Positions 1 through 64,000 of a DNA stretch of 64,000 nt are shown one piece after another. How positions within the stretch are numbered: the stretch's first letter is position 1; the number at the start of each line of letters is the position of its first letter. The notes beneath the pieces are model-generated. The model saw nothing but the letters and a program-made list of their open reading frames with translations. It made no database searches and was not told where the DNA came from. Position numbers and translations under genes: made by a program. This stretch comes from an uncultured Verrucomicrobiae bacterium (GTDB lineage: Bacteria; Verrucomicrobiota; Verrucomicrobiia; Limisphaerales; Palsa-1400): positions 3,168,001 to 3,232,000 of the forward strand of contig CAVXRD010000002.1 of NCBI GenBank assembly GCA_963764165.1, written 5' to 3'.

Positions 1-71
1 GCACAATTAGTATCCGCCTCTTCATGCGGAATTTCGAGCCTAATTGGCCCGCAAAAATTCAAAAAATATTT

Positions 72-100
72 GGGCCGGTTTTTCCGGGAATTCCGCATGA
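72..100 (+). promoter_or_regulatory. putative ECF-sigma promoter motif (copy 1)
   Basis: gggccggtttttccggg-aattccgcatga aligns loosely with the motifs at 29858, 32829 and 44181. Confidence 0.3.
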
Positions 101-106
101 CCCAGT

Positions 107-1297
107 ATGAAACCGAAATTTAAATCCATCTTCGCCGGGTTTGCCATTGCCATGGCAACAAGTTCGGCCACGGCCCAGGTGTGGACGGGCACGAGCGCGC
201 CAAATAACATTGAATGGGGCGCCATCATTGGTTCCTCGGACGGCAGCCGGTTGGTGGCGGCGTCCGGTTTCCCCACCTTTTCCGTTTACGTATCCGCTGA
301 CGGCGGCGGGACGTGGTCCCTGACCGCTCCCGTTCAGATCAGCGAGTTCACCGCTTCCGCGGACGCCATGCAAATCTATGGCTGTGAATTCAATGGCCGG
401 AGCATTTATAAGTCGCAAGACGGCGGAGTGTCATGGACGCGATTGCCCGCGCCGCAGATCAATTGGTTCGATGTGGCAATGGCGGGAGGATCGAAAGTGG
501 CCGCGCTCGGAGAAAACGGCACCCCCGGTCCGGCACAGTTTTTTACTTCCCTCGATTCCGGTCAAACCTGGACCCAGGTTATTCCACCAAACACCAACCT
601 CTATCGCATGGCCTGCTCCGCAGACGGATCGAAATTGGTTTTAACATGCACCGCCGGAATTCTTACCTCCTCGGATTTTGGCGCCACCTGGGTTCAAGGC
701 AACGCCCCCGGCGGCCAGTGGGGCGCCGTGGCTGCGTCAACCAACGGATCACGCCTCGTGGCGGTGCGAAGGGATCCCGGTGGAATATTCCAATCTGTCG
801 ACGGCGGCGTGACGTGGATCCAGACTTCCGCGCCAACGGAGGTTTGGAACTGCGTTGCCTGTTCAGCGGATGGCAACGTCGTCGTGGCCGGCGTCTACAA
901 CGGAACGCAGGGACCGCTCTACGTTTCCACCGACGGCGGGACTAATTGGAATGGCAGCAATCTTCCGAACGAGGCCTGGTATTCTGTATTCGCCTCGGGT
1001 GACGGTTCGAAATTGGCAGCCGCTTCCAGCGCCATTTCCGTGCTGAACGACGGCACCTTCTACGTCTCCGACCAAATCGCCATCACGACTCCGCGCCTGC
1101 TTTTGAACGCCACGTGCGACAATGGCGTGGCAACGATTTCGTGGCCGTGGCCGGCGGATGGATTCGTGTTGCAACAAAAGCCGTCCGCCGAGTCAAGCCA
1201 ATGGACAGACGTCACCAATACGCCGTTTGTCACCAATTACCAGTCCTTCGTGACTTTGCCCCTTGCCAGCGAAGCGCTGTTTCGATTGAAAAAATAA
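107..1297 (+). CDS. secreted BNR/Asp-box repeat beta-propeller protein with C-terminal beta-sandwich (sorting-like) domain
   Basis: Signal peptide; repeated SxDGGxTW Asp-boxes; C-terminal ISWP..GFVLQQ..W..V...LFRL tail. Confidence 0.8.
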   Translation: MKPKFKSIFAGFAIAMATSSATAQVWTGTSAPNNIEWGAIIGSSDGSRLVAASGFPTFSVYVSADGGGTWSLTAPVQISEFTASADAMQIYGCEFNGRSIYKSQDGGVSWTRLPAPQINWFDVAMAGGSKVAALGENGTPGPAQFFTSLDSGQTWTQVIPPNTNLYRMACSADGSKLVLTCTAGILTSSDFGATWVQGNAPGGQWGAVAASTNGSRLVAVRRDPGGIFQSVDGGVTWIQTSAPTEVWNCVACSADGNVVVAGVYNGTQGPLYVSTDGGTNWNGSNLPNEAWYSVFASGDGSKLAAASSAISVLNDGTFYVSDQIAITTPRLLLNATCDNGVATISWPWPADGFVLQQKPSAESSQWTDVTNTPFVTNYQSFVTLPLASEALFRLKK

Positions 1298-1345
1298 CGA
1301 TCGGAAAAAACGTTCCAGTTCTCCGCGAAGGCGGGCTCAAAACTA

Positions 1346-3511
1346 TTATTGACTCACCGGTGCATTGGTCATCACCCACTGTGTTGCGGCAGCGTCGAGA
1401 TGATTGGCTTTTTGCAGAAGCGAATCCGCTTCCGTTGCGCGGCCGAAATGCCGCGCGACCAGAGAGTGAATCGCCAGTTCGAGCGCGCTGGGCTCGCGCG
1501 CCTGCTTTTCAAATTTGTCCAGCGTGTTGGACGCGCCCTCAAATTGGCCGAGCCGGATTTGATCGAGGGCCAGGCTCAGAAAAGCGTGCTGGCTTGGCGG
1601 ATTGCAATCGATGCCGCGCTGGAACGCCTGCATGGCAAGATTTGTTTGCTGGAGACGGTCCAGCGTGATGCCGTAATTGTTCCAGACGTTGGCGTCCAGC
1701 GGGTCCATTTGCAGCGCTTGTTCGAGTTGCGCGCGAGCCGCAGGCAGGCGATCCATCGCGAGCAGCACATTGCCACGCTCGTGAAGGGAGGTCGCATCGG
1801 TCGGATCGAGCGCGATGCTTTTGTCCAAATCCGCCAGAGCTTCCGGGAAGCGCCCTTTTTCAAACGAAGCGACGGAACGAAAAAGATAATCGCGGGCAAA
1901 GGTTGGCAATTGCGCGTGAAACCAATTCGGCAGCGAAATGGCAGCCATGCATGCCGCGCTCGCCATCAGGCCTGCGCACTGTTTCCATTGTTGTTGACGC
2001 AGCGTTTCGATGAACCACGCCAATCCTCCACCGCCCAGGACCGCCATTGCCGGCCAAAGTGGATACCGGTAGCGGTCGCATATGAAAAAGCCGATGTCCG
2101 CCGCGGCGTAAAGCGCCAGATAAATCAGCACCACGAAGAGCGGCTCGCAGCGGCCCAATCGAAGCGCCGCCCAAATGCCGGCGGGCGCAAGCATGAGCAG
2201 CACCACCCACCGCACCGGCAGCCAGCGAAGCCAACCGAACTCCATTTGCAAAAAAGCGAACGCTTTGTTGTTGGGAACCTCCGCATTCCAAAACATCAAC
2301 CAAGTCTTCTTCGCCATGAGATGCAGCCAATGCGCCGGGTCGGCCTTGATTTCGAGAATCGCCTGGTGCGTCCAATATTTTGATATAGCCATCGGATCGG
2401 AATCCGGTGGCCGCCCCGCGGCCTGCATCGCCGCCGCATATTCCTGCCGCGCCCACACTTCCACCGAATCCTCGTATTCCTCGCTGTAATCGACGCGCCG
2501 ATTCAATTCCACCGTCATCCCGTCGGCTTTGCGTTTGTTGCCGAGATAAAGATTGACGCCTCCCGCCGAGGGGATTGCTTGCAGACGATCGGATTGCATT
2601 TTATTGACAAAAGCCCATGGAATTCCCATGAGCACCCCGCCTGCCAGCGCCCACAGCGGAACCAGCGCAGCCCAACGCCGCGAATTCCACCAGCGCCACG
2701 CGGCCAGCGACGGATACACCGCCATGAAGACGAGAATATTCGGGCGCGCCTGCGCCGTGAGAACGGTCACAGCACCGCAGAGAATCCAAAGCAGCGCGCA
2801 TTTGTAGGCCGGGTCCCCTGACCCGGCGGTTGCGGGTGTATTGGCAACGTTGTCATCCGAATTCACCTTTCCTGGTCTAAGCTGTTCCCCGCCGGGTGAG
2901 GGCACCCGGCCTGCAACAGGAGGCTCCCGCCGAGCCGTCCCCGTTGCATCAAATTCCGCCGTTCGTATGACAAGCCAAACACCGAGAAAAATCAGGAATA
3001 TATAACTCGATTCAATCAGCAACTCCCCCTCGAAATAAAGCGGCACCGGCGCGAGCAAATACAAAGCCCCTCCCAAGATTCCGCACACGCGATTCCGAAA
3101 AACGCGAGCGCCAATCAGCGCCACCAAAATCCCGGTGAAGATTCCCAGCAAATGCTGCGTCACAATAGCCAAATCCACTCCATGCGCGCCGCCGATTTTA
3201 TAAATGGCCGCGAGGAACATCGGATAAAGCAGCGGACGCAGCCCGCGCAGCAAATGCAAATCGCGTCCCGATTCGATCATGCGCGCCGCCATGTCGTAAT
3301 ACTTTTGGTCGAGCGTCGGCACTCCGAAGGAAGGCGAGTGCGCGTGCTCCAGCAGAAAGCCGGTGCGGACGATCAAGCCTAGCAGGAAAAGATAAAGAAG
3401 CCAGCTTCTGAATCGTTCCGGCGAAATGTCCCTCCCAAAAAGCGCCTCTGGCTTGGCGGGAATTTTGGCCCCGCTCGATATTGCGTCTCGTTCCGGCGCA
3501 TTCGGATTCAT
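1346..3511 (-). CDS. GT-C (ArnT/PMT-like) membrane glycosyltransferase with C-terminal TPRs
   Basis: Many TM helices; LDQKYYD, RPLLYPMFL, GGVNLYLGN and DRYRYP motifs; TPR repeats; carries an in-frame REP insert. Confidence 0.8.
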   Translation of the reverse strand: MNPNAPERDAISSGAKIPAKPEALFGRDISPERFRSWLLYLFLLGLIVRTGFLLEHAHSPSFGVPTLDQKYYDMAARMIESGRDLHLLRGLRPLLYPMFLAAIYKIGGAHGVDLAIVTQHLLGIFTGILVALIGARVFRNRVCGILGGALYLLAPVPLYFEGELLIESSYIFLIFLGVWLVIRTAEFDATGTARREPPVAGRVPSPGGEQLRPGKVNSDDNVANTPATAGSGDPAYKCALLWILCGAVTVLTAQARPNILVFMAVYPSLAAWRWWNSRRWAALVPLWALAGGVLMGIPWAFVNKMQSDRLQAIPSAGGVNLYLGNKRKADGMTVELNRRVDYSEEYEDSVEVWARQEYAAAMQAAGRPPDSDPMAISKYWTHQAILEIKADPAHWLHLMAKKTWLMFWNAEVPNNKAFAFLQMEFGWLRWLPVRWVVLLMLAPAGIWAALRLGRCEPLFVVLIYLALYAAADIGFFICDRYRYPLWPAMAVLGGGGLAWFIETLRQQQWKQCAGLMASAACMAAISLPNWFHAQLPTFARDYLFRSVASFEKGRFPEALADLDKSIALDPTDATSLHERGNVLLAMDRLPAARAQLEQALQMDPLDANVWNNYGITLDRLQQTNLAMQAFQRGIDCNPPSQHAFLSLALDQIRLGQFEGASNTLDKFEKQAREPSALELAIHSLVARHFGRATEADSLLQKANHLDAAATQWVMTNAPVSQ
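2804..2941. repeat. inverted REP pair (GTAG-type) plus adjacent hairpin, inside a CDS
   Basis: GTAGGCCGGGTCCCCTGACCCGGCG (2804-2828), inverted copy cgccgggtgagggcacccggcctgc (2890-2914), then ggctcccgccgagcc hairpin. Confidence 0.75.
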
Positions 3512-4428
3512 TGCGGCTTGGCGGCGGCGATGATATCGGCGACAAATTCATCCACCGTCCACTTGTTGCCGCCGACGATATTGCGGATGCGCCCGTTCGG
3601 GGCGACGACGACGGTGCGCAGGTTGTGGCCGATGCTGCCGTCCTCGGTCCAGTAATTCTCGCCCATCTGGTCCGCCAATCCGCCGATTTGCTCGGGAGAA
3701 CCGGTCAGGAAACTCCAGTGCGCGCTGTTGTAATTCACGGATGTGCCGTAATCCGCCAGATGCGCGGGCGTGTCGCGCTTCGGGTCGAACGAAATGGAAT
3801 ACAGATGCCAATGCGCGGGCGCGTTGGTGGCAGCTTCCAAGGCGCGTTCGGCCTCGCCGAATTGCAGGGTCATCTTTGGGCAAAAATCCGGGTAGGGGCA
3901 GCTTGTAAAGAAGAAGGTGAAGGCGATCACTTCGCCTTTTAATTTGGCGAGGTTGACGGCCTGGCCCAATTCGTTGGTGAGGGTGTATTCCGGGAGCGGG
4001 TCGCCGGGAACCAGCGGCTCGAGCGCGTGCGTCAGCGTTATGGAGGACGAATTCGTCGTATAGGACCAATTGGTCGTATTGGTCGTATTCAGCCTCACCA
4101 GAGACTGAATCCACCCTTCCTTCGGAGTGACCGCCAGTTGGAAAGAAACGGCATCTCCCGGCTGAATCCCGCGCAGGATATTGGTATCCTTCACCTCAAA
4201 CGGCATCACCATCGCATCCATATAGCCGGGGATTTTTTCGTGGCGGATCACGACGCTTTTGCCATCAGAGGGCAGCTCCTTCACCACACCTTTGACGGAA
4301 TAAATGTTTGTTCCGGCGCCATCCGCCACTGCATTGCGCTGGCAATTTCCAAGGAAAAACAATAAAACTAATGCTGCACCTATGGAAGAAGCTGCGCGGT
4401 CGAACAAGTTGCGCCAAACAAATCGCAA
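3508..4428 (-). CDS. CusF-like copper-binding domain fused to SCO family protein
   Basis: HEKIPGYMDAMVMPF (CusF-like); FTSCPYPDFCP, SISFDP.RDTP and GHNLRT (SCO). Start uncertain: TTG 4428 chosen because the ORF-track start overlaps ppdK. Confidence 0.85.
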   Translation of the reverse strand: MRFVWRNLFDRAASSIGAALVLLFFLGNCQRNAVADGAGTNIYSVKGVVKELPSDGKSVVIRHEKIPGYMDAMVMPFEVKDTNILRGIQPGDAVSFQLAVTPKEGWIQSLVRLNTTNTTNWSYTTNSSSITLTHALEPLVPGDPLPEYTLTNELGQAVNLAKLKGEVIAFTFFFTSCPYPDFCPKMTLQFGEAERALEAATNAPAHWHLYSISFDPKRDTPAHLADYGTSVNYNSAHWSFLTGSPEQIGGLADQMGENYWTEDGSIGHNLRTVVVAPNGRIRNIVGGNKWTVDEFVADIIAAAKPQ

Positions 4429-4538
4429 TTTCAGGCGTGCTAAATCAGAGAAACTGAATTTGACTGTGGGTGACGCTTTGCTAAAGTCAGCAGACGTTTC
4501 GACGTCGCCCCCGGGCGAGTTTTTACAGGACATTTTAT

Positions 4539-7295
4539 ATGGCAAAATCATCAAGTTCCGAAAAATATGTATATCTGTTCGGCAATAAAAAAGCCGACGG
4601 CCACGGAGGCATGAAGCCCCTCCTGGGCGGCAAAGGAGCCAATCTTGCGGAAATGACCCGCATCGGCCTCCCCGTTCCTCCCGGCTTTACCATCACCACG
4701 GAAGTATGCACTTATTATTACGCCCATGGGCGGACTTATCCAAAACAATTGTGGGCGGAGGTCAAGGCCGCCGTCGCCAACACCGAAAAAATTCTCGGCA
4801 AGAAATTCGGCGACACCCAAAAGCCCCTGCTGGTGGCAGTGCGCTCGGGCGCACGGGATTCGATGCCGGGCATGATGGACACCATCTTGAACCTCGGCTT
4901 GAACGACCAGACTGTTCTGGCCCTGGAGAAGGTCAGCAATAATCCGCGCTTCGCGTGGGATTGCTACCGCCGCTTCATCCAAATGTATGGCGACGTCGTC
5001 ATGGGCGTCCAGAAAGCCCCCGGCGAAGACCACGAACCTTTTGAAACCGTCATCGACGGCTTGAAGGCCGAGCTGTTCCCCAAGGAAAAGCACGTTGAAG
5101 ACACGCGCATTGACCACGCTGGTTTGCAGGAATTGGTCAAGCGTTTCAAAGCACTAATCAAGGAACGCACGAAGAAAGAATTCCCGACCGACCCGTGGAA
5201 GCAATTGGAAGGCGCCGTCAGCGCCGTGTTCGGCTCCTGGATGAACGACCGCGCGATTGTTTACCGCCAGAAATATAACATCCCCACCGAATGGGGAACT
5301 GCCGTCAACGTCCAGTCCATGGTGTTCGGCAATACTGGTGAAAAGTCCGGTTCCGGCGTTGCCTTCACCCGCGACCCGGCGAGCGGCGAAAAAGTGTTCT
5401 ACGGCGAATTCCTCATCAACGCCCAAGGCGAAGACGTTGTGGCCGGCGTTCGCACACCCAATCCGGTGGCGGAATTGGCCGCGATCATGCCCGCCGCCGC
5501 AAAAGAACTGGAAAAAGTCCGCCAGACTTTGGAAAGCCATTTCCGCGATGTGCAGGACTTCGAGTTCACCATCGAAGATGGCAAATTGTTCATGCTCCAA
5601 ACCCGCAATGGCAAACGCACCGGCCTCGCCGCCGTTCGCTTCGCTGTCGAAATGGAGAAGGAAAAACTCATTAGCTGGGAGGAAGCCGTCCAACGCGTGC
5701 CTGCCGAACAGCTCGACCAGGTTCTCGCGCCCGTGTTTGACCGCGCGGCCATCAAAGCGGCCAAGGTCATCGCCAAAGGTTTGCCCGCCGGTCCCGGCGC
5801 GGCCACTGGAAAAATCTATTTCAACGCTGACCGCGCTGTTGAAGCCGCCCACAAAGGCGAAAAAGTTCTCCTCGTCCGTCTCGAGACTTCGCCCGAAGAT
5901 CTTCGCGGCATGATCGCCGCGGAAGGCATCCTGACGGCCCGCGGCGGTGTCAGTTCGCACGCGGCCCTCGTCGCCCGCCAGATGGGCAAAGTCTGCGTCT
6001 GCGGGGCGAGCGCGCTGCACGTCGATTATTCTGCCCGCAAATTGGAAGTTGGCGGCAAGAAGTATAATGAAGGCGATTTCCTCTCCATTGATGGCACCTC
6101 CGGCGAAGTTTACGAAGGCGAGTTGAAAACCGCGCCTTCAGAAATCATCCAGGTGCTCATCGCCAAGACGCTCCAACCGAAGGAAAGCAAGACGTATCAG
6201 AACTTCGCGCAATTGATGAAGTGGTGCGACAAAGCCACCCGCATGCAAGTGCGCACGAACGCGGATTCGCCCGAGCAGGTTGCCAACGCTCTCGGCTTTG
6301 GCGCGGTCGGCATCGGCCTTTGCCGCACGGAACACATGTTCTTTGAAGGCAACCGCATCGACGCCATGCGCGAAATGATCCTGGCGGACAGCTTGGAAGC
6401 GCGCAAAGCGGCGCTCGCCAAATTGCTGCCATATCAGCGCGACGACTTCGCCGGAATTTTCCGCGAATTGAAAGGGTTGCCTGCGACCATCCGCACGCTC
6501 GACCCACCCTTGCACGAATTCCTCCCGCACGACGGAGCGGCCCAGGCGGACCTCGCCAAGAAGATGGGCGTGCCCGTCGAGAAAATCTCCAAGCGCGTGG
6601 CTGAATTGCATGAATTCAACCCGATGCTTGGATTGCGCGGTTGCCGTTTGGGAATCACCTTCCCTGAAATCACGGAGATGCAGACACGCGCCATCATCGA
6701 GGCGGCCATCATCGTGCAGAAGGAAGGCATCCCGGTGAAGCCCGAGATCATGATCGTTCTCGTCGGCTTCCCGAAGGAACTCCTGCAGCAGTTGGAGATC
6801 GTCAACAAGACGGCCAAGCTGGTAATGGAAGAGAAGAAGACCAAGGTCAAATACATGGTCGGCACGATGATCGAAATCCCCCGCGGCGCCCTTGCGGCCG
6901 ACGAGATCGCGAAGGACGCGCAGTTCTTCAGCTTCGGCACCAACGACCTGACCCAGACGTGCCTCGGCATGAGCCGCGACGATTCGGGCTCGTTCCTGCC
7001 ACGTTACCAGGAATTGGAGATCATCAAGCAGAACCCGTTCGCCACGATTGACCAATCCGGCGTCGGCGCACTGGTAAAGATCGCGGTTGAAAAAGGCCGC
7101 CAGACACGCCCCGACATCAAGCTCGGCATCTGCGGCGAACACGGTGGCGATCCAGCCAGCGTGAAGTTCTTCCACCGCGTCGGCTTGAGCTACGTGAGCT
7201 GCTCGCCCTTCCGCGTCCCGATCGCCCGCCTCGCCGCCGCCCAGGCTGCGCTGGAGGAAAAGGCCGCGGCCAAGGCTCCGGCCAAGAAAAAGTAA
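4539..7295 (+). CDS. ppdK: pyruvate, phosphate dikinase
   Basis: [39 protein letters not shown] (phospho-His), [17 protein letters not shown]. Confidence 0.98.
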
Positions 7296-7323
7296 GCCAC
7301 GAGCCGATAGAATATCGCAACAT

Positions 7324-7355
7324 GAGCGCCCGCCGATTCCGGTGGGCGCTTTTTT
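7324..7355 (+). terminator. rho-independent terminator after ppdK
   Basis: agcgcccgccg-attc-cggtgggcgct followed by a T-run. Confidence 0.85.
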
Positions 7356-7496
7356 GTGGCTGGTTTGCTGTTCCCCATTTTTCACACGTTTTCAAAAACA
7401 CTTTTTCAAAAAGCAGGTGCAATCAGGCGCGATTTGCCGTTACACTACTAGTAGCCGTGTTCGATCTTGGTTTGTGATTCAGTGGCATCCCAACTT

Positions 7497-8432
7497 ATGA
7501 AAAAGTGCCCCATTTGCGGAGCTGTTTACGATGATCTATACACAATGTGCCGGGACGGCGGAAAACTCGTGGACGCACCCGGTGCAGTCGCAGAGGTTCC
7601 GACACCGGCCTCGATCTCACACAGATTGCCGCAAACCCAACCAGTGAGGGCAGTCACGGCGTCCGAACTTTCGGGTCGTGAAAAGGAGTTGCTGGCTGTA
7701 GCATTGGCCTTTCGCGCCAGAAATGTTTTCTTCTGGTTGGCCGCCGGCGGCGTATCGGCGTGGGCCGTTCCAGTTGTGGAATCGTGGGCCGGCGAACAGC
7801 TACCAAGGGCTCTCTCAAACCTAACTTTTGCGATTTGGGTGGGAATGCCTGTAATTTGCCTTATTCCGTGCGCAACGTCTCTTTACAGGCTGCTCAAAGT
7901 CGTCAAGGGGTGGCAAAAACATGCGTTATGGGTTTTTGTTCCCATCTCAGTGGTTCCGATTTTTGGGGTGTTGGTTTATGTATATTTCTACAAGTTTTCA
8001 AGCCAGATTCTTGGACTCGGAGGCCCTGACGCCGCTCCGCTCTTCTCGCCGATGCGGCGATGCGTCTGTGGGAAAATGATGAAGGCGGTGTCCGTGAAGC
8101 AGTGGACTAAGTTTGTCAGCGGGGCCAAATCCGGGTACGAGCTGACATTCAAGTGCGACAAGTGCAACGAGACGGTTGTGCTGCCCTCCGGGACTCGGGT
8201 GGCTCAATGTCTGGTCGCAGCCATGCTTGGTCCAATGGGTGTGGTTTGCATTTACAATGGCGTTCGACATGGCTCGATTGGGAACTGCATCATCGGAGCG
8301 GCCCTTCTCGCGGCTGGGATTTGGAGCCTGCTTATTCTCATCAAATCCATTAAGAATATGCTGATTTATCGCGAAATCGACATGGTTACCAAGATAAAGG
8401 CGCTCGCGATATCGATACGTGAGCAGCCATGA
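7497..8432 (+). CDS. hypothetical membrane protein with two Cys-rich (zinc-ribbon-like) segments
   Basis: ATG 7497 MKKCPICG..CRDG; several TM helices; CVCG...CDKC. Confidence 0.6.
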   Translation: MKKCPICGAVYDDLYTMCRDGGKLVDAPGAVAEVPTPASISHRLPQTQPVRAVTASELSGREKELLAVALAFRARNVFFWLAAGGVSAWAVPVVESWAGEQLPRALSNLTFAIWVGMPVICLIPCATSLYRLLKVVKGWQKHALWVFVPISVVPIFGVLVYVYFYKFSSQILGLGGPDAAPLFSPMRRCVCGKMMKAVSVKQWTKFVSGAKSGYELTFKCDKCNETVVLPSGTRVAQCLVAAMLGPMGVVCIYNGVRHGSIGNCIIGAALLAAGIWSLLILIKSIKNMLIYREIDMVTKIKALAISIREQP

Positions 8433-8683
8433 ACGTGGCGCGTAGAGGCTATCGGCGCGTCCATGATGCTTTGCCCATCCTTCGCGCCTTCGCCCATTCT
8501 TTGGGAAAATAAAATAATCTGGAACATCAGGAATGATCCCGATTTGTTTATCGGACGATGGACGCGAGGTGGATTCTGGAAGAAATGCTTAATGGCGGAC
8601 CCGATTTAGCGACGCGCGTGAAACCAACTTCCGTCTCTCTGTACCTGCATTGCGATGAATCGGCGCGGACGCAGTTATCCGAT

Positions 8684-8705
8684 CTATTTTCAAAACGCGC
8701 TCTTA
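8684..8705. repeat. isolated right end of the MITE found at 41775-41938
   Basis: ctattttcaaaacgcgctctta vs ctattttcaaaacacgctctta. Confidence 0.6.
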
Positions 8706-8748
8706 TTGGCTTTCGGCGCTTCGCGGTTGGGAATATGCTCCAAACATT

Positions 8749-9153
8749 ATGACCATTCAGGTGGCGGTACTGTGCGATGCGGCGACGGATTACAGCGGGA
8801 AGCTCAATGTTCTCGGCACTTTCGACACCATTTACGCGACAGAAATTCCCATGCAGCACCCGCAATTTGCCATCGCCGTCCGGGTCGCCTTTGACCGGCA
8901 TGAAGAGGGAAATCACGCTCTGCATATCAATTTCGTGGATGAGGACGGCCAGCCGATCATGAAGAGCATGGATGTCCCGGTGGATGTCCAATTTCCCGCC
9001 GACGCCACGTTTGTTTCGCGGAATGTCGTGGTGAACATCATCCAATTGAATTTCCCCCAGCCGGGGCTTTACTCGATCGACCTTTCGCTGGATGACCGGC
9101 CGCTGGCTGGAATTCCGCTGGCGGTAAAACAATTGATGCAGAAGCACGCTTGA
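8749..9153 (+). CDS. DUF6941-like small beta-sandwich protein
   Basis: LCDAATDYSGKLNVLGTFDTI...FPQPGLYSI pattern. Confidence 0.7.
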   Translation: MTIQVAVLCDAATDYSGKLNVLGTFDTIYATEIPMQHPQFAIAVRVAFDRHEEGNHALHINFVDEDGQPIMKSMDVPVDVQFPADATFVSRNVVVNIIQLNFPQPGLYSIDLSLDDRPLAGIPLAVKQLMQKHA

Positions 9154-9172
9154 TTCGTTAAATTGACTCCCG

Positions 9173-10201
9173 ATGTTTTCCGATTTTCCAAACCAGGCAC
9201 GCATCGTTCAACTGCTGCAACGCAGTCTGGAGCGCGACCGGCTCGCCCACGCCTATTTGTTTTCCGGCGGGTCGCTCGGCGAGCTGGAAAATGTCGCGCG
9301 CACGCTCGCCAAGACGGTGAATTGCCTTTCGCCGGCGCGCCGCTCGCCGAACGGCCTGCCGCTCGATAGCTGCGACCGTTGCGATCAATGCCGCCGCATT
9401 GACGATCTGAACCATCCCGACGTGACGTGGATTCGGCCGGAATCGAAATCGCGCGTCATCACCATCGACGTGATGCGCGATTTGATGCACACCATCAATT
9501 TGAAGCCGACTTCGGCCATTTATAAGGTTGGAATTCTGGTGGCGGCGGATCGGTTGAATATTCAGGCGGCGAATTCGTTTCTGAAAACGCTGGAAGAGCC
9601 GCCGCCGCGAAGTTTATTGATATTATTGACAACGGAGCCGCAGCGGATGCTGGAGACGATCATCTCGCGCTGCCTGCGGCTGTCGTTTGCCGACACAGGC
9701 GCGAAATTTGACGCGGCGCAGACGGATTGGCTGGGCGCGTTCACGAGCATGGTTGCGGAAGGGGCAGGCGGCTTGATGGCGCGGTATCGGTTGCTCGGCC
9801 TCCTCATGAAAAAGCTGGCGGAGCAAAAGGGAGAGATTGAAAAAGCTCTTGCCGCGCGCTCGCCGCTGGAGCGTTACGACGACCTGGAGCCGGCCATGCG
9901 CGAACGGCTCGAGGATGAATTGTCGGCGGCGGTTGAAGCGGAGTACCGCCGCCAGCGGGCCGAACTGCTTGGCGTTTTGCAGTGGTGGCTGCGCGATATC
10001 TGGCTGCAGAGTCTCAATGCCGGCGCGGAGATGCTTTCGTTTCCGACGTTTGCGGCGGCGGCGCAAGCTGTCGCCAGGCGCATCCCTGCCACCGAAGCGC
10101 GGCGGAATTTGGAGGAAATGGATCGCCTGCAGCGCCAGCTCCACAGCAACGTCCAGGAAGCGCTCGCGCTCGAAGTGGGCCTCTTGAAACTGCGACTGTA
10201 A
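9173..10201 (+). CDS. holB: DNA polymerase III subunit delta-prime
   Basis: AHAYLFSG, C..CDQC, NHPDV, AANSFLKTLEEPP, TIISRC. Confidence 0.93.
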   Translation: MFSDFPNQARIVQLLQRSLERDRLAHAYLFSGGSLGELENVARTLAKTVNCLSPARRSPNGLPLDSCDRCDQCRRIDDLNHPDVTWIRPESKSRVITIDVMRDLMHTINLKPTSAIYKVGILVAADRLNIQAANSFLKTLEEPPPRSLLILLTTEPQRMLETIISRCLRLSFADTGAKFDAAQTDWLGAFTSMVAEGAGGLMARYRLLGLLMKKLAEQKGEIEKALAARSPLERYDDLEPAMRERLEDELSAAVEAEYRRQRAELLGVLQWWLRDIWLQSLNAGAEMLSFPTFAAAAQAVARRIPATEARRNLEEMDRLQRQLHSNVQEALALEVGLLKLRL

Positions 10202-11509
10202 ATGCCGCCAAAGCCCATAACGGCTGCCAAGGAAACGCCGAAGATGCCGTTCCTTTTCGCGTTTGTGGCGGGGTTGTTCTTCTTCATTGCCATTACCAAG
10301 TTCGGAAGCCCGGTCATTCTCGACCGGGTGATCAGCCGGGATCCGAACATATCGTTGATATATGACTCGTGGCCGCCGCATTGGGCAACATGGATCTTTC
10401 TTCCAATGGCGCTGTGCGCGTTGCTCGCGGTCGATTGGAGCCGCCTGAAATTTCATTGGGTGCTGGTGCTGCCGCTCGCTTGGTTCCTCTGGCAATGTGT
10501 CGCCGCCACTCAAACCGTGGATGCGGCACTCACGAAGCTGACAATGACCCATTTCGCCATCGCCATTGCATTGTTTTACATCGGATTCTTTGCAACCGAC
10601 CGGATCGCGAATCCATGGCCGATCTGGGCCGGAATTGGGCTGGCGCTGGCATGGTCTATGAGGCGCGGTTTGCAACAGCATTTCGGGGAACTTGAGGCCA
10701 CGCGCAAGATGATGCTCGATTCAGCTCAATTTTCCGACATCGACCCCGAATACATGAAACGGATTTCCACCGGCCGTATTTTCGGAACGTTCGACAACCC
10801 AAATACCCTGGCTGGCGGGATCGTGCTTTTTTTGCCCGTAACCCTGGTTTTCCTTTGGCGGCTGGCACCCAAGCTGCGCGAGTCCATCCGGCTGCTGTTC
10901 GTTTTGGTGCTGGGCGTATGCGGATTGGCCTGCATTTTTTGGTCGGGTTCAAAGGCGGGCTGGCTCGTTTTGATGGTTTCGGTGCTGGTGGCTATTGGGT
11001 ATTCCAAGCTTCCCAAACGTTGGAAATGGACCGTGATTTGCGGTTGTCTGGCCCTGGGTTCCATCGGCTTCGCCATTAAGTATGAAGCCTATTTCAAAAA
11101 GGACAGGAATAGCATGGGTGCCCGGTTTGGCTATTGGCGGGCTGCGGGAATTATCATCAAGGCACACCCCCTTCTAGGCACAGGTCCAGGAACATTTGAA
11201 GTGCCATATGAACAGATTCGCCGCCCGGCTGATGAATTTGCCAGGCTTTGCCACAACGATTATTTGGAACAAGCGACGGACTCGGGGCTAATTGGAAGTG
11301 CCATCTACCTGACGACCATTTTTTCGCTGTTTACGCTCCTTTATCGTTATTTTGGCACCAACCGCCCCATGGATTGGTTGGAATTTGCTGTGTTTGTCGG
11401 CCTCCTCGGCGTTTGTTTGCACAGCGTGGTCGACTTTCACCTCTATGTCCCGGCTTTGGCTTGCCCCATGTTTTTCCTCTTCGGCTGGCTGTTACGACGC
11501 AGTCTATAA
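10202..11509 (+). CDS. O-antigen ligase family membrane protein
   Basis: GTFDNPNTLAG, SGSKAG, PLLGTGPGTF, HNDYLE; many TM helices. Confidence 0.88.
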   Translation: MPPKPITAAKETPKMPFLFAFVAGLFFFIAITKFGSPVILDRVISRDPNISLIYDSWPPHWATWIFLPMALCALLAVDWSRLKFHWVLVLPLAWFLWQCVAATQTVDAALTKLTMTHFAIAIALFYIGFFATDRIANPWPIWAGIGLALAWSMRRGLQQHFGELEATRKMMLDSAQFSDIDPEYMKRISTGRIFGTFDNPNTLAGGIVLFLPVTLVFLWRLAPKLRESIRLLFVLVLGVCGLACIFWSGSKAGWLVLMVSVLVAIGYSKLPKRWKWTVICGCLALGSIGFAIKYEAYFKKDRNSMGARFGYWRAAGIIIKAHPLLGTGPGTFEVPYEQIRRPADEFARLCHNDYLEQATDSGLIGSAIYLTTIFSLFTLLYRYFGTNRPMDWLEFAVFVGLLGVCLHSVVDFHLYVPALACPMFFLFGWLLRRSL

Positions 11510-11724
11510 CGTTAACGAAGTTCTATGAAAGCTTATTTTGGGCGGCTTTCGTGAAATTGGTGTGAAAATTAACTCTTGACGCCAGATTTTGACCGCCTTA
11601 GTGTCGGCTCCGTTAATTTTAATATGATTTGTGAAGCAGAGTCGGGTCGGCTCCGGCTTTTTTAATCGATGAGCATCTGGACGAACTGGAACGAAGAACT
11701 TCTTGCCCGCAGTTGGAGACACCT

Positions 11725-12192
11725 ATGGATTTAAAAGATATTAAAGCCATCATCGACCTCATGCGGAAAAACTCCCTTTCCGAATTTGAGCTGGAACGGC
11801 AGGATTTCAAAATCAAGCTGAAGCGCGGCGTAACTGGGCCAGCTCTTCCTCCCGATGAACAAATGCAATATCCGATGGCGGTCGCTTCGACTGGCGCTCA
11901 AGTTGGGGCGCCGGGCTCCGCCGCCGCCCTTCCGGCGCCTCCGCCCTCAAATTTGGTCGAAATCAAATCTCCCATGATTGGCACTTTCTACCGCGCTCCC
12001 TCACCTGACTCGGCCGATTTCGCGGAAGTCGGGACCGAGGTGAACACCGATACCGTCGTCTGCATTATTGAAGCGATGAAGGTGATGAACGAGATCAAGG
12101 CCGAGGCCAAGGGCGTCATCACCCATATTCTGGTCGAAAACGCCAAACCCGTCGAATTCGGCCAGCCGCTTTTCCGCATCCGCCCAACCTGA
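11725..12192 (+). CDS. accB: acetyl-CoA carboxylase biotin carboxyl carrier protein
   Basis: SPMIGTFY; EAMKVMNEI biotinylation motif. Confidence 0.97.
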   Translation: MDLKDIKAIIDLMRKNSLSEFELERQDFKIKLKRGVTGPALPPDEQMQYPMAVASTGAQVGAPGSAAALPAPPPSNLVEIKSPMIGTFYRAPSPDSADFAEVGTEVNTDTVVCIIEAMKVMNEIKAEAKGVITHILVENAKPVEFGQPLFRIRPT

Positions 12193-12219
12193 CCTTACGC
12201 CTGCTCCTTTTTCGGGACC

Positions 12220-13593
12220 ATGTTTGAAAAAATCTTAGTGGCCAATCGCGGCGAAATCGCCGTCCGCATCATTCGCGCGTGCAAGGAAATGAACATCCGC
12301 ACCGTCGCGGTCTATTCCGAAGCCGACGCCAGCTCCATGCACGTGCAAATGGCGGACGAAGCCATTTGCATCGGCAAGGCGCCGAGCATGGATAGCTACC
12401 TGCGCATTGACCGCATTATCAGCGCGGCGGAAATCGCGGACGTGGACGCCATCCATCCCGGTTACGGCTTTCTTTCCGAGAACGGCCACTTCGCCGATGT
12501 GTGCGAAAGCTGCAACATCCGCTTCATCGGCCCGAGTTCCCGCGCCATGAACGCGTTGGAAGACAAAGCGTCCAGCCGCGTCCTGGCCCGAAAAGCCGGC
12601 GTGCCGACGCCGCCCGGATCCGAAGGCCCGGTTGGAAACGAGTCAGAAGCCCTGACCGTCGCCAAACGCATCGGGTATCCCGTCATGATCAAAGCCATCG
12701 CGGGCGGCGGTGGAAAAGGAATGCGGACGGCCCACAACGACGTCTCGCTGGTCAAGGGTTATCACACCGCGCGCAACGAGGCGGAAAAATCGTTCGGAAA
12801 TTCCGGCGTTTACATCGAGAAGTTCATCGAGAGTTCGCACCATATCGAATTTCAGATTCTTGGCGACAGCCGCGGGAACCTTATTCATTTGGGAGAGCGC
12901 GATTGCTCGGTGCAGCGGCGGAACCAAAAATTGGTGGAGGAGACGCCGTCGCCGCTGATCGAAAACAAGTTCAAGGATCTGCGCAAGAAAATGGGCAAGG
13001 CGGCCCTTCGCATTGCTGAAGTCGCGCATTACACCAATGCGGGCACCGTGGAATTTTTGGTGGACGACCATGGCCACTTTTATTTTCTTGAAGTCAACAA
13101 ACGAATTCAAGTCGAGCATCCCATTACTGAGGAAGTGACCGGGCTGGATTTGGTGAAGCTGCAAATTTCGATCGCGATGGGCGAGCCGCTGCGCCTTTCG
13201 CAAAGCGACATTCACATGCGCGGCCACGCCATCGAGTGCCGGATCAACGCCGAGGATCCGTTCGACGATTTTCGTCCGTGCCCCGGTCGCGTGGAGATGT
13301 ATTACCCGCCGGGAGGGCCCGGCACGCGTGTCGACAGCCATGTTTACGCCGGCTACAGCATCCCGCCGAATTACGACTCGATGATTGGCAAGCTCATCAC
13401 GCGGGGAAAAGATCGAAAGGAAGCGATGGACAAAATGGCCCGCTCGCTTTCCGAATACATGATCACAGGCATCAAGACCACGATTGCCTTTCAGCAGGCC
13501 ATCATGCAGGACCCGAATTTCCGCCGCGGCGTTTATTCGACTGCCTTCCTTGAGCAATTGCTTGGCGGAACGCGCCGGGAGTTGGTTGAATAG
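12220..13593 (+). CDS. accC: biotin carboxylase
   Basis: [43 protein letters not shown]. Confidence 0.97.
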
Positions 13594-13691
13594 TTGACAG
13601 AGGTATGGGAACGAGAAGATTTCTATGAACGCTGCTCCCAATTCATTGTTTCGTCGTTGCTGATTCTCCCCGAAAGGCGTAGCCTGCCTGT

Positions 13692-13847
13692 ATGAGTGGC
13701 GTAGCGGAAATCGAGTCGGCAATCGAAAAGCTCTCGCCTGCCGAAGTGAAAGAACTGGCGGCATGGCTGGAAGAATATCAGCAGATGACCAATGCATCAG
13801 CCGAAATCTTTTCGTTATATGACCGGGAGGAAGGGGCGACTTCGTAA
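13692..13847 (+). CDS. 51-aa putative antitoxin (not in ORF track)
   Basis: MSGVAEIESAIEKLSPAEVKELAAWLEEY...; acidic; stop overlaps the toxin start (TAATG). Confidence 0.7.
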   Translation: MSGVAEIESAIEKLSPAEVKELAAWLEEYQQMTNASAEIFSLYDREEGATS

Positions 13848-14165
13848 TGCCCGCGGCCAGACGTGGCGAAATCTGGTTAGTCGATTTGGGCATGGCGCAG
13901 AAGACGCGGCCTGCAGTTATTTTAAGCGTTGCATTTCTTGACCACGAACGGGCTGTCGCAACGTACAGTTCCCCGAACCACACTTGTTCGCAGAACCCGG
14001 TTTGAAGTTTCCCATAAGGCGCGAGGATTTGAGTCGGGCGTGTTTGATGCTCAAGGCATAGGCGGTGTGCCAGCCGTCAAACTGGTTCGCAACCTGGGCA
14101 TTCTCGATTTGAAAACTTTAGAAAAAGTCGAAATGGCTGTCAAGAATTGGCTCGGATTTTGTTGA
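13847..14165 (+). pseudogene. mazF: PemK/MazF toxin with a frameshift
   Basis: MPAARRGEIWLVDLGMAQKTRPAVILS in one frame continues as VPRTT..FDAQGI..KLVRNLG in the +1 frame; apparent extra A near 13967. Confidence 0.8.
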
Positions 14166-14182
14166 CGCACTCATGCGCTCTG

Positions 14183-14821
14183 ATGAAAACTCTCCCGGCG
14201 TGCCGTCTTTACACTTTTATTGACACGGCCTATTTGCATGGCCGTCCCACTGCCGTGATTGCGGACAAACTCTGCTCCGGCGGTTCGGACATCATTCAGC
14301 TTCGGGCCAAAGGTGCAGCGCCTGATGAAATTCTCCGCATGGCCGAAGAGGTTTTGCCCATCGTCCATAAGGCAGGCGTCCTGCTGGTGATCAACGACTA
14401 TCCCGACATCGCAAAAAAGGTCCGCGCGGATTTGTGCCACCTCGGTCAAGAGGATTTTTTTGATGCGGGCTTTGTGAAAGCGGTCGACGTGACTGGCGGC
14501 TCCAAACTTGGAATTGGATTGAGCACGCATGCACCCGAGCAAGCCGCTCGCGCCGTCGAGGCCGGACCAGATTACATCGCCATCGGCCCGGTCTATCCGA
14601 CCGGCACCAAGCCAGCCGCAAAAGCCGTCACGCTGGAATACGTCCGCTGGGCGGCCGCAAATGTAACCATCCCGTGGTTCGCCATCGGCGGAATCAATTT
14701 ACAGAATATCGATGAAGTCCTCGCCGCGGGCGCAACGCGCATTTGCGTCGTCTCCGCAATTCTGAGCGCTCACGACATCGCCGGAGCCTGCCGCGAATTC
14801 AAGAAGCGCCTTGGCGATTAG
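14183..14821 (+). CDS. thiE: thiamine-phosphate synthase
   Basis: IIQLRAK, INDY, HLGQED, GLSTH, PTGTKP, AIGGI. Confidence 0.95.
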   Translation: MKTLPACRLYTFIDTAYLHGRPTAVIADKLCSGGSDIIQLRAKGAAPDEILRMAEEVLPIVHKAGVLLVINDYPDIAKKVRADLCHLGQEDFFDAGFVKAVDVTGGSKLGIGLSTHAPEQAARAVEAGPDYIAIGPVYPTGTKPAAKAVTLEYVRWAAANVTIPWFAIGGINLQNIDEVLAAGATRICVVSAILSAHDIAGACREFKKRLGD

Positions 14822-14826
14822 ACCAA

Positions 14827-15822
14827 CTACGACGCCAAAATCTTCTCGATGCTGTCCAATTCATCCTTGCTCAGCGCAAGGCGTTCCACCGTCTTCAGAT
14901 TTTCCTCCAACTGCGGCACACTGCTCGCGCCGATGAGGACGGAAGTCATCTGCGGCTGGCGCAGAACCCACGCCAGCGCGAGCTGCGGCAGCGTTTGCCC
15001 GCGTGCGGCGGCAATCTTGTTCAGCTTCTCCGCTTGCGCAATTTTTTCCGGCGTCACCTGCGCAGGACGCAGAAACCCGTGAACCTTGCCAGCCCGCGAA
15101 CCTTCCGGAATCCCGCGCAGATATTTGTCCGACAGCAACCCTTGCGCCAGCGGACTAAACGCGATGCAGCCGATTCCTTCCTCGGAAAGCGCCGCCAGCA
15201 AGCCATCCTCCACCCATCTGTCAAACATGCTATACCGCGGCTGATGGATGAGGCACGGCGCGCCCATTTCGCGAAGAATATGCGCGGCCTTCCGGGTTTC
15301 CTCCGGCTTGTAATTGGAGAGCCCGGCGTAAAGCGCCTTCCCCGAGCGAACCGCGTGAGCCACCGCGCCCATCGTTTCTTCAAGCGGCGTGTTCGGATCG
15401 GGCCGATGCGAGTAGAAAATGTCGACGTATTCAAGTCCCATCCGGCGCAAGCTCTGGTCGAGGCTGGACAGAAGATATTTTCGCGAACCCCACTCACCGT
15501 ACGGCCCCGGCCACATTAGGTAACCGGCCTTCGTGGAAATGACCATTTCGTCGCGGTAGGCTGACAAATCCTGTTTGAGAATGCGCCCGAAATTCTCCTC
15601 CGCCGAACCGGGCGGCGGCCCGTAATTGTTGGCCAGGTCAAAATGGGTCACACCCAAATCGAAAGCTCGATGCACCATGGCGCGGCCCGTTTCGTAAACA
15701 TCGACGCCGCCGAAATTGTGCCAGAGCCCCAGTGATACCGCTGGCAAGCGAAGCCCCCATTGTCCGCATTTCCGGTAAAATTCGGGATGATCGTAGCGAG
15801 TCGCGGCTGCCGTATATGTCAT
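14827..15822 (-). CDS. gpr: aldo-keto reductase, L-glyceraldehyde 3-phosphate reductase (YghZ/Gpr type)
   Basis: LGLWHNFG, FDLANNYGPPPGSAE, STKAGY.MWPGPYG. Confidence 0.9.
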   Translation of the reverse strand: MTYTAAATRYDHPEFYRKCGQWGLRLPAVSLGLWHNFGGVDVYETGRAMVHRAFDLGVTHFDLANNYGPPPGSAEENFGRILKQDLSAYRDEMVISTKAGYLMWPGPYGEWGSRKYLLSSLDQSLRRMGLEYVDIFYSHRPDPNTPLEETMGAVAHAVRSGKALYAGLSNYKPEETRKAAHILREMGAPCLIHQPRYSMFDRWVEDGLLAALSEEGIGCIAFSPLAQGLLSDKYLRGIPEGSRAGKVHGFLRPAQVTPEKIAQAEKLNKIAAARGQTLPQLALAWVLRQPQMTSVLIGASSVPQLEENLKTVERLALSKDELDSIEKILAS

Positions 15823-15971
15823 GCATCAAATTTGGCGGCGGGGCGGCCAAACGGGCAAGCGAAATCAGGAATGGGAGATCTTTAATCTGGAACTCATGAA
15901 CATCAGGAAAAGAGGCTGAACGCAGTGCTCTGATGCTGGCGCAACGCGCCCCTCGCCATTATGCTCGCGGC

Positions 15972-16877
15972 ATGGAATTGCGCCATCTCCGCTATTTTAT
16001 CGCCGTGGGCGAGGTGGAAAATGTTTCCCGCGCCGCGCTCAAGCTCCATGTCTCGCAGCCGGCCTTGAGCCGCCAGGTCAGCGATTTGGAGGAGGAACTC
16101 GGCTTTCTCTTGTTGACGCGAACCGCGAAGTCGGTGCGGCTCACGGATGCGGGGCGGGCGTTCCTCGCTGAAGCGCGCGGCGTCATCCAGCGGGCGGACG
16201 AGGCGGTGAAGGCGGCGCGCGCCATCGCCAGTGGCACGAAAGGGGAACTGCACGTCGGCTATGCTCCTTCCCTCACGGCGAGATTCTTGCCGGGGGCTTT
16301 GCGGGCGTTCCAAGAGCAATCTCCGGGCGTGCGCGTTCGGCTGCACGATTATTCCACCGAGGAAATGCTGGCGGGGCTGCTCGAAGGCCGGCTGCAAATG
16401 GCTTTCACCGTCCGCGCCTCGGCCATGGGGCGCGGCTTGCGCTTTGAGGAATTGGCCCGCGACACGATTTGCCTCGCCGTGCCAATGAACCATCCGCTGG
16501 CAGGAAAGCGCTCCGTCAAGCTGGCGGACATTGCCGGCGAGCCGCTCGTCACCTACAGCCGCAAGGAATATCCCGACGCGCAGGAAAATTTGGAGAGGAT
16601 GTTCGCCTCCATCAAGGCATCGCCGAAAATCGCGGAAGAGCACGACAGCGTCAGCAGCCTGATTGCGGCGGTTGAATCGGGCGCGGGTGTCGCGATATCG
16701 GTGGAATCCCTGGCCTGCACGGCGGGTCCGCGCCTGAAAATGGTGCCAATCTCGCCCGCGCCGCCTCCGTTGGTGGTCGGCGCAGCCTGGCTCAAGAGCG
16801 GGCTTTCACCGGCGGCGGAGCGTTTTCTGTCATGCGCGCGGACCACCGCGAAAGCGCCGCGTCATCAAAAGCGTTGA
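15972..16877 (+). CDS. LysR-family transcriptional regulator (AlsR/HcaR/BenM-like)
   Basis: MELRHLRYFIAV..AA.KLHVSQPALSRQ HTH. Confidence 0.93.
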   Translation: MELRHLRYFIAVGEVENVSRAALKLHVSQPALSRQVSDLEEELGFLLLTRTAKSVRLTDAGRAFLAEARGVIQRADEAVKAARAIASGTKGELHVGYAPSLTARFLPGALRAFQEQSPGVRVRLHDYSTEEMLAGLLEGRLQMAFTVRASAMGRGLRFEELARDTICLAVPMNHPLAGKRSVKLADIAGEPLVTYSRKEYPDAQENLERMFASIKASPKIAEEHDSVSSLIAAVESGAGVAISVESLACTAGPRLKMVPISPAPPPLVVGAAWLKSGLSPAAERFLSCARTTAKAPRHQKR

Positions 16878-17030
16878 ATATATATGCTCTCGGAAAACTG
16901 GTAACAGATTCCCCGCTGTTTTCAGTGAATGAGAATCCCAGTGCAGCCGTTGTTGGACAGTCGCTTGGAGAGACCAAGCAGAGCCTTGGCAGAGCAAAGC
17001 ATCGAATATATATATATGAGCGTGAAAAAC

Positions 17031-17100
17031 CCGCTACACCCGCTACATCGTTGATGATCAACCAGATAAACCGCTACAAACCCGCTACAAACCCGCTACA
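17031..17100. repeat. five CCGCTACA direct repeats (2+3) around a palindrome
   Basis: Copies at 17031, 17040, 17071, 17082 and 17093; gttgatgatcaac at 17050-17062. Confidence 0.85.
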
Positions 17101-17637
17101 TTCCGTTCCTACTGGAGCCAATTGAATGAAGCACGGTGCGCCCATGGCATTTTGGCATGCTCCTTCGTCGAGTATTGGGCTGGCGCCCGCGGGTGGGTGC
17201 AACGCGGTTTTTACCGCAAAAAAACCAAGGGTGAAATAGGGTGCAATAGCATGCAATGCCTCGCCGCAATTTGGCAGGGCAGACCTGCGTGTCCGCCCAA
17301 ATATTCAGTCGGAGCCCAATGACACCCAATGTGCGGTGGGATGCGGATATGTCTTTGCGGCCACTCTGCGCGCTCATCTTCTCTGCGCGAGAGTTTTTTC
17401 GTGGTGGCATGAAACGCAATCGCGCGCGGAGTCGCGGAGAACCCAGAGATTCCTCGCCGGTTGAAATGAACGCAAAATATCAAAGAACATGCCCCGATGG
17501 CGACAGGGTGAAAAATAATGCCGAAAGTCCCTCGTGTCAATTAATCTTGTAATTGCACGGTTATGTGGTGTAATAAGAGGGAGCCACGCTTGCAAGGATG
17601 TCGCTCCTCTGGTGCTGCTAAAACGTGAGATGCTCCC

Positions 17638-17910
17638 TCAACTCATCTGAAAGATCATCGGAGGAAATGTTATGGCTTGCGCCGCTTCGTTCGCCGCCTC
17701 TTCGTCAGCAGCCTCGCGTTGTCGGCGGGCGTCTTCCAGTTTCTCCAATTCGCGATCCATCGCCTCAATCTGGCTTGGGGTAAATCGCAATGCCTCGGGA
17801 ATCGTCGCACCGCAAAACCCGCACTTTGGAAGTCTCCGATTGCAAATGGCGCGCTGGCAAGAAGGACAAACGCAACCTTTGGCAGGCGCCGCTGAGTGAC
17901 CCGAAGACAT
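17638..17910 (-). CDS. small double-CxxC zinc-ribbon plus coiled-coil protein, paralog A
   Basis: CVCPSCQ...NRRLPKCGFCGATIPEALRFT; similar to the next ORF. Confidence 0.65.
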   Translation of the reverse strand: MSSGHSAAPAKGCVCPSCQRAICNRRLPKCGFCGATIPEALRFTPSQIEAMDRELEKLEDARRQREAADEEAANEAAQAITFPPMIFQMS

Positions 17911-17951
17911 ATCGCCCATATTGGATTGGCCGCTCATGATCGTAGAGGTTT

Positions 17952-18111
17952 CGGGGAGCGCGGTCGTCTCGACCGTGTTTTCGCCAAAGCATTTCACCCA
18001 ACGGTGATCGCCAAAAATCTGCCACGCTGTCCGGCGACATATCTGAACAAGTTATTGGGAAGACGCTTTCGCGTGGGCCGGCCAGAGCGAGCGCGACGGT
18101 CGCGCTATCCG
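17952..18111. repeat. degenerate GGAG-type REP pair
   Basis: cggggagcgcggtcgtctcgaccg (same as 25736) ... gcgacggtcgcgctatcc. Confidence 0.65.
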
Positions 18112-18154
18112 ATCCAACCGCATCATTTCAGCTTGGACGGGTGTGCATCCGACG

Positions 18155-18451
18155 TCAAAAAGAAAAAGGAAATAACACGGCGGTTACCGCAACCTTTGTT
18201 CCATGCGCGGCCGCACCAGCAGCATTTTCACGTTGCCGACGGTCATCCTCCATTTGTGTCCATTCGCGGTCAATGGCCTGAATCTGGCCGGAAGTGAACC
18301 GCAATTCCGCTGGAATGGCCGCGCCGCAAAACCCGCATGCGGCGAGTCGCCGGTTGTAGAGCCGGCGTTTGCAGGCAGGGCAGACGCAGCCATCAGGAGG
18401 GACCGGCGGTCGAACCCATGACGAATTGCCAACATAAAATTGGCTGCTCAT
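18155..18451 (-). CDS. small double-CxxC zinc-ribbon plus coiled-coil protein, paralog B
   Basis: CVCPACK...NRRLAACGFCGAAIPAELRFT. Confidence 0.65.
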   Translation of the reverse strand: MSSQFYVGNSSWVRPPVPPDGCVCPACKRRLYNRRLAACGFCGAAIPAELRFTSGQIQAIDREWTQMEDDRRQRENAAGAAAHGTKVAVTAVLFPFSF

Positions 18452-18551
18452 AACTGTATCGACGTTACCACAACTTGGCGGAGAAACCAGAAGCGAATTC
18501 CGCAACAAATTACGGTAGAGCGAGGCTGCCAATGAACCTCGGGAGAAGCGC

Positions 18552-18658
18552 TCGGCGAGGGCGCCAAGCGCGACACGCGAGGCGCGTGTGCTCCCAAGCC
18601 TCTGAATCCGGTGGAGCGCACGCGCCCACGCGTGCAACGGGACGCGCCTCGCGTCCCG
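18552..18658. repeat. REP-like palindrome cluster
   Basis: cacgcgaggcgcgtgtgctccc / ggagcgcacgcgcccacgcgtg / cgggacgcgcctcgcgtcccg. Confidence 0.6.
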
Positions 18659-18692
18659 CATCCCATTTCCGGTTCATTGGGGCTTCCCGCGA

Positions 18693-19220
18693 TCATTTGC
18701 CCATTTTCTCTCGTGACAGATCGCGGGTCCCAGACGGATGGTGGCCGTGAAAATAATCGAATAGCTCGATATACCACCATTTGCCATAAGGGTCGCGGTA
18801 GCAAGCCTCAGTGTTCCAAATCAGCAGCCGGCCTTCGTAATATTGCTTGTGTGCTGCGACGACCTTGCCCCGAGTTTCGTCCGTAAAATCGATCAAACAC
18901 TCAATCCCCGGCTCTGCAACCAGCTCAGACCAAATTTGGAACGTGTAACACTCGGTGCTCTTGTTCGTCAGCAGCCCTGCGATATAGTCTCGCGCCTGGT
19001 TTTCGACGGGCCATGTTTTCTGGTTGAAATAACGAACGCGGACGGTTTTTACGGTATTGCCAAGAAGGTTGGATAACGTGCCGTTGCCATGGGCCGCCAG
19101 ATTTTCCTGCGCTTTTGCTTCCGGCGGAATTCCGAATTCAGGACGGTTGTCGAAAATGATGGACGGTTCGGCACCGAGGGTAGCGACCCCGAACAGGAGA
19201 GTAAATATGATCGTTTTCAT
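18693..19220 (-). CDS. hypothetical secreted protein
   Basis: Signal peptide MKTIIFTLLFGVATLGA; no recognised domain. Confidence 0.6.
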   Translation of the reverse strand: MKTIIFTLLFGVATLGAEPSIIFDNRPEFGIPPEAKAQENLAAHGNGTLSNLLGNTVKTVRVRYFNQKTWPVENQARDYIAGLLTNKSTECYTFQIWSELVAEPGIECLIDFTDETRGKVVAAHKQYYEGRLLIWNTEACYRDPYGKWWYIELFDYFHGHHPSGTRDLSREKMGK

Positions 19221-19342
19221 GGGCATACCGCAATCCGTGAAAAAAGGCCGAAGGCACAATTACATAGCGCGAAGTTGTTAGCAACCTCCGTTCAGTGGAC
19301 TTGCGGAGAAAAGGGGTGTGAGACAGGATTTTTGTAACCGTC

Positions 19343-19962
19343 CTTTCATTAACACCCCGCTTCAGCGGGGTGGTCCGCGGCTCAGAAAGGAGAAACCGTT
19401 TTAACGGTTTCTATCCTTGCCTTGGCTCACGCCGCCGCCTAACTATGTTCTGTGTCTGTCCATTCCTACTCCCGTGTTTGGCTGCATCTGGTCTGGGCCA
19501 CCTTGGAGCGTCGTCCGCTCCTCACGAAGGTGGCTGCCGCAAGACTCTCCGCCCATCTCACGCGCTACGCGGACGAGAAAGGGATCCACATGAAGATCAA
19601 TTTCGCAAACCCGGATCACGTTCACGCGCTGGTGGACCTTCCCACGGGACTATCCATTGAGGAGATGATGCAATTCTTCAAGGGCGGATCCTCGCATTGG
19701 CTGAACAAAAACGGGCTGGTTGACAAACCGTTCGCGTGGGGACGGGGCTACGGGGTGTTTTCCGTCTCCCACTCCGGCGTCGGAGAAGTGGCAAAATATA
19801 TCGCCAATCAGGAGGAGCATCACCGCAAGAGGACATACTCGGATGAGGTGAAATTGCTGGCGGAGCGTTATGGGTTGAAATGGCGCGATGACAAAACCGT
19901 TAAAACGGTTTTGGTGGCTCCGGCTGCGCCCACACCCCGCTGAAGCGGGGTGTTAATGAAAG
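19343..19962. mobile_element. IS200/RAYT-type element (REPtron-like) with compound inverted palindromic ends
   Basis: ctttcattaacaccccgcttcagcggggtg..aaaccgttttaacggttt on the left, mirrored on the right, enclosing tnpA. Confidence 0.85.
19452..19943 (+). CDS. tnpA: HUH Y1 transposase (IS200/IS605 TnpA or RAYT)
   Basis: HLVWAT..R, DHVHAL (HUH), KGGSS.W, W.RGY, YIANQEEHH (catalytic Tyr). Confidence 0.93.
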   Translation: MSVHSYSRVWLHLVWATLERRPLLTKVAAARLSAHLTRYADEKGIHMKINFANPDHVHALVDLPTGLSIEEMMQFFKGGSSHWLNKNGLVDKPFAWGRGYGVFSVSHSGVGEVAKYIANQEEHHRKRTYSDEVKLLAERYGLKWRDDKTVKTVLVAPAAPTPR

Positions 19963-20374
19963 GGGTGGCCAGGGAATTAACCACGGAGTCGGAAAAGGTC
20001 CGACCCTCACTGGTCGCCAAGCAGAACACGCGCATAAAATGCGTCTTTTTGCAAATCCGGTCTTCGCGCGGCGCGACTTTCTCCCAAAAACGCGACTGGC
20101 ACCGCCTACAGGGGAGTGGAATCTCTTTCTGAAAATTTTATTCACACGCACGGAAAGCAAATCTGCAAATATGTTGATTTGATCCGCGTCTTTGATTTCC
20201 GTAAAAACACTAAATATGAAGAAACCAGCAACTGGTATCGGATTCCGAAAGAAAGAAATCATAACTTTTACATTTCATTCATGCCTTATTATAAACCACT
20301 TAGGATTATAAAATGAATAACGATACATTTTTTTCTTGCTCGAATCGTAATATTCTCATTCAATTGATAACAAT

Positions 20375-21166
20375 ATGAGTGATTCATCTTCAACTTCAAT
20401 CGGAGCGGCTGATGCGGTGAAGCTGCCGCAAGAACCAGCCCGCCCAAGAAAGTCGCCACCAACAAAGACGTTGCCATCCGACCGCCTTGTGTTTGAGAAG
20501 CAAGTAGCAGGTCTTCGCGCATTTGCCGTCTCGTACAGCGCAAACGGCGGTAAACCAGTCACAAATGAGGAAGCTGGCAAAATAATTGGCATGGCTGCGG
20601 GTACAATAGTGGTGACAAATGCCTTTTTCTGCGAGCTGGGCTTCCTGCAAAGGCAAAAGGATAGCGAGGGGTTTATACCCTCTCAGGATGTCATGGCATA
20701 CGTAAAAGCGTACGAATGGGATCCGGAACGGGCAAAGGAAAAACTTAGAGGGCCGATTGAGGCTTCGTGGTTTGCCCAAACTCTCGTTCCGAGAATCAAA
20801 TTCCGCCCGTACGATGCGAGTGAAGCGGTTACTGTGCTTGCCGAGGCCTGCGCTGCATCGAAGGAGTACGAACCTCGTCTATGGCCGTTAATCGACTATT
20901 TGGCCTTCGTGGGCATTATTACTCGTGACGGTTCTCTGCTGAAAATCGCAAGCGGACAATCATTTGCGCCGACGGAAGCGAGTCCGCAGCCAAATGGCAA
21001 CTCATTGCTGGCTCCGACGGAATCAGGGGTGGAGCAATTTACGTTGACTCTTGATCCAAAGTCCAAGCGGAAGATTACTATTCAGTGCCCGCCTACAATA
21101 AAGAAGGCTGAGCTGGCGAGAATTCAAGCGTGGCTGGCGCTGCAAATAATTATTGAAGATGAGTGA
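20375..21166 (+). CDS. hypothetical protein, possibly tandem winged-helix (DUF5343-like layout)
   Basis: 263-aa ORF after a very AT-rich leader; FFCELGFL and YLAFVGII wing-like motifs; short C-terminal beta domain. Confidence 0.6.
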   Translation: MSDSSSTSIGAADAVKLPQEPARPRKSPPTKTLPSDRLVFEKQVAGLRAFAVSYSANGGKPVTNEEAGKIIGMAAGTIVVTNAFFCELGFLQRQKDSEGFIPSQDVMAYVKAYEWDPERAKEKLRGPIEASWFAQTLVPRIKFRPYDASEAVTVLAEACAASKEYEPRLWPLIDYLAFVGIITRDGSLLKIASGQSFAPTEASPQPNGNSLLAPTESGVEQFTLTLDPKSKRKITIQCPPTIKKAELARIQAWLALQIIIEDE

Positions 21167-21185
21167 ATCCTAATTTGTAAAAAAC

Positions 21186-21231
21186 CGACCTTCCCAAACG
21201 TGTCACCGTTTGAGAAGGTCGATAATTTTTT
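21186..21231 (+). terminator. terminator-like hairpin after the 20375 ORF
   Basis: cgaccttcccaaacg-tgtcac-cgtttgagaaggtcg followed by an AT/T-run. Confidence 0.7.
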
Positions 21232-21358
21232 CGTTGGCTGGCAGTCGCCAACGGAGACGTGCGAGCGGTGTTATCCGCCCTCTGATGCGAGTGCGAAACT
21301 AACAGAAGACCCGTCCGGCGTCAATGACGATTGCACACATTAACAAAAGGCTTTTGCC

Positions 21359-21523
21359 ATGGGCAAAATCTATCGTTGTTATACGTGCGGTGAATCGATT
21401 GTGTTTAGAATGTGCGTAAGGCACTGGAAAACACGTCGAATCATCCGTGCCAGGAGCGGAAGGCCGTTCCCCGTTCACATAAACGGTGCCTGCGGGCAAC
21501 TTGGATTCCAACTAGGACTCTAA
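21359..21523 (+). CDS. 54-aa CxxC...H..C zinc-finger mini-protein (not in ORF track)
   Basis: MGKIYRCYTCGESIVFR...GRPFPVHINGACGQ...; followed by a c(TTCG)g hairpin. Confidence 0.5.
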   Translation: MGKIYRCYTCGESIVFRMCVRHWKTRRIIRARSGRPFPVHINGACGQLGFQLGL

Positions 21524-21534
21524 GCCGCACAACA

Positions 21535-21558
21535 CCGCACGGTCTTCGGGCCGTGCGG
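21535..21558 (+). terminator. stable hairpin with UUCG tetraloop
   Basis: ccgcacggtc-ttcg-ggccgtgcgg; no T-tract. Confidence 0.5.
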
Positions 21559-21675
21559 CGCTGTACACGTTCAAATTCCAGCGGCGCTCGCTACGGCCAA
21601 CAAGGCGTTGGTCGCAGTGCGCGACCGTCGATTGAGATCGACCGGCATAACTTCGCAGAGTTCTTAGTCCAGTTT

Positions 21676-22836
21676 CTACGCCGCTCTTATCTTTCGCAGC
21701 GAGGAGGAGACCTTTTCCCACTTCTGCGTCCTCGCCGATTTCAACACCGCATCACAAACATACTGCGTCTCCAGCGCATCGCGGAAGGTGGGAGCGGCGA
21801 AGGTGCCGCTGCTGAGGCCCGCCAGGAAATCCGCCACTTGGTGGACGAAAGTGTGTTCGTAGCCGATTTGCAATCCCGGCACCCACCAGTTTTTCATATA
21901 TGGCTGGTCGCTGTCGGTCACATGCACGTTGCGCCAGCCGCGGACCCGGCCTTCGTCGCGGTGATCGAAGTATTGCAGGCGGTGCAGGTCGTGCAGATCC
22001 CACGCGATGGAGGCGTGCTCGCCGTTGATTTCAAAGGTGTAGAGGGCTTTGTGGCCGCGGGCGTATCGGGTGGATTCGAAGGTGGCCAGCGAGCCGTTCT
22101 TGAATCTCGCGAGGAAGGCGCAGGCGTCGTCGATGCCGACCTTTTCGACTTTGCCGCTCAGGTTGTGCTTGCGCTCTTTGACGAAGGTTTCGGTCATGGC
22201 GTTGACTTTGTCGATGCCGCCGTTGAGCCACACGGCGGTGTCAATGCAATGGGCCAGCAGATCGCCGGTCACGCCGCTGCCGGCGACTTTAACGTCCAGG
22301 CGCCATAGACCCGCGCCGCCTTGCGGAAGTTCGGGGCTGATCGTCCAATCCTGGAGGAATTTGGCGCGATAATGGAAAATGCGGCCGAGCTTCCCTTCAT
22401 CGATGAGTTGTTTGGCCAACGTCACGGCGGGGACGCGGCGATAATTATACCAAACCATGTTCGGCACTTTGGCTTTTTCGACGGCGGCGACCATGATTTT
22501 GCCTTGCGGGCCGTCCATCGAGAGCGGCTTCTCGCACAAAATCATTTTGCCGGCTTTGGCGGCGGCGATGGCGATTTCGGCGTGGGTGTCGTTGGGGCTG
22601 GCGATGTCGATGGCGTCGATGTCCGCCCGCTGGATGAGCTTGCGCCAATCGGTTTCAAAACTTTCGTAGCCCCATTTGGCGGCGAAGGCGCGGGCGGTGT
22701 TCTCGCTGCGGGCGCAGACGGCTTTGAGAACGGGCTTGTATTCAAGGTCAAAAAAATGATTGACCTTGCTGAAGGCGTTGGAGTGGGTGCGGCCCATGAA
22801 TCCGCATCCGATGAGTCCGATGTTGAGTGGCTTCAT
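21676..22836 (-). CDS. Gfo/Idh/MocA oxidoreductase
   Basis: [30 protein letters not shown]. Confidence 0.93.
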
Positions 22837-22917
22837 AAATGAAGGTGTGATAAACGTGAAAATCAGAATTTAAACTCAATCGCGAACGGGTGTGAGACAA
22901 AATTCTTCCGGTGGCAT

Positions 22918-23085
22918 TTCATTAACACCCCGCTTCAGCGGGGTGAACCCCGGACGCGACGAAAAACAAACCGTTTCAACGGTTTGTCGAAAGCGCGTGG
23001 TCTCATGCGGGCGTGGGAAACCGTTAAAACGGTTTCCTGCCTTGGGGCTGCCCGGCACCACCCCGCTAAAGCGGGGTGTTAATGA
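22918..23085. mobile_element. non-autonomous copy (REPIN/MITE-like) of the 19343-19962 element
   Basis: Same two palindromes at both ends with only a short spacer and no transposase. Confidence 0.85.
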
Positions 23086-23135
23086 GAGGGGTCCTGCATC
23101 GCGTATTGGCATATATTCATTTTGTTCTCTAAGTT

Positions 23136-23175
23136 CCCCTCTCCCTGTCCCTCTCCCCTCAAGCGGGGCGAGGGG
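23136..23175. repeat. CCCCTCTCCC-type REP hairpin
   Basis: cccctctccctgtccctctcccctcaagcggggcgagggg. Confidence 0.6.
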
Positions 23176-23230
23176 ATTAAAGGGCGTCTCGCAGTTTGAT
23201 GTCCTATTAGTAAGATGCGCCTCCCGCATA

Positions 23231-24286
<1,056 letters not shown>

Positions 24287-24359
24287 GGGCTAATCCTTGC
24301 CAAAAAAGAATTGGGTTGGCAATTGCCAACGGAGGAAGTGTGCAGAAAAAGCGCTTTTA

Positions 24360-24474
24360 GGCAGGGGCGCATATGGGAAGCGGAACTTCGGCCCCAGGCG
24401 TCCGGGGATATTGCGAGTCCGAACGCGTTCGAAAAACTCCACGGCCTCGGACGCCTCGGCGAGGCGTCCCTACC
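24360..24474. repeat. inverted REP pair (GGTAGGGACGCCTCGCCGAGGCGTCCG family)
   Basis: Right arm cggacgcctcggcgaggcgtccctacc is identical to 25898-25924. Confidence 0.8.
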
Positions 24475-24751
24475 TTTCAAGTCAGATCGCGCGACTTGTT
24501 TCGGCTGAGAATCTTCATCGAGAACAGAGACAAACCCAAAGCGGCCAGCGGTTCTGCGGCGCTGGCGGGACTATACATCCGGGCCATGATAACTGCCCAC
24601 GCCAGGAACAAGCCCATGTAAACAACACGGATCATTCAACCTTTTCGTGAAGGTCGCAGGACTCCGTCGAAACGATGTCTCCGAGGTTGATCATCTTGAC
24701 AAGCTACCCGCGGACGGCTCGAAAACAATGGGGGAAAACCTGAAATTTGAA

Positions 24752-25627
24752 TCAGGACTGCTTTCGGGGCGCGATCACGAGGCTGGCCAGAATGACGCAT
24801 AAGATCAGGCAGGCCAGCCAGCCATCAATGAGATTGCCGGAACCCCAGAAACTTCCTGGCTCGGCGGTTGAATTGAGGAGGAACCGATACGATTTCAGCC
24901 AGAAAATCCATCCCGCGTGCAAGCCGATGGAAAAATAAAGCGCGCCCGTCCGTTGATAGAGGATGGCCAGAATCGAGCCCGCCGCCAGCAGCGTGAAGAA
25001 GGCGGGAACCATGGGTGGATGCCGCATCACCAAGGCGGCGAGCAATTTCAAACCGGAGTTCCACGCCACGGCGCCTGATAAATCTCCGTTTTTGATAAAG
25101 TGAACCACGGAGTAAACCGCGCTGCTGGCCAGCACGGCGATGGCGCACGGCAGCGATTTGCGCAGAATTCCGAAAAGCGCGCCGCGGAAAACAAGCTCCT
25201 CCAAAATGGCGACGATCACGGCGGACCAAGCGGCATTAAACAAGTGCTGGATCAACTCGCCTGGAGAACGAATCGTTACTATTGAATTGACACGAAATGC
25301 GAGCGTCACGACGGCCACGGCGGCGAGGGACATCCATCCGAGCAAGGCGCCTTTGGCGGCATCCCCGACCGGGGACCGCCCATTGGGGGCGAAACCGATT
25401 TCCGCCCAACTGTTCATGCCGCTTCCCCGCAAAAGCGGCCACAAGCAAATAAGCGCGAGCCCAAGCAGCGAGCGATCCAGAAAGCGGTGAAACGGCTGTG
25501 CGGCCAGATGCGTGAACGTGTGATGCGCCGCCGTCCACTGAAGCAGCCAATAGAGCCAGGGCGCGAGCAGCGCCCCGCCCAGAAACACGACCGCGAAATA
25601 AATCAGCAGTGTGCGTAAGGGCCGCAT
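24752..25627 (-). CDS. CPBP/Abi family intramembrane glutamic endopeptidase
   Basis: LEELVFRG, YSVVH, GLHAGW. Confidence 0.9.
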   Translation of the reverse strand: MRPLRTLLIYFAVVFLGGALLAPWLYWLLQWTAAHHTFTHLAAQPFHRFLDRSLLGLALICLWPLLRGSGMNSWAEIGFAPNGRSPVGDAAKGALLGWMSLAAVAVVTLAFRVNSIVTIRSPGELIQHLFNAAWSAVIVAILEELVFRGALFGILRKSLPCAIAVLASSAVYSVVHFIKNGDLSGAVAWNSGLKLLAALVMRHPPMVPAFFTLLAAGSILAILYQRTGALYFSIGLHAGWIFWLKSYRFLLNSTAEPGSFWGSGNLIDGWLACLILCVILASLVIAPRKQS

Positions 25628-25650
25628 GGAGGCTGGTAATCGCGAAGCGA

Positions 25651-25924
25651 GGTAGGGACGCCTCTGGGAAGCGGAACTTCCGCACGAGGCGTCCGGGGTG
25701 AGGCGTTATCCAAGCCGAAACGATTCAGTTGGCTTCGGGGAGCGCGGTCGTCTCGACCGCAGTTTTTGGCGTCCCGCCGGAAACCCTGCCCGACTGTCCG
25801 GCGGGACGCCGGACAGAGCGACCGGCACGGCCGCGCTCCCAAATCCTGCTGCGTCGTTTGGGCTTCGGACGACGCGGTAAACATTTTCCCGCGCAACCGG
25901 ACGCCTCGGCGAGGCGTCCCTACC
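25651..25924. repeat. nested REP pairs (GTAG family enclosing GGAG family at 25737-25840)
   Basis: ggtagggacgcctc...gaggcgtccctacc surrounding gggagcgcgg...ccgcgctccc. Confidence 0.8.
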
Positions 25925-26013
25925 TTGACCACGATTGATTGGCCCGTCCGCATGGCGCGAATTAAAATGGGGTTTGCCTCTTGCGCCAAGTACAATCATA
26001 ACTGGGAGTTGTT

Positions 26014-27888
26014 ATGGGGGCCTGGCGTGAGACCTTTGACCAATTCCTTGCCACCGCCAGCAATTTCCTGCGCCAGCACTGGCGCAAGGCGTTGCAGGTG
26101 CGGGAACGCCTCTGGGTAAGCCAGGAAGCCCTCCATCTGGTCATGGCCGGCATCGTCGGCTTGATGGGTGGAGTGATCAACGTCGCCTTTTACCTCTGCA
26201 TAGAAGGATCCCAGGATTTTTTTTTGCGCCACCCAGGCGAGAAGGACATTGTCCAGGTCGCCCGTTTGCTTGACTGGCCGCTTCGCCTGCTGGCGCCGGC
26301 CCTGGGCGGATTGGCGGCGGGTCTCGTTTTGTATTGGGGCCTGAAATTCGTCGGCAAACAGCGCTCCACAAATCTTTTGGAAGTCGTCGTCGCCGGAGAC
26401 GGCCGGCTGCCCGTGAGAAGCGGCATCATTCGCGCCATTTCCTCGCTGGTGAGCATAGGGACCGGGGCCTCCATTGGGCGCGAAGGCGGCATTACGCAGC
26501 TCGCGGCCACCGCCGCTTCCAAATGGGGCCAAGTGGCGAAGTGGCAGCCCTATCGTTTGCGCCTGCTGGTGGCGTGCGGCGCGGCGGCGGGAATTGCGGG
26601 CGCTTACAACGCGCCCATCACCGGCGCGGTCTTCGCGGCGCATATCGTGCTCGGAAATTTTTCGATGAATCTTTTCGCGCCCCTGCTTTGCTCCTCGGTT
26701 GTTTCGTCGATGCTGGCGAGGCAATTCTTCGGGCTGAAGCCGTGGTACGAAGTTCCCAATTTCGATTTCACCAGCATCACGCAATTGCCATGGTTCGTCA
26801 TTCTCGGCTTTTTCGCGGGCGCCCTCGGGGCGGGATTCCTGCGTTTGCTGCAAATCAGCAAGGATATGTTTCAGCGCGTCAAACTGTTATATGTGCGGAT
26901 GGCCATCGGTGGAATCCTCGTTGGATTCATCGCGCTGCAATTTCCAGAAGTCTGGGGAAACGGGCACGGAGTGACGTCCGAGATTCTTCAGGATCCAAAA
27001 ACCATCGGCATCGTGGTCATGTTCGGAATTTTCATGGCGAAATTCATTGCCACCGTCATTACGGTGGGATCCGGCGCGGTCGGCGGCGTCATCACGCCGA
27101 CGCTTTTTCTGGGCGCGGGATTGGGAAGCTTGCTCGCGCTGGCGCTGCAGCACACGGATTTCGGCCCGGCGCTTCCGCCGATCGCGATCTTTGGCCTGGT
27201 CGGCATGGGCAGCGTTTTTTCCGCGACGACCCATTCCCCGCTGCTGGCCATTGTCATGGTGCTGGAAATTTCGCAGAATTACTCCCTGATGCCGGCGCTC
27301 ATGCTGGCTTGCGCTGTATCGACCATTGTCTCACGGCGGCTGCATCCGAGTTCGATTTACACCGAACCGCTCAAGCTTCGCAGCTTGGAAATGGAAAGCT
27401 ACCGCCTCGGCGCCGCCACGGAACAAACCATCGGCGATTTGATGCGCGCCCCGGTGCCGCCATTGCGTGAGAACGTGACGCTTCCGGAAATCGCGGACCG
27501 CTTTATCCGCAGTCAAAATAATTTCCTGCCAGTGGTCGACGCGCAGTATCGGCTGATCGGAGTGGTGGCGCTGCAGGATTTGAAGGAATATCTCGGCGCC
27601 GGCAGCGAGTTAAACGCGGTCATTGCCGCTGATGTCATGCGCCCGCCGCCGCCGTGCCTGCTGCCGGGGCAAAAACTTCTGGACGCGCTGCCGACGGTGC
27701 TTTCAAGCGAGCTTCGCAATGTGCCGGTGGTGAACACGCAGGAGGAGAAGCGGCTCGTCGGCGCCATGCTCCGCGCGGAAGCGCTGGACGTGCTTTCTGA
27801 AATGATCGCCGCCAACACCACGACCACGTCGTCGACCGAAAGCATGGCCAAGGAAAGCATGTCCGCTCCGCCTCACCGGACGGATTAG
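26014..27888 (+). CDS. ClC chloride channel/antiporter with CBS pair
   Basis: SIGREG, YNAPITG, GGVITPTLF; C-terminal CBS domains. Confidence 0.93.
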   Translation: MGAWRETFDQFLATASNFLRQHWRKALQVRERLWVSQEALHLVMAGIVGLMGGVINVAFYLCIEGSQDFFLRHPGEKDIVQVARLLDWPLRLLAPALGGLAAGLVLYWGLKFVGKQRSTNLLEVVVAGDGRLPVRSGIIRAISSLVSIGTGASIGREGGITQLAATAASKWGQVAKWQPYRLRLLVACGAAAGIAGAYNAPITGAVFAAHIVLGNFSMNLFAPLLCSSVVSSMLARQFFGLKPWYEVPNFDFTSITQLPWFVILGFFAGALGAGFLRLLQISKDMFQRVKLLYVRMAIGGILVGFIALQFPEVWGNGHGVTSEILQDPKTIGIVVMFGIFMAKFIATVITVGSGAVGGVITPTLFLGAGLGSLLALALQHTDFGPALPPIAIFGLVGMGSVFSATTHSPLLAIVMVLEISQNYSLMPALMLACAVSTIVSRRLHPSSIYTEPLKLRSLEMESYRLGAATEQTIGDLMRAPVPPLRENVTLPEIADRFIRSQNNFLPVVDAQYRLIGVVALQDLKEYLGAGSELNAVIAADVMRPPPPCLLPGQKLLDALPTVLSSELRNVPVVNTQEEKRLVGAMLRAEALDVLSEMIAANTTTTSSTESMAKESMSAPPHRTD

Positions 27889-27940
27889 CATCCCAGACAT
27901 TCCCAGCCGCATTTTGCGGGGGCGAATTGGCCAGACGTCT

Positions 27941-29074
27941 TTACCCATCATTGCCGTGCCCGTCATCGACGCGCTCGTGATTCACATAGACGCGCACCAG
28001 CCAGCCGTCGGCTTCGAGGCGTCCGACATTTTGGACATATTCGTCGTAGGGAAATCGTTTGCGAACATAAGGCAGCCGGCTGATGGTCTCGACCAATTGA
28101 TGGGTCCACGGGCGAAAGGACTGGCGCTCCTTCAACAATTGCTCAATGGCATCCTGATCTTCCGCGGACAGCAGCGGGACCGTATTCATGACGATTCCCT
28201 TTGCCAGCGGGATGGTATTCAACCATGAGTAAGAAGCGCGGCGGTCAAGCAGAAAGAGTTTGCCGAGGTTGCGCCCCTGGGCCAAAAGGCCGTCGAATTC
28301 CGGTTTCTGTTTTGCCTGGAGCGCGGCTTCGAGATTTGTTTTTTTCTCAATGGAAGAATTGCCCGGCGCCTTGAGCAAGGCTTCGCGGCTCAGCTCGGGT
28401 TCCATCAGCGCGTCGGCCAGCAGATGCGGGGCTTTCCAGCACACCAGCGCCGCCAATTCCAGCAGCGCCAATTGCCTGGATGTTTCCAAATCCCGGCTCG
28501 AGAGCGCCGCTTTCTGGAACTCTTTGGAAGGATCGCGCAGCAGATCGAGCAGCTTGGGCGCGGCGAGATCCTCGATGCGCGCCTGTTTGGTTTCGTAATT
28601 GCCGAACGTAATTCCGAGAATGTGGCTGACGCGATGCAAGGTGTGATCGCGCCGCAAATCAGAAATCCTCGGCACAGCGTCATTTCGGATGCCCGAATAA
28701 AAATCGTGCAGCGCGAGCCAGACGCCTCGATTCGGAATGCATAGATACGGCTGCTCGTCGGTCGCCGCGTCGAAACAGGCCCGCACCGTGCGTTCGTGGA
28801 ACGGCTGTTTCCACACCTCCTCAAGAAGATAAACCTTGTGATCGGATTCCCGAGGAAATGCGCCCAGGTAATCGAAGCTGGTCGAGGTCTTGATCGTGCT
28901 CTCGTCGTGGCCGAGGACCGATTTCGCGAGCCGCGCGAGCAGGTAAATCGCCACACCCATGAACACGAGCCCGTCGATGTTCTGCCAGATGTTGGCGGTG
29001 AAGGAGATAAAGTCGTTGAACAGGCGCCAGAAATGCGTCAGCAGCGGCGTGTTATCTTCCACGGCGAACATCAT
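27941..29074 (-). CDS. hypothetical protein with a single N-terminal TM segment
   Basis: Long ORF with host-like codon use; start trimmed because the upstream part is repeat-derived. Confidence 0.65.
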   Translation of the reverse strand: MMFAVEDNTPLLTHFWRLFNDFISFTANIWQNIDGLVFMGVAIYLLARLAKSVLGHDESTIKTSTSFDYLGAFPRESDHKVYLLEEVWKQPFHERTVRACFDAATDEQPYLCIPNRGVWLALHDFYSGIRNDAVPRISDLRRDHTLHRVSHILGITFGNYETKQARIEDLAAPKLLDLLRDPSKEFQKAALSSRDLETSRQLALLELAALVCWKAPHLLADALMEPELSREALLKAPGNSSIEKKTNLEAALQAKQKPEFDGLLAQGRNLGKLFLLDRRASYSWLNTIPLAKGIVMNTVPLLSAEDQDAIEQLLKERQSFRPWTHQLVETISRLPYVRKRFPYDEYVQNVGRLEADGWLVRVYVNHERVDDGHGNDG

Positions 29075-29228
29075 TGCCGCCTGCGCCAGAATTTCCGGAC
29101 TTCCCCTCATGCGAGGTGGCGGCGAGAAACCCGCCTCAATGAATGCGCAAGGGATTTGGAGCCGTGCATCGGCGCAAGATGCCGGAGCCGCCGCCGAAAA
29201 CCAACTGTTTTGCCACTGATTGGGATAA

Positions 29229-29260
29229 GCCACAGATGGACACAGATCAACACAGATTAA
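29229..29260. repeat. CACAGAT tandem repeat element
   Basis: gccacagatggacacagatcaacacagattaa. Confidence 0.65.
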
Positions 29261-29364
29261 GGAAATCAAAATCAAGGAAATTGGCCGCAGATTAACGATG
29301 TTTTTTATTTGGGCTTGCCGGTTGGCGTGGTTCTGCTCGGCCTGTTCCTAATCGCAAGAGTGTT

Positions 29365-29632
29365 GCAAAAGGAATCGACGCTGTACAACGAGGGGAATCA
29401 AAGGTGATCCGCTTTCCGGCAACCTCTTCTTTTTTGCTAATAGGCGGCGCATCGGGATCAAAATTCTGCGGGGGGTTGCAGCGGGTTGATCGTGGCGGCA
29501 AAACGGCTCGAACGCGGCAAGTTTACGATCCCAGTTAGCGGCACAGGCCAGATCAGCCTGCGCAGAGAGGAGTTCAGCGCCTTGATTCACGGCTTGGAAG
29601 CCCGGGCCAAGAATAACTGGTATCGCCGCTGA
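29365..29632 (+). pseudogene. tnpB: IS66 accessory protein TnpB (Orf2) relic
   Basis: KGIDA..; DPLSGNLFFFANRRR.IKIL; frameshift; GLIVAAKRLERGKF..LIHGLE..WYRR. Confidence 0.8.
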
Positions 29633-29857
29633 GCAAATAACAAATCCACTGTTTATTTGATTACGACAAAGAAGTACATCCGCCATGGCGAGTATTGCCT
29701 AAATCCCAAATATGGGACCAGCGATGGCTCGCTGAATCCCATCTGGCCTCGGCCTGGCAACCTGTTTCGTTTTTTTACTGCACCAACGTCCTCCTCGCCG
29801 GCGTGACGATTCAAAACTCTCTTTGTGAGAAGTTTTCCGATGTTTCGGAATTTTTTT

Positions 29858-29886
29858 GGAACTTTCCTGGTTCGAATTGCGCTTTT
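29858..29886 (+). promoter_or_regulatory. putative ECF promoter motif (copy 2, before the kinase)
   Basis: ggaactttcctggttcg-aattgcgctttt. Confidence 0.4.
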
Positions 29887-29947
29887 ATTACTATTGCGCC
29901 GAGTTGTGCGTGCCCTTTAAATCGATTTGGTCTGCATGCAATGACAT

Positions 29948-32152
29948 ATGACCGTTGTCGAGATTTTCGATGCGGCAGTTGAAGTGCCCGAAGCCGAGCG
30001 GGAAGCGTTTCTTCAACAAGCCTGTGGCGGCGACGAAACGCTGCTGCGGAAGGTGAGGGCTTTGCTTAGGGCCCATGACCGCACCTCTCATTTTCTGGAT
30101 CGACCTTTGGCCGTCGAACGTCCGGAGGGCGGTTCCGATTCTCCTATTGGTGAAAAAGTGGGTGATCAGATTGGCCGCTACAAGCTGTTGCAGCAAATAG
30201 GCGAAGGCGGTTGGGGCGTGGTCTTCATGGCAGAGCAAGAGAAACCAATTCGACGACAAGTGGCTCTGAAGATTGTGAAGCCGGGGATGGACACGAAAAA
30301 TGTGATTGCCCGTTTCGAGGCTGAACGCCAGGCGCTCGCGTTGATGGATCACACAAACATTGCCCACATTTATGATGCCGGGGCTACGGACAGCGGCAGA
30401 CCTTATTTCGTAATGGAGTTGATTCGGGGCGTAAAAGTGACTGATTATTGCGACCAGCATTCGCTGACCACAGCCGCGCGTTTGGAGTTATTCGCCGTCA
30501 TCTGTGACGCGGTTCAACATGCGCACCAGAAGGGGATCATACATCGGGACATCAAGCCTTCGAATATTTTGGTGACAGCAACAAGTGACGGACAACCAAT
30601 TCCCAAGGTCATTGATTTCGGAATCGCCAAGGCCACCACAAATCAACGGTTGACAGACAAAACGCTCTTTACAGCTTTTGAAATGCTCATTGGCACTCCC
30701 GCCTATATGAGTCCGGAGCAGGCAGCGTTTGCCAGCGTCGACGTGGATACTCGTAGCGATATTTACAGTCTCGGTGTGCTGCTCTACGAATTATTGACCG
30801 GCAAAACACCGTTCGATACACGTGAACTTCTTAAAACAGGACTCGACGAAGTCAGGCGAGTTATCCAAACGAAGACGCCGTCGCGCCCGTCCACGAGGCT
30901 CATCGGCATGGGATCGGATGAACTGACGGCTGTGTGCCTCCGACGTCATGCCGAGCCTCCCAAGCTTATACGACAATTGCGCGGCGATCTCGATTGCATT
31001 GTGATGAAGTCGATTGAGAAAGATCGCGCCCTGCGATTCCCAACGGCCAATGCGTTCGCCATGGAAATCCGGCGCTACCTGGCAGGTGAGCTGGTTTTGG
31101 CGCGCCCGCCAAGTCCTGCCTACCGGCTTCGAAAATTGTTCGCGCAGCACAAACTACTGCTCTCGGGCGTGAGCCTTCTTGTTGTTGGGTTGATCGCGCT
31201 TCTGGCCTTTATGGGTGTGCTGCTCGCCCGCGAAAAGGAGCTGCGCGAAAACGCGGAGGTGGTGGCGGCTGAAGGCCTGACCCATGCTTACGTTCAAGAT
31301 GGCAAACCGGAGCTTGCGGAAGCAACGTTTCTGCGCGGATTGGAAATTCAACGTAGACGAAACCCTGACTACCTGCCTCCAGTCCAAGCGGTTGACGACT
31401 TGATGTGGGCGCTGCTTTATATGCGGAAGTTTGACAAGGCGGAGGTGGTGATCAATGGGCTTCTCGCGCATGGCAGCACCAAAAGCACGAACTATGTTGC
31501 CCTTATGGGACTAAGCGCCGACGTCTTGGCGCGCAGTGGACGATGGGCCAAGGCGCAAGCACATGCCGAAAAGGCCCTGGCGGCCCTGCCATACGAGGTC
31601 GGCTGTTATCACAGATTGGCGCCGCTGATGGTTGCAAACCACGATATCGAGGGATATCAGGGGCTATGCCACCAGATTATATCTCGCAATCTCAAGGTTG
31701 ATAGTGTGTTTGCCGCCGATCAATTGGCCAAAGATTGTCTTATCCTTCCGTCTTCGGGAATTGATCCCAAAGTGGTGGTCCCTCTGGTCGAATTTGCCAT
31801 AACCAATGGGAAATCTTTTAGCGTTTACCCTTATTTCCAATGTTGCAAAGCGTTGGTGGAATATCGCCAGCAGCACTACGAAGAGGCCGCGAAATGGGCG
31901 CAAGATGCCTCAATGAATTCATATCCTTATTCTCAGGCCGAGGCCTTTGCGATCCTGAGCATGGCTCGTGTAAAATTAAGAGCACCAGATGCGAAACTTG
32001 TACTCGACAAATGTGCGGAAATCATCAAGACGCAATTGCCGGTCGCGGGATTCACTGACTTGGGAACTGATTGGCGCGATTGGATCATCGTTCACGCTCT
32101 CTTTGACGAAGCAACGAATCTGGCTAACGCGGAACGCCAACCTGGCTTCTGA
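29948..32152 (+). CDS. Hanks-type Ser/Thr kinase with TM segment and C-terminal TPRs (ECF-associated)
   Basis: IGEGGWGVV, VALK, HRDIKPSN, DFG, GTPAYMSPEQ; TM; TPRs. Confidence 0.95.
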   Translation: MTVVEIFDAAVEVPEAEREAFLQQACGGDETLLRKVRALLRAHDRTSHFLDRPLAVERPEGGSDSPIGEKVGDQIGRYKLLQQIGEGGWGVVFMAEQEKPIRRQVALKIVKPGMDTKNVIARFEAERQALALMDHTNIAHIYDAGATDSGRPYFVMELIRGVKVTDYCDQHSLTTAARLELFAVICDAVQHAHQKGIIHRDIKPSNILVTATSDGQPIPKVIDFGIAKATTNQRLTDKTLFTAFEMLIGTPAYMSPEQAAFASVDVDTRSDIYSLGVLLYELLTGKTPFDTRELLKTGLDEVRRVIQTKTPSRPSTRLIGMGSDELTAVCLRRHAEPPKLIRQLRGDLDCIVMKSIEKDRALRFPTANAFAMEIRRYLAGELVLARPPSPAYRLRKLFAQHKLLLSGVSLLVVGLIALLAFMGVLLAREKELRENAEVVAAEGLTHAYVQDGKPELAEATFLRGLEIQRRRNPDYLPPVQAVDDLMWALLYMRKFDKAEVVINGLLAHGSTKSTNYVALMGLSADVLARSGRWAKAQAHAEKALAALPYEVGCYHRLAPLMVANHDIEGYQGLCHQIISRNLKVDSVFAADQLAKDCLILPSSGIDPKVVVPLVEFAITNGKSFSVYPYFQCCKALVEYRQQHYEEAAKWAQDASMNSYPYSQAEAFAILSMARVKLRAPDAKLVLDKCAEIIKTQLPVAGFTDLGTDWRDWIIVHALFDEATNLANAERQPGF

Positions 32153-32259
32153 AAATGAATCATCTGGTTACTCCGAGACCGAGCGTTGGCGAAATTCATG
32201 CTGGCACGGGGCTGTCCGCCGAGGCAGTCTCGGAGGCAGAGCCATTCCGGTCGCAAACG

Positions 32260-32814
32260 ATGAATGACGCAACAGTAGTGCTGGCCGCCGTTGAACGTGG
32301 CGATCCCAAAGCCGCCGACCAACTCCTTTCGCTGGTTTATGACGAACTCCGCCGCCTCGCAGCATTCAAGCTCGCGCAGGAATCCCCTGGTCAAACTCTC
32401 CAGGCAACCGCCCTTGTCCACGAGGCGTGGCTCCGGCTGGTCGGTGACCGCAATCCAGCCTTCAATGACCGCTGCCATTTTTTTCGCGCCGCCGCCGAGG
32501 CAATGCGGCACATACTCATTGATCGGGCCCGCCGAAAGCGGACGCAACGGCACGGCGGAGAATTCGACCACGTCGATTTAGACGGGTTGGAACTCGCCGC
32601 TGTCGGTGACGATGACGAATTGTTCGCCGTCCACGAGGCGCTCGACAAATTCTCACGGGAACATCCTGTCCACGCCGAGGTGGTTAAATTGCGCTACTTC
32701 ACGGGAATGACCAATGAAGAGGTCTCGCAGGCGCTCGGAATCACCGTTTCCGTTGCTAAAAAATATTGGACATTTTCCCGCGCCTGGCTGCTCAACGAAA
32801 TCGAGGGCGAATAA
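32260..32814 (+). CDS. ECF sigma factor, STK-associated (TIGR02999-like)
   Basis: VYDELRRLA, TLQATALVHEAWLRL, AAEAMR.ILIDRAR, VVKLRYF. Confidence 0.93.
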   Translation: MNDATVVLAAVERGDPKAADQLLSLVYDELRRLAAFKLAQESPGQTLQATALVHEAWLRLVGDRNPAFNDRCHFFRAAAEAMRHILIDRARRKRTQRHGGEFDHVDLDGLELAAVGDDDELFAVHEALDKFSREHPVHAEVVKLRYFTGMTNEEVSQALGITVSVAKKYWTFSRAWLLNEIEGE

Positions 32815-32828
32815 TTTCGCACTTTTTC

Positions 32829-32857
32829 GGACCTTTTTGCTTCCGATTCTCGCTTGT
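32829..32857 (+). promoter_or_regulatory. putative ECF promoter motif (copy 3, before operon 1)
   Basis: ggacctttttgcttccg-attctcgcttgt; 12-mer identical to copy 4. Confidence 0.5.
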
Positions 32858-32905
32858 CTGTTTGTGGCTGATGCCTGGTTATGAGCGAAGCCGCAAAAAC
32901 GAAGC

Positions 32906-33103
32906 GTGAAAAAGCGATTTAATCCAGTGGACCCAGCGACGCAATCGTTGCATTCCAGTGCGGGCGTTTCACGGCGGCAATTCATGGTCACGACCGCCAC
33001 GGCCGCCGCCGCGTTTGGCGTTCCAGTGCTGGCATGGTCCAAGCAAGCGGCAAATTACCTCTCCCTGCAAGGGAAATGGATCCATGAGCACAATTACTAC
33101 TAA
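32906..33103 (+). other. orphan twin-arginine signal ORF, out of frame with the downstream hydrolase
   Basis: SRRQFM plus Ala-rich h-region; overlaps the hydrolase start in another frame. Confidence 0.55.
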
Positions 33104-33908
33104 AGACGGAACACAAATCTACTTCAAGGATTGGGGTAATGGCCAACCCATTGTCTTCAGTCACGGCTGGCCCTTGAGCGCAGACGACTGGGATGCGCAA
33201 ATGATGTTCTTCCTTAACCACGGTTACACGGTGATCGCCCATGACCGCCGCGGCCACGGTCGCTCCAGCCAGCCTGGTGACGGCCACGATATGGATCATT
33301 ACGCGGATGATCTGGCGGCCCTCACCGCCCAGCTTCAACTGAAAGATGCGGTGCATGTCGGTCACTCTACGGGCGGCGGTGAAGTCGTGCGCTACCTGGC
33401 CCGTCATGGCGAGAGCCGCGTCGCCAAAGCAGTACTGATTAGCGCGGTGCCGCCGCTCATGGTGAAAACGGACGCCAATCCTGGAGGTTTGCCGAAAGAG
33501 GTGTTTGATGGGTTTCAGGCGCAACTGGCCTCCAACCGCGCCCAGTTCTATTACGAAATCCCAGCCGGCCCATTCTATGGGTTTAATCGCCCCGGCGCCA
33601 AAACTCAGCCAGGCTTGGTCTGGAATTGGTGGCGTCAAGGAATGATGGGCGGAGCCAAGGCGCATTACGACGGAATCGTCGCATTTTCTCAGACCGATTT
33701 TACCGAGGACCTAAAGAAAATCTCCGTCCCCGTGCTTGTGATGCACGGCGACGACGACCAAATCGTTCCCTACGCTGACTCCGGACCGCTGTCAGCAAAG
33801 TTGCTTAAAAAGGGAATATTGAAAACCTACAAGGGTTTTCCGCACGGCATGCCCACGACGAATGCAGACACAATTAACGCTGACCTGCTTGAATTTATAA
33901 AATCCTAG
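33084..33908 (+). CDS. cpo: alpha/beta hydrolase, non-heme chloroperoxidase (perhydrolase) type
   Basis: [34 protein letters not shown]. Confidence 0.92.
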
Positions 33909-33952
33909 TAACCAGATTAACAAAAACAAACGCGCCGAAAGGATAAATAACT

Positions 33953-34627
33953 ATGAATCAATACCACAAACTGTATACGCCGTCTGATTCCGTCATCGTA
34001 TTTATAGATCACCAGCCTCAAATGCTCTTTGGCGTCGCCAACGCCGACCGCGCCACGCTCATCAACAACGTCACGCTTCTCGCGAAAGTTGCGAAGGAGT
34101 TCAAGGTTCCCTCCGTGCTCACAGCGGTCGAGACGGAGTCGTTTAGCGGGTACGTTTGGCCCCAGTTGCTCGACGTGTTCCCCGGGCAGCCTGTCATCGA
34201 GCGCAGTTCAATGAACTCGTGGGATTCCCAGGAATTTCGCAAGGCCATCGAAGCCACGGGTCGCAAAAACATTATCATGACGGGACTGTGGACCGAAGTC
34301 TGCGTTACATGGCCGACGATTGAAATGCTGGGAGAGGGTTACAACATTTATGTCGTAGAAGACTGTTGCGGAGCGACGTCGCCTGCGGCGCAGGAAGCCG
34401 CACTGTCGCGAATGGTGCAAGCTGGCGCTGTGCGCTTAACTACCATTGCTGCTCTTCTGGAATGGCAGCGCGATTGGAAAAACAAGGAGCACTACGGCGC
34501 GCTCATGGGACTTCTTAGGCCTCAGGCGGGCGCTTACGGAATTGGAGTCGAATATGCCTACACCATGGTTCATCACGCTCCGCAGACCGCGCAAAAGCCG
34601 CAAATCGTGCCCAAGAAGACGAGCTAA
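33953..34627 (+). CDS. YcaC-like isochorismatase-family hydrolase
   Basis: IDHQPQM, MNSWD, GLWTEVC, LEWQRDW. Confidence 0.9.
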   Translation: MNQYHKLYTPSDSVIVFIDHQPQMLFGVANADRATLINNVTLLAKVAKEFKVPSVLTAVETESFSGYVWPQLLDVFPGQPVIERSSMNSWDSQEFRKAIEATGRKNIIMTGLWTEVCVTWPTIEMLGEGYNIYVVEDCCGATSPAAQEAALSRMVQAGAVRLTTIAALLEWQRDWKNKEHYGALMGLLRPQAGAYGIGVEYAYTMVHHAPQTAQKPQIVPKKTS

Positions 34628-34652
34628 CCTTCGCAAGTCATCACGGCCAACT

Positions 34653-35381
34653 ATGAAGAATAGAGCTTTTACAATTGCCGCGGTGGTGGCGTGCTTTTTC
34701 GCGACCGCGCGCGCTGACGACTCGGCTCCAGCCAAAGAGAACATTTTTGAGGCGAAGCCTCTTGGCATCCAGGTATCCATCAAAATGATCGGCCCTTACA
34801 CGCAGCCTGCGGACCTGCAGTTGATTTGCCTGTTCAAACATAAGCCCACAGGGGACACCTATCAGGGGGCGGCAAAGGAGACCGACGCGCATCTTGGCGG
34901 GATTCTGTCGGCAGTGCGCAATCGGGGGCAGTTCGCGGGCGAGCTTGGGGAGACATTTCTTTTCACGCCACCGCCCGGAACTATTCCAGCGAAGCGGTTC
35001 ATGGTTATTGGACTGGGTGAGGAAAAGGATTTGACCCTCAATTCATTGCGAGTGGTGGGGCGCGTCGCGGCTCGTGAGGCGGTCAGGCTCAAAGCCAGCC
35101 ATGTCGCGTGGGCGCCGGTCATTCGCGACGAGGGAAACACGTCCGTTGATGTGGGGCTCGGCGACCGCGCTTTTGTTGAGGAGATGTTGTCGGCTTACGA
35201 TACGGAAAAGCGCCTGCAGGACCAGGGATTGGCCGACAAGTTCAGCATTGAATCTCTCGTCATAGAGGCAGGGCCGGCCTTCTTTGATGGGGCAGTTAAA
35301 GAAGTGGGAGAAGGAATCGCGGCTGAAATTGCCGACCTGTCAAAGCGAGAAGGAAGACCGTTTATGTCAGCATCAAAATAG
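34653..35381 (+). CDS. secreted stand-alone M17 peptidase N-terminal-domain protein
   Basis: Signal peptide; FAGELGET, AKRFMVIGLG; no catalytic domain. Confidence 0.75.
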   Translation: MKNRAFTIAAVVACFFATARADDSAPAKENIFEAKPLGIQVSIKMIGPYTQPADLQLICLFKHKPTGDTYQGAAKETDAHLGGILSAVRNRGQFAGELGETFLFTPPPGTIPAKRFMVIGLGEEKDLTLNSLRVVGRVAAREAVRLKASHVAWAPVIRDEGNTSVDVGLGDRAFVEEMLSAYDTEKRLQDQGLADKFSIESLVIEAGPAFFDGAVKEVGEGIAAEIADLSKREGRPFMSASK

Positions 35382-35385
35382 AACA

Positions 35386-36786
35386 ATGCGTCATGCATGG
35401 CTCATACCGTTGCTAGCTATGTTGCCAAACGCAATTCATGCCCGAGATATGACCAACACGGTAGAGCTGCCTTCGTCGCCTCCCGCCTATGATCTTTTGC
35501 GGTTTAACGAAGATTATTCGCATCTCAGCAATGTCGCCAATCGCAGAGATTTTTTTGATTCGGTCAAATGCATCCCGCTGCGCGCTGGAGATCCTTCCTG
35601 GTATCTGAGCTTTGGCGGGGAAGTTCGAGAGCGGTTTGAGAGCACGGAGGCTCTCAACTTCGGCGTTGGAGCCGGGCCGGATTCGTATTTGTTGCAGCGG
35701 CTTGCGCTTTTGGCCGATCTGCATCTGGGTGAACGAGTTCGGATCTTCGCAGAAGGAATATCCGGACTTGATGAAGGCCATGACGGGCCTGCGCCGCCAG
35801 TCCAGCAGGATCCGATTGATCTGCAATTCGCCTTCGTTGAGGTCGCACCGTATTTGACCTCGGACCAGCGACTGACGATTCGAGCAGGGCGATTTGGAAT
35901 GAGCTTTGGGGCGGGCCGGCTTGTGGCAACGCGCGCGGCCGTGAACATTCCGTTTCGATTTGACGGGGTTGAAATGCTCTATTCGAGTCCTCATTGGGAG
36001 GCAACCGGATTTCTCACCCAGCCCGCCTTGGATTCCGGGCACATCGACGCAGAGGATCACACCACGACGTTTTGGGGGCTTTACGCCACCTGCTGGTTCG
36101 ACAGGCCTCGCACAATCGGCCTCGACCTTTACTACTTTGGAATCCATAGCGAAGAAAGCGTGTATGCATCGGGCACCGGCGACGAACATCGGCATTCGTT
36201 GGGAACTCGGCAGTTTGGAGCCTGGCATAACTGGGATTGGAATACAGAAGAAGTTTTGCAGGTGGGCAGTTTTGGAGACGATTCTATTCTCGCGTGGACG
36301 GGCAGTCTTGATTCCGGCTACACCTGGCAGACGACGGGCAAGCCTCGATTGGGAGTAAAAGCGGATGTCACCAGCGGTGACACAAATCCTCACGATGGCA
36401 GACAGGAGACATTCGACGCGCTCTATTTCAAATCCGGGTATTTTAATGATGCCAGCCTCCTGCGCCCGCAAAACATTATTGACGTTCATCCGAATGGTTC
36501 GTTGCAGCTTTCTCGGTCGCTGGCATTTGATGGAGGTGTTGATTGGTTTTGGCGGTACACGAGGAACGATGCTGTCTATGCTGTCCCGGGATTTATCGCA
36601 ATTCCCGCGATACATACGGATTCCAGCTATGTCGGCACAGCGTTCGATGTGAACCTCAGTTGGCAGATGCAACAGCACGTCAGCGTCCAGGCGTCCTATG
36701 TCCATTTCTTGAGCGGCAGTTTCATTCACCAAGCCGGTGGCAGAGATGTGGATTACGTCTCGACGACATTTAGCTTTCTATTTTGA
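35386..36786 (+). CDS. alginate-export-family outer-membrane beta-barrel
   Basis: LRFNEDYS, GGEVRERFE, SGD..P.DG...TF; terminal Phe. Confidence 0.85.
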   Translation: MRHAWLIPLLAMLPNAIHARDMTNTVELPSSPPAYDLLRFNEDYSHLSNVANRRDFFDSVKCIPLRAGDPSWYLSFGGEVRERFESTEALNFGVGAGPDSYLLQRLALLADLHLGERVRIFAEGISGLDEGHDGPAPPVQQDPIDLQFAFVEVAPYLTSDQRLTIRAGRFGMSFGAGRLVATRAAVNIPFRFDGVEMLYSSPHWEATGFLTQPALDSGHIDAEDHTTTFWGLYATCWFDRPRTIGLDLYYFGIHSEESVYASGTGDEHRHSLGTRQFGAWHNWDWNTEEVLQVGSFGDDSILAWTGSLDSGYTWQTTGKPRLGVKADVTSGDTNPHDGRQETFDALYFKSGYFNDASLLRPQNIIDVHPNGSLQLSRSLAFDGGVDWFWRYTRNDAVYAVPGFIAIPAIHTDSSYVGTAFDVNLSWQMQQHVSVQASYVHFLSGSFIHQAGGRDVDYVSTTFSFLF

Positions 36787-36788
36787 GG

Positions 36789-37331
36789 ATGAGCGAACCC
36801 ATTCATGTCGCCATCGTGAGAACCGCAAGAGTCGGATGCGAAGCGGCTTTCGAAAAAGCCTTGCATGAGTTCGTGCAGCGATCGCTTTCGCTGCCTGGCC
36901 AAATTGGCGTTGATATCATTCGACCCGCGCCAGGGAGTGAATCGCGCCAATACGGCATTATTCGCAAGTTTGCTGATCGCGACGCCTTGGCCGAATTTCG
37001 CACATCGCCTGAATATCTGGAATGGAACGAAATTGCGCTGGATTTGACGGAAGGAAGCGGAAGGGTCGAAGAATTGTGCGGTTTGGAGAGCTGGTTCACC
37101 CTGCCCGGCCAGCCATTGCGCCCCTTGCCTCAATGGAAAATGGCTGTTGCAACCTATCTAGGCGTTGTGCCAGTCATCATGCTCTTAAGCCTGACTCTTG
37201 GCCGATTGATCCAGAATTGGAATTTTGTCCTGAACAACATTGTCTTTAACGCCTTCGTCGTCGCGCTTTTGACGTGGGTCGTGATGCCGCTTATCACAAA
37301 AGCTCTGCACGGTTGGTTGCAATCCAAATAA
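36789..37331 (+). CDS. ABM-domain protein with two C-terminal TM helices
   Basis: GLESWF, WKMAV, LTWVVMP. Confidence 0.8.
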   Translation: MSEPIHVAIVRTARVGCEAAFEKALHEFVQRSLSLPGQIGVDIIRPAPGSESRQYGIIRKFADRDALAEFRTSPEYLEWNEIALDLTEGSGRVEELCGLESWFTLPGQPLRPLPQWKMAVATYLGVVPVIMLLSLTLGRLIQNWNFVLNNIVFNAFVVALLTWVVMPLITKALHGWLQSK

Positions 37332-37344
37332 TAAATTCTCGCCT

Positions 37345-39222
37345 ATGACCACATCCATCGTTCCTGATCTTATTCTTCACAACGGCCGCATAACCACTCT
37401 TGATCCGAAATATCCCGAAGCCAGGAATATCGCAATCAAGGAGGGACGCATCGTGGCCGTGGACGGCGCGGAGGAATATGAGCGCGGACCCGGCACCAAG
37501 GTAATTGATTTGCAGGGCCGCCGGGTGATTCCGGGTTTGAACGACTCACATCTGCATGTCATTCGCGGCGGGCTGAACTACAACATGGAACTCCGCTGGG
37601 ATGGTGTGCCTTCTTTGGCCGATGCGCTGCGCATCCTTAAGGAGCAGGTTCAGCGGACACCGCCCGGCCAGTGGGTCCGCGTGGTGGGCGGATGGACGGA
37701 ATTTCAATTTGCCGAGCGCCGGATGCCGACGCTGGAAGAGATAAATGCCGCCGCCCCCGAGACGCCTGTTTTCATCCTGCATCTTTACTGCCGCGCCTTG
37801 TTGAACAAGGCTGCGTTGCGCGCATGCGGTTACACGAAGGACACGCCAAATCCGCCCGGCGGCGAAATTCAACGCGATCACAGCGGCAATCCAACGGGCC
37901 TCCTCATCGCCCGACCCAACGCGTCCATTCTATATGCGACGCTTGCCAAAGGTCCGAAATTGCCCCCGGAGCACCAGATGAATTCCACACGCCATTTCAT
38001 GCGCGAATTAAATCGGCTCGGGTTGACCAGTATTATTGACGCGGGTGGCGGGTTTCAGAATTACCCCGAGGATTACTCAATTATTGAAGAGTTGCATAAA
38101 CGCAGAGAGATGACATTGCGGATCGCCTATAATCTGTTCACGCAAAAACCAAAGCAGGAAAAGGAGGATTTCGCACGATGGATCAAAATGACCGGGCCCG
38201 GCAGCGGCGATGATTATTTCCGTTGCAATGGCGCCGGTGAGATGCTCGTGTTTTCTGCGGCTGATTTCGAAGATTTCCTCGAACCGCGCCCCGATCTCGA
38301 TGGGTCGCTTGAAAACGATTTGAAGGGCGTGGTTTCCCTGCTTGCCGCCAACAAATGGCCCTTCCGACTCCACGCGACCTACGATGAAAGCATTTCCCGC
38401 TTCCTCAATGTATTCGAGGAAGTGAATCGCGAATTTCCGTTCAAAGGCTTGAATTGGTTTTTTGACCATTGTGAAACCGTCTCGGACAGGAACCTTGAAC
38501 GCATCAGGGCATTGGGGGGCGGAATTGCAGTTCAACATCGAATGGCCTACCAGGGCGAGTACTTCATGGATCGATACGGCAAGAAGGCGGCAGAACGGAC
38601 ACCGCCGTTGCGAAAGATGTTGGAGATGGGACTGCCGGTGGGCGCTGGCACCGATGCCACGCGGGTGGCGAGTTATAATCCTTGGGTTTCTCTCTATTGG
38701 ATGGTTACCGGCCGAACCGTTGGGGGAGTTTCGATGTATCCCGACAAAAACTGTCTCACCCGGGAAGAGGCTCTTCGGCTCTACACGCAGGGGAGCAGTT
38801 GGTTTTCCAGTGAAAATGGAAAGAAGGGCGCGATTGCGGAGAATCAGTTGGCGGATCTAGTAGTTCTTACGGACGATTACTTTTCCGTAGCCGAAGAGGA
38901 AATCAAAGAAATAGAATCAGTTTTGACCATCGTTGGCGGAAACATTGTCCATGCGATGGGAGAGTTTGCCCCCCACGCTCCGGCGCCCGTCCCTGTTCTG
39001 CCGGAATGGTCTCCCGTAAAATATTTTGGGGGCTATGGCGCGCCTTTAGATGTCCGCAGGGCTGTCCGCGCAGGGATCCCTGTTGCACAGCACCAGCACA
39101 GCGCCACCTGTCATCAACACGGATGCGCGAATGCCTGGCAAATGATCATGTCCTCTGCCGAAGCTGCGCGAAATCGCTACGCCGGATTCTGGGGCCTTGG
39201 TTGCGATTGTTTTGCCTTCTGA
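37345..39222 (+). CDS. YtcJ/NfdA-like amidohydrolase 3
   Basis: PGLNDSHLH, RLHATY, DHCE, GTDATR; C-terminal GLGCDCFAF. Confidence 0.92.
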   Translation: MTTSIVPDLILHNGRITTLDPKYPEARNIAIKEGRIVAVDGAEEYERGPGTKVIDLQGRRVIPGLNDSHLHVIRGGLNYNMELRWDGVPSLADALRILKEQVQRTPPGQWVRVVGGWTEFQFAERRMPTLEEINAAAPETPVFILHLYCRALLNKAALRACGYTKDTPNPPGGEIQRDHSGNPTGLLIARPNASILYATLAKGPKLPPEHQMNSTRHFMRELNRLGLTSIIDAGGGFQNYPEDYSIIEELHKRREMTLRIAYNLFTQKPKQEKEDFARWIKMTGPGSGDDYFRCNGAGEMLVFSAADFEDFLEPRPDLDGSLENDLKGVVSLLAANKWPFRLHATYDESISRFLNVFEEVNREFPFKGLNWFFDHCETVSDRNLERIRALGGGIAVQHRMAYQGEYFMDRYGKKAAERTPPLRKMLEMGLPVGAGTDATRVASYNPWVSLYWMVTGRTVGGVSMYPDKNCLTREEALRLYTQGSSWFSSENGKKGAIAENQLADLVVLTDDYFSVAEEEIKEIESVLTIVGGNIVHAMGEFAPHAPAPVPVLPEWSPVKYFGGYGAPLDVRRAVRAGIPVAQHQHSATCHQHGCANAWQMIMSSAEAARNRYAGFWGLGCDCFAF

Positions 39223-39261
39223 TTCAAATTCGGAGAACATTTGCGGCTAAGGAGGCAAACC

Positions 39262-40089
39262 ATGGCTATTCTGAAATGCAATGTTCCTGAATCCTTGCTC
39301 GTGTCATTGACAAAGACTGCTGGCAGTAACGAAGGCGTGTCGCACATTGTGACGGTTGCGCTATCGCAATATTTAAGTCAACCCTTTCACACGCTCTTTC
39401 AAATTTCCACCTCCGGGTCTCTTGTCGCCGGCATTTATACTGGCGCGGTCTCATCCGGGATAATCTTGCAGCACGGGGATTTCGGTATCGGCACCTTTGA
39501 GAATCTGGACGGAGAAATGGTAGTCCTCGATGGGCATATTTATCAGGTAACCGGCGATGGGAGAGTTACGGAGGCGCCCAATGATGCCGCAGCGCCGTTC
39601 GCGGTGGTAACGCGCTTTGATCCCAAACTCGACATTGAGATACCTCCTTCAGCGTCCCTTGCGAACTTGACCCGGCAATGCGACAAAAATCGCACATCAA
39701 ATAACATCTTTTACGCCTTTCGCATCGATGGCCGATTCCAGAGCGTGAAAGCGCGCGCCGTGAGTCCGCCAAAGGAGCACGGACGCCTTGTCGATGCGGC
39801 CAAGACTCAAGCGGAGTTTGAGTTTACCGACATAGAGGGCACGTTGGTGGGGCTATGGTCTCCTGTCTTCTCCAGCGCTTTTAGCATCCCGGGATATCAC
39901 TTCCATTTCCTCTCCACCGATCGCCAACATGGAGGTCACCTCCTTGCATGTTCGGCGGGAAAACTGCGATTGCGCATGGAGGCGCTGAACGATTTTCGTC
40001 TCGCACTGCCTGAAAACGAATCCTTCCTCAAAGCGGATTTGAGCAAGAATTCCTCCGAAGAGTTGAAGTATGCGGAAGAAGCCCATTAG
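39262..40089 (+). CDS. budA: alpha-acetolactate decarboxylase with N-terminal RHH-like extension
   Basis: HGDFGIGTF..LDGEM, GYHFHF, GGHLL. Confidence 0.92.
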   Translation: MAILKCNVPESLLVSLTKTAGSNEGVSHIVTVALSQYLSQPFHTLFQISTSGSLVAGIYTGAVSSGIILQHGDFGIGTFENLDGEMVVLDGHIYQVTGDGRVTEAPNDAAAPFAVVTRFDPKLDIEIPPSASLANLTRQCDKNRTSNNIFYAFRIDGRFQSVKARAVSPPKEHGRLVDAAKTQAEFEFTDIEGTLVGLWSPVFSSAFSIPGYHFHFLSTDRQHGGHLLACSAGKLRLRMEALNDFRLALPENESFLKADLSKNSSEELKYAEEAH

Positions 40090-40098
40090 AAACCAGCT

Positions 40099-41775
40099 AT
40101 GGCCACTAAAAATCAAAATCCACCCAAGAACGGAGCTGAGGTCGTCGTGCGAGCGCTTGAGGCCCACGGTGTCAATTATGTTTTCGGCATTCCGGGGGCA
40201 AAAATCGATGCGGTCTTCAACGCTCTTGTTGATTCGGACATAAAAACCGTCGTCTGCCGTCACGAACAAAACGCCGCCTTTATCGCCGGAGGAATTGGTC
40301 GGATGACGGGCAAAGCTGGCGTGGCCATAGCCACTTCCGGTCCAGGAGTGTCCAATCTCGTGACTGGATTGGCTACCGCTACTTCGGAAGGAGATCCAAT
40401 GGTCGCCTTAGGCGGAGCCGTAGCGACAGATGAAAGCCTGAAGCAAATCCATCAAACGATGGACTCCGTTTCGCTTTGCAAACCAGTGACCAAGTTCAGC
40501 GCTGCTGTCGGAGCACCGCGTGCGATAACCGAAGTTGTCTATAACGCGTTTCGCGCGGCGGAGTCGGGCCGCCCCGGAGCCGCCTTTGTCAGCCTGCCGA
40601 AGGACATCATGGCGGCTGACGCCAATGCCCGGCTTCTGACGCCTCCTGCACTTACGGGCTTGGGCCCAGCAGATGGCACAGCGATCGCGGAAGCCGCCCG
40701 ATTGATACAGGCCGCCGAAACGCCGGTTGTACTTCTGGGCTTGCTGGCAAGCAGAGCCGCCAATGCCGATGCAGCTAGGAATTTTATAGATGTTAACCAT
40801 CTGCCTGTTGTTGGAACATTTCAGGCGGCGGGAGCCGTATCCGCGCATTTACTGGATAATTTTGGTGGACGCATTGGGCAACTTGCGAATCAGCCCGCGG
40901 ATAAGCTACTTCAGGCGGCAGACCTTGTCATCACAGTTGGCTACGATCCAGTCGAATATGATCCCTCGATCTGGAACAAGGTTGGAGTTCGTAAGATCAT
41001 TCACATCGATGTTCTCCCGGCGGATCTTGATGCATGCTATTCTCCATCCATCGAACTCATCGGAGACATCTCCCAAACGCTCTCAGCCCTAATTCCTTTG
41101 TGCAAACGAAGCCGACGTTCTGCGGTGGCGGATGGCATCCTTAAAACTATTGCAGCCGGGCGAATTCATTTTAACGAAACTGCGTCGAAGAAGAACGGAG
41201 TTCCGATCCACCCGACGAGAATCATTTTCGAGCTGCAGCAGATACTGAACTCGGATGTGACGGTCTGTCTGGATATGGGGTCGTTTCATTTGTGGATTGC
41301 CCATCACCTTTATAGCTTTAAAGCCAGGCAAATTTTGATATCCAATGGTCAGCAAACACTTGGTGTTGCGATGCCTTGGGCCATTGCCGCTACGCTTGTG
41401 AGACCCGGCGAAAAAGTATTATCCATCTCGGGCGACGGCGGTTTTTTGTTTTCTGCCATGGAATTGGAAACAGCGGTTCGTCTGAAATGTAATCTCGTTC
41501 ACATGATCTGGATCGATGGCACTTATGACATGGTGGCGGTGCAAGAAATACAGAAATACGGGCGCGCATCCGGAACCGATTTCGGGCCTATTGATTACGT
41601 AAAGTATGCCGAGGCTTTCGGGGCAACGGGACTCATGATTCGCACTGCGGAGGAAATAAGGTCCGTCTTGACAAAAGCGTTTGATACGCCGGGACCGGTG
41701 CTGGTCGGAATCCATGTCGACTACCGCGATAATCATACGCTCTTCGAAATGATCCACGAAGGCAGTTTGCATTAG
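40099..41775 (+). CDS. alsS: catabolic acetolactate synthase
   Basis: FGIPGAKID, RHEQNAAF, SNGQQTLGVA, SGDGGF, VDYRDN. Confidence 0.93.
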   Translation: MATKNQNPPKNGAEVVVRALEAHGVNYVFGIPGAKIDAVFNALVDSDIKTVVCRHEQNAAFIAGGIGRMTGKAGVAIATSGPGVSNLVTGLATATSEGDPMVALGGAVATDESLKQIHQTMDSVSLCKPVTKFSAAVGAPRAITEVVYNAFRAAESGRPGAAFVSLPKDIMAADANARLLTPPALTGLGPADGTAIAEAARLIQAAETPVVLLGLLASRAANADAARNFIDVNHLPVVGTFQAAGAVSAHLLDNFGGRIGQLANQPADKLLQAADLVITVGYDPVEYDPSIWNKVGVRKIIHIDVLPADLDACYSPSIELIGDISQTLSALIPLCKRSRRSAVADGILKTIAAGRIHFNETASKKNGVPIHPTRIIFELQQILNSDVTVCLDMGSFHLWIAHHLYSFKARQILISNGQQTLGVAMPWAIAATLVRPGEKVLSISGDGGFLFSAMELETAVRLKCNLVHMIWIDGTYDMVAVQEIQKYGRASGTDFGPIDYVKYAEAFGATGLMIRTAEEIRSVLTKAFDTPGPVLVGIHVDYRDNHTLFEMIHEGSLH

Positions 41776-41938
41776 AGCGTGTTTTAAAAATAGCTTGGGC
41801 GGTCTTGCGGCGGGCAGGGCGGCTGGCTTCGTTGCTCCTCAGTCGAAGATCCACGAGGGATATTCTCCTTCGTCGCGCCTCGCCAGCCTCCCCGCCGCGC
41901 TCGCAATCCCTATCCCAAGCTATTTTCAAAACACGCTC
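41775..41938. mobile_element. 164-bp MITE with 25-bp TIRs and TTA target duplication (IS5-like)
   Basis: GAGCGTGTTTTAAAAATAGCTTGGG / CCCAAGCTATTTTCAAAACACGCTC (24/25 match), TTA on both sides. Confidence 0.85.
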
Positions 41939-42258
41939 TTAGGCAGGCGTCGTGCCAGGCGATTCCTTCAGCACGCCGTAAAAGGGCTGAGGCGCTGAGT
42001 CCGAAAACATTCGAGCTGATGATGGCTTGTTCGCATTCGTTCACTGGCAGCCCCGGAACTGACTCGAAAGGAGTAGGCGACATTCACTCCGCCGCAATAA
42101 ACGGAATACCGCCGCAAGCAAAGTATGAATCATCGCCGCAGACCGCTAAAGTCGATTCGCCGATGAAATCATCACAGCCTTCAATGCCAAGCGCCGCCCG
42201 GCCTTTGAGTCTGCGTTCAAATCGAAGGCAATAAATTTAACTCACGAGGAAATCGTCT

Positions 42259-43368
42259 ATGCCCTATCAGAGCGTTAATCCCGCGACTGGCGAATTACTG
42301 CAAACATTCGAAGAACACTCTAATCAACAAATGTTTGAGGCGTTGGCCGCGGCGGACAATGTTTATCGCAATTTCTGGTCCACGGCGACTTACAAGGAGC
42401 GCGCCAAATGCATCGGCAGAGCAGCGGCGCTCATGCTCCAGCAGAAAGACGCACTCTCACGCCTTTCCACAATTGAAATGGGAAAACGGATCGCGGAGAG
42501 CCGGAGCGAGGTGGAGCTGAGCGCGGCCATTTTGAAATACTACGCTGATAATGGGGAGAAGTTTCTTGCGCCTCGCGACTTGAACTCTGTCATGGGGGAT
42601 GTCCTGGCCAACCAGCAGAAGAATGCAGAGATCGACCGTTTGTTTCATGAATTGCTGGCCGCAGCAGTTCCGAATGGTATCCAAGCCGCCTCACTCTGGC
42701 AGAACCGAGTAGAGTATCTCGCCCGCGCCAGTCGATGGAATGACGCCACGGAAGCTGCGATCCAAGTCCTCAGTCTTCGCCCATCTGACCCCGAGAGTTA
42801 CCACACGCTAGCCCCACTCTTTGCGATAACCGGAAACGCTAGTGCTTATGAGGAACTTTGCGAAAAGTTAGCCGCCCGTTTTCCAAGCACGAACGATCCG
42901 GTTGTTGCCGCCAAATTGGCCGAGGATTGTCTGCTGCTTCCGCGACCCGGAGTGGACTTGAAGGTGGCTGGTGGCCTTGCCGACTCGGCTGTCACTGTTC
43001 GCCATAACACGACCTCGAACGCCGTATTCGAGTGTTGCAATGCCTTGACGGAATATCGGCTGGGGCATTGGAACGAGGCCACTCATTGGGCGCGTCGTGC
43101 CCCCACTAATGCCCCGCCTTTCGCACGAGCCAAGGCTTTTGCCGTCCTCAGTCTGGCGCAGTTCGAAATGGGTCAAGTTGAAGCGGCGCGCACGAATCTA
43201 TCGGCATGTGAACAGCTCGTTAAAGCTCAACTGCTGGCGCCCGATGCCCATGATCTGGGTCGAGAGTGGCGTGACTGGGTCATCGTCCATTCACTATTAA
43301 ACGAAGCTCAAGACCTCATTCGTTCGCCGACTGCCATTACAGAAACGCCTCAGCCAACAAACAAATGA
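42259..43368 (+). pseudogene. in-frame chimera: succinate-semialdehyde dehydrogenase N-terminus plus STK C-terminal TPR region
   Basis: YQSVNPATGE..EMGKRI..YYADN up to about 42600; remainder resembles the C-terminus of 29948-32152 (YH.LAPL, LA.DCL.LP, DLG..WRDW.IVH.L..EA). Confidence 0.85.
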
Positions 43369-43466
43369 GGATTCGATTTGGCCGTCTCTTTTCCCACGTT
43401 GCGGCAATTGGACAAAACGAAATGGCTGAATTAATCTTTTATGGTGATCAGGCCACTTCATCGAAA

Positions 43467-44021
43467 ATGAGCGACGCCACTGCCATTTTGACTGCTTTGG
43501 AGCGCGGCGGGCCAAACGGAGGCGAACAGCTATTTGTTCTCGTTTACGAAGAACTGCGCCGGATGGCCGCCACCAAGATGGCTCGCGAAGCGCCCGGGCA
43601 GACCATACAGCCGACCGAATTAGTGCATGAAGCCTGGTTGCGCTTGATGGGACGCGAAAATCAAAAATTTGCAAATCGCGCGCACTTTTTCTCCGCCGCT
43701 GGCGAAGCCATGCGCCGCATATTGATTGACAGGGCACGCAAGAAACTCACCGTCCGTCACGGCGGTAATTTCGAGAGGATTGACCTGGAGGTGCAGGATT
43801 TTGCCGCGCCCGGCACTGACCAGCAACTGCTGGCCGTGCATGAGGTCCTTGACAGCCTCGCCAAGGATCATCCCGTGGAAGCTGAAGTGGTGAAATTGCG
43901 ATACTTTGCCGGCATGACGAACGAGGAGACGGCGCAGGCTCTCGGCATTTCTCTCACCACCACAAAATGCTATTGGACATTCGCCCGCACGTGGATTCTC
44001 CATGCCCTTGAACATTCCTAG
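43467..44021 (+). CDS. second STK-associated ECF sigma factor
   Basis: VYEELRRMA, TIQPTELVHEAWLRL, VVKLRYF; paralog of 32260. Confidence 0.93.
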   Translation: MSDATAILTALERGGPNGGEQLFVLVYEELRRMAATKMAREAPGQTIQPTELVHEAWLRLMGRENQKFANRAHFFSAAGEAMRRILIDRARKKLTVRHGGNFERIDLEVQDFAAPGTDQQLLAVHEVLDSLAKDHPVEAEVVKLRYFAGMTNEETAQALGISLTTTKCYWTFARTWILHALEHS

Positions 44022-44180
44022 TCCCGTCCAGTCCTCCTTCCGATAAAAGAGCGCAACGTGGCGCCGTCACCGATGCCGAGAATCTTCGACGATATCGGTC
44101 ACTTGGCCCACGTTTCGCACGACCGTCGATGACCCGTCCGCGCGAGAAATTCGCCAGCGGAATAAATCTTCAGCAGCAAG

Positions 44181-44209
44181 CGGCCTGTTTGCCTTAAATT
44201 CTCGCTTGT
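44181..44209 (+). promoter_or_regulatory. putative ECF promoter motif (copy 4, before operon 2)
   Basis: cggcctgtttgccttaa-attctcgcttgt. Confidence 0.5.
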
Positions 44210-44264
44210 ATCTTTGGCGGAAGATACCGCCCGCGAAACAAACTTGCGGCAGCCGCGACTCAAT

Positions 44265-45122
44265 ATGCAAACAAACCGAGGAATTGGCCCGGCCCCTTCG
44301 ATGCTAACCAAGCTGTCTTTTGTTATCTTCGCGCTATGGGCGGTTGCGTCTGTCACTCCAAACGCCAAAGCGCAGGACGGCCAGAATGAAAGCAACACTA
44401 CGGAACTTGCGAAAAAGACACAAAATCCAGTGGCGGATGTCATTAGCGTCCCGGTCGAAAATTACTTCTACTTCAACGCCGGTCCGAATCACGAGACGCT
44501 CTATAATCTCAACGTAAAGCCAGTCATCCCGTTCCACCTAAACGCGGACTGGAACCTGATCACGCGGACGATCATACCTGTCTTCAATGAGCCATCGCTA
44601 TCACGAGGCTCTCGCTCCGCGCTTGGACTGGGAGATGTAAACCCCAGCTTTTATCTCTCACCCGCCAAGTCCAGTGGATTTATTTGGGGTATCGGCCCGA
44701 CCTTTACACTTCCGACGGCGTCGTCCGATGTATTTGGAAGTGGAAAGTTTAGCATGGGGCCATCGGCTGTCGCGCTTGTCAATCGGGGGCCGTGGCTTTT
44801 CGGGGCGCTCGCCTACAACCAGTGGTCGGTCACTGGCTGGGGCAGGCAAAACGTGAACGAAATGCTGATTCAACCGTTCGCAAATTACAATTTCGGCAAA
44901 GGGTGGCATTTGTCGACCGGGCCTCTTATCACGGCGAATTGGGAGGCGGATAGCAGACAGCAATGGACAGTGCCAGTCGGGGCCGGGATCGGCAAACTGG
45001 TTTGGTTGGGCAAACTCCCGGCTGACTTTCTGATCCAGGCCTACTCGAATGTGGAGCGGCCGAAATATGCCCCTGACTGGGAGCTCCGCTGTCAAATTAC
45101 ATTCCTCCTTCCACGATTCTAA
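44265..45122 (+). CDS. outer-membrane beta-barrel, transporter-like
   Basis: Signal peptide; LAKKTQNPVA, WNLITRTIIP, GLGD, WTVPVG. Confidence 0.75.
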   Translation: MQTNRGIGPAPSMLTKLSFVIFALWAVASVTPNAKAQDGQNESNTTELAKKTQNPVADVISVPVENYFYFNAGPNHETLYNLNVKPVIPFHLNADWNLITRTIIPVFNEPSLSRGSRSALGLGDVNPSFYLSPAKSSGFIWGIGPTFTLPTASSDVFGSGKFSMGPSAVALVNRGPWLFGALAYNQWSVTGWGRQNVNEMLIQPFANYNFGKGWHLSTGPLITANWEADSRQQWTVPVGAGIGKLVWLGKLPADFLIQAYSNVERPKYAPDWELRCQITFLLPRF

Positions 45123-46120
45123 TGCCTCCGCTGTCGTCGCAAATGAAGTCAAAGCCGGCAAGGCGTTTATCCGCCGTGTCCGTCGCACTGGCTGTGTTGG
45201 TTTTGGCCGCGAATTCTAACGCAAAAGCGGGCGAAACCAACAACGTCGCGGGTGCCAACAGCACTTCCATTCCCCCAGAAAAGCCCACGCCGTTACCGTT
45301 GCATCAGATCGGCGGAAGCGGAGGGGTCTTTGTTACGCTGTCAGCCTACATCGTCAACCCGCCTCGAAACGGCGAATTGGTGGGACGGCCAGCCGTGGGA
45401 TTCTCGTATGCCAATCTTGGCCACGGAGAAAACCTCGAGGCGCCAACGATCAGTGAATCGCCATTCAAACGGCTTGAATTGAGTTACGGGTGGGACCGCT
45501 TTGGTCTGGGCGACCTGCCGCAGGCGCTAAGAAACGCCGGCCTCGCTACTTATCACCAAAACGAGGTGCAACTGCACAATCTCAATACCCGGCTGCAACT
45601 TCTGAAGGAGGACGAGTTCGATCAAAAATGGATTCCCGCGCTGACCTTTGGCGCCCATTACAAATACAACGATGGCATTAGCGAGGTGAACAAAGAAGTC
45701 TTCGGGTTGTTGGCCAGCCACGGCATTAGAAGAAGCCACGGATTGGACTACACGCTTTACGCAACGAAAATGTTCACACAACTGCCGGTGCCTGTCCTGC
45801 TTGACATTGGCGGACGCGCCACTGAAGGCGTGTGGGAAGGATTGGGTGGGTTTACTGACAGTTATAATTTTGTCTTCGAAGGCAACCTCGCGGTGTTTCT
45901 AAGCCACCATCTGGCGCTTGCGGCGGAGTATAAGCAACAGCCGACGGACTATCAGCCGATCGGCAGTCTGGTCCAGAAGGCAGATGATTGGTTCACGGCG
46001 GACACCGTATACATCGTCAACAGCCACATGACGCTCGCGGCAGGATACGCTCACTTCGGCAAGATGTTAAATCACGAGGCCAATGGTGTCTGGGGCATAA
46101 CCGCAAAATGGGAATTTTAG
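45122..46120 (+). CDS. DUF3034-like outer-membrane protein
   Basis: Signal peptide; QIGGSGG, D.TLYATK, AEYKQQP; terminal WEF. Confidence 0.7.
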   Translation: MPPLSSQMKSKPARRLSAVSVALAVLVLAANSNAKAGETNNVAGANSTSIPPEKPTPLPLHQIGGSGGVFVTLSAYIVNPPRNGELVGRPAVGFSYANLGHGENLEAPTISESPFKRLELSYGWDRFGLGDLPQALRNAGLATYHQNEVQLHNLNTRLQLLKEDEFDQKWIPALTFGAHYKYNDGISEVNKEVFGLLASHGIRRSHGLDYTLYATKMFTQLPVPVLLDIGGRATEGVWEGLGGFTDSYNFVFEGNLAVFLSHHLALAAEYKQQPTDYQPIGSLVQKADDWFTADTVYIVNSHMTLAAGYAHFGKMLNHEANGVWGITAKWEF

Positions 46121-46216
46121 CAAATCTATGCGCCGAAGGAGATAGCACAGCCGATCCAAAAAGAGAACACCGCAGGGCAACTATTGAAAACATAACGATC
46201 CAACAAAAGGACAAAT

Positions 46217-47899
46217 ATGAAAGCCATCAAAAGCGAGAGAAAAGCGGATACTACCATTGTCATCGATTACATCGTTCAGAGACTTGCCGACGAGGGCATT
46301 GAGCATTGCTTCGGCGTGCCGGGTGACTACGCTTTTCCAGTTTGCGATGCCGTCGAGCGCAACCAAAAGATCAAATGGATCGGCTGCTCAAATGAATTGA
46401 ATGCATCGTACGCCGCCGATGGCTACGCACGGGTCCGTGGGGCCGCAATGCTATCGACGACTTATGCCGTGGGAGAGTTGTCGGCGATCAACGGAGTCAT
46501 GGGTGCGAAGGCAGAGCACTCCCTCGTCTATCATGTGGTTGGAGTTCCTTCTTACCAGAACCAGCGTCTGCGCAAGAGCATGCACCACACCTTCGGAGAT
46601 GGGAATTTCGGAAATTTTGTTAATATTTCGGCGCAATCGGCCTGCTGTCACGCCGTGATTAATCCGGACAACTGCATCATCGAGATGGAGCGAGTCATCG
46701 CCGAGGCGCGCCGCAATAATCAGCCCGCCTATATCGTTGTCCCAGGAGACTACGCTCTGGCAGCGGTAACACCATATAAGGTTCAGCCATTGACACTCAA
46801 ATCCAACGAGGCTTCGCTGGGAAAAGCGATCGCCGCGGTAACCGATCGGCTCGCGAAAGCGAAATCCATAGTCGCCATTCCAGCGTTCACGTTGTCGCGG
46901 CTCCGCTTGCAAACAGAGGCCCGGCAGGCAATCGAGGCGCTAGGCTGCGCGTTCGTCACCACCGCGATGGAGAAATGCATCATCGACGAAAGCCACCCGC
47001 AATTTGCCGGGATGTATGCGGGTGCGTTGTCGGCGCAGAATACGCGGCAAATAGTAGAGAATGCCGAGGTGGTTCTTGATCTCGGCGGGGTCAGCCTGAA
47101 CGACGAAACTACCATCGCTTTTTCTGGCCGGATTGATCCTTCGCGATTCGTCTCCATCGGGCTGAATGATGTTCGAGTGGGCGAGCAGGTATTCGGAAAC
47201 GTGCGCCTTGCAGACATGCTGGCGGGGATCGCGAAGCTTAAGCCATGTGGGACTCCTTACCATCGAACCCCGGTGAGTATTTCGCCGCCCATAGGAAACC
47301 CGTCGGACAAAATCACCATGGATGCTCTCTATTCACGTTATGCGGCGTTTATCAAGGCAGGCGATAACTTGGTGTTGGAAAGTGGCAGCTCAAGCATCGG
47401 GCTGGCGCCCGTGACGCTGACAGATGATGTGCAGTTGCATATTCAAATGCTATGGGGATCCATCGGGTGGGCCACTGGGGCCACGTTTGGGATTGCGCTC
47501 GCTGACCTCAGCCGAAGAACGATCCTTATCACTGGCGAAGGTTCCCATCAGCTAACCGCCAACGAGATCGGAAACATGGGTCGCTTCCAAGCCAACCCGA
47601 TTATTTTCGTCCTTAATAACGATGGCTACCTGGTGGAGCGGGCGTTGGAACTAAATCCAGACTGGTCCTACAACGATCTGGCAAAATGGCATTATGCGGA
47701 TTTGCCGCGAGCTCTCGGATGCGATGACTGGTTCACGGCGCGTGTCGAAACACTCGGCGAACTTGACGACGCCATGAAAGCGGCCCGAAAGAGCAAAGCG
47801 GGCGCATATATCGAAATCATCGGCGGACGAATGGATATGCCCGAAGGCCTCGCTTACGCGCATACCCGTCTTAAGGAAATGTACGGAGATACTCCATAA
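46217..47899 (+). CDS. ThDP-dependent alpha-keto acid (pyruvate/indolepyruvate) decarboxylase
   Basis: FGVPGDY, NELNASYAADGYAR, HHT, WGSIGW, GEGSHQLT, NNDGY. Confidence 0.92.
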   Translation: MKAIKSERKADTTIVIDYIVQRLADEGIEHCFGVPGDYAFPVCDAVERNQKIKWIGCSNELNASYAADGYARVRGAAMLSTTYAVGELSAINGVMGAKAEHSLVYHVVGVPSYQNQRLRKSMHHTFGDGNFGNFVNISAQSACCHAVINPDNCIIEMERVIAEARRNNQPAYIVVPGDYALAAVTPYKVQPLTLKSNEASLGKAIAAVTDRLAKAKSIVAIPAFTLSRLRLQTEARQAIEALGCAFVTTAMEKCIIDESHPQFAGMYAGALSAQNTRQIVENAEVVLDLGGVSLNDETTIAFSGRIDPSRFVSIGLNDVRVGEQVFGNVRLADMLAGIAKLKPCGTPYHRTPVSISPPIGNPSDKITMDALYSRYAAFIKAGDNLVLESGSSSIGLAPVTLTDDVQLHIQMLWGSIGWATGATFGIALADLSRRTILITGEGSHQLTANEIGNMGRFQANPIIFVLNNDGYLVERALELNPDWSYNDLAKWHYADLPRALGCDDWFTARVETLGELDDAMKAARKSKAGAYIEIIGGRMDMPEGLAYAHTRLKEMYGDTP

Positions 47900-47906
47900 C
47901 AACGCC

Positions 47907-48881
47907 ATGAATAAATTTCGAATTTTCACGGATTTCGCCGCGCCGCCGGATGTTTTGGAGCTGTTTCGAGCTGGTACCAAAGGACACGAATTGGTATTTG
48001 CAGCGACGACCGTCTCTTCCGTTCTGGCCACGGCTGGACGGGATCCTCAGTTTGCGACGGTGGATATCGCATTTGGCCAGCCCGACCCCGAAGCAATTAT
48101 GGAAGCCAAACATCTCAAGTGGATCCACATTAGTTCCTCCGGGATCACCCGCTACGACAACCCGCCATTTCGAGCGCTGATGGCCGGACGCAAAATCGCC
48201 CTTACCAACAGCGCCTCCGTTTATAACGAGGCGTGCGCTCTTCACGTCCTGAGCTTCATTACGGCGCAGGCCAGGCAATTGCCAAGGGGACTCAAGAGCC
48301 ACGCGGTCACAGGCACGGTGGAGTGGCAGGAGCTTCGCGCTTCCTGCGGGACGCTTCGGAGCGAAAACGTCTTGATTTTGGGTTACGGCGCCATCGGCAA
48401 AAGGCTGGCCGAGCTGCTCCGGCCCTTTGATTTGAATATCGTCGCATACCGCCGAAAGCCGCGCGGCGATGAAGGATTGCAAACAATTACCAAACAGCAA
48501 CTGCCCGACGCGCTCGCCGAGGCCCATCACATTGTTAATCTCCTTCCCGACAGCGCGGAAACTCGGCACTTCTTCAATTCTGCGCGATTTGCGATGGTTA
48601 GGCCGGGCGCGATTTTTTACAACATTGGCCGTGGGACAACGGTGGATCAGGATGCCCTGCTTGCCGGCTTGCGCTCTGGGACAATCGGATCCGCCTGGCT
48701 GGATGTGACCGATCCTGAGGTATTGCCGGACGAAAGTCCGTTGAGGAGGCAATCGAATTGTTTTATCACTCCGCACATTGCTGGCGGCCATACCCACGAA
48801 GCCGAAACGCTGGTCGCGCATTTCCTTGGAAATTTTGATCGTTTTGTTCGAGGAGAGCCATTGTTGGACCGCGTCATGTAG
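47907..48881 (+). CDS. D-2-hydroxyacid dehydrogenase
   Basis: GYGAIG, NIGRG, LDVTDPE, TPHIAG. Confidence 0.9.
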   Translation: MNKFRIFTDFAAPPDVLELFRAGTKGHELVFAATTVSSVLATAGRDPQFATVDIAFGQPDPEAIMEAKHLKWIHISSSGITRYDNPPFRALMAGRKIALTNSASVYNEACALHVLSFITAQARQLPRGLKSHAVTGTVEWQELRASCGTLRSENVLILGYGAIGKRLAELLRPFDLNIVAYRRKPRGDEGLQTITKQQLPDALAEAHHIVNLLPDSAETRHFFNSARFAMVRPGAIFYNIGRGTTVDQDALLAGLRSGTIGSAWLDVTDPEVLPDESPLRRQSNCFITPHIAGGHTHEAETLVAHFLGNFDRFVRGEPLLDRVM

Positions 48882-48940
48882 CAAGTCCATGCGCGGTTTT
48901 CAGCGAATGCTTCCTCATTCCTGCGCCGCCAGCCACCACG

Positions 48941-49537
48941 TTAATTGGCTTTGGCAAAATCCGCTCTTAAGCTCTCCAGAATTTCGCGCAGATCGGTTTC
49001 CCAGGCGACCATAAGTTCTGTCGGAGTTTTCCGCGCCAATGCTGATTCGTGCGAATACGTTTTATTGACTAAGACACGTCCGGCAAATCCGCCATCGGCT
49101 TGGTAAACGACAAAATGAATTTCCATGACTCCGCCAGGATGCGAGGGTTGCCGAAAGTCTCCGCAGAGTTCAGTGACGGTGGCTTCCACCAACACATTGG
49201 GGATCAGTGCGCTGCCGGGTTCCGCCAGGTTCCCGAAGGCGCGGCTGTTGCGCATCCAGCTCCGCATGGCTTCTGCCACGGCCCTTTCAGGCGAGATCAG
49301 AAAGCCCGCATAGGGATCATGCTCGTAAGCATTCTCGCCGACCTCGTAGGTGAACGACTGGCTTTGAAAGAGCGGTGAAATCGAAACGCGCTTCAAGGCA
49401 ATCACGTTTGTGGTCGCCCCATTGGCGGGCGGGGCAGCGGGCACGGAAAAGGCAAAAGTTTGTCGCTTCCACACTGGATTGGCGCCGCACCCGCAGAAAA
49501 ACGCGGCGGCAAGCATATAGGACAAGGCGATTCTCAT
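48941..49537 (-). CDS. PqiC-like ABC auxiliary lipoprotein
   Basis: Lipobox-like FFCGC; last gene of the Mla-like operon. Confidence 0.75.
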   Translation of the reverse strand: MRIALSYMLAAAFFCGCGANPVWKRQTFAFSVPAAPPANGATTNVIALKRVSISPLFQSQSFTYEVGENAYEHDPYAGFLISPERAVAEAMRSWMRNSRAFGNLAEPGSALIPNVLVEATVTELCGDFRQPSHPGGVMEIHFVVYQADGGFAGRVLVNKTYSHESALARKTPTELMVAWETDLREILESLRADFAKAN

Positions 49538-50526
49538 TTTTTTGGCGGCGTTTCCATCTGAGTGGCCGGTTTGGGCGGTTTGCTGAACAGAACGGAGGAA
49601 GGTTGCTGTTGCAGTTTTTGGAGCAGGACAATTAATTCGTCCGTGGCCGCGCGCACGTTGGCGAGCGATTCGCTCAACTCCCGCGCGTCGACATTTGCCA
49701 GCGTGCGGCGTAAATCAACTGCGGCGACCGAAATCTTGGCTTCCAAATCTGCCGTGTCGCGGCTGAGGCCGGGTAAATCGGCGCCGTGAATGGCGTCCTG
49801 CGCGGTGGAAAGGGTTTGTCGTGCTCTGTCAAGAGTTCGTTGCAGGCCGCGGTTGGTTTCCCTAAATTCGACGACCAATGAATTGGCGTTGGTGCCAATC
49901 TGTTGGAAGTCCACCTTGTCCACGTCCTTCGCAAGATGATTAGCTGTGTCAATAAGAACACCAGCCCGCGCCAGCAAATTCGTCAGATCAAGGTCTTCCG
50001 CATTCCGCAGGCTTTTTTCCAGTGAGGTCATGAGCCGGTTGAATTGACTCGGGGCGGAAGGGATGAAGTAATGGAGCGGCTTCCATCGAGCAGGCTCTGC
50101 GGGATACATCCGAGGGTCGACGTATTCAAGCGCCACGATGCCGGCCCCGAGAAATCCCTGGCCCTGGACACGGGCGCGCAGGCCATCCGCAATTTCGGCA
50201 TCGAGCGTTTTTTGCACGTCGCCAGGTTCCTCGCTCCAGACGGTGTTTTTGGGAATCTCAAACTGGATGACGACATACTTGTTGTTAAATCCCGGGTAGT
50301 CCTTGCCAGCAAAGTGGATTGAGGAAACCTTGCCGATGGGCACCCCGCGGAGCATGACCAGCGCGCCTACGGAAAGATTCTCCACTTTGCCCGTGACGCA
50401 CGTTTCATAGACATCTTTTTGGCCAAAATAACTTCGCAACCCCATCGCGAAAAGCGCTCCGATTAGCAACAGCGCGCCAACCACGACAAACAGCCCGATT
50501 CGAAAATGGTGTGTCCGAGTGCTCAT
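49534..50526 (-). CDS. MlaD/MCE-domain protein
   Basis: IGLFV TM; LSVGALV.LRGVPIGKV; helical tail. Confidence 0.88.
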   Translation of the reverse strand: MSTRTHHFRIGLFVVVGALLLIGALFAMGLRSYFGQKDVYETCVTGKVENLSVGALVMLRGVPIGKVSSIHFAGKDYPGFNNKYVVIQFEIPKNTVWSEEPGDVQKTLDAEIADGLRARVQGQGFLGAGIVALEYVDPRMYPAEPARWKPLHYFIPSAPSQFNRLMTSLEKSLRNAEDLDLTNLLARAGVLIDTANHLAKDVDKVDFQQIGTNANSLVVEFRETNRGLQRTLDRARQTLSTAQDAIHGADLPGLSRDTADLEAKISVAAVDLRRTLANVDARELSESLANVRAATDELIVLLQKLQQQPSSVLFSKPPKPATQMETPPKK

Positions 50527-51281
50527 GAAACCTCCCGATTTAAAAACTGCCGCACCCACGGAAGAGGCGCGTGCTCTCGGAGCCAGGCCGGCTGGCCTTC
50601 GGCAACGATGCTTCGTTCCTTGGGATCCAGCACCACCACGCGGTCTGCCACCGAAAAAATGCTGGCCAATTCGTGTGTAACCATGACGAAGGTAATTCCC
50701 AAGCCGCTCGCCAGTTCGCGAATGAGCGCATCAAGCCCCGCCGAAGTAATGGGATCAAGTCCCGCGGATGGTTCGTCCAGAAAAAGCACACATGGATCAA
50801 GCACAATGGCTCTCGCGATGCCGGCGCGCTTTTGCATCCCGCCGCTCAAGTCGGCAGGCAGGCGGGTGGCAGCCGCTTCCAATCCCACCAGCCGCAGTTT
50901 GGAAAGCGCGATCAAGTCCTTGGCCATGGCTGGCAAATTCGTGAATTCATCGAGCGGCAATCGAACATTCTCGAATGTCGTCAACGAACCGAACAACGCC
51001 GCGCCTTGATAGAGAACTCCGAACTTCCGCAGTATGGCCATTCGCTCGTCGCCTTCCGCTTGGACAAGATTATCGCCTGAGATTAGGACGTCGCCCGAAA
51101 CGGGCGGGTAGAGTCCGATGAGATGTTTTAGCAGCGTGCTCTTGCCGGAGCCGGAGGCGCCAAGGATGGCGAACACTTCGCCGCGATGCACCTTGAAGTT
51201 GATCTTCTCCAAGACCACACGCTCGCCGTAACCAATCGTCAGGTCACGTGCCTCAATCAGGACTTTGCGTTCGTCACTCAT
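50523..51281 (-). CDS. MlaF-like ABC ATPase
   Basis: GASGSGKS, LSGGMQKR, LDEPSAGLDP. Confidence 0.92.
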   Translation of the reverse strand: MSDERKVLIEARDLTIGYGERVVLEKINFKVHRGEVFAILGASGSGKSTLLKHLIGLYPPVSGDVLISGDNLVQAEGDERMAILRKFGVLYQGAALFGSLTTFENVRLPLDEFTNLPAMAKDLIALSKLRLVGLEAAATRLPADLSGGMQKRAGIARAIVLDPCVLFLDEPSAGLDPITSAGLDALIRELASGLGITFVMVTHELASIFSVADRVVVLDPKERSIVAEGQPAWLREHAPLPWVRQFLNREVS

Positions 51282-52423
51282 TTTTTCAACACGAACGTCA
51301 CGGCCGCAAATACTGCGTCCGCCAGAATGATCAGCAAAATGCTGCTGACAACGGAGCGTGTGGTGGATTCGCCGACGGCGCGCGGGCCTTCTCCGGTTTG
51401 GAGTCCTCGCAGGCAGCTTACCGAAGCGACGATTCCGCCGAAAATCACGCTCTTGCAAAGTCCTTCGGCCAAATCTCCGATGTGAAGTCCGGCTTGAATT
51501 TGGTAAAAAACCATCCGCAACGGGAAGCCCAGCCCGATTAGAACTGGAATTCCGCCGAGGACGCCCGCATACATGGCGAATACGGTCAGGATCGGTGTCA
51601 ATAAAATGCCGGCCACGACGCGCTGGACGACTAAGAATTGCACCGGCGAAAGCCCCATCGTTTGCAAGGCATTCAGCTCTTCATTAACTTTCATCGTGCC
51701 CAGCTCGGCTGCGAAGGCCGAACCGGAGCGACCGGCGAGCATAATGGCAGCCATAACCGGCCCCAGCTCGCGGGAAATGGTCAGCCCGAGCAACTGGGCG
51801 ACGAACACCTGCGCCCCCAATTTGGCGAGCGGCTGGGCTGATTCAAAAGCGATGACCATGCCGATTAGGAACGTCAACAGGCAAACGATCGGCAAGGCGT
51901 TAACGCCGGCTGTTTCAAAGACGCGCATCACTTCATGCCACCGCATCCGGCGGGGAATGAAGAGACTCTTGGCGATTCCGAGCGAAACCTCCCCGATGAA
52001 TTCCACCTGCTGCCGTAAATCGCCCAACCAGGCTGCCACCGCCGCGCCAATATCTTCCAGTATAAAGCTGCAATGGGGTTCGTGATCCTGGATGGCCTTG
52101 TAATCTGCGTTCGAAAAACTGTGGAACAGGTGGTCGAGTTCCCGGCTCAATCCTGTCAATTCAACTTTCGCGCCTGGCGTCATGGTTCCGGAAGAAAGGC
52201 AATAGAGAAGCGCCAGTCCCGCGCTGTCGCAAGAGGAAAGCTGCCCCGCGTCGATTTTGAGAGTGGTTGCCTTTGCTTCGATCAAGTCGCGACCAAGGCG
52301 CTCCCAGGCGCGAGCGGTGGATGCGGCGTCAAGCTCACCCGCGAAGGTGAGTGTCGCCGTCCCATCCGCCCCGCTGGAAAGCACCCAGCGTAAAGGTGTG
52401 TCAGTTGCTTCGATTTCAGGCAT
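51278..52423 (-). CDS. MlaE permease with N-terminal STAS domain
   Basis: DSAGLA (STAS); RELGP, AGRSGSAFAAELGTM, VGESTT. Confidence 0.92.
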   Translation of the reverse strand: MPEIEATDTPLRWVLSSGADGTATLTFAGELDAASTARAWERLGRDLIEAKATTLKIDAGQLSSCDSAGLALLYCLSSGTMTPGAKVELTGLSRELDHLFHSFSNADYKAIQDHEPHCSFILEDIGAAVAAWLGDLRQQVEFIGEVSLGIAKSLFIPRRMRWHEVMRVFETAGVNALPIVCLLTFLIGMVIAFESAQPLAKLGAQVFVAQLLGLTISRELGPVMAAIMLAGRSGSAFAAELGTMKVNEELNALQTMGLSPVQFLVVQRVVAGILLTPILTVFAMYAGVLGGIPVLIGLGFPLRMVFYQIQAGLHIGDLAEGLCKSVIFGGIVASVSCLRGLQTGEGPRAVGESTTRSVVSSILLIILADAVFAAVTFVLKK

Positions 52424-52677
52424 TCAAAGTTCGCCCCTATTCTTTTGTGACCGTGCGAAAATCTGAGCTTTCCGATCGCTTCGCCCCAGCATCGCGCGCA
52501 ATGACGGGAAGTCGGGTTGCGTTCATATGTTCTATCAAAACCTAATGGTAACCGCTGGTGGCAACGTCAGCATAACGACCTCGCCTTCATGCCAGTTATT
52601 TTTGCAAACTGCAAGTTGCGATGCGACCCGCTGATTCGGGAAAACTCAAGTCTCGCGATGCTTCGTGATGCCTCCTC

Positions 52678-54594
52678 TTATTGATTTTCCGGCGCGGCCA
52701 AGCCATCGAGAGCTTCCAGGATCGCCCGTTGCACTTCCGGCTGACACAGATTGCCCGTATGCCCCCCGTGCTCAAAAACTTTCAATCTTCCGGACTCGAA
52801 CTCCGACTCCATCCACGCGGTATCTTCGGGCGCCATGAACAAGTCGTTTCGGTTGGCGATGATCCGAATATTCTGATTCCCTCGCAGTTCGGCAGAATAG
52901 GCGTGCAAATCCGTCCCCTTGTCAATTACTGCCGGATCGTCGAGATCAATGCCTCGGGTCTTGTCATATGGTTTTGCGAATTTTTGAATGTATTGTCGAA
53001 GGGAATACCGCATGATCTCGTCATAGGCCGCCCAACGTCTGGATTTCTTCAACGGTTGTATTAGGACTCCCTGATTGTGGCGTAGTTGACTGCTGAAAAT
53101 AACATCCCGCAATGTCAATCGAAAGGCCAGACCAATCAGGAAACGGCTTTCAATAGAGTTGAAAGGCAGGGAGGATCTTTGCTCCGGCGATTTCATGCTT
53201 ACGGCCGCGACCTTGAGCAATGTATTTTCGATGTTGGCGGTTCGGTCAGTCGCAGGCCACTCCAATGCGGCATCGTAAAACTTGTCCACGTTAGTTACAG
53301 CATATTGCAAACGCACTGGCGTATCGATGGCAACATAGCGTTCAAATTTGATCGATGGCGACCCGGTAGCATTCGTTTGCGCCGCCAGCAACATGGCCTG
53401 AAAACCTCCCATTGAGTAACCCATGAGTGCTCTTGGTCCGAGTCGATGCGGATACGCAACCTGCAATTGGCGGTCTATTTCGGTCAGAGCAACTTGAACA
53501 TCTTGCGCGTCGATTGGTGGATAGCTTGGAAGGTCTGTTGTTGAAGCACGTTCCATGAATTCTGGATGAAAGGAGCTGCTGACGCAAACCGCGGAAAAGC
53601 CGTGCGTGTAAAGGAGTTCGGCCAGGGCCAGTTCATTCCCCGCCAACCGATGGGCGCCAATGCCCGGCACTAAATACACGATAGGGGCATGTTTCGGCTG
53701 GAGCCAGAAAGTAAAACCTAATTTTCTGCCCGTGGCGGGAATTAAGACAGACATAGTCTTTCCGTGAGCTGGAAACTCGGGGTTTTTATATGTGCAAAAG
53801 ACCGCTTGCAGCGTTTCGAGCGTCGGTTCGTCCTGTTCTCCGACAACGCGCATGTCGGCCTTTTGATTTTCATGGGAAAGAGACCACGCGTATTCAAGGA
53901 TCGAATAAGGGTCTGCTTGGGACTCGCTAAAGCAAACAGATGCCTCTACGGTGTCACTAAAATTGTTCACCGTGGCCCCAGTGTTAATTAAGCTGTAGGG
54001 AAAGAAATAAGTTTGCGGCTCAACTGCCGTGTCCCCCGCCAGGCCAACAGCATCGCGGTCGTCGCTTGGCCCGAAAATGGGCAACATCAAATACAGTCCC
54101 GGGCTCCAGCCCCATTCTTTGAAGGTTTGCCCGAAATCGGCCTCGCTCTTTGCTATGTTCCATTTCGTCGCCACATCAAAAAAGCCTCCCAGCCCTAAGA
54201 CCGCGTTGCACAAGCATCGCTCCGTTTCATTTGCCGCGCCCGTCCACCTCCCTTGCAACAGATTATTCGCAAGCCGCCCGGGGTAGGTGAAGTTTTTGCC
54301 AACATTCCCGATGCCGGTCCGCACCGGCTTAACAACAACGAACCGATAGCCTCGAGAGAACGGCCGGACCACCGAAGTCATAAAACCCTTGTTGAAATCC
54401 CACATCGCGCGATTGAATGGCTCGATGGGATCTTTAAAACCTGTGGGCAGGACAATGGAATTTTCGACGGCAATCGGTGACGGCGTTTGCACCGGCGCAT
54501 TGGAATCAGAAACGGCCAGAGTCTGCGCTGATCCAGATTGAGACAACAACCAGCCCATTGTTATAAGAATTAGTGATTTAGCTTGGTTGAACAT
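52678..54594 (-). CDS. MlaA/VacJ domain fused to alpha/beta hydrolase
   Basis: DPIEPFNRAM, DFGQT, YLMLPIFGPS; then PGIG, GYSMGG, HGGHTG. Confidence 0.85.
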   Translation of the reverse strand: MFNQAKSLILITMGWLLSQSGSAQTLAVSDSNAPVQTPSPIAVENSIVLPTGFKDPIEPFNRAMWDFNKGFMTSVVRPFSRGYRFVVVKPVRTGIGNVGKNFTYPGRLANNLLQGRWTGAANETERCLCNAVLGLGGFFDVATKWNIAKSEADFGQTFKEWGWSPGLYLMLPIFGPSDDRDAVGLAGDTAVEPQTYFFPYSLINTGATVNNFSDTVEASVCFSESQADPYSILEYAWSLSHENQKADMRVVGEQDEPTLETLQAVFCTYKNPEFPAHGKTMSVLIPATGRKLGFTFWLQPKHAPIVYLVPGIGAHRLAGNELALAELLYTHGFSAVCVSSSFHPEFMERASTTDLPSYPPIDAQDVQVALTEIDRQLQVAYPHRLGPRALMGYSMGGFQAMLLAAQTNATGSPSIKFERYVAIDTPVRLQYAVTNVDKFYDAALEWPATDRTANIENTLLKVAAVSMKSPEQRSSLPFNSIESRFLIGLAFRLTLRDVIFSSQLRHNQGVLIQPLKKSRRWAAYDEIMRYSLRQYIQKFAKPYDKTRGIDLDDPAVIDKGTDLHAYSAELRGNQNIRIIANRNDLFMAPEDTAWMESEFESGRLKVFEHGGHTGNLCQPEVQRAILEALDGLAAPENQ

Positions 54595-54604
54595 ATGTGA
54601 GTTT

Positions 54605-54708
54605 GTTCCTAATTTCTGAGTCACCTGAAGATGCCTCATCTTGCAGGTGGGCGTCCTGACGAACTCGTCCGGGATCGGAAGCAGATCACCGATATTGAAA
54701 TTAGGAGC
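54605..54708 (-). ncRNA. candidate structured 5' leader (multi-stem junction)
   Basis: 11/12-bp closing stem enclosing three hairpins, ending 10 nt before the ATG. Confidence 0.35.
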
Positions 54709-54803
54709 GACATTTTCTTTTCCAATGCACCAGTATGGAACAGCCAGCGGAAGGCTGCCATCAGACCTCTAACATAGTGCCGGCTGCCTCCTTGGAGGGG
54801 GAC

Positions 54804-55895
54804 TCACGCTGATAAATTTTCACGCACGAGGGGCGCGACCTTTGTTCCCAGTAGTTCAATTCCCCGCATGAAATTAGCCTGGGACAATTCAGCAACATCC
54901 ATCTGAAACGTGATCCTTGAGATTCCGCCCAAGGCTTCGCTATGGAGCAGGATTTTTTCAGCCACTTCTTCCGGGTTCCCGGTCATCATCGCGCCGTTTG
55001 TGCTCCGCGCGGCATCAAAATGAGACCGCGTGATCGGTGGCCAGCCCCGTTCCTTGCCAATCCGCGAAAACGTCTTGGCGTAACCGGGAAAAAAATCTGC
55101 AATGGCTTTCTCCGTCGTTTCCGCCACATATCCAACAACGTGGATTCCCACTTTAAGTTTGCCGGGCGCATGGCCTGCCCTGCTCCCGTACTCACGATAG
55201 ATATCCACCAGCGGGCGAAACCGTCTCGTCTCTCCGCCAATGATCGCGATCATCAACGGCAAGCCCAGTGCGCCCGCACGCGCTGCAGATTCCGGTCTGC
55301 CGCCAATACCGACCCAAACCGGGAAGGGATTTTGCACGGGACGAGGATAAACACCCTGGCCTGTCAATGGCGGCCGGAACTTGCCTGCCCAATGCACGAA
55401 TTCGTTCTCGCGCAGCTTTAAAAGCAATTCGAGCTTTTCGACAAAGAGATCATCGTAGTCTTCGATTTTGAGACCGAACAATGGAAAGGACTCCGTGAAC
55501 GAACCGCGGCCAACGACCATCTCCGCGCGGCCCTTGGAGAGAAGGTCGAGCGTGGCAAAACTTTGGAACACGCGAACCGGATCGGCCGCGCTTAACACCG
55601 TGACGGCGCTGGTGAGACGAATCTGATTGGTCTGCGCAGCCGCTGCCGCGAGAATCATCGCCGGCGCGGAATCGAGAAACTCGGGGCGATGATGCTCGCC
55701 CACGCCGAAGACATCCAAGCCAGTCTGATCAGCAAGTTTGATGCGCTCGACAAGATTAAGCACGCTGTCCGATGCGCTGATTTGGTTGTCCGAGGACCTT
55801 GCGGCAAAGCTGTCAACGCCGACCTGAATCGGCGGGACGGGGCCATTCCGTTCTGTCTTGAGATATTCGGCTGTTGTCTGCATCGATTCACTCAT
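54804..55895 (-). CDS. LLM-class flavin-dependent oxidoreductase
   Basis: GVGEHHR, LTSAVTVLS.DPVRV, GRGSFTESFPLFG. Confidence 0.92.
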   Translation of the reverse strand: MSESMQTTAEYLKTERNGPVPPIQVGVDSFAARSSDNQISASDSVLNLVERIKLADQTGLDVFGVGEHHRPEFLDSAPAMILAAAAAQTNQIRLTSAVTVLSAADPVRVFQSFATLDLLSKGRAEMVVGRGSFTESFPLFGLKIEDYDDLFVEKLELLLKLRENEFVHWAGKFRPPLTGQGVYPRPVQNPFPVWVGIGGRPESAARAGALGLPLMIAIIGGETRRFRPLVDIYREYGSRAGHAPGKLKVGIHVVGYVAETTEKAIADFFPGYAKTFSRIGKERGWPPITRSHFDAARSTNGAMMTGNPEEVAEKILLHSEALGGISRITFQMDVAELSQANFMRGIELLGTKVAPLVRENLSA

Positions 55896-56068
55896 GTCTC
55901 CAAATTACATGGGGCCATCACATCTGTGAAATATGATGATCCTTGGCTCAGCATAACTTTAAGGCATGCCTCTCGACCAATGCGACACGCGGATGCCTGA
56001 TAATTATTCTCCGAGCCGAATAACACCAGCGAAGCAAGACACAAAGAGCGCGAGTAAAACTCATTCTA

Positions 56069-57169
56069 TTGATCTCTGTATAATATAGTGACAATATCAC
56101 CAAAGCTCGGCTTGCTTCCAGAAGGCAGTGACCAATTTGGGTCTGCGCCGCATCCGGCTCAGGGCCTTGCGCCCGCAATGACTCAACTTCGCCAGGTCGG
56201 CCGCGCAAAGATTGGGCAACTCGTGCTGCTTGAAGTAACCCCAGACATACTCGGTGGGATTGAGTTCGGGCGCATAGGCAGGCAGTCGTTCCACCCAGAT
56301 TTTGCCTTTCAGTTGATCCACATAGTCCCGCACCAGCCGGCTGCGGTGGATGGGACCACCGTCCCAAATGACCAGAAGCTTGCCCGGGATGTGGCGTTGC
56401 AGATGTTTCAAGAATTCGATCACCTGCGGGCCTTTGATGGTGCCGGGGTAAAGCCGGAAGTAAAAGTTCCAGACCGTCACCCCGGCGATGATCGAAAGCT
56501 TTTTCCAGTTGAAGTCGAACTGCAATACCGGGGTCTGGCCGCGCGGCGCCCAAGTGCGAACCCGGTGCGGCTTCTGGCTCAATCCGCTCTCGTCGATGAA
56601 AACCACGATTCGCCTCTCGCGGAGGGCTTTTTTTTAAGCTGCGGCCAGCGCACTTTGCGCCAGCGGGTGATCTCCCGCTCATGGCGCTGCCGAGCCTGGG
56701 TGGTGGGCCGCTGGCAGCTCCAACCCAGCTTTTGCAGAAGCCGGCAAACATGGTCCTCGTGGTATTGGACGCCCGTCAACCGTTGGATAACGGCGGCCAC
56801 CCGCCGGGTGGTCCAAAGCTGGGTGCCAAAGTCATGGGCTTCGGGTCCCTGTTTGAGGGCCCGTTCCAACTGGCGGAAGTTCTCGTCGGTCAGGCGGGGC
56901 TTGCGCCCGGCTCGCCCAGCCTTTTTGAGAGAGGGCGCGCCATGGTCCTGCCAAGCCTTATGCCAGCGGCTGACCGATTGCCGGTGGACGCCAACTTGGC
57001 GGGCGACCTCGGCCTGGCTCAAGCCTCGGTCGAAAAGTTTGACGGCTTTCATGCGCCGCCGTTCCAGTTGTGCAAACTGCGCCAAATCGCGTTTTACGCC
57101 TTTAGGATTTCCCATACCCAAAAATTAGCATAAAAACAATAATGTGTCACTATATTATGCAGAGATCAA
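56069..57169 (-). mobile_element. complete IS630-family element
   Basis: TIR TTGATCTCTG(T/C)ATAATATAGTGACA (24/25), TA duplication, two ORFs joined by an A8 slippery run at 56628-56635. Confidence 0.95.
56097..57115 (-). CDS. IS630 transposase (HTH ORF plus DDE ORF, -1 frameshift)
   Basis: HTH..WTTRRV..LGWS; KKALRERRIVVFIDESG, WDG..H, PAYAPELNPTE. Confidence 0.92.
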
Positions 57170-58805
57170 TAGGTGCGAAAGCCGCCCATCAAGGCGGATG
57201 CTTTTGCCTTCCGTGATATCGATGGCCACGGTCTTTCCGTTGTAGGAAAATTGGTAAGTGCCGCGCGCGGTGCCCTTGATCGTTGCGCTAACAAGAACTC
57301 GTTGCTTCCACACCATATCGACTTCAAGGCCACCCCGCGCGCGAAGGCCTCTAACCAATCCGTCGTTCCACGCCTCAGGCAAGGCAGGCAGCAAATAGAT
57401 TTGGATACACTCCGCCTCCGCTGTCATATCGAATATCCATGCCTGAGGCGGGCGCGAGCGCGGCGCGCACCAACTTCCAAGCGTGGTCGCCGTCTTCCAA
57501 TCGACTCCATAATAAGGCCTTGTAAGCAAGCGCCCAGCCCACCCCGTCATCCCCTCTCGCTTCCAACGTTTTGCGCGCTGCGGTGGCAAGACTTGGTGTG
57601 GCCAGCGGTGAAATTTGGCCGCCCGGGTACAATCCCCACAAATGCGACACGTGCCGATGGTGCGGATCCGCTTCCTTGTATGGCTCAGGCCATTCCATGA
57701 TGCGCCCGTCCGGCCCAATTTGTACTGGCATCAGCTTCGCGAGTTGTCTCGCGAGCTTGCTTCGGAACTCCTGATCAACCCCCAGGATCGTCGCTGACTC
57801 GATACAAGCATCAAATAAACTACGTGTGATTTCCGATTGATAGGCCGAGCCCAAAGCGATGGCTGGCTGCTGATGGTCGGGCGATTCAAAATGATTTTCC
57901 GGTGAATTTGCCGGGGCGTCAACGAGCCAGTGATGTTTCGGATCCTCAATCAAAAGATCGGAATAAAATTCAGCGGCGCCTTTCATGATGGGATAAGCCC
58001 ATTTGAGGAACTCCTTATCGCGCGTGAATAAGTAGTGATCCCACAAATGCTGACAGAGCCAGCCGGAACCGCTCATGGTGGATCCCCACGAAGCGGATTC
58101 GCCCGGAGACGTGTATCCCCACGGATTGGTGATGACGTGTGCCACCCAGCCGGTTGCATGGTAATAAGAACGGGCCGTTTGCGCTCCCGGCTTTTGCAAT
58201 GAGTCTATGAGCGCGAACAGGGGCTGTGTCAAATCCGAGAGATTACAAACTTCCGCCGGCCAATAGTTCATCTCTACATTCATGTCCAGATGCCAGTCTC
58301 CCGTCCACGGCGTGTGGATTTCTTCGGCCCATATCCCTTGCAAGTTTGGCGGCAGCCCGCCGGGGCGGGAGGAGGAAATCAACAAATATCGGCCAAAATT
58401 AAAATACAGCGCCGCCAGGCTTGGATCGCCACTCTTATTCGCCAGCCGGACGCGTTCAGGTGTCGGCTTCGCCTCTGCCGTTACATCAGATGGACTGAGA
58501 TGAAGCGAGACTCGCTGGTAGTATTTTTGATAATCCGCAATATGCGCATCGCGCAATGAGGCATACGATTTCTCCGCCGCTTTGTTTAAATCGTCCAGCG
58601 TTGCGCTTGACGGATCTTTTGTCTCGCGACCAGCGAAACCCTGGTAATCCGTCGCGGCGGCAATCAACAAAATAGCTTCATCCGCGTGGCTGACACTCAA
58701 AAGATTCCCCTGAGCGGAGGTTTGCCCGCCTCGAATGAGAACGCGCGCGCGCACGGCATAGCGAATGCCGTCGCCACCTTTGCCGTTGTCCAATTGGCCG
58801 GTCAT
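57170..58805 (-). pseudogene. GH95 alpha-L-fucosidase relic (5' truncated, internal deletion with frameshift, IS630 at 3' end)
   Basis: FGRYLLISSSR, NLQGIW, MNYW, HRHVSHLWGLYP; YPNLF joins LLPALP out of frame with the PPFQIDGN segment missing. Confidence 0.9.
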
Positions 58806-58916
58806 CGGAGTCGCTCGGGTTCGCCTGGCACACCCGCAGCCATTCCCAAGACACCAGGAAAGCTTGCCGAGCCGATGACGCGATAGGAAGCCTGGCTGAG
58901 ATTGTATGGCGAAATT

Positions 58917-59473
58917 TTAGGAGCGGATGACGATCTCGAGTTTCTTGAGAGTAAAATCGTGGTAGGTTTGAGCCATTGTTACACGCTCCCGTGCGGCCGT
59001 GAGCAAATGGATGTTGCTCAATAGCAATCGCACCAAATTCGCACAACCCAAACGCAAAATAGGGCAGAGGCAATCAGCACCGCCATCCGCCAGTATTCGG
59101 GATGCCATTTTTCGGGGTCTTGAATTCCTTTTGGCGGTTCCATCATGCCTTTGACTTCTGGAATCAGAAAGTAAAGCGACGTTCCTGCCGCAATTGCACA
59201 AACAACGGCGTAAACCCATGACAAAATCAGATGCGATTTTGCCTTTTTTGTCCAATATGTCACAGGCGAGCGCAATACCAAAGCGTCGTCATACGTTTTT
59301 CTCAATTCTGTCCATTCGGTCTTGGCCCTCGTCATTTTGTAATCGTTATCTGTGGCCCAATCCGACAGCGACACCCATTCCATAGAGGAAATAGCTGACG
59401 GTTGGGGCTCGGCGTTTTTGGGAGCAACCAAGCCGGAAAGCACCGCCAAGAGAACTACTGGTGACAATTTCAT
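58917..59473 (-). pseudogene. mosaic of gene fragments including a frameshifted DUF6161-like membrane segment
   Basis: PVTYW..K, WVVRI | LVRLLLSNIHL..A.ERVTMAQTY split over two frames; unrelated signal-peptide start. Confidence 0.5.
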
Positions 59474-59597
59474 GGTAATCCGTCTGTCTTGTCCGGCTTG
59501 AATACCGATCCGGGGCGGCAACAGACTAGCCGCAAATGAACCAGGGAAATCCTCTTGGAGTGAATGAGCGGCGCAATAAATGCGCCGAAGCCCAAAT

Positions 59598-59951
59598 TCA
59601 AATGTTAGAGGCCAGAGTCGAAGCTAGGGAAGGTTGCTTGGGGCCCGCGCTCGTGCGGCAATTGATTTGGCTGGGCTGCCGGCAGAAGGGTTCGGGGAAG
59701 GCCGACAAACCAGACCAAGCAAGTATCGGCGCGGCCAGAACTAGTGCTTCGGTTGATGGAAGAACCTGGGAGTGGGCAAACAGAGTAATCGCGCACTCAT
59801 GATCCGGAGCATCCGCATCCGAGTGAACCAGCCGGTGAAGGAATGAGCTTGCTGAAAGAAAACCTAAGACCAGCACCAAACCGACGCCAAGAACCGCTGC
59901 CGCACGGCGCAGGGCTTTAACAAGATTGAAATTCAGCGTCTGTAAATGCAA
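59598..59951 (-). CDS. His-rich DUF2946-like small protein, copy A (3' end probably frameshifted)
   Basis: TM, then HRLVHSDADAPDHECAITLFAH; LPHERGP lies in another frame. Confidence 0.6.
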   Translation of the reverse strand: MHLQTLNFNLVKALRRAAAVLGVGLVLVLGFLSASSFLHRLVHSDADAPDHECAITLFAHSQVLPSTEALVLAAPILAWSGLSAFPEPFCRQPSQINCRTSAGPKQPSLASTLASNI

Positions 59952-59965
59952 ATCATTTGCAATTA
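59943..59965. promoter_or_regulatory. Fur-family-like operator, copy A
   Basis: TAAATGCAA-ATCAT-TTGCAATTA. Confidence 0.65.
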
Positions 59966-60128
59966 GACACCATCTCTAGTGCTTTGCAAGCTGTTTTTTG
60001 GGAGATTGTTTGCCGCTTGGCTGACGACCAGGGTATTTCCCAAAAAAGCTCGAGTCTGTGTTTGACGGAGGGTGAATCCGTTCGCATTGGCAATCCGAGA
60101 ATCGAGATTAGCCGGCACTAACCTAGGC

Positions 60129-60902
60129 TCAGCCTTTGAGATGAAATCCCACCACAAGCAAGGCAATGACAAGAAATCCGATGCTGAAAAAGCCAAGAAC
60201 AATTCCCTTATGATGCTTCCAAATTTCCCCCAGAATTGCATGAATGCCGAGAAAGACAAATCCGCCCCCTGCGTGAGCCAAGGCCACGCCCAGCCAAAGT
60301 TCGGAAACTCCATGCAGAACGAATAGGCCGATCAGTCCTCCCAAAACAGTAGTCAATTCAACGGCTGCAACCATCAAGAGCATTCTGCTGGAAGTGAAGC
60401 CGGCGCCGAGCAGCAAGGCTCCGAGAGCCATGCCTTCCGGCGCCTTGTGAACGCATATTGCGAACATCATCGCCGCATCCAGCACATGGGCGTTCGTGCC
60501 TGTTTCCTCATGGCCCGCAGCCAAGGCCAATCCGTCGACCGCGCAATGAATTGCCAGCGCCACCGTCATGGCCAGCGCAATCTCGCCAAAATGGTGGGTG
60601 GTTGCCTCGTCAAAATGACTGGCCGCGCAGGCAGGGCAGACATGGAAGACATATTTGCTGATTAACGCGAAGAGGAAATAGCCGCTGGCGGCTGCTAGTG
60701 CGAACTGCCAGAGATGCAAGGATTCCAGGCACTCCGGCACGATGGCGAACACGGTCACGCCTAACAGCGTGCCCGCCCCAAGGCTGATCAGAGCGCAAAG
60801 CCGTTTGTGCGTTCCAGCTATGCACGCGCTGGCCACGCCACCAGCCAAGGCGATCAAAAATGCCGCCCCGGTGCGAATCAAGATGGCAGCAGCGGCGCTC
60901 AT
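60129..60902 (-). CDS. ZIP family metal transporter
   Basis: GAGTLLG, HVCPAC..SH loop, IHCAVDG, VHKAPEG; about 8 TM helices. Confidence 0.88.
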   Translation of the reverse strand: MSAAAAILIRTGAAFLIALAGGVASACIAGTHKRLCALISLGAGTLLGVTVFAIVPECLESLHLWQFALAAASGYFLFALISKYVFHVCPACAASHFDEATTHHFGEIALAMTVALAIHCAVDGLALAAGHEETGTNAHVLDAAMMFAICVHKAPEGMALGALLLGAGFTSSRMLLMVAAVELTTVLGGLIGLFVLHGVSELWLGVALAHAGGGFVFLGIHAILGEIWKHHKGIVLGFFSIGFLVIALLVVGFHLKG

Positions 60903-61804
60903 GGGGTTTTGTTGCCCTTCAACCGTTCCTTCCAGGTCTGCACGGCTTGCGGGGTGGTAGAAACCACCTGTAACTGTTCCAGCCATCCGATTGCCTCATT
61001 GGTGTGATGTTCTGATTCCGCCAGGTGTGCGAGCGAGGCAAGAATTTCCTCGGCGATAAACTTGTTGTGGTCGCTGTCTTTGTCCGGCAAACGCGCCAGA
61101 TTGCGCAGTCCCGCTTCCCAGACGTTGCGCGCGCCAATGGGATTGTGGCGCGCCTCGGAAAAGAGACGGCCGAGGTCGAAGAGCAACTGCGGGTCGCCCG
61201 GATTCTCTTTGAGTCCCTCGCGCAGCTCTTGTTCGCTGTCGTCAATCTTGTCCATTCGGCGCAGCCAGTAAGCGGTCACCAGATAGACTTCCACCCGCTT
61301 TGGGTCCAGCTCCGTGGAGAGCTTCAGCCAGGGCAGGATTTCCCCCACTGAACTTTCGTCCTCTTTGCCGTTGGCGCCGCCTTCGATTAAGTGGGTATGC
61401 ACCGAGGGGTAAAATTGCCTGCCGAAGGCGTCGATCCAATTGCGCGGCGGACCAAGAAAAGTTGTCTCGTCACCGGTGTTCTTCCCTTTCATGGCCCCGG
61501 AATCTTCGGCGATGTGCGGCGTTTTGTACGATTGGCGATTGTCATAAATCGTCGGATACATGCCGCTGTGGAAATAGGCGTCCGCTTTCACAAAGAATTG
61601 ATCGGCGAATAGGCGTCGCGCATCTCCAATGGCGACGGCCATGAGGTTGGCGGAAGCGGCCCGGTTGCCGGGCCAATCCTGAAACCACAAGCTCAAATTA
61701 GCGGCAAGAGAAAAGCTGCCGACCAGCAGCAGCAAAAGCCAAAGTTCTCCTGCGAAACTTCTGCTGCTACGGTTGGCGTTGGAATGGAGAGTCATCGGCA
61801 TCAT
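60899..61804 (-). CDS. membrane-anchored TPR protein
   Basis: N-terminal TM; ADAYFHSG, HTHL; TPR-like LDP..Y..AYWL, GLKENP. Confidence 0.75.
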   Translation of the reverse strand: MMPMTLHSNANRSSRSFAGELWLLLLLVGSFSLAANLSLWFQDWPGNRAASANLMAVAIGDARRLFADQFFVKADAYFHSGMYPTIYDNRQSYKTPHIAEDSGAMKGKNTGDETTFLGPPRNWIDAFGRQFYPSVHTHLIEGGANGKEDESSVGEILPWLKLSTELDPKRVEVYLVTAYWLRRMDKIDDSEQELREGLKENPGDPQLLFDLGRLFSEARHNPIGARNVWEAGLRNLARLPDKDSDHNKFIAEEILASLAHLAESEHHTNEAIGWLEQLQVVSTTPQAVQTWKERLKGNKTP

Positions 61805-61818
61805 CAATTCAGATCGTC

Positions 61819-62595
61819 CTAGTTCAAAGCACGGCGACGGAAAAGCATGCACGCCGCGAGCAGAAAGAAAGCACCGTAAACCGCGCCGTAAGCCGTCGCT
61901 TTCAAGCAGACCAGCCAGTGGATGGACGGCCAGTTATGTATCACCAGATCGCGCACGTCGAAGAATTCCAAATGGGGTATGACAAAAAAGAGCGCCATAA
62001 GCAGGCTCCGCGCCGGCTCGCCAGCCTGCGTGGCAACCTGGTCCAAATGGCGGCCCACCATCAGGATGAACGCCACCGCGACGAAGGAAATGGCGACGTT
62101 GGCCGATACTGCGCTGAACAGCAACGAACCGAGGATGCTCATCGCGATGATAACCCCCAGCATGAACCAATGCAGCCAGATAGCCTGGAAGTAATTTGCC
62201 AGCGGCCAGTGATGTTCTTTTGACATCGCCATTAATCCAAAGAAGGCATAAAAGGCCAGCAATGAGATTCCCGCCGCGATCCAGCAACCGAGGAACTTGC
62301 CCAACAGGACCTCGTTTCGTCCGATTGGTTTGGCTAGGAGGGGATAAATCGTGCGATTCTCGCGTTCCGTTGGAATTTGCCGCGCGGCCATCGTAATGGC
62401 GATCACCAGCGAAGAAATCCAGATGAGCAGCAGACATATCTCCTTCATGTAGCGGTCAATTTGACTGTCGTGGAAAAGATTGACCGAACCCATCATCAAT
62501 GTAATCACTGCGGTGACGACAAACAGCACGTAAAAATCCTTGCGGCGGATGCTTTCTTTTACAACGACGGAGGACAATGCCCAAATGTTTTTCAT
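61819..62595 (-). CDS. ABC-2 type permease (PilI-like)
   Basis: E.ENRTIYPLLAKPIGR...LLGKFLG. Confidence 0.88.
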   Translation of the reverse strand: MKNIWALSSVVVKESIRRKDFYVLFVVTAVITLMMGSVNLFHDSQIDRYMKEICLLLIWISSLVIAITMAARQIPTERENRTIYPLLAKPIGRNEVLLGKFLGCWIAAGISLLAFYAFFGLMAMSKEHHWPLANYFQAIWLHWFMLGVIIAMSILGSLLFSAVSANVAISFVAVAFILMVGRHLDQVATQAGEPARSLLMALFFVIPHLEFFDVRDLVIHNWPSIHWLVCLKATAYGAVYGAFFLLAACMLFRRRALN

Positions 62596-63419
62596 ATTTG
62601 CTCGGGTGCGTGGTAGCCGATTACGCGCAGAAATACTTGTTCGAGATTGCACTCGTATTTTTTAACAAGAGCCTTGACGCTGCCCCCTTCCTTAAGCTCC
62701 CCTTCGTGAAGGATCGCCACACGATCGCAAACCGTTTCCACTTCACCCAATTCATGGGATGAAAAGAAAACGGTCTTGCCCTCGTTCTTGAGCCGCTGAA
62801 TGATTTCCCGGACTTTCATCCGGCCAATGGGATCAAGACCGCTTGTGGGTTCGTCGAGAATAAGCAAATCAGGATTGTTCACCAATGCCTGTGCCAGCCC
62901 AATTCGCTGCTGCATGCCCTTGGAGTAGGTCTTTATAAGGCGTTTTCGGGCGTGCTCCAAATCCACCAGTTTCAAAGCGGCATCCACCAGCCCATCCATC
63001 TTCGGACGCGGGATGCCGAAAATGGTGGCATATAGCCGGAGCAGTTCCTCCGCGCTCAGAAATTTGTAATAGTAAGTTAATTCCGGCAAATAGCCGATTC
63101 GCTGGCGCGCAATAGGTTCCCGCACGCTGGTGCCGAACAAGAAGGCATCGCCTCTGGTGGCGCGGTTGAATCCGAGCAAAACATTCATCGTCGTGGTCTT
63201 GCCGGCGCCGTTTGGGCCAAGGAATCCAAAAACCTCCCCCTGTCGCACTTTAAACGTGAGGTCTTTCACCGCCACTTTCACCTCTTGCCGCAATTCCCGG
63301 CTGGTAAATTCGACGCGAAGATGTTCGACGCGCAAAACCTCTTCCGACCTGGCGCACGGTGGTGCGGTGGATAAATTCTGCAAGTCGTTAGTCGCAAAAA
63401 ACTCTGTGGATTCTTTCAT
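62592..63419 (-). CDS. ABC ATPase (PilH-like)
   Basis: GPNGAGKTT, YSKGMQQR, DEPTSGLDPIGR. Confidence 0.92.
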   Translation of the reverse strand: MKESTEFFATNDLQNLSTAPPCARSEEVLRVEHLRVEFTSRELRQEVKVAVKDLTFKVRQGEVFGFLGPNGAGKTTTMNVLLGFNRATRGDAFLFGTSVREPIARQRIGYLPELTYYYKFLSAEELLRLYATIFGIPRPKMDGLVDAALKLVDLEHARKRLIKTYSKGMQQRIGLAQALVNNPDLLILDEPTSGLDPIGRMKVREIIQRLKNEGKTVFFSSHELGEVETVCDRVAILHEGELKEGGSVKALVKKYECNLEQVFLRVIGYHAPEQI

Positions 63420-63566
63420 AAGCTATCGGACGATTCTTCGCGGCCGCAACCGGGCCATTCAAAGATATCGACTATTCTAAGTCTGCTTTTGACTGAGATG
63501 CTTCAAATCGCCGCGCACTGTGGGCGGCAGCTTTGAATGGATGCCGAAATCTGGCAAAAACCTGGA

Positions 63567-63899
63567 CTAAGCGAAGAGGACGGGAGGAGCGCGGCCGGGC
63601 AGGAGTAAATAGTCGCGCGAAACGAAGATTGCATGTTGGAAAGCATTTTCAGCCGCAAAGGCAAGAAAGATCGGAATCGCGGCAACAGGGCTTCCATCCG
63701 TTAAATTAACTTTTCCGTGCGCGAATGCGGTGACAGCGCAATCGTGATGCGCGTTGTCGGCGTCCGAATGAATGAGTCGATGAAGGCCAGGATCGCTCGC
63801 CAGCGCCCCACAGAATAAAATTCCAAGCACCAGCGCGGCCGTTAGCCACCGGCCAATCAGGCCATCCGTCCGAAAAAGGTGTTTCGCGTCTAATTGCAA
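63567..63899 (-). CDS. His-rich DUF2946-like leader protein with C-terminal RAPP motif, copy B
   Basis: TM; HRLIHSDADNAHHDCAVTAFAHG; ends LPGRAPPVLFA; start codon uncertain. Confidence 0.7.
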   Translation of the reverse strand: MQLDAKHLFRTDGLIGRWLTAALVLGILFCGALASDPGLHRLIHSDADNAHHDCAVTAFAHGKVNLTDGSPVAAIPIFLAFAAENAFQHAIFVSRDYLLLPGRAPPVLFA

Positions 63900-63913
63900 C
63901 TGATTTGCAATTA
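63891..63913. promoter_or_regulatory. Fur-family-like operator, copy B
   Basis: Perfect 9-5-9 palindrome TAATTGCAA-CTGAT-TTGCAATTA. Confidence 0.7.
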
Positions 63914-64000
63914 AACATGGAAGGCCTTTTCACGCAAGCCATTTATCGCGTTTCAACAAGCGCCCCGCAAGTTCAGGCGGGAGGGCAGCTAAAAGGGCGC

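Follow-up and report, generated by a model that had tools for sequence, protein, structure and literature searches.

A candidate arrest-switch leader that heads an ABC-permease-TPR-ZIP operon beneath a predicted zinc Fur-family operator in an uncultured Verrucomicrobiae bacterium

Introduction

The characterised metal-sensing arrest peptides are both copper-responsive. CruR (Bp2923) of Bordetella pertussis is a DUF2946 (PF11162) protein with 45 residues between CXXC, its metal motif, and the RAPP at its C-terminus (PMC9426467). CruR carries an export signal and opens an uptake operon. Its 5′ leader is 45 nt long, its 3′ end has a C>G bubble, and a long spacer of 162 nt follows it (PMC9426467). 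CutF of Rhodobacter capsulatus is an exported leader with a metal motif (CxxxC) and a proline tail (PPP); it switches translation on through a stem-loop, and some CutF-like members precede RND efflux genes (PMC9973294; bioRxiv 2025.02.05.636593). Ni/Co sensing was proposed earlier for His-only CutF-like clusters, and the main text of that paper has no occurrence of zinc (PMC9973294).

Published hints exist in these His-only clusters and in the DUF2946 and DUF2607 genes atop Zur operons. In Caulobacter, CC2720 (DUF2946) heads the Zur-activated czrCBA operon, and the ABC-2 type znuGHI is Zur-repressed; the available part of the paper proposes no leader function for CC2720 (PMC4176598). In Vibrio, ZrgD (DUF2607) is the small first gene of the Zur-regulated zrg zinc-starvation operon, which contains an ABC ATPase, a permease and DUF3299; the portion available describes ZrgD solely as a protein of unknown function (PMC9817125). 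The ApdA/ApdP-type peptides are small exported uORFs that end in RAPP or RGPP. In a source table of their survey, 'zinc-regulated TonB-dependent receptor' genes are among those preceded by uORFs of this kind, and zinc does not occur in the survey's main text (PMC12992588).

The window analysed here is a stretch of 64,000 nt from an uncultured Verrucomicrobiae bacterium. It contains a leader gene, leader A, which resembles CruR in its export signal, the 45 residues from its metal motif to the RAPP at the C-terminus, its place at the head of an uptake operon, its C>G bubble and its long spacer of 147 nt. In contrast to CruR, it carries HxxxH-x7-HxCxxT in place of CXXC, has zinc-type targets and a Fur-family box across its start, is predicted to start nearly leaderless, and scores below the Pfam cut-off. 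It shares the exported leader, metal motif and proline tail of CutF, whereas its spacer has no such significant structure. Like CC2720, it lies beneath a probable Zur-type site and is the first gene of a zinc operon; CC2720 differs in its efflux operon, in activation and in the box itself. ABC-2 type genes, present in the operon of leader A, also belong to the Zur regulon of Caulobacter. It shares the C-terminal RAPP and small exported form of the ApdA/ApdP-type uORFs. In operon position ZrgD is matched in this genome by paralog C, the small first gene of an operon with an ABC ATPase, a permease and DUF3299, and the Atlas score for DUF2607 is 0.94.

Results and Discussion

The leader locus

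The features of the locus are listed in Table 1. The initial annotation described two paralogous His-motif transmembrane ORFs with palindromes over their starts, the upstream one ending in RAPP ahead of four coupled genes that finish with a ZIP transporter, and the present analysis confirms this arrangement.

Table 1. Features of the leader locus (positions within the window)
Feature	Position	Strand	Remarks
Promoter-like stretch	63910-63937	minus	TTGCGT, 17 nt, weak TG-extended -10 entering box; by eye from alignments
Box A, TGCAA-N5-TTGCA core	63895-63909	.	inside perfect 9-5-9 palindrome 63891-63913
Leader A ORF	63567-63899	minus	110 aa, TTG start
Putative metal site codons H40...H61	63717-63782	minus	H/H/H/C conservation
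C>G, pyrimidine-rich, rut-like tract	63560-63660	minus	across leader A 3′ end
RAPP codons	63582-63593	minus	CxxT +45 residues
Spacer	63420-63566	minus	147 nt
ABC ATPase	62592-63419	minus	ABC-2/DrrA-like, PF00005
ABC-2 type permease	61819-62595	minus	PF12679
TPR-containing membrane-anchored protein	60899-61804	minus	three ATGs, exact start uncertain
ZIP/ZupT-family metal permease	60129-60902	minus	PF02535; motifs HCAVDG and HKAPEG
Box B core	59947-59961	.	9-5-9, one mismatch; top-scoring site of genome
Leader B ORF	59598-59951	minus	117 aa, TTG start
ORF downstream of leader B	59018-59473	minus	signal-peptide-like start, weak DUF6161 match

Leader A has a transmembrane segment at residues 14–32, H40, H44, H52, C54-A-V-T57, H61 and RAPP at 103–106, and its C-terminus is LLPGRAPPVLFA. 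Leaders A and B both match HxxxHxDADxxxHxCAxTxFAH and carry CxxT, not CXXC; the residue lost relative to CxxC is the second Cys. A hydrophobic stretch is present in both, with 19-residue hydropathy maxima of 1.87 for leader A and 2.28 for leader B. By hydropathy the N-terminus of leader A is an export-signal or transmembrane-type segment, and the structure model places a helix at residues 4–27. A Foldseek search with the leader fold gave no match, and the best VIA fold match, at Z 3.6, is uninformative. The four downstream genes either overlap by 4 nt or leave gaps of at most about 20 nt. The island also contains MntR and HupE-like genes.

We propose, with a probability of about 0.55 and from sequence comparison, that leader A is a CruR/DUF2946-like arrest-switch leader under a zinc Fur-family operator, heading the ABC-permease-TPR-ZIP operon. 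With zinc present, the repressor would cover the -10/start region. With zinc absent, a nearly leaderless mRNA would begin within the box and be translated from the box TTG; leaderless starts at TTG are usually weak. The ribosome would then stall at RAPP. At that point the His/Cys site would have just emerged from the tunnel and the C-rich tract would be covered, so that Rho loading is blocked and the operon is read. Metal binding would fold the site and relieve the stall, and Rho would terminate in the spacer. Leader B would be a decayed copy whose operon is gone.

The leader family and its operons

Most genomes of the order (248 of 351) carry the leader family. The initial annotation asked for the proline ending and the His/Cys motif in homologs, and both are kept: the H/H/H/C residues are conserved in 150, 149, 150 and 150 of 150 representatives (the T in 139), and an R[AG]PP-type ending is found in 154 of 158 matches. 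The spacing from CxxT to R[AG]PP is 44–45 residues in 147 of these 158, and in 29 of 30 members of a smaller set.

The suggested kinship with DUF2946 and CruR holds down to the 45-residue spacing and falls short at the level of Pfam. PF11162 gives leader A 18.2 bits, under its gathering cut-off of 23.7; it matches 1 of 34 family members at any score and none above the cut-off in 31 family genomes. PF10795 (DUF2607) also matched one of the 34 members (E 0.034). Among named Atlas clusters, DUF2946 and DUF2607 are the closest, at 0.94 each, with 161 shared features in the DUF2607 comparison. DUF2607 probably has a proline tail. A search for related loci in named genomes returned one weak, unrelated-looking match.

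The genes downstream of the leaders belong to several classes, with a median gap of 120 nt to the next ATG. A porin-like gene follows 56 of 153 leaders, and ZnuA is next in all 43 porin-type loci long enough to test. TonB receptors are headed by 36 leaders, ABC operons by 8, and pilin-like genes by 23; in examples of this last class, choice-of-anchor-M-type genes come next. Porin-ZnuAB operons, TonB receptors and pilin-like clusters make up the main target classes. RND efflux outer-membrane factors are headed by 19 of the 153, and the two pumps tested are of the CusA/CzcA type. Metal shut-off would have the wrong sign for these efflux-heading leaders, which counts against the preferred model.

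The initial annotation suggested that a His/Cys variant, standing where CxxC would be, could sense Zn, Ni or Mn; the idea that this exchange determines the metal is not supported. The CxxC form, which aligns with the CxxT form at an hhalign probability of 99.7, is carried by 20 of 153 relatives; a search seeded with CxxC had enriched this sample. CxxC members head 11 of the 56 porin-type ZnuA operons, CxxT members also stand upstream of efflux pumps, near relatives change between uptake and efflux targets on the tree (40 class changes), and the tree gives no independent association of CxxC or CxxT with operon class. An assignment of CxxC to efflux and CxxT to uptake was dropped after wider sampling and the tree. 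A clean equation of His with zinc is weakened by CxxC on ZnuA operons, by kin on CusA/CzcA and by the boxes being a minority.

The metal sensed by the leader would most likely be zinc. An arrest leader of the same kind that senses another metal or several (Cu, Ni, Co, Mn, Cd), with zinc left to Zur alone, is unlikely. The wrong metal would, for example, close a promiscuous ZIP or open efflux. The CxxC clade upstream of both ZnuA and CusA/CzcA operons, the MntR and HupE-like neighbours and the His-only CutF-like clusters that precede Ni/Co permeases (PMC9973294) fit such a leader. However, ZnuA, ZIP, DUF3299 and COG0523 operons are the commonest targets, and no copper chaperone or oxidase appears as first downstream gene among the named classes.

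The spacer and the mode of action

A rho gene is present. The C/G ratio around leader stops is 1.5–1.9, versus 0.8–1.0 in controls, and the bias extends to synonymous sites. No intrinsic terminator was found in the leader A spacer, and its fold is not stronger than that of shuffles (z +1.03).

It is quite unlikely that the stalling leader acts instead on translation, by CutF-like unmasking of a ribosome-binding site or by sensing Sec export in the manner of SecM or ApdA. In 40 leader loci, the +10 to +100 region has a somewhat stronger fold than shuffles (mean z -1.06). ABC-type spacers have recurrent hairpins, efflux targets require a switch-on, and the export reading is raised because most first downstream products are exported. 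At leader A, however, the spacer fold is at shuffle level, the next gene encodes a cytoplasmic ATPase, and 147 nt is long for melting by a ribosome, a mode that the CutF paper ties to short gaps (PMC9973294). Invariant His and Cys residues would be unexpected in an export monitor.

The box and its regulon

The TTG start of each leader is contained in its own box, and the TTG is in frame at 12 of 12 promoter-proximal boxes. A promoter scanner made no call at the promoter-like stretch. The genome-wide scan for the box gave a divided result. The bare 15-bp core is found 8 times versus 8.4 expected, i.e. at chance, and was rejected as a signal; the signal lies in the flanks and the position. The ranking matrix includes no site of this genome; the pattern used to locate the sites of the matrix drew in part on boxes A and B. 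The matrix ranks box B first and box A second in 7 Mb, and the top four are completed by two tandem sites. These lie 1 kb outside the window.

The predicted enrichment of the box at metal genes is borne out. An exact TGCAA-N5-TTGCA stands upstream in 25 of 150 leaders, or in 36 if one mismatch is tolerated; the exact count compares with 0.23 in shuffles and 0 with other spacers between the half-sites. Leaders with both tiers are therefore a minority. The box precedes zip-fur in 7 family genomes; in other families it stands before zip, fur and znuA. It is also found at COG0523/DUF3299 genes. It is absent from feoAB in 6 of 6 genomes. Four of the nine non-leader sites in 10 genomes are zip, zip, fur and znuA. 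This distribution argues for a Zur-type operator. Two-mismatch sites are mostly background and were set aside. Among solved structures, the island Fur is matched best by Zur proteins, with the sensory Cys aligned; the zip-linked Fur is matched best by a Fur and lacks the Zur Cys. All 8 tested genomes that have the second, zip-type Fur carry sites with 0–1 mismatch, and none of the 5 tested without it does; in G023 the paralog was assigned by score only, and a one-mismatch site lies within an ORF. This genome, from which the zip-fur operon is absent, and G026 have boxes without a zip-type Fur paralog.

The repressor's metal is narrowed to zinc by the box targets, the lack of a box at feoAB and the island Fur. 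A zinc-sensing Fur-family repressor probably uses the palindrome over leader A as its operator, and box A is likely a Zur-type operator across the -10/start region. An iron- or manganese-Fur operator is very unlikely. The iron-Fur of Magnetospirillum binds a palindrome of identical shape (PMC4506495), and the zip-linked regulator is Fur-like by sequence and the sole Fur found in 6 family genomes; the bare feoAB genes, and the lack of any recognised iron gene at the nine non-leader sites, argue against it.

That the gene encodes a small metal-binding protein of the membrane, a chaperone or accessory subunit with an incidental proline tail, is highly improbable: the structure model, with a confident transmembrane helix and a helical site (mean pLDDT 82.7), and the existing description of ZrgD would suit one (PMC9817125), but the gene lies upstream of the operon across a long gap, its spacing to R[AG]PP is fixed, its 3′ end has a pyrimidine bias at synonymous sites, and the leader is reused upstream of unrelated operons.

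The arrest-switch reading of leader A extends, tentatively and at somewhat under even odds, to the lineage. Nascent-chain sensors with His/Cys ligands for zinc (HxxxH-x7-HxCxxT set 45 residues before R[AG]PP) would gate the main zinc-uptake operons in most genomes of the order, often without a Zur box, as the first zinc-sensing arrest peptide and one portable between uptake and efflux; ZrgD/DUF2607 would be the same switch in Vibrio. The family would keep the 45-residue ruler with other ligands on zinc operons, in an abundant, mostly uncultured order. The natural CxxT and CxxC, boxed and unboxed variants offer material for a swap experiment, and open a test of co-translational zinc sensing by the ribosome and of why zinc is checked twice. 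The analysis also yields a candidate Zur operator, TGCAA-N5-TTGCA, with its regulon for the lineage, of which our literature search found no published description. Nor did it find a report that a leader of this kind senses zinc; it covered the CutF supplements and the survey file in part, and the family may be listed in them. The core motifs were not found in the covered part of survey source file 8 (PMC12992588).

Leader B

Leader B retains an intact metal motif and has a decayed tail. The initial annotation spoke of RAPP leader proteins in the plural, which stands for leader A and not for leader B. Its RGPQ (59638-59649) is out of frame by one base, lying 146 nt past the Cys codon, where the in-frame distance is 147; this 1-nt frameshift rules out an intact RGPP leader. 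A general assembly error is unlikely to be the cause, since 32 of 33 tested genes are intact; a single error at leader B is possible. A search with leader B found no homolog at E<=0.001, and one with the downstream ORF as query found none in 30 family genomes. The original operon of leader B appears to be lost. The DUF3299 gene adjoining is also frameshifted, and with leader B it shows that the island is in decay.

Leaders A and B and their island

The arrangement of leader, box and operon described in the initial annotation is real. On re-reading the sequence, the two ORFs, the TGCAA-N5-TTGCA palindromes (boxes) and the four genes behind leader A, which encode an ABC ATPase, an ABC-2 permease, a TPR protein and a ZIP transporter, are all present as claimed. 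Leader A has the layout TM(14-32)-H40-H44-H52-C54-A-V-T57-H61-RAPP(103-106), and 147 nt lie between its stop and the ATPase gene. In leader B the metal motif is intact, but RGPQ lies 146 nt after the Cys codon, which puts it out of frame by one base. Its nearest relative at the DNA level is an RGPP leader from another genome, where it stands ahead of the same trio of ABC, permease and TPR genes; the ORF after leader B, used as query, had no homolog among 30 family genomes. Leader B is best interpreted as a copy that has decayed.

The window ends within a metal-uptake island. No ZnuA match was found in the host genome (G000) with three queries, two of them taken from the family and one from the order. 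The glycoside hydrolase-like gene contains a stretch 87% identical to an 806-residue paralog on contig C4, and may mark an edge of the island.

Leaders, their paralogs and neighbouring features (window positions, or G000 contig C2 where indicated)
Feature	Position	Strand	Remarks
Transposase-like ORFs	56097-57121	minus	two, overlapping, joined at a run of A; presumably an IS630-like element in which the frameshift is probably programmed
Glycoside hydrolase-like gene	57155-58805	minus	truncated and split
Leader B	59598-59951	minus	117 aa
Box B	59947-59961
Leader A	63567-63899	minus	110 aa
Box A	63895-63909
DUF3299 gene	63989 onward to G000:C2:3232805	minus	frameshift-split here; intact in relatives
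Tandem boxes (two)	G000:C2:3232945-3232989		between divergent DUF3299 and COG0523 genes, ~1 kb past window end
COG0523 GTPase, MerC-domain gene, Fur gene, TonB receptors, MntR			island beyond the window
Paralog C	G000:C2:3236817-3237275		RAPP, degenerate box; heads zrg-like ABC ATPase-FtsX-lipoprotein-DUF3299x2 operon, same island
TGTAGC-containing palindrome	G000:C2:3246600-3246733		between TonB receptor gene and divergent mntR; candidate MntR operator
Paralog D	G000:C2:7619-8164		RDPP, no box; heads TonB receptor-TonB-ExbBD, away from island
Second Rho-like gene	G000:C2:2562652-2563740		shorter, under NCBIfam cut-off

The leader family

Relatives of the leaders were found in 27 of 30 family genomes, in 248 of 351 genomes of the order (a tally that counts G000 and one unpublished genome) and in 28 of 301 drawn from the phylum. 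The family holds 2208 clusters at E<=0.001. Among the best 150 of these, the His, His, His and Cys of the motif are kept in 150, 149, 150 and 150, the Thr of CxxT in 139, and the tail is RAPP in 87 and RGPP in 48. Relatives outside the order (L035, L044, L054, L062) have HAPP in place of RAPP or RGPP, and several have CGPP.

The fetched loci gave 158 distinct leader matches, a non-random sample made up of the highest-ranking matches and of those from a CxxC-seeded search; removal of 5 with the motif or Cys missing left 153 leaders. With no window filter applied, the Arg comes 44-45 residues after CxxX in 147 of the 158. In CruR, a DUF2946 leader peptide of Bordetella pertussis, this distance is 45 and is kept within one or two residues, and adding 5 abolishes regulation (PMC9426467). 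The CxxC and CxxT members align column for column; therefore CxxT is the CXXC of CruR minus the second Cys, plus three His. The family falls below the cut-off of Pfam DUF2946, and its Atlas neighbours are DUF2946 and DUF2607, together one source of evidence. By its anatomy the family would work like CruR, yet it is not filed as DUF2946.

CruR and CutF of Rhodobacter capsulatus are known precedents for the family. Already described are His-only CutF-like clusters (PMC9973294), a DUF2946 gene as the first gene of an operon under Zur control (PMC4176598) and ZrgD/DUF2607 (PMC9817125), and RAPP uORFs before zinc-regulated receptors stand in the source table of a survey (PMC12992588). The literature searched contained no description of the His/Cys leader family or of its box, and no arrest peptide that senses zinc.

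Operons behind the leaders

The first gene downstream of the 153 leaders is porin-like in 56, with ZnuA next in 43/43 loci of sufficient length. It encodes a TonB receptor in 36, a pilin-like protein (DUF1559/N-methyl) in 23, an RND outer-membrane factor in 19, an ABC protein of the window type in 5 and one of the zrg type (Vibrio ZrgD-like operon with DUF3299) in 3; 9 are others, including one COG0523, one choice-of-anchor M and one Fur-type, and in 2 none was called. The window operon is seen again with a leader ahead of it in G011, G022 and one metagenome contig. In G012, G026 and one further contig it makes up the end part of a longer leader-zrg operon; a second further contig has the zrg-TPR-ZIP part only. 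Caulobacter offers a precedent for ABC-2 genes repressed by Zur (PMC4176598). In an Opitutaceae-like family (name inferred) from the phylum sample, the leaders precede TonB receptors, and a regex search found no box before them.

Pilin-like (DUF1559) genes head boxed operons in L183, L196, L205, L224 and others, followed by choice-of-anchor-M-like secreted proteins; such clusters are possibly a zinc-scavenging surface system. A Fur-type match lies within 3.6 kb in 6/17 pilin-like-headed loci.

The CxxC members form mainly one clade (4 changes), ahead of both ZnuA and efflux operons, and on a tree of weak resolution the operon class switches 40 times; therefore the ligand set does not name the metal. 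No independent link between CxxC and efflux operons was found on the tree. Some operons may be controlled with the opposite sign to others.

The box and its reader

Of 150 leaders, 25 have the exact box upstream, against 0.23 in shuffles, kin among the leaders not being independent; spacers of 2-4 and 6-9 in place of N5 gave 0 among the same 150. The majority of leaders have no box. None precedes the main RND class (0/17), a contrast not significant on independent pairs. One set of boxes covers the -10/start, with the TTG in frame with the leader in 12/12; the other lies ~50 nt further upstream in random frame (7, 4, 13). At L293:1500-1943 and L297, boxes of the distal type lie in a divergent promoter whose other gene encodes a small lipoprotein, very rich in His and without a match in Pfam.

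Among the standard Zur targets are COG0523, ZIP, ZnuABC and DUF3299 operons (PMC6103462; PMC9817125). The tandem boxes between the DUF3299 and COG0523 genes of G000 rank 3 and 4 genome-wide. A set of 10 genomes, chosen for having leaders with boxes, contains 9 non-leader box sites; 4 of these stand before zip, zip, fur and znuA, which leaves 5 unexplained. The zip-fur operon stands behind the best palindrome in 7 family genomes. Sites with 0-1 mismatch occur in 8/8 tested genomes with the second, zip-linked Fur and in 0/5 tested without it. At feoAB, the box is absent in 6/6 genomes. Three points count against a Zur operator: the shape of the box is that of an engineered iron-Fur operator (PMC4506495), the Cys of Zur is missing from the zip-linked Fur, and zip-fur is missing at its usual place in G000. 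The island Fur of G000 is 27% identical to the zip-linked paralog. Because its best match is to solved Zur proteins, it is the predicted likely reader of the box in G000.

Output of the leaders

A Rho-dependent mode is described for CruR (PMC9426467) and a stem-loop mode for CutF (PMC9973294; bioRxiv 2025.02.05.636593). The C/G ratio around the leader stops is 1.5-1.9, compared with 0.8-1.0 in controls from G000, and proline codons account for part of this C bias at the leader ends. Over the ten codons that directly precede the motif, third positions are G-poor and T-rich. The 147-nt spacer of leader A contains no terminator and no unusual fold, and a rho gene is present in G000. These features match the Rho mode of CruR better than the stem-loop mode of CutF.

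Unboxed leaders at L008-L028 often show, as read by eye, a TATACT-like hexamer ~7-8 nt before the ATG, which suggests leaderless mRNAs.
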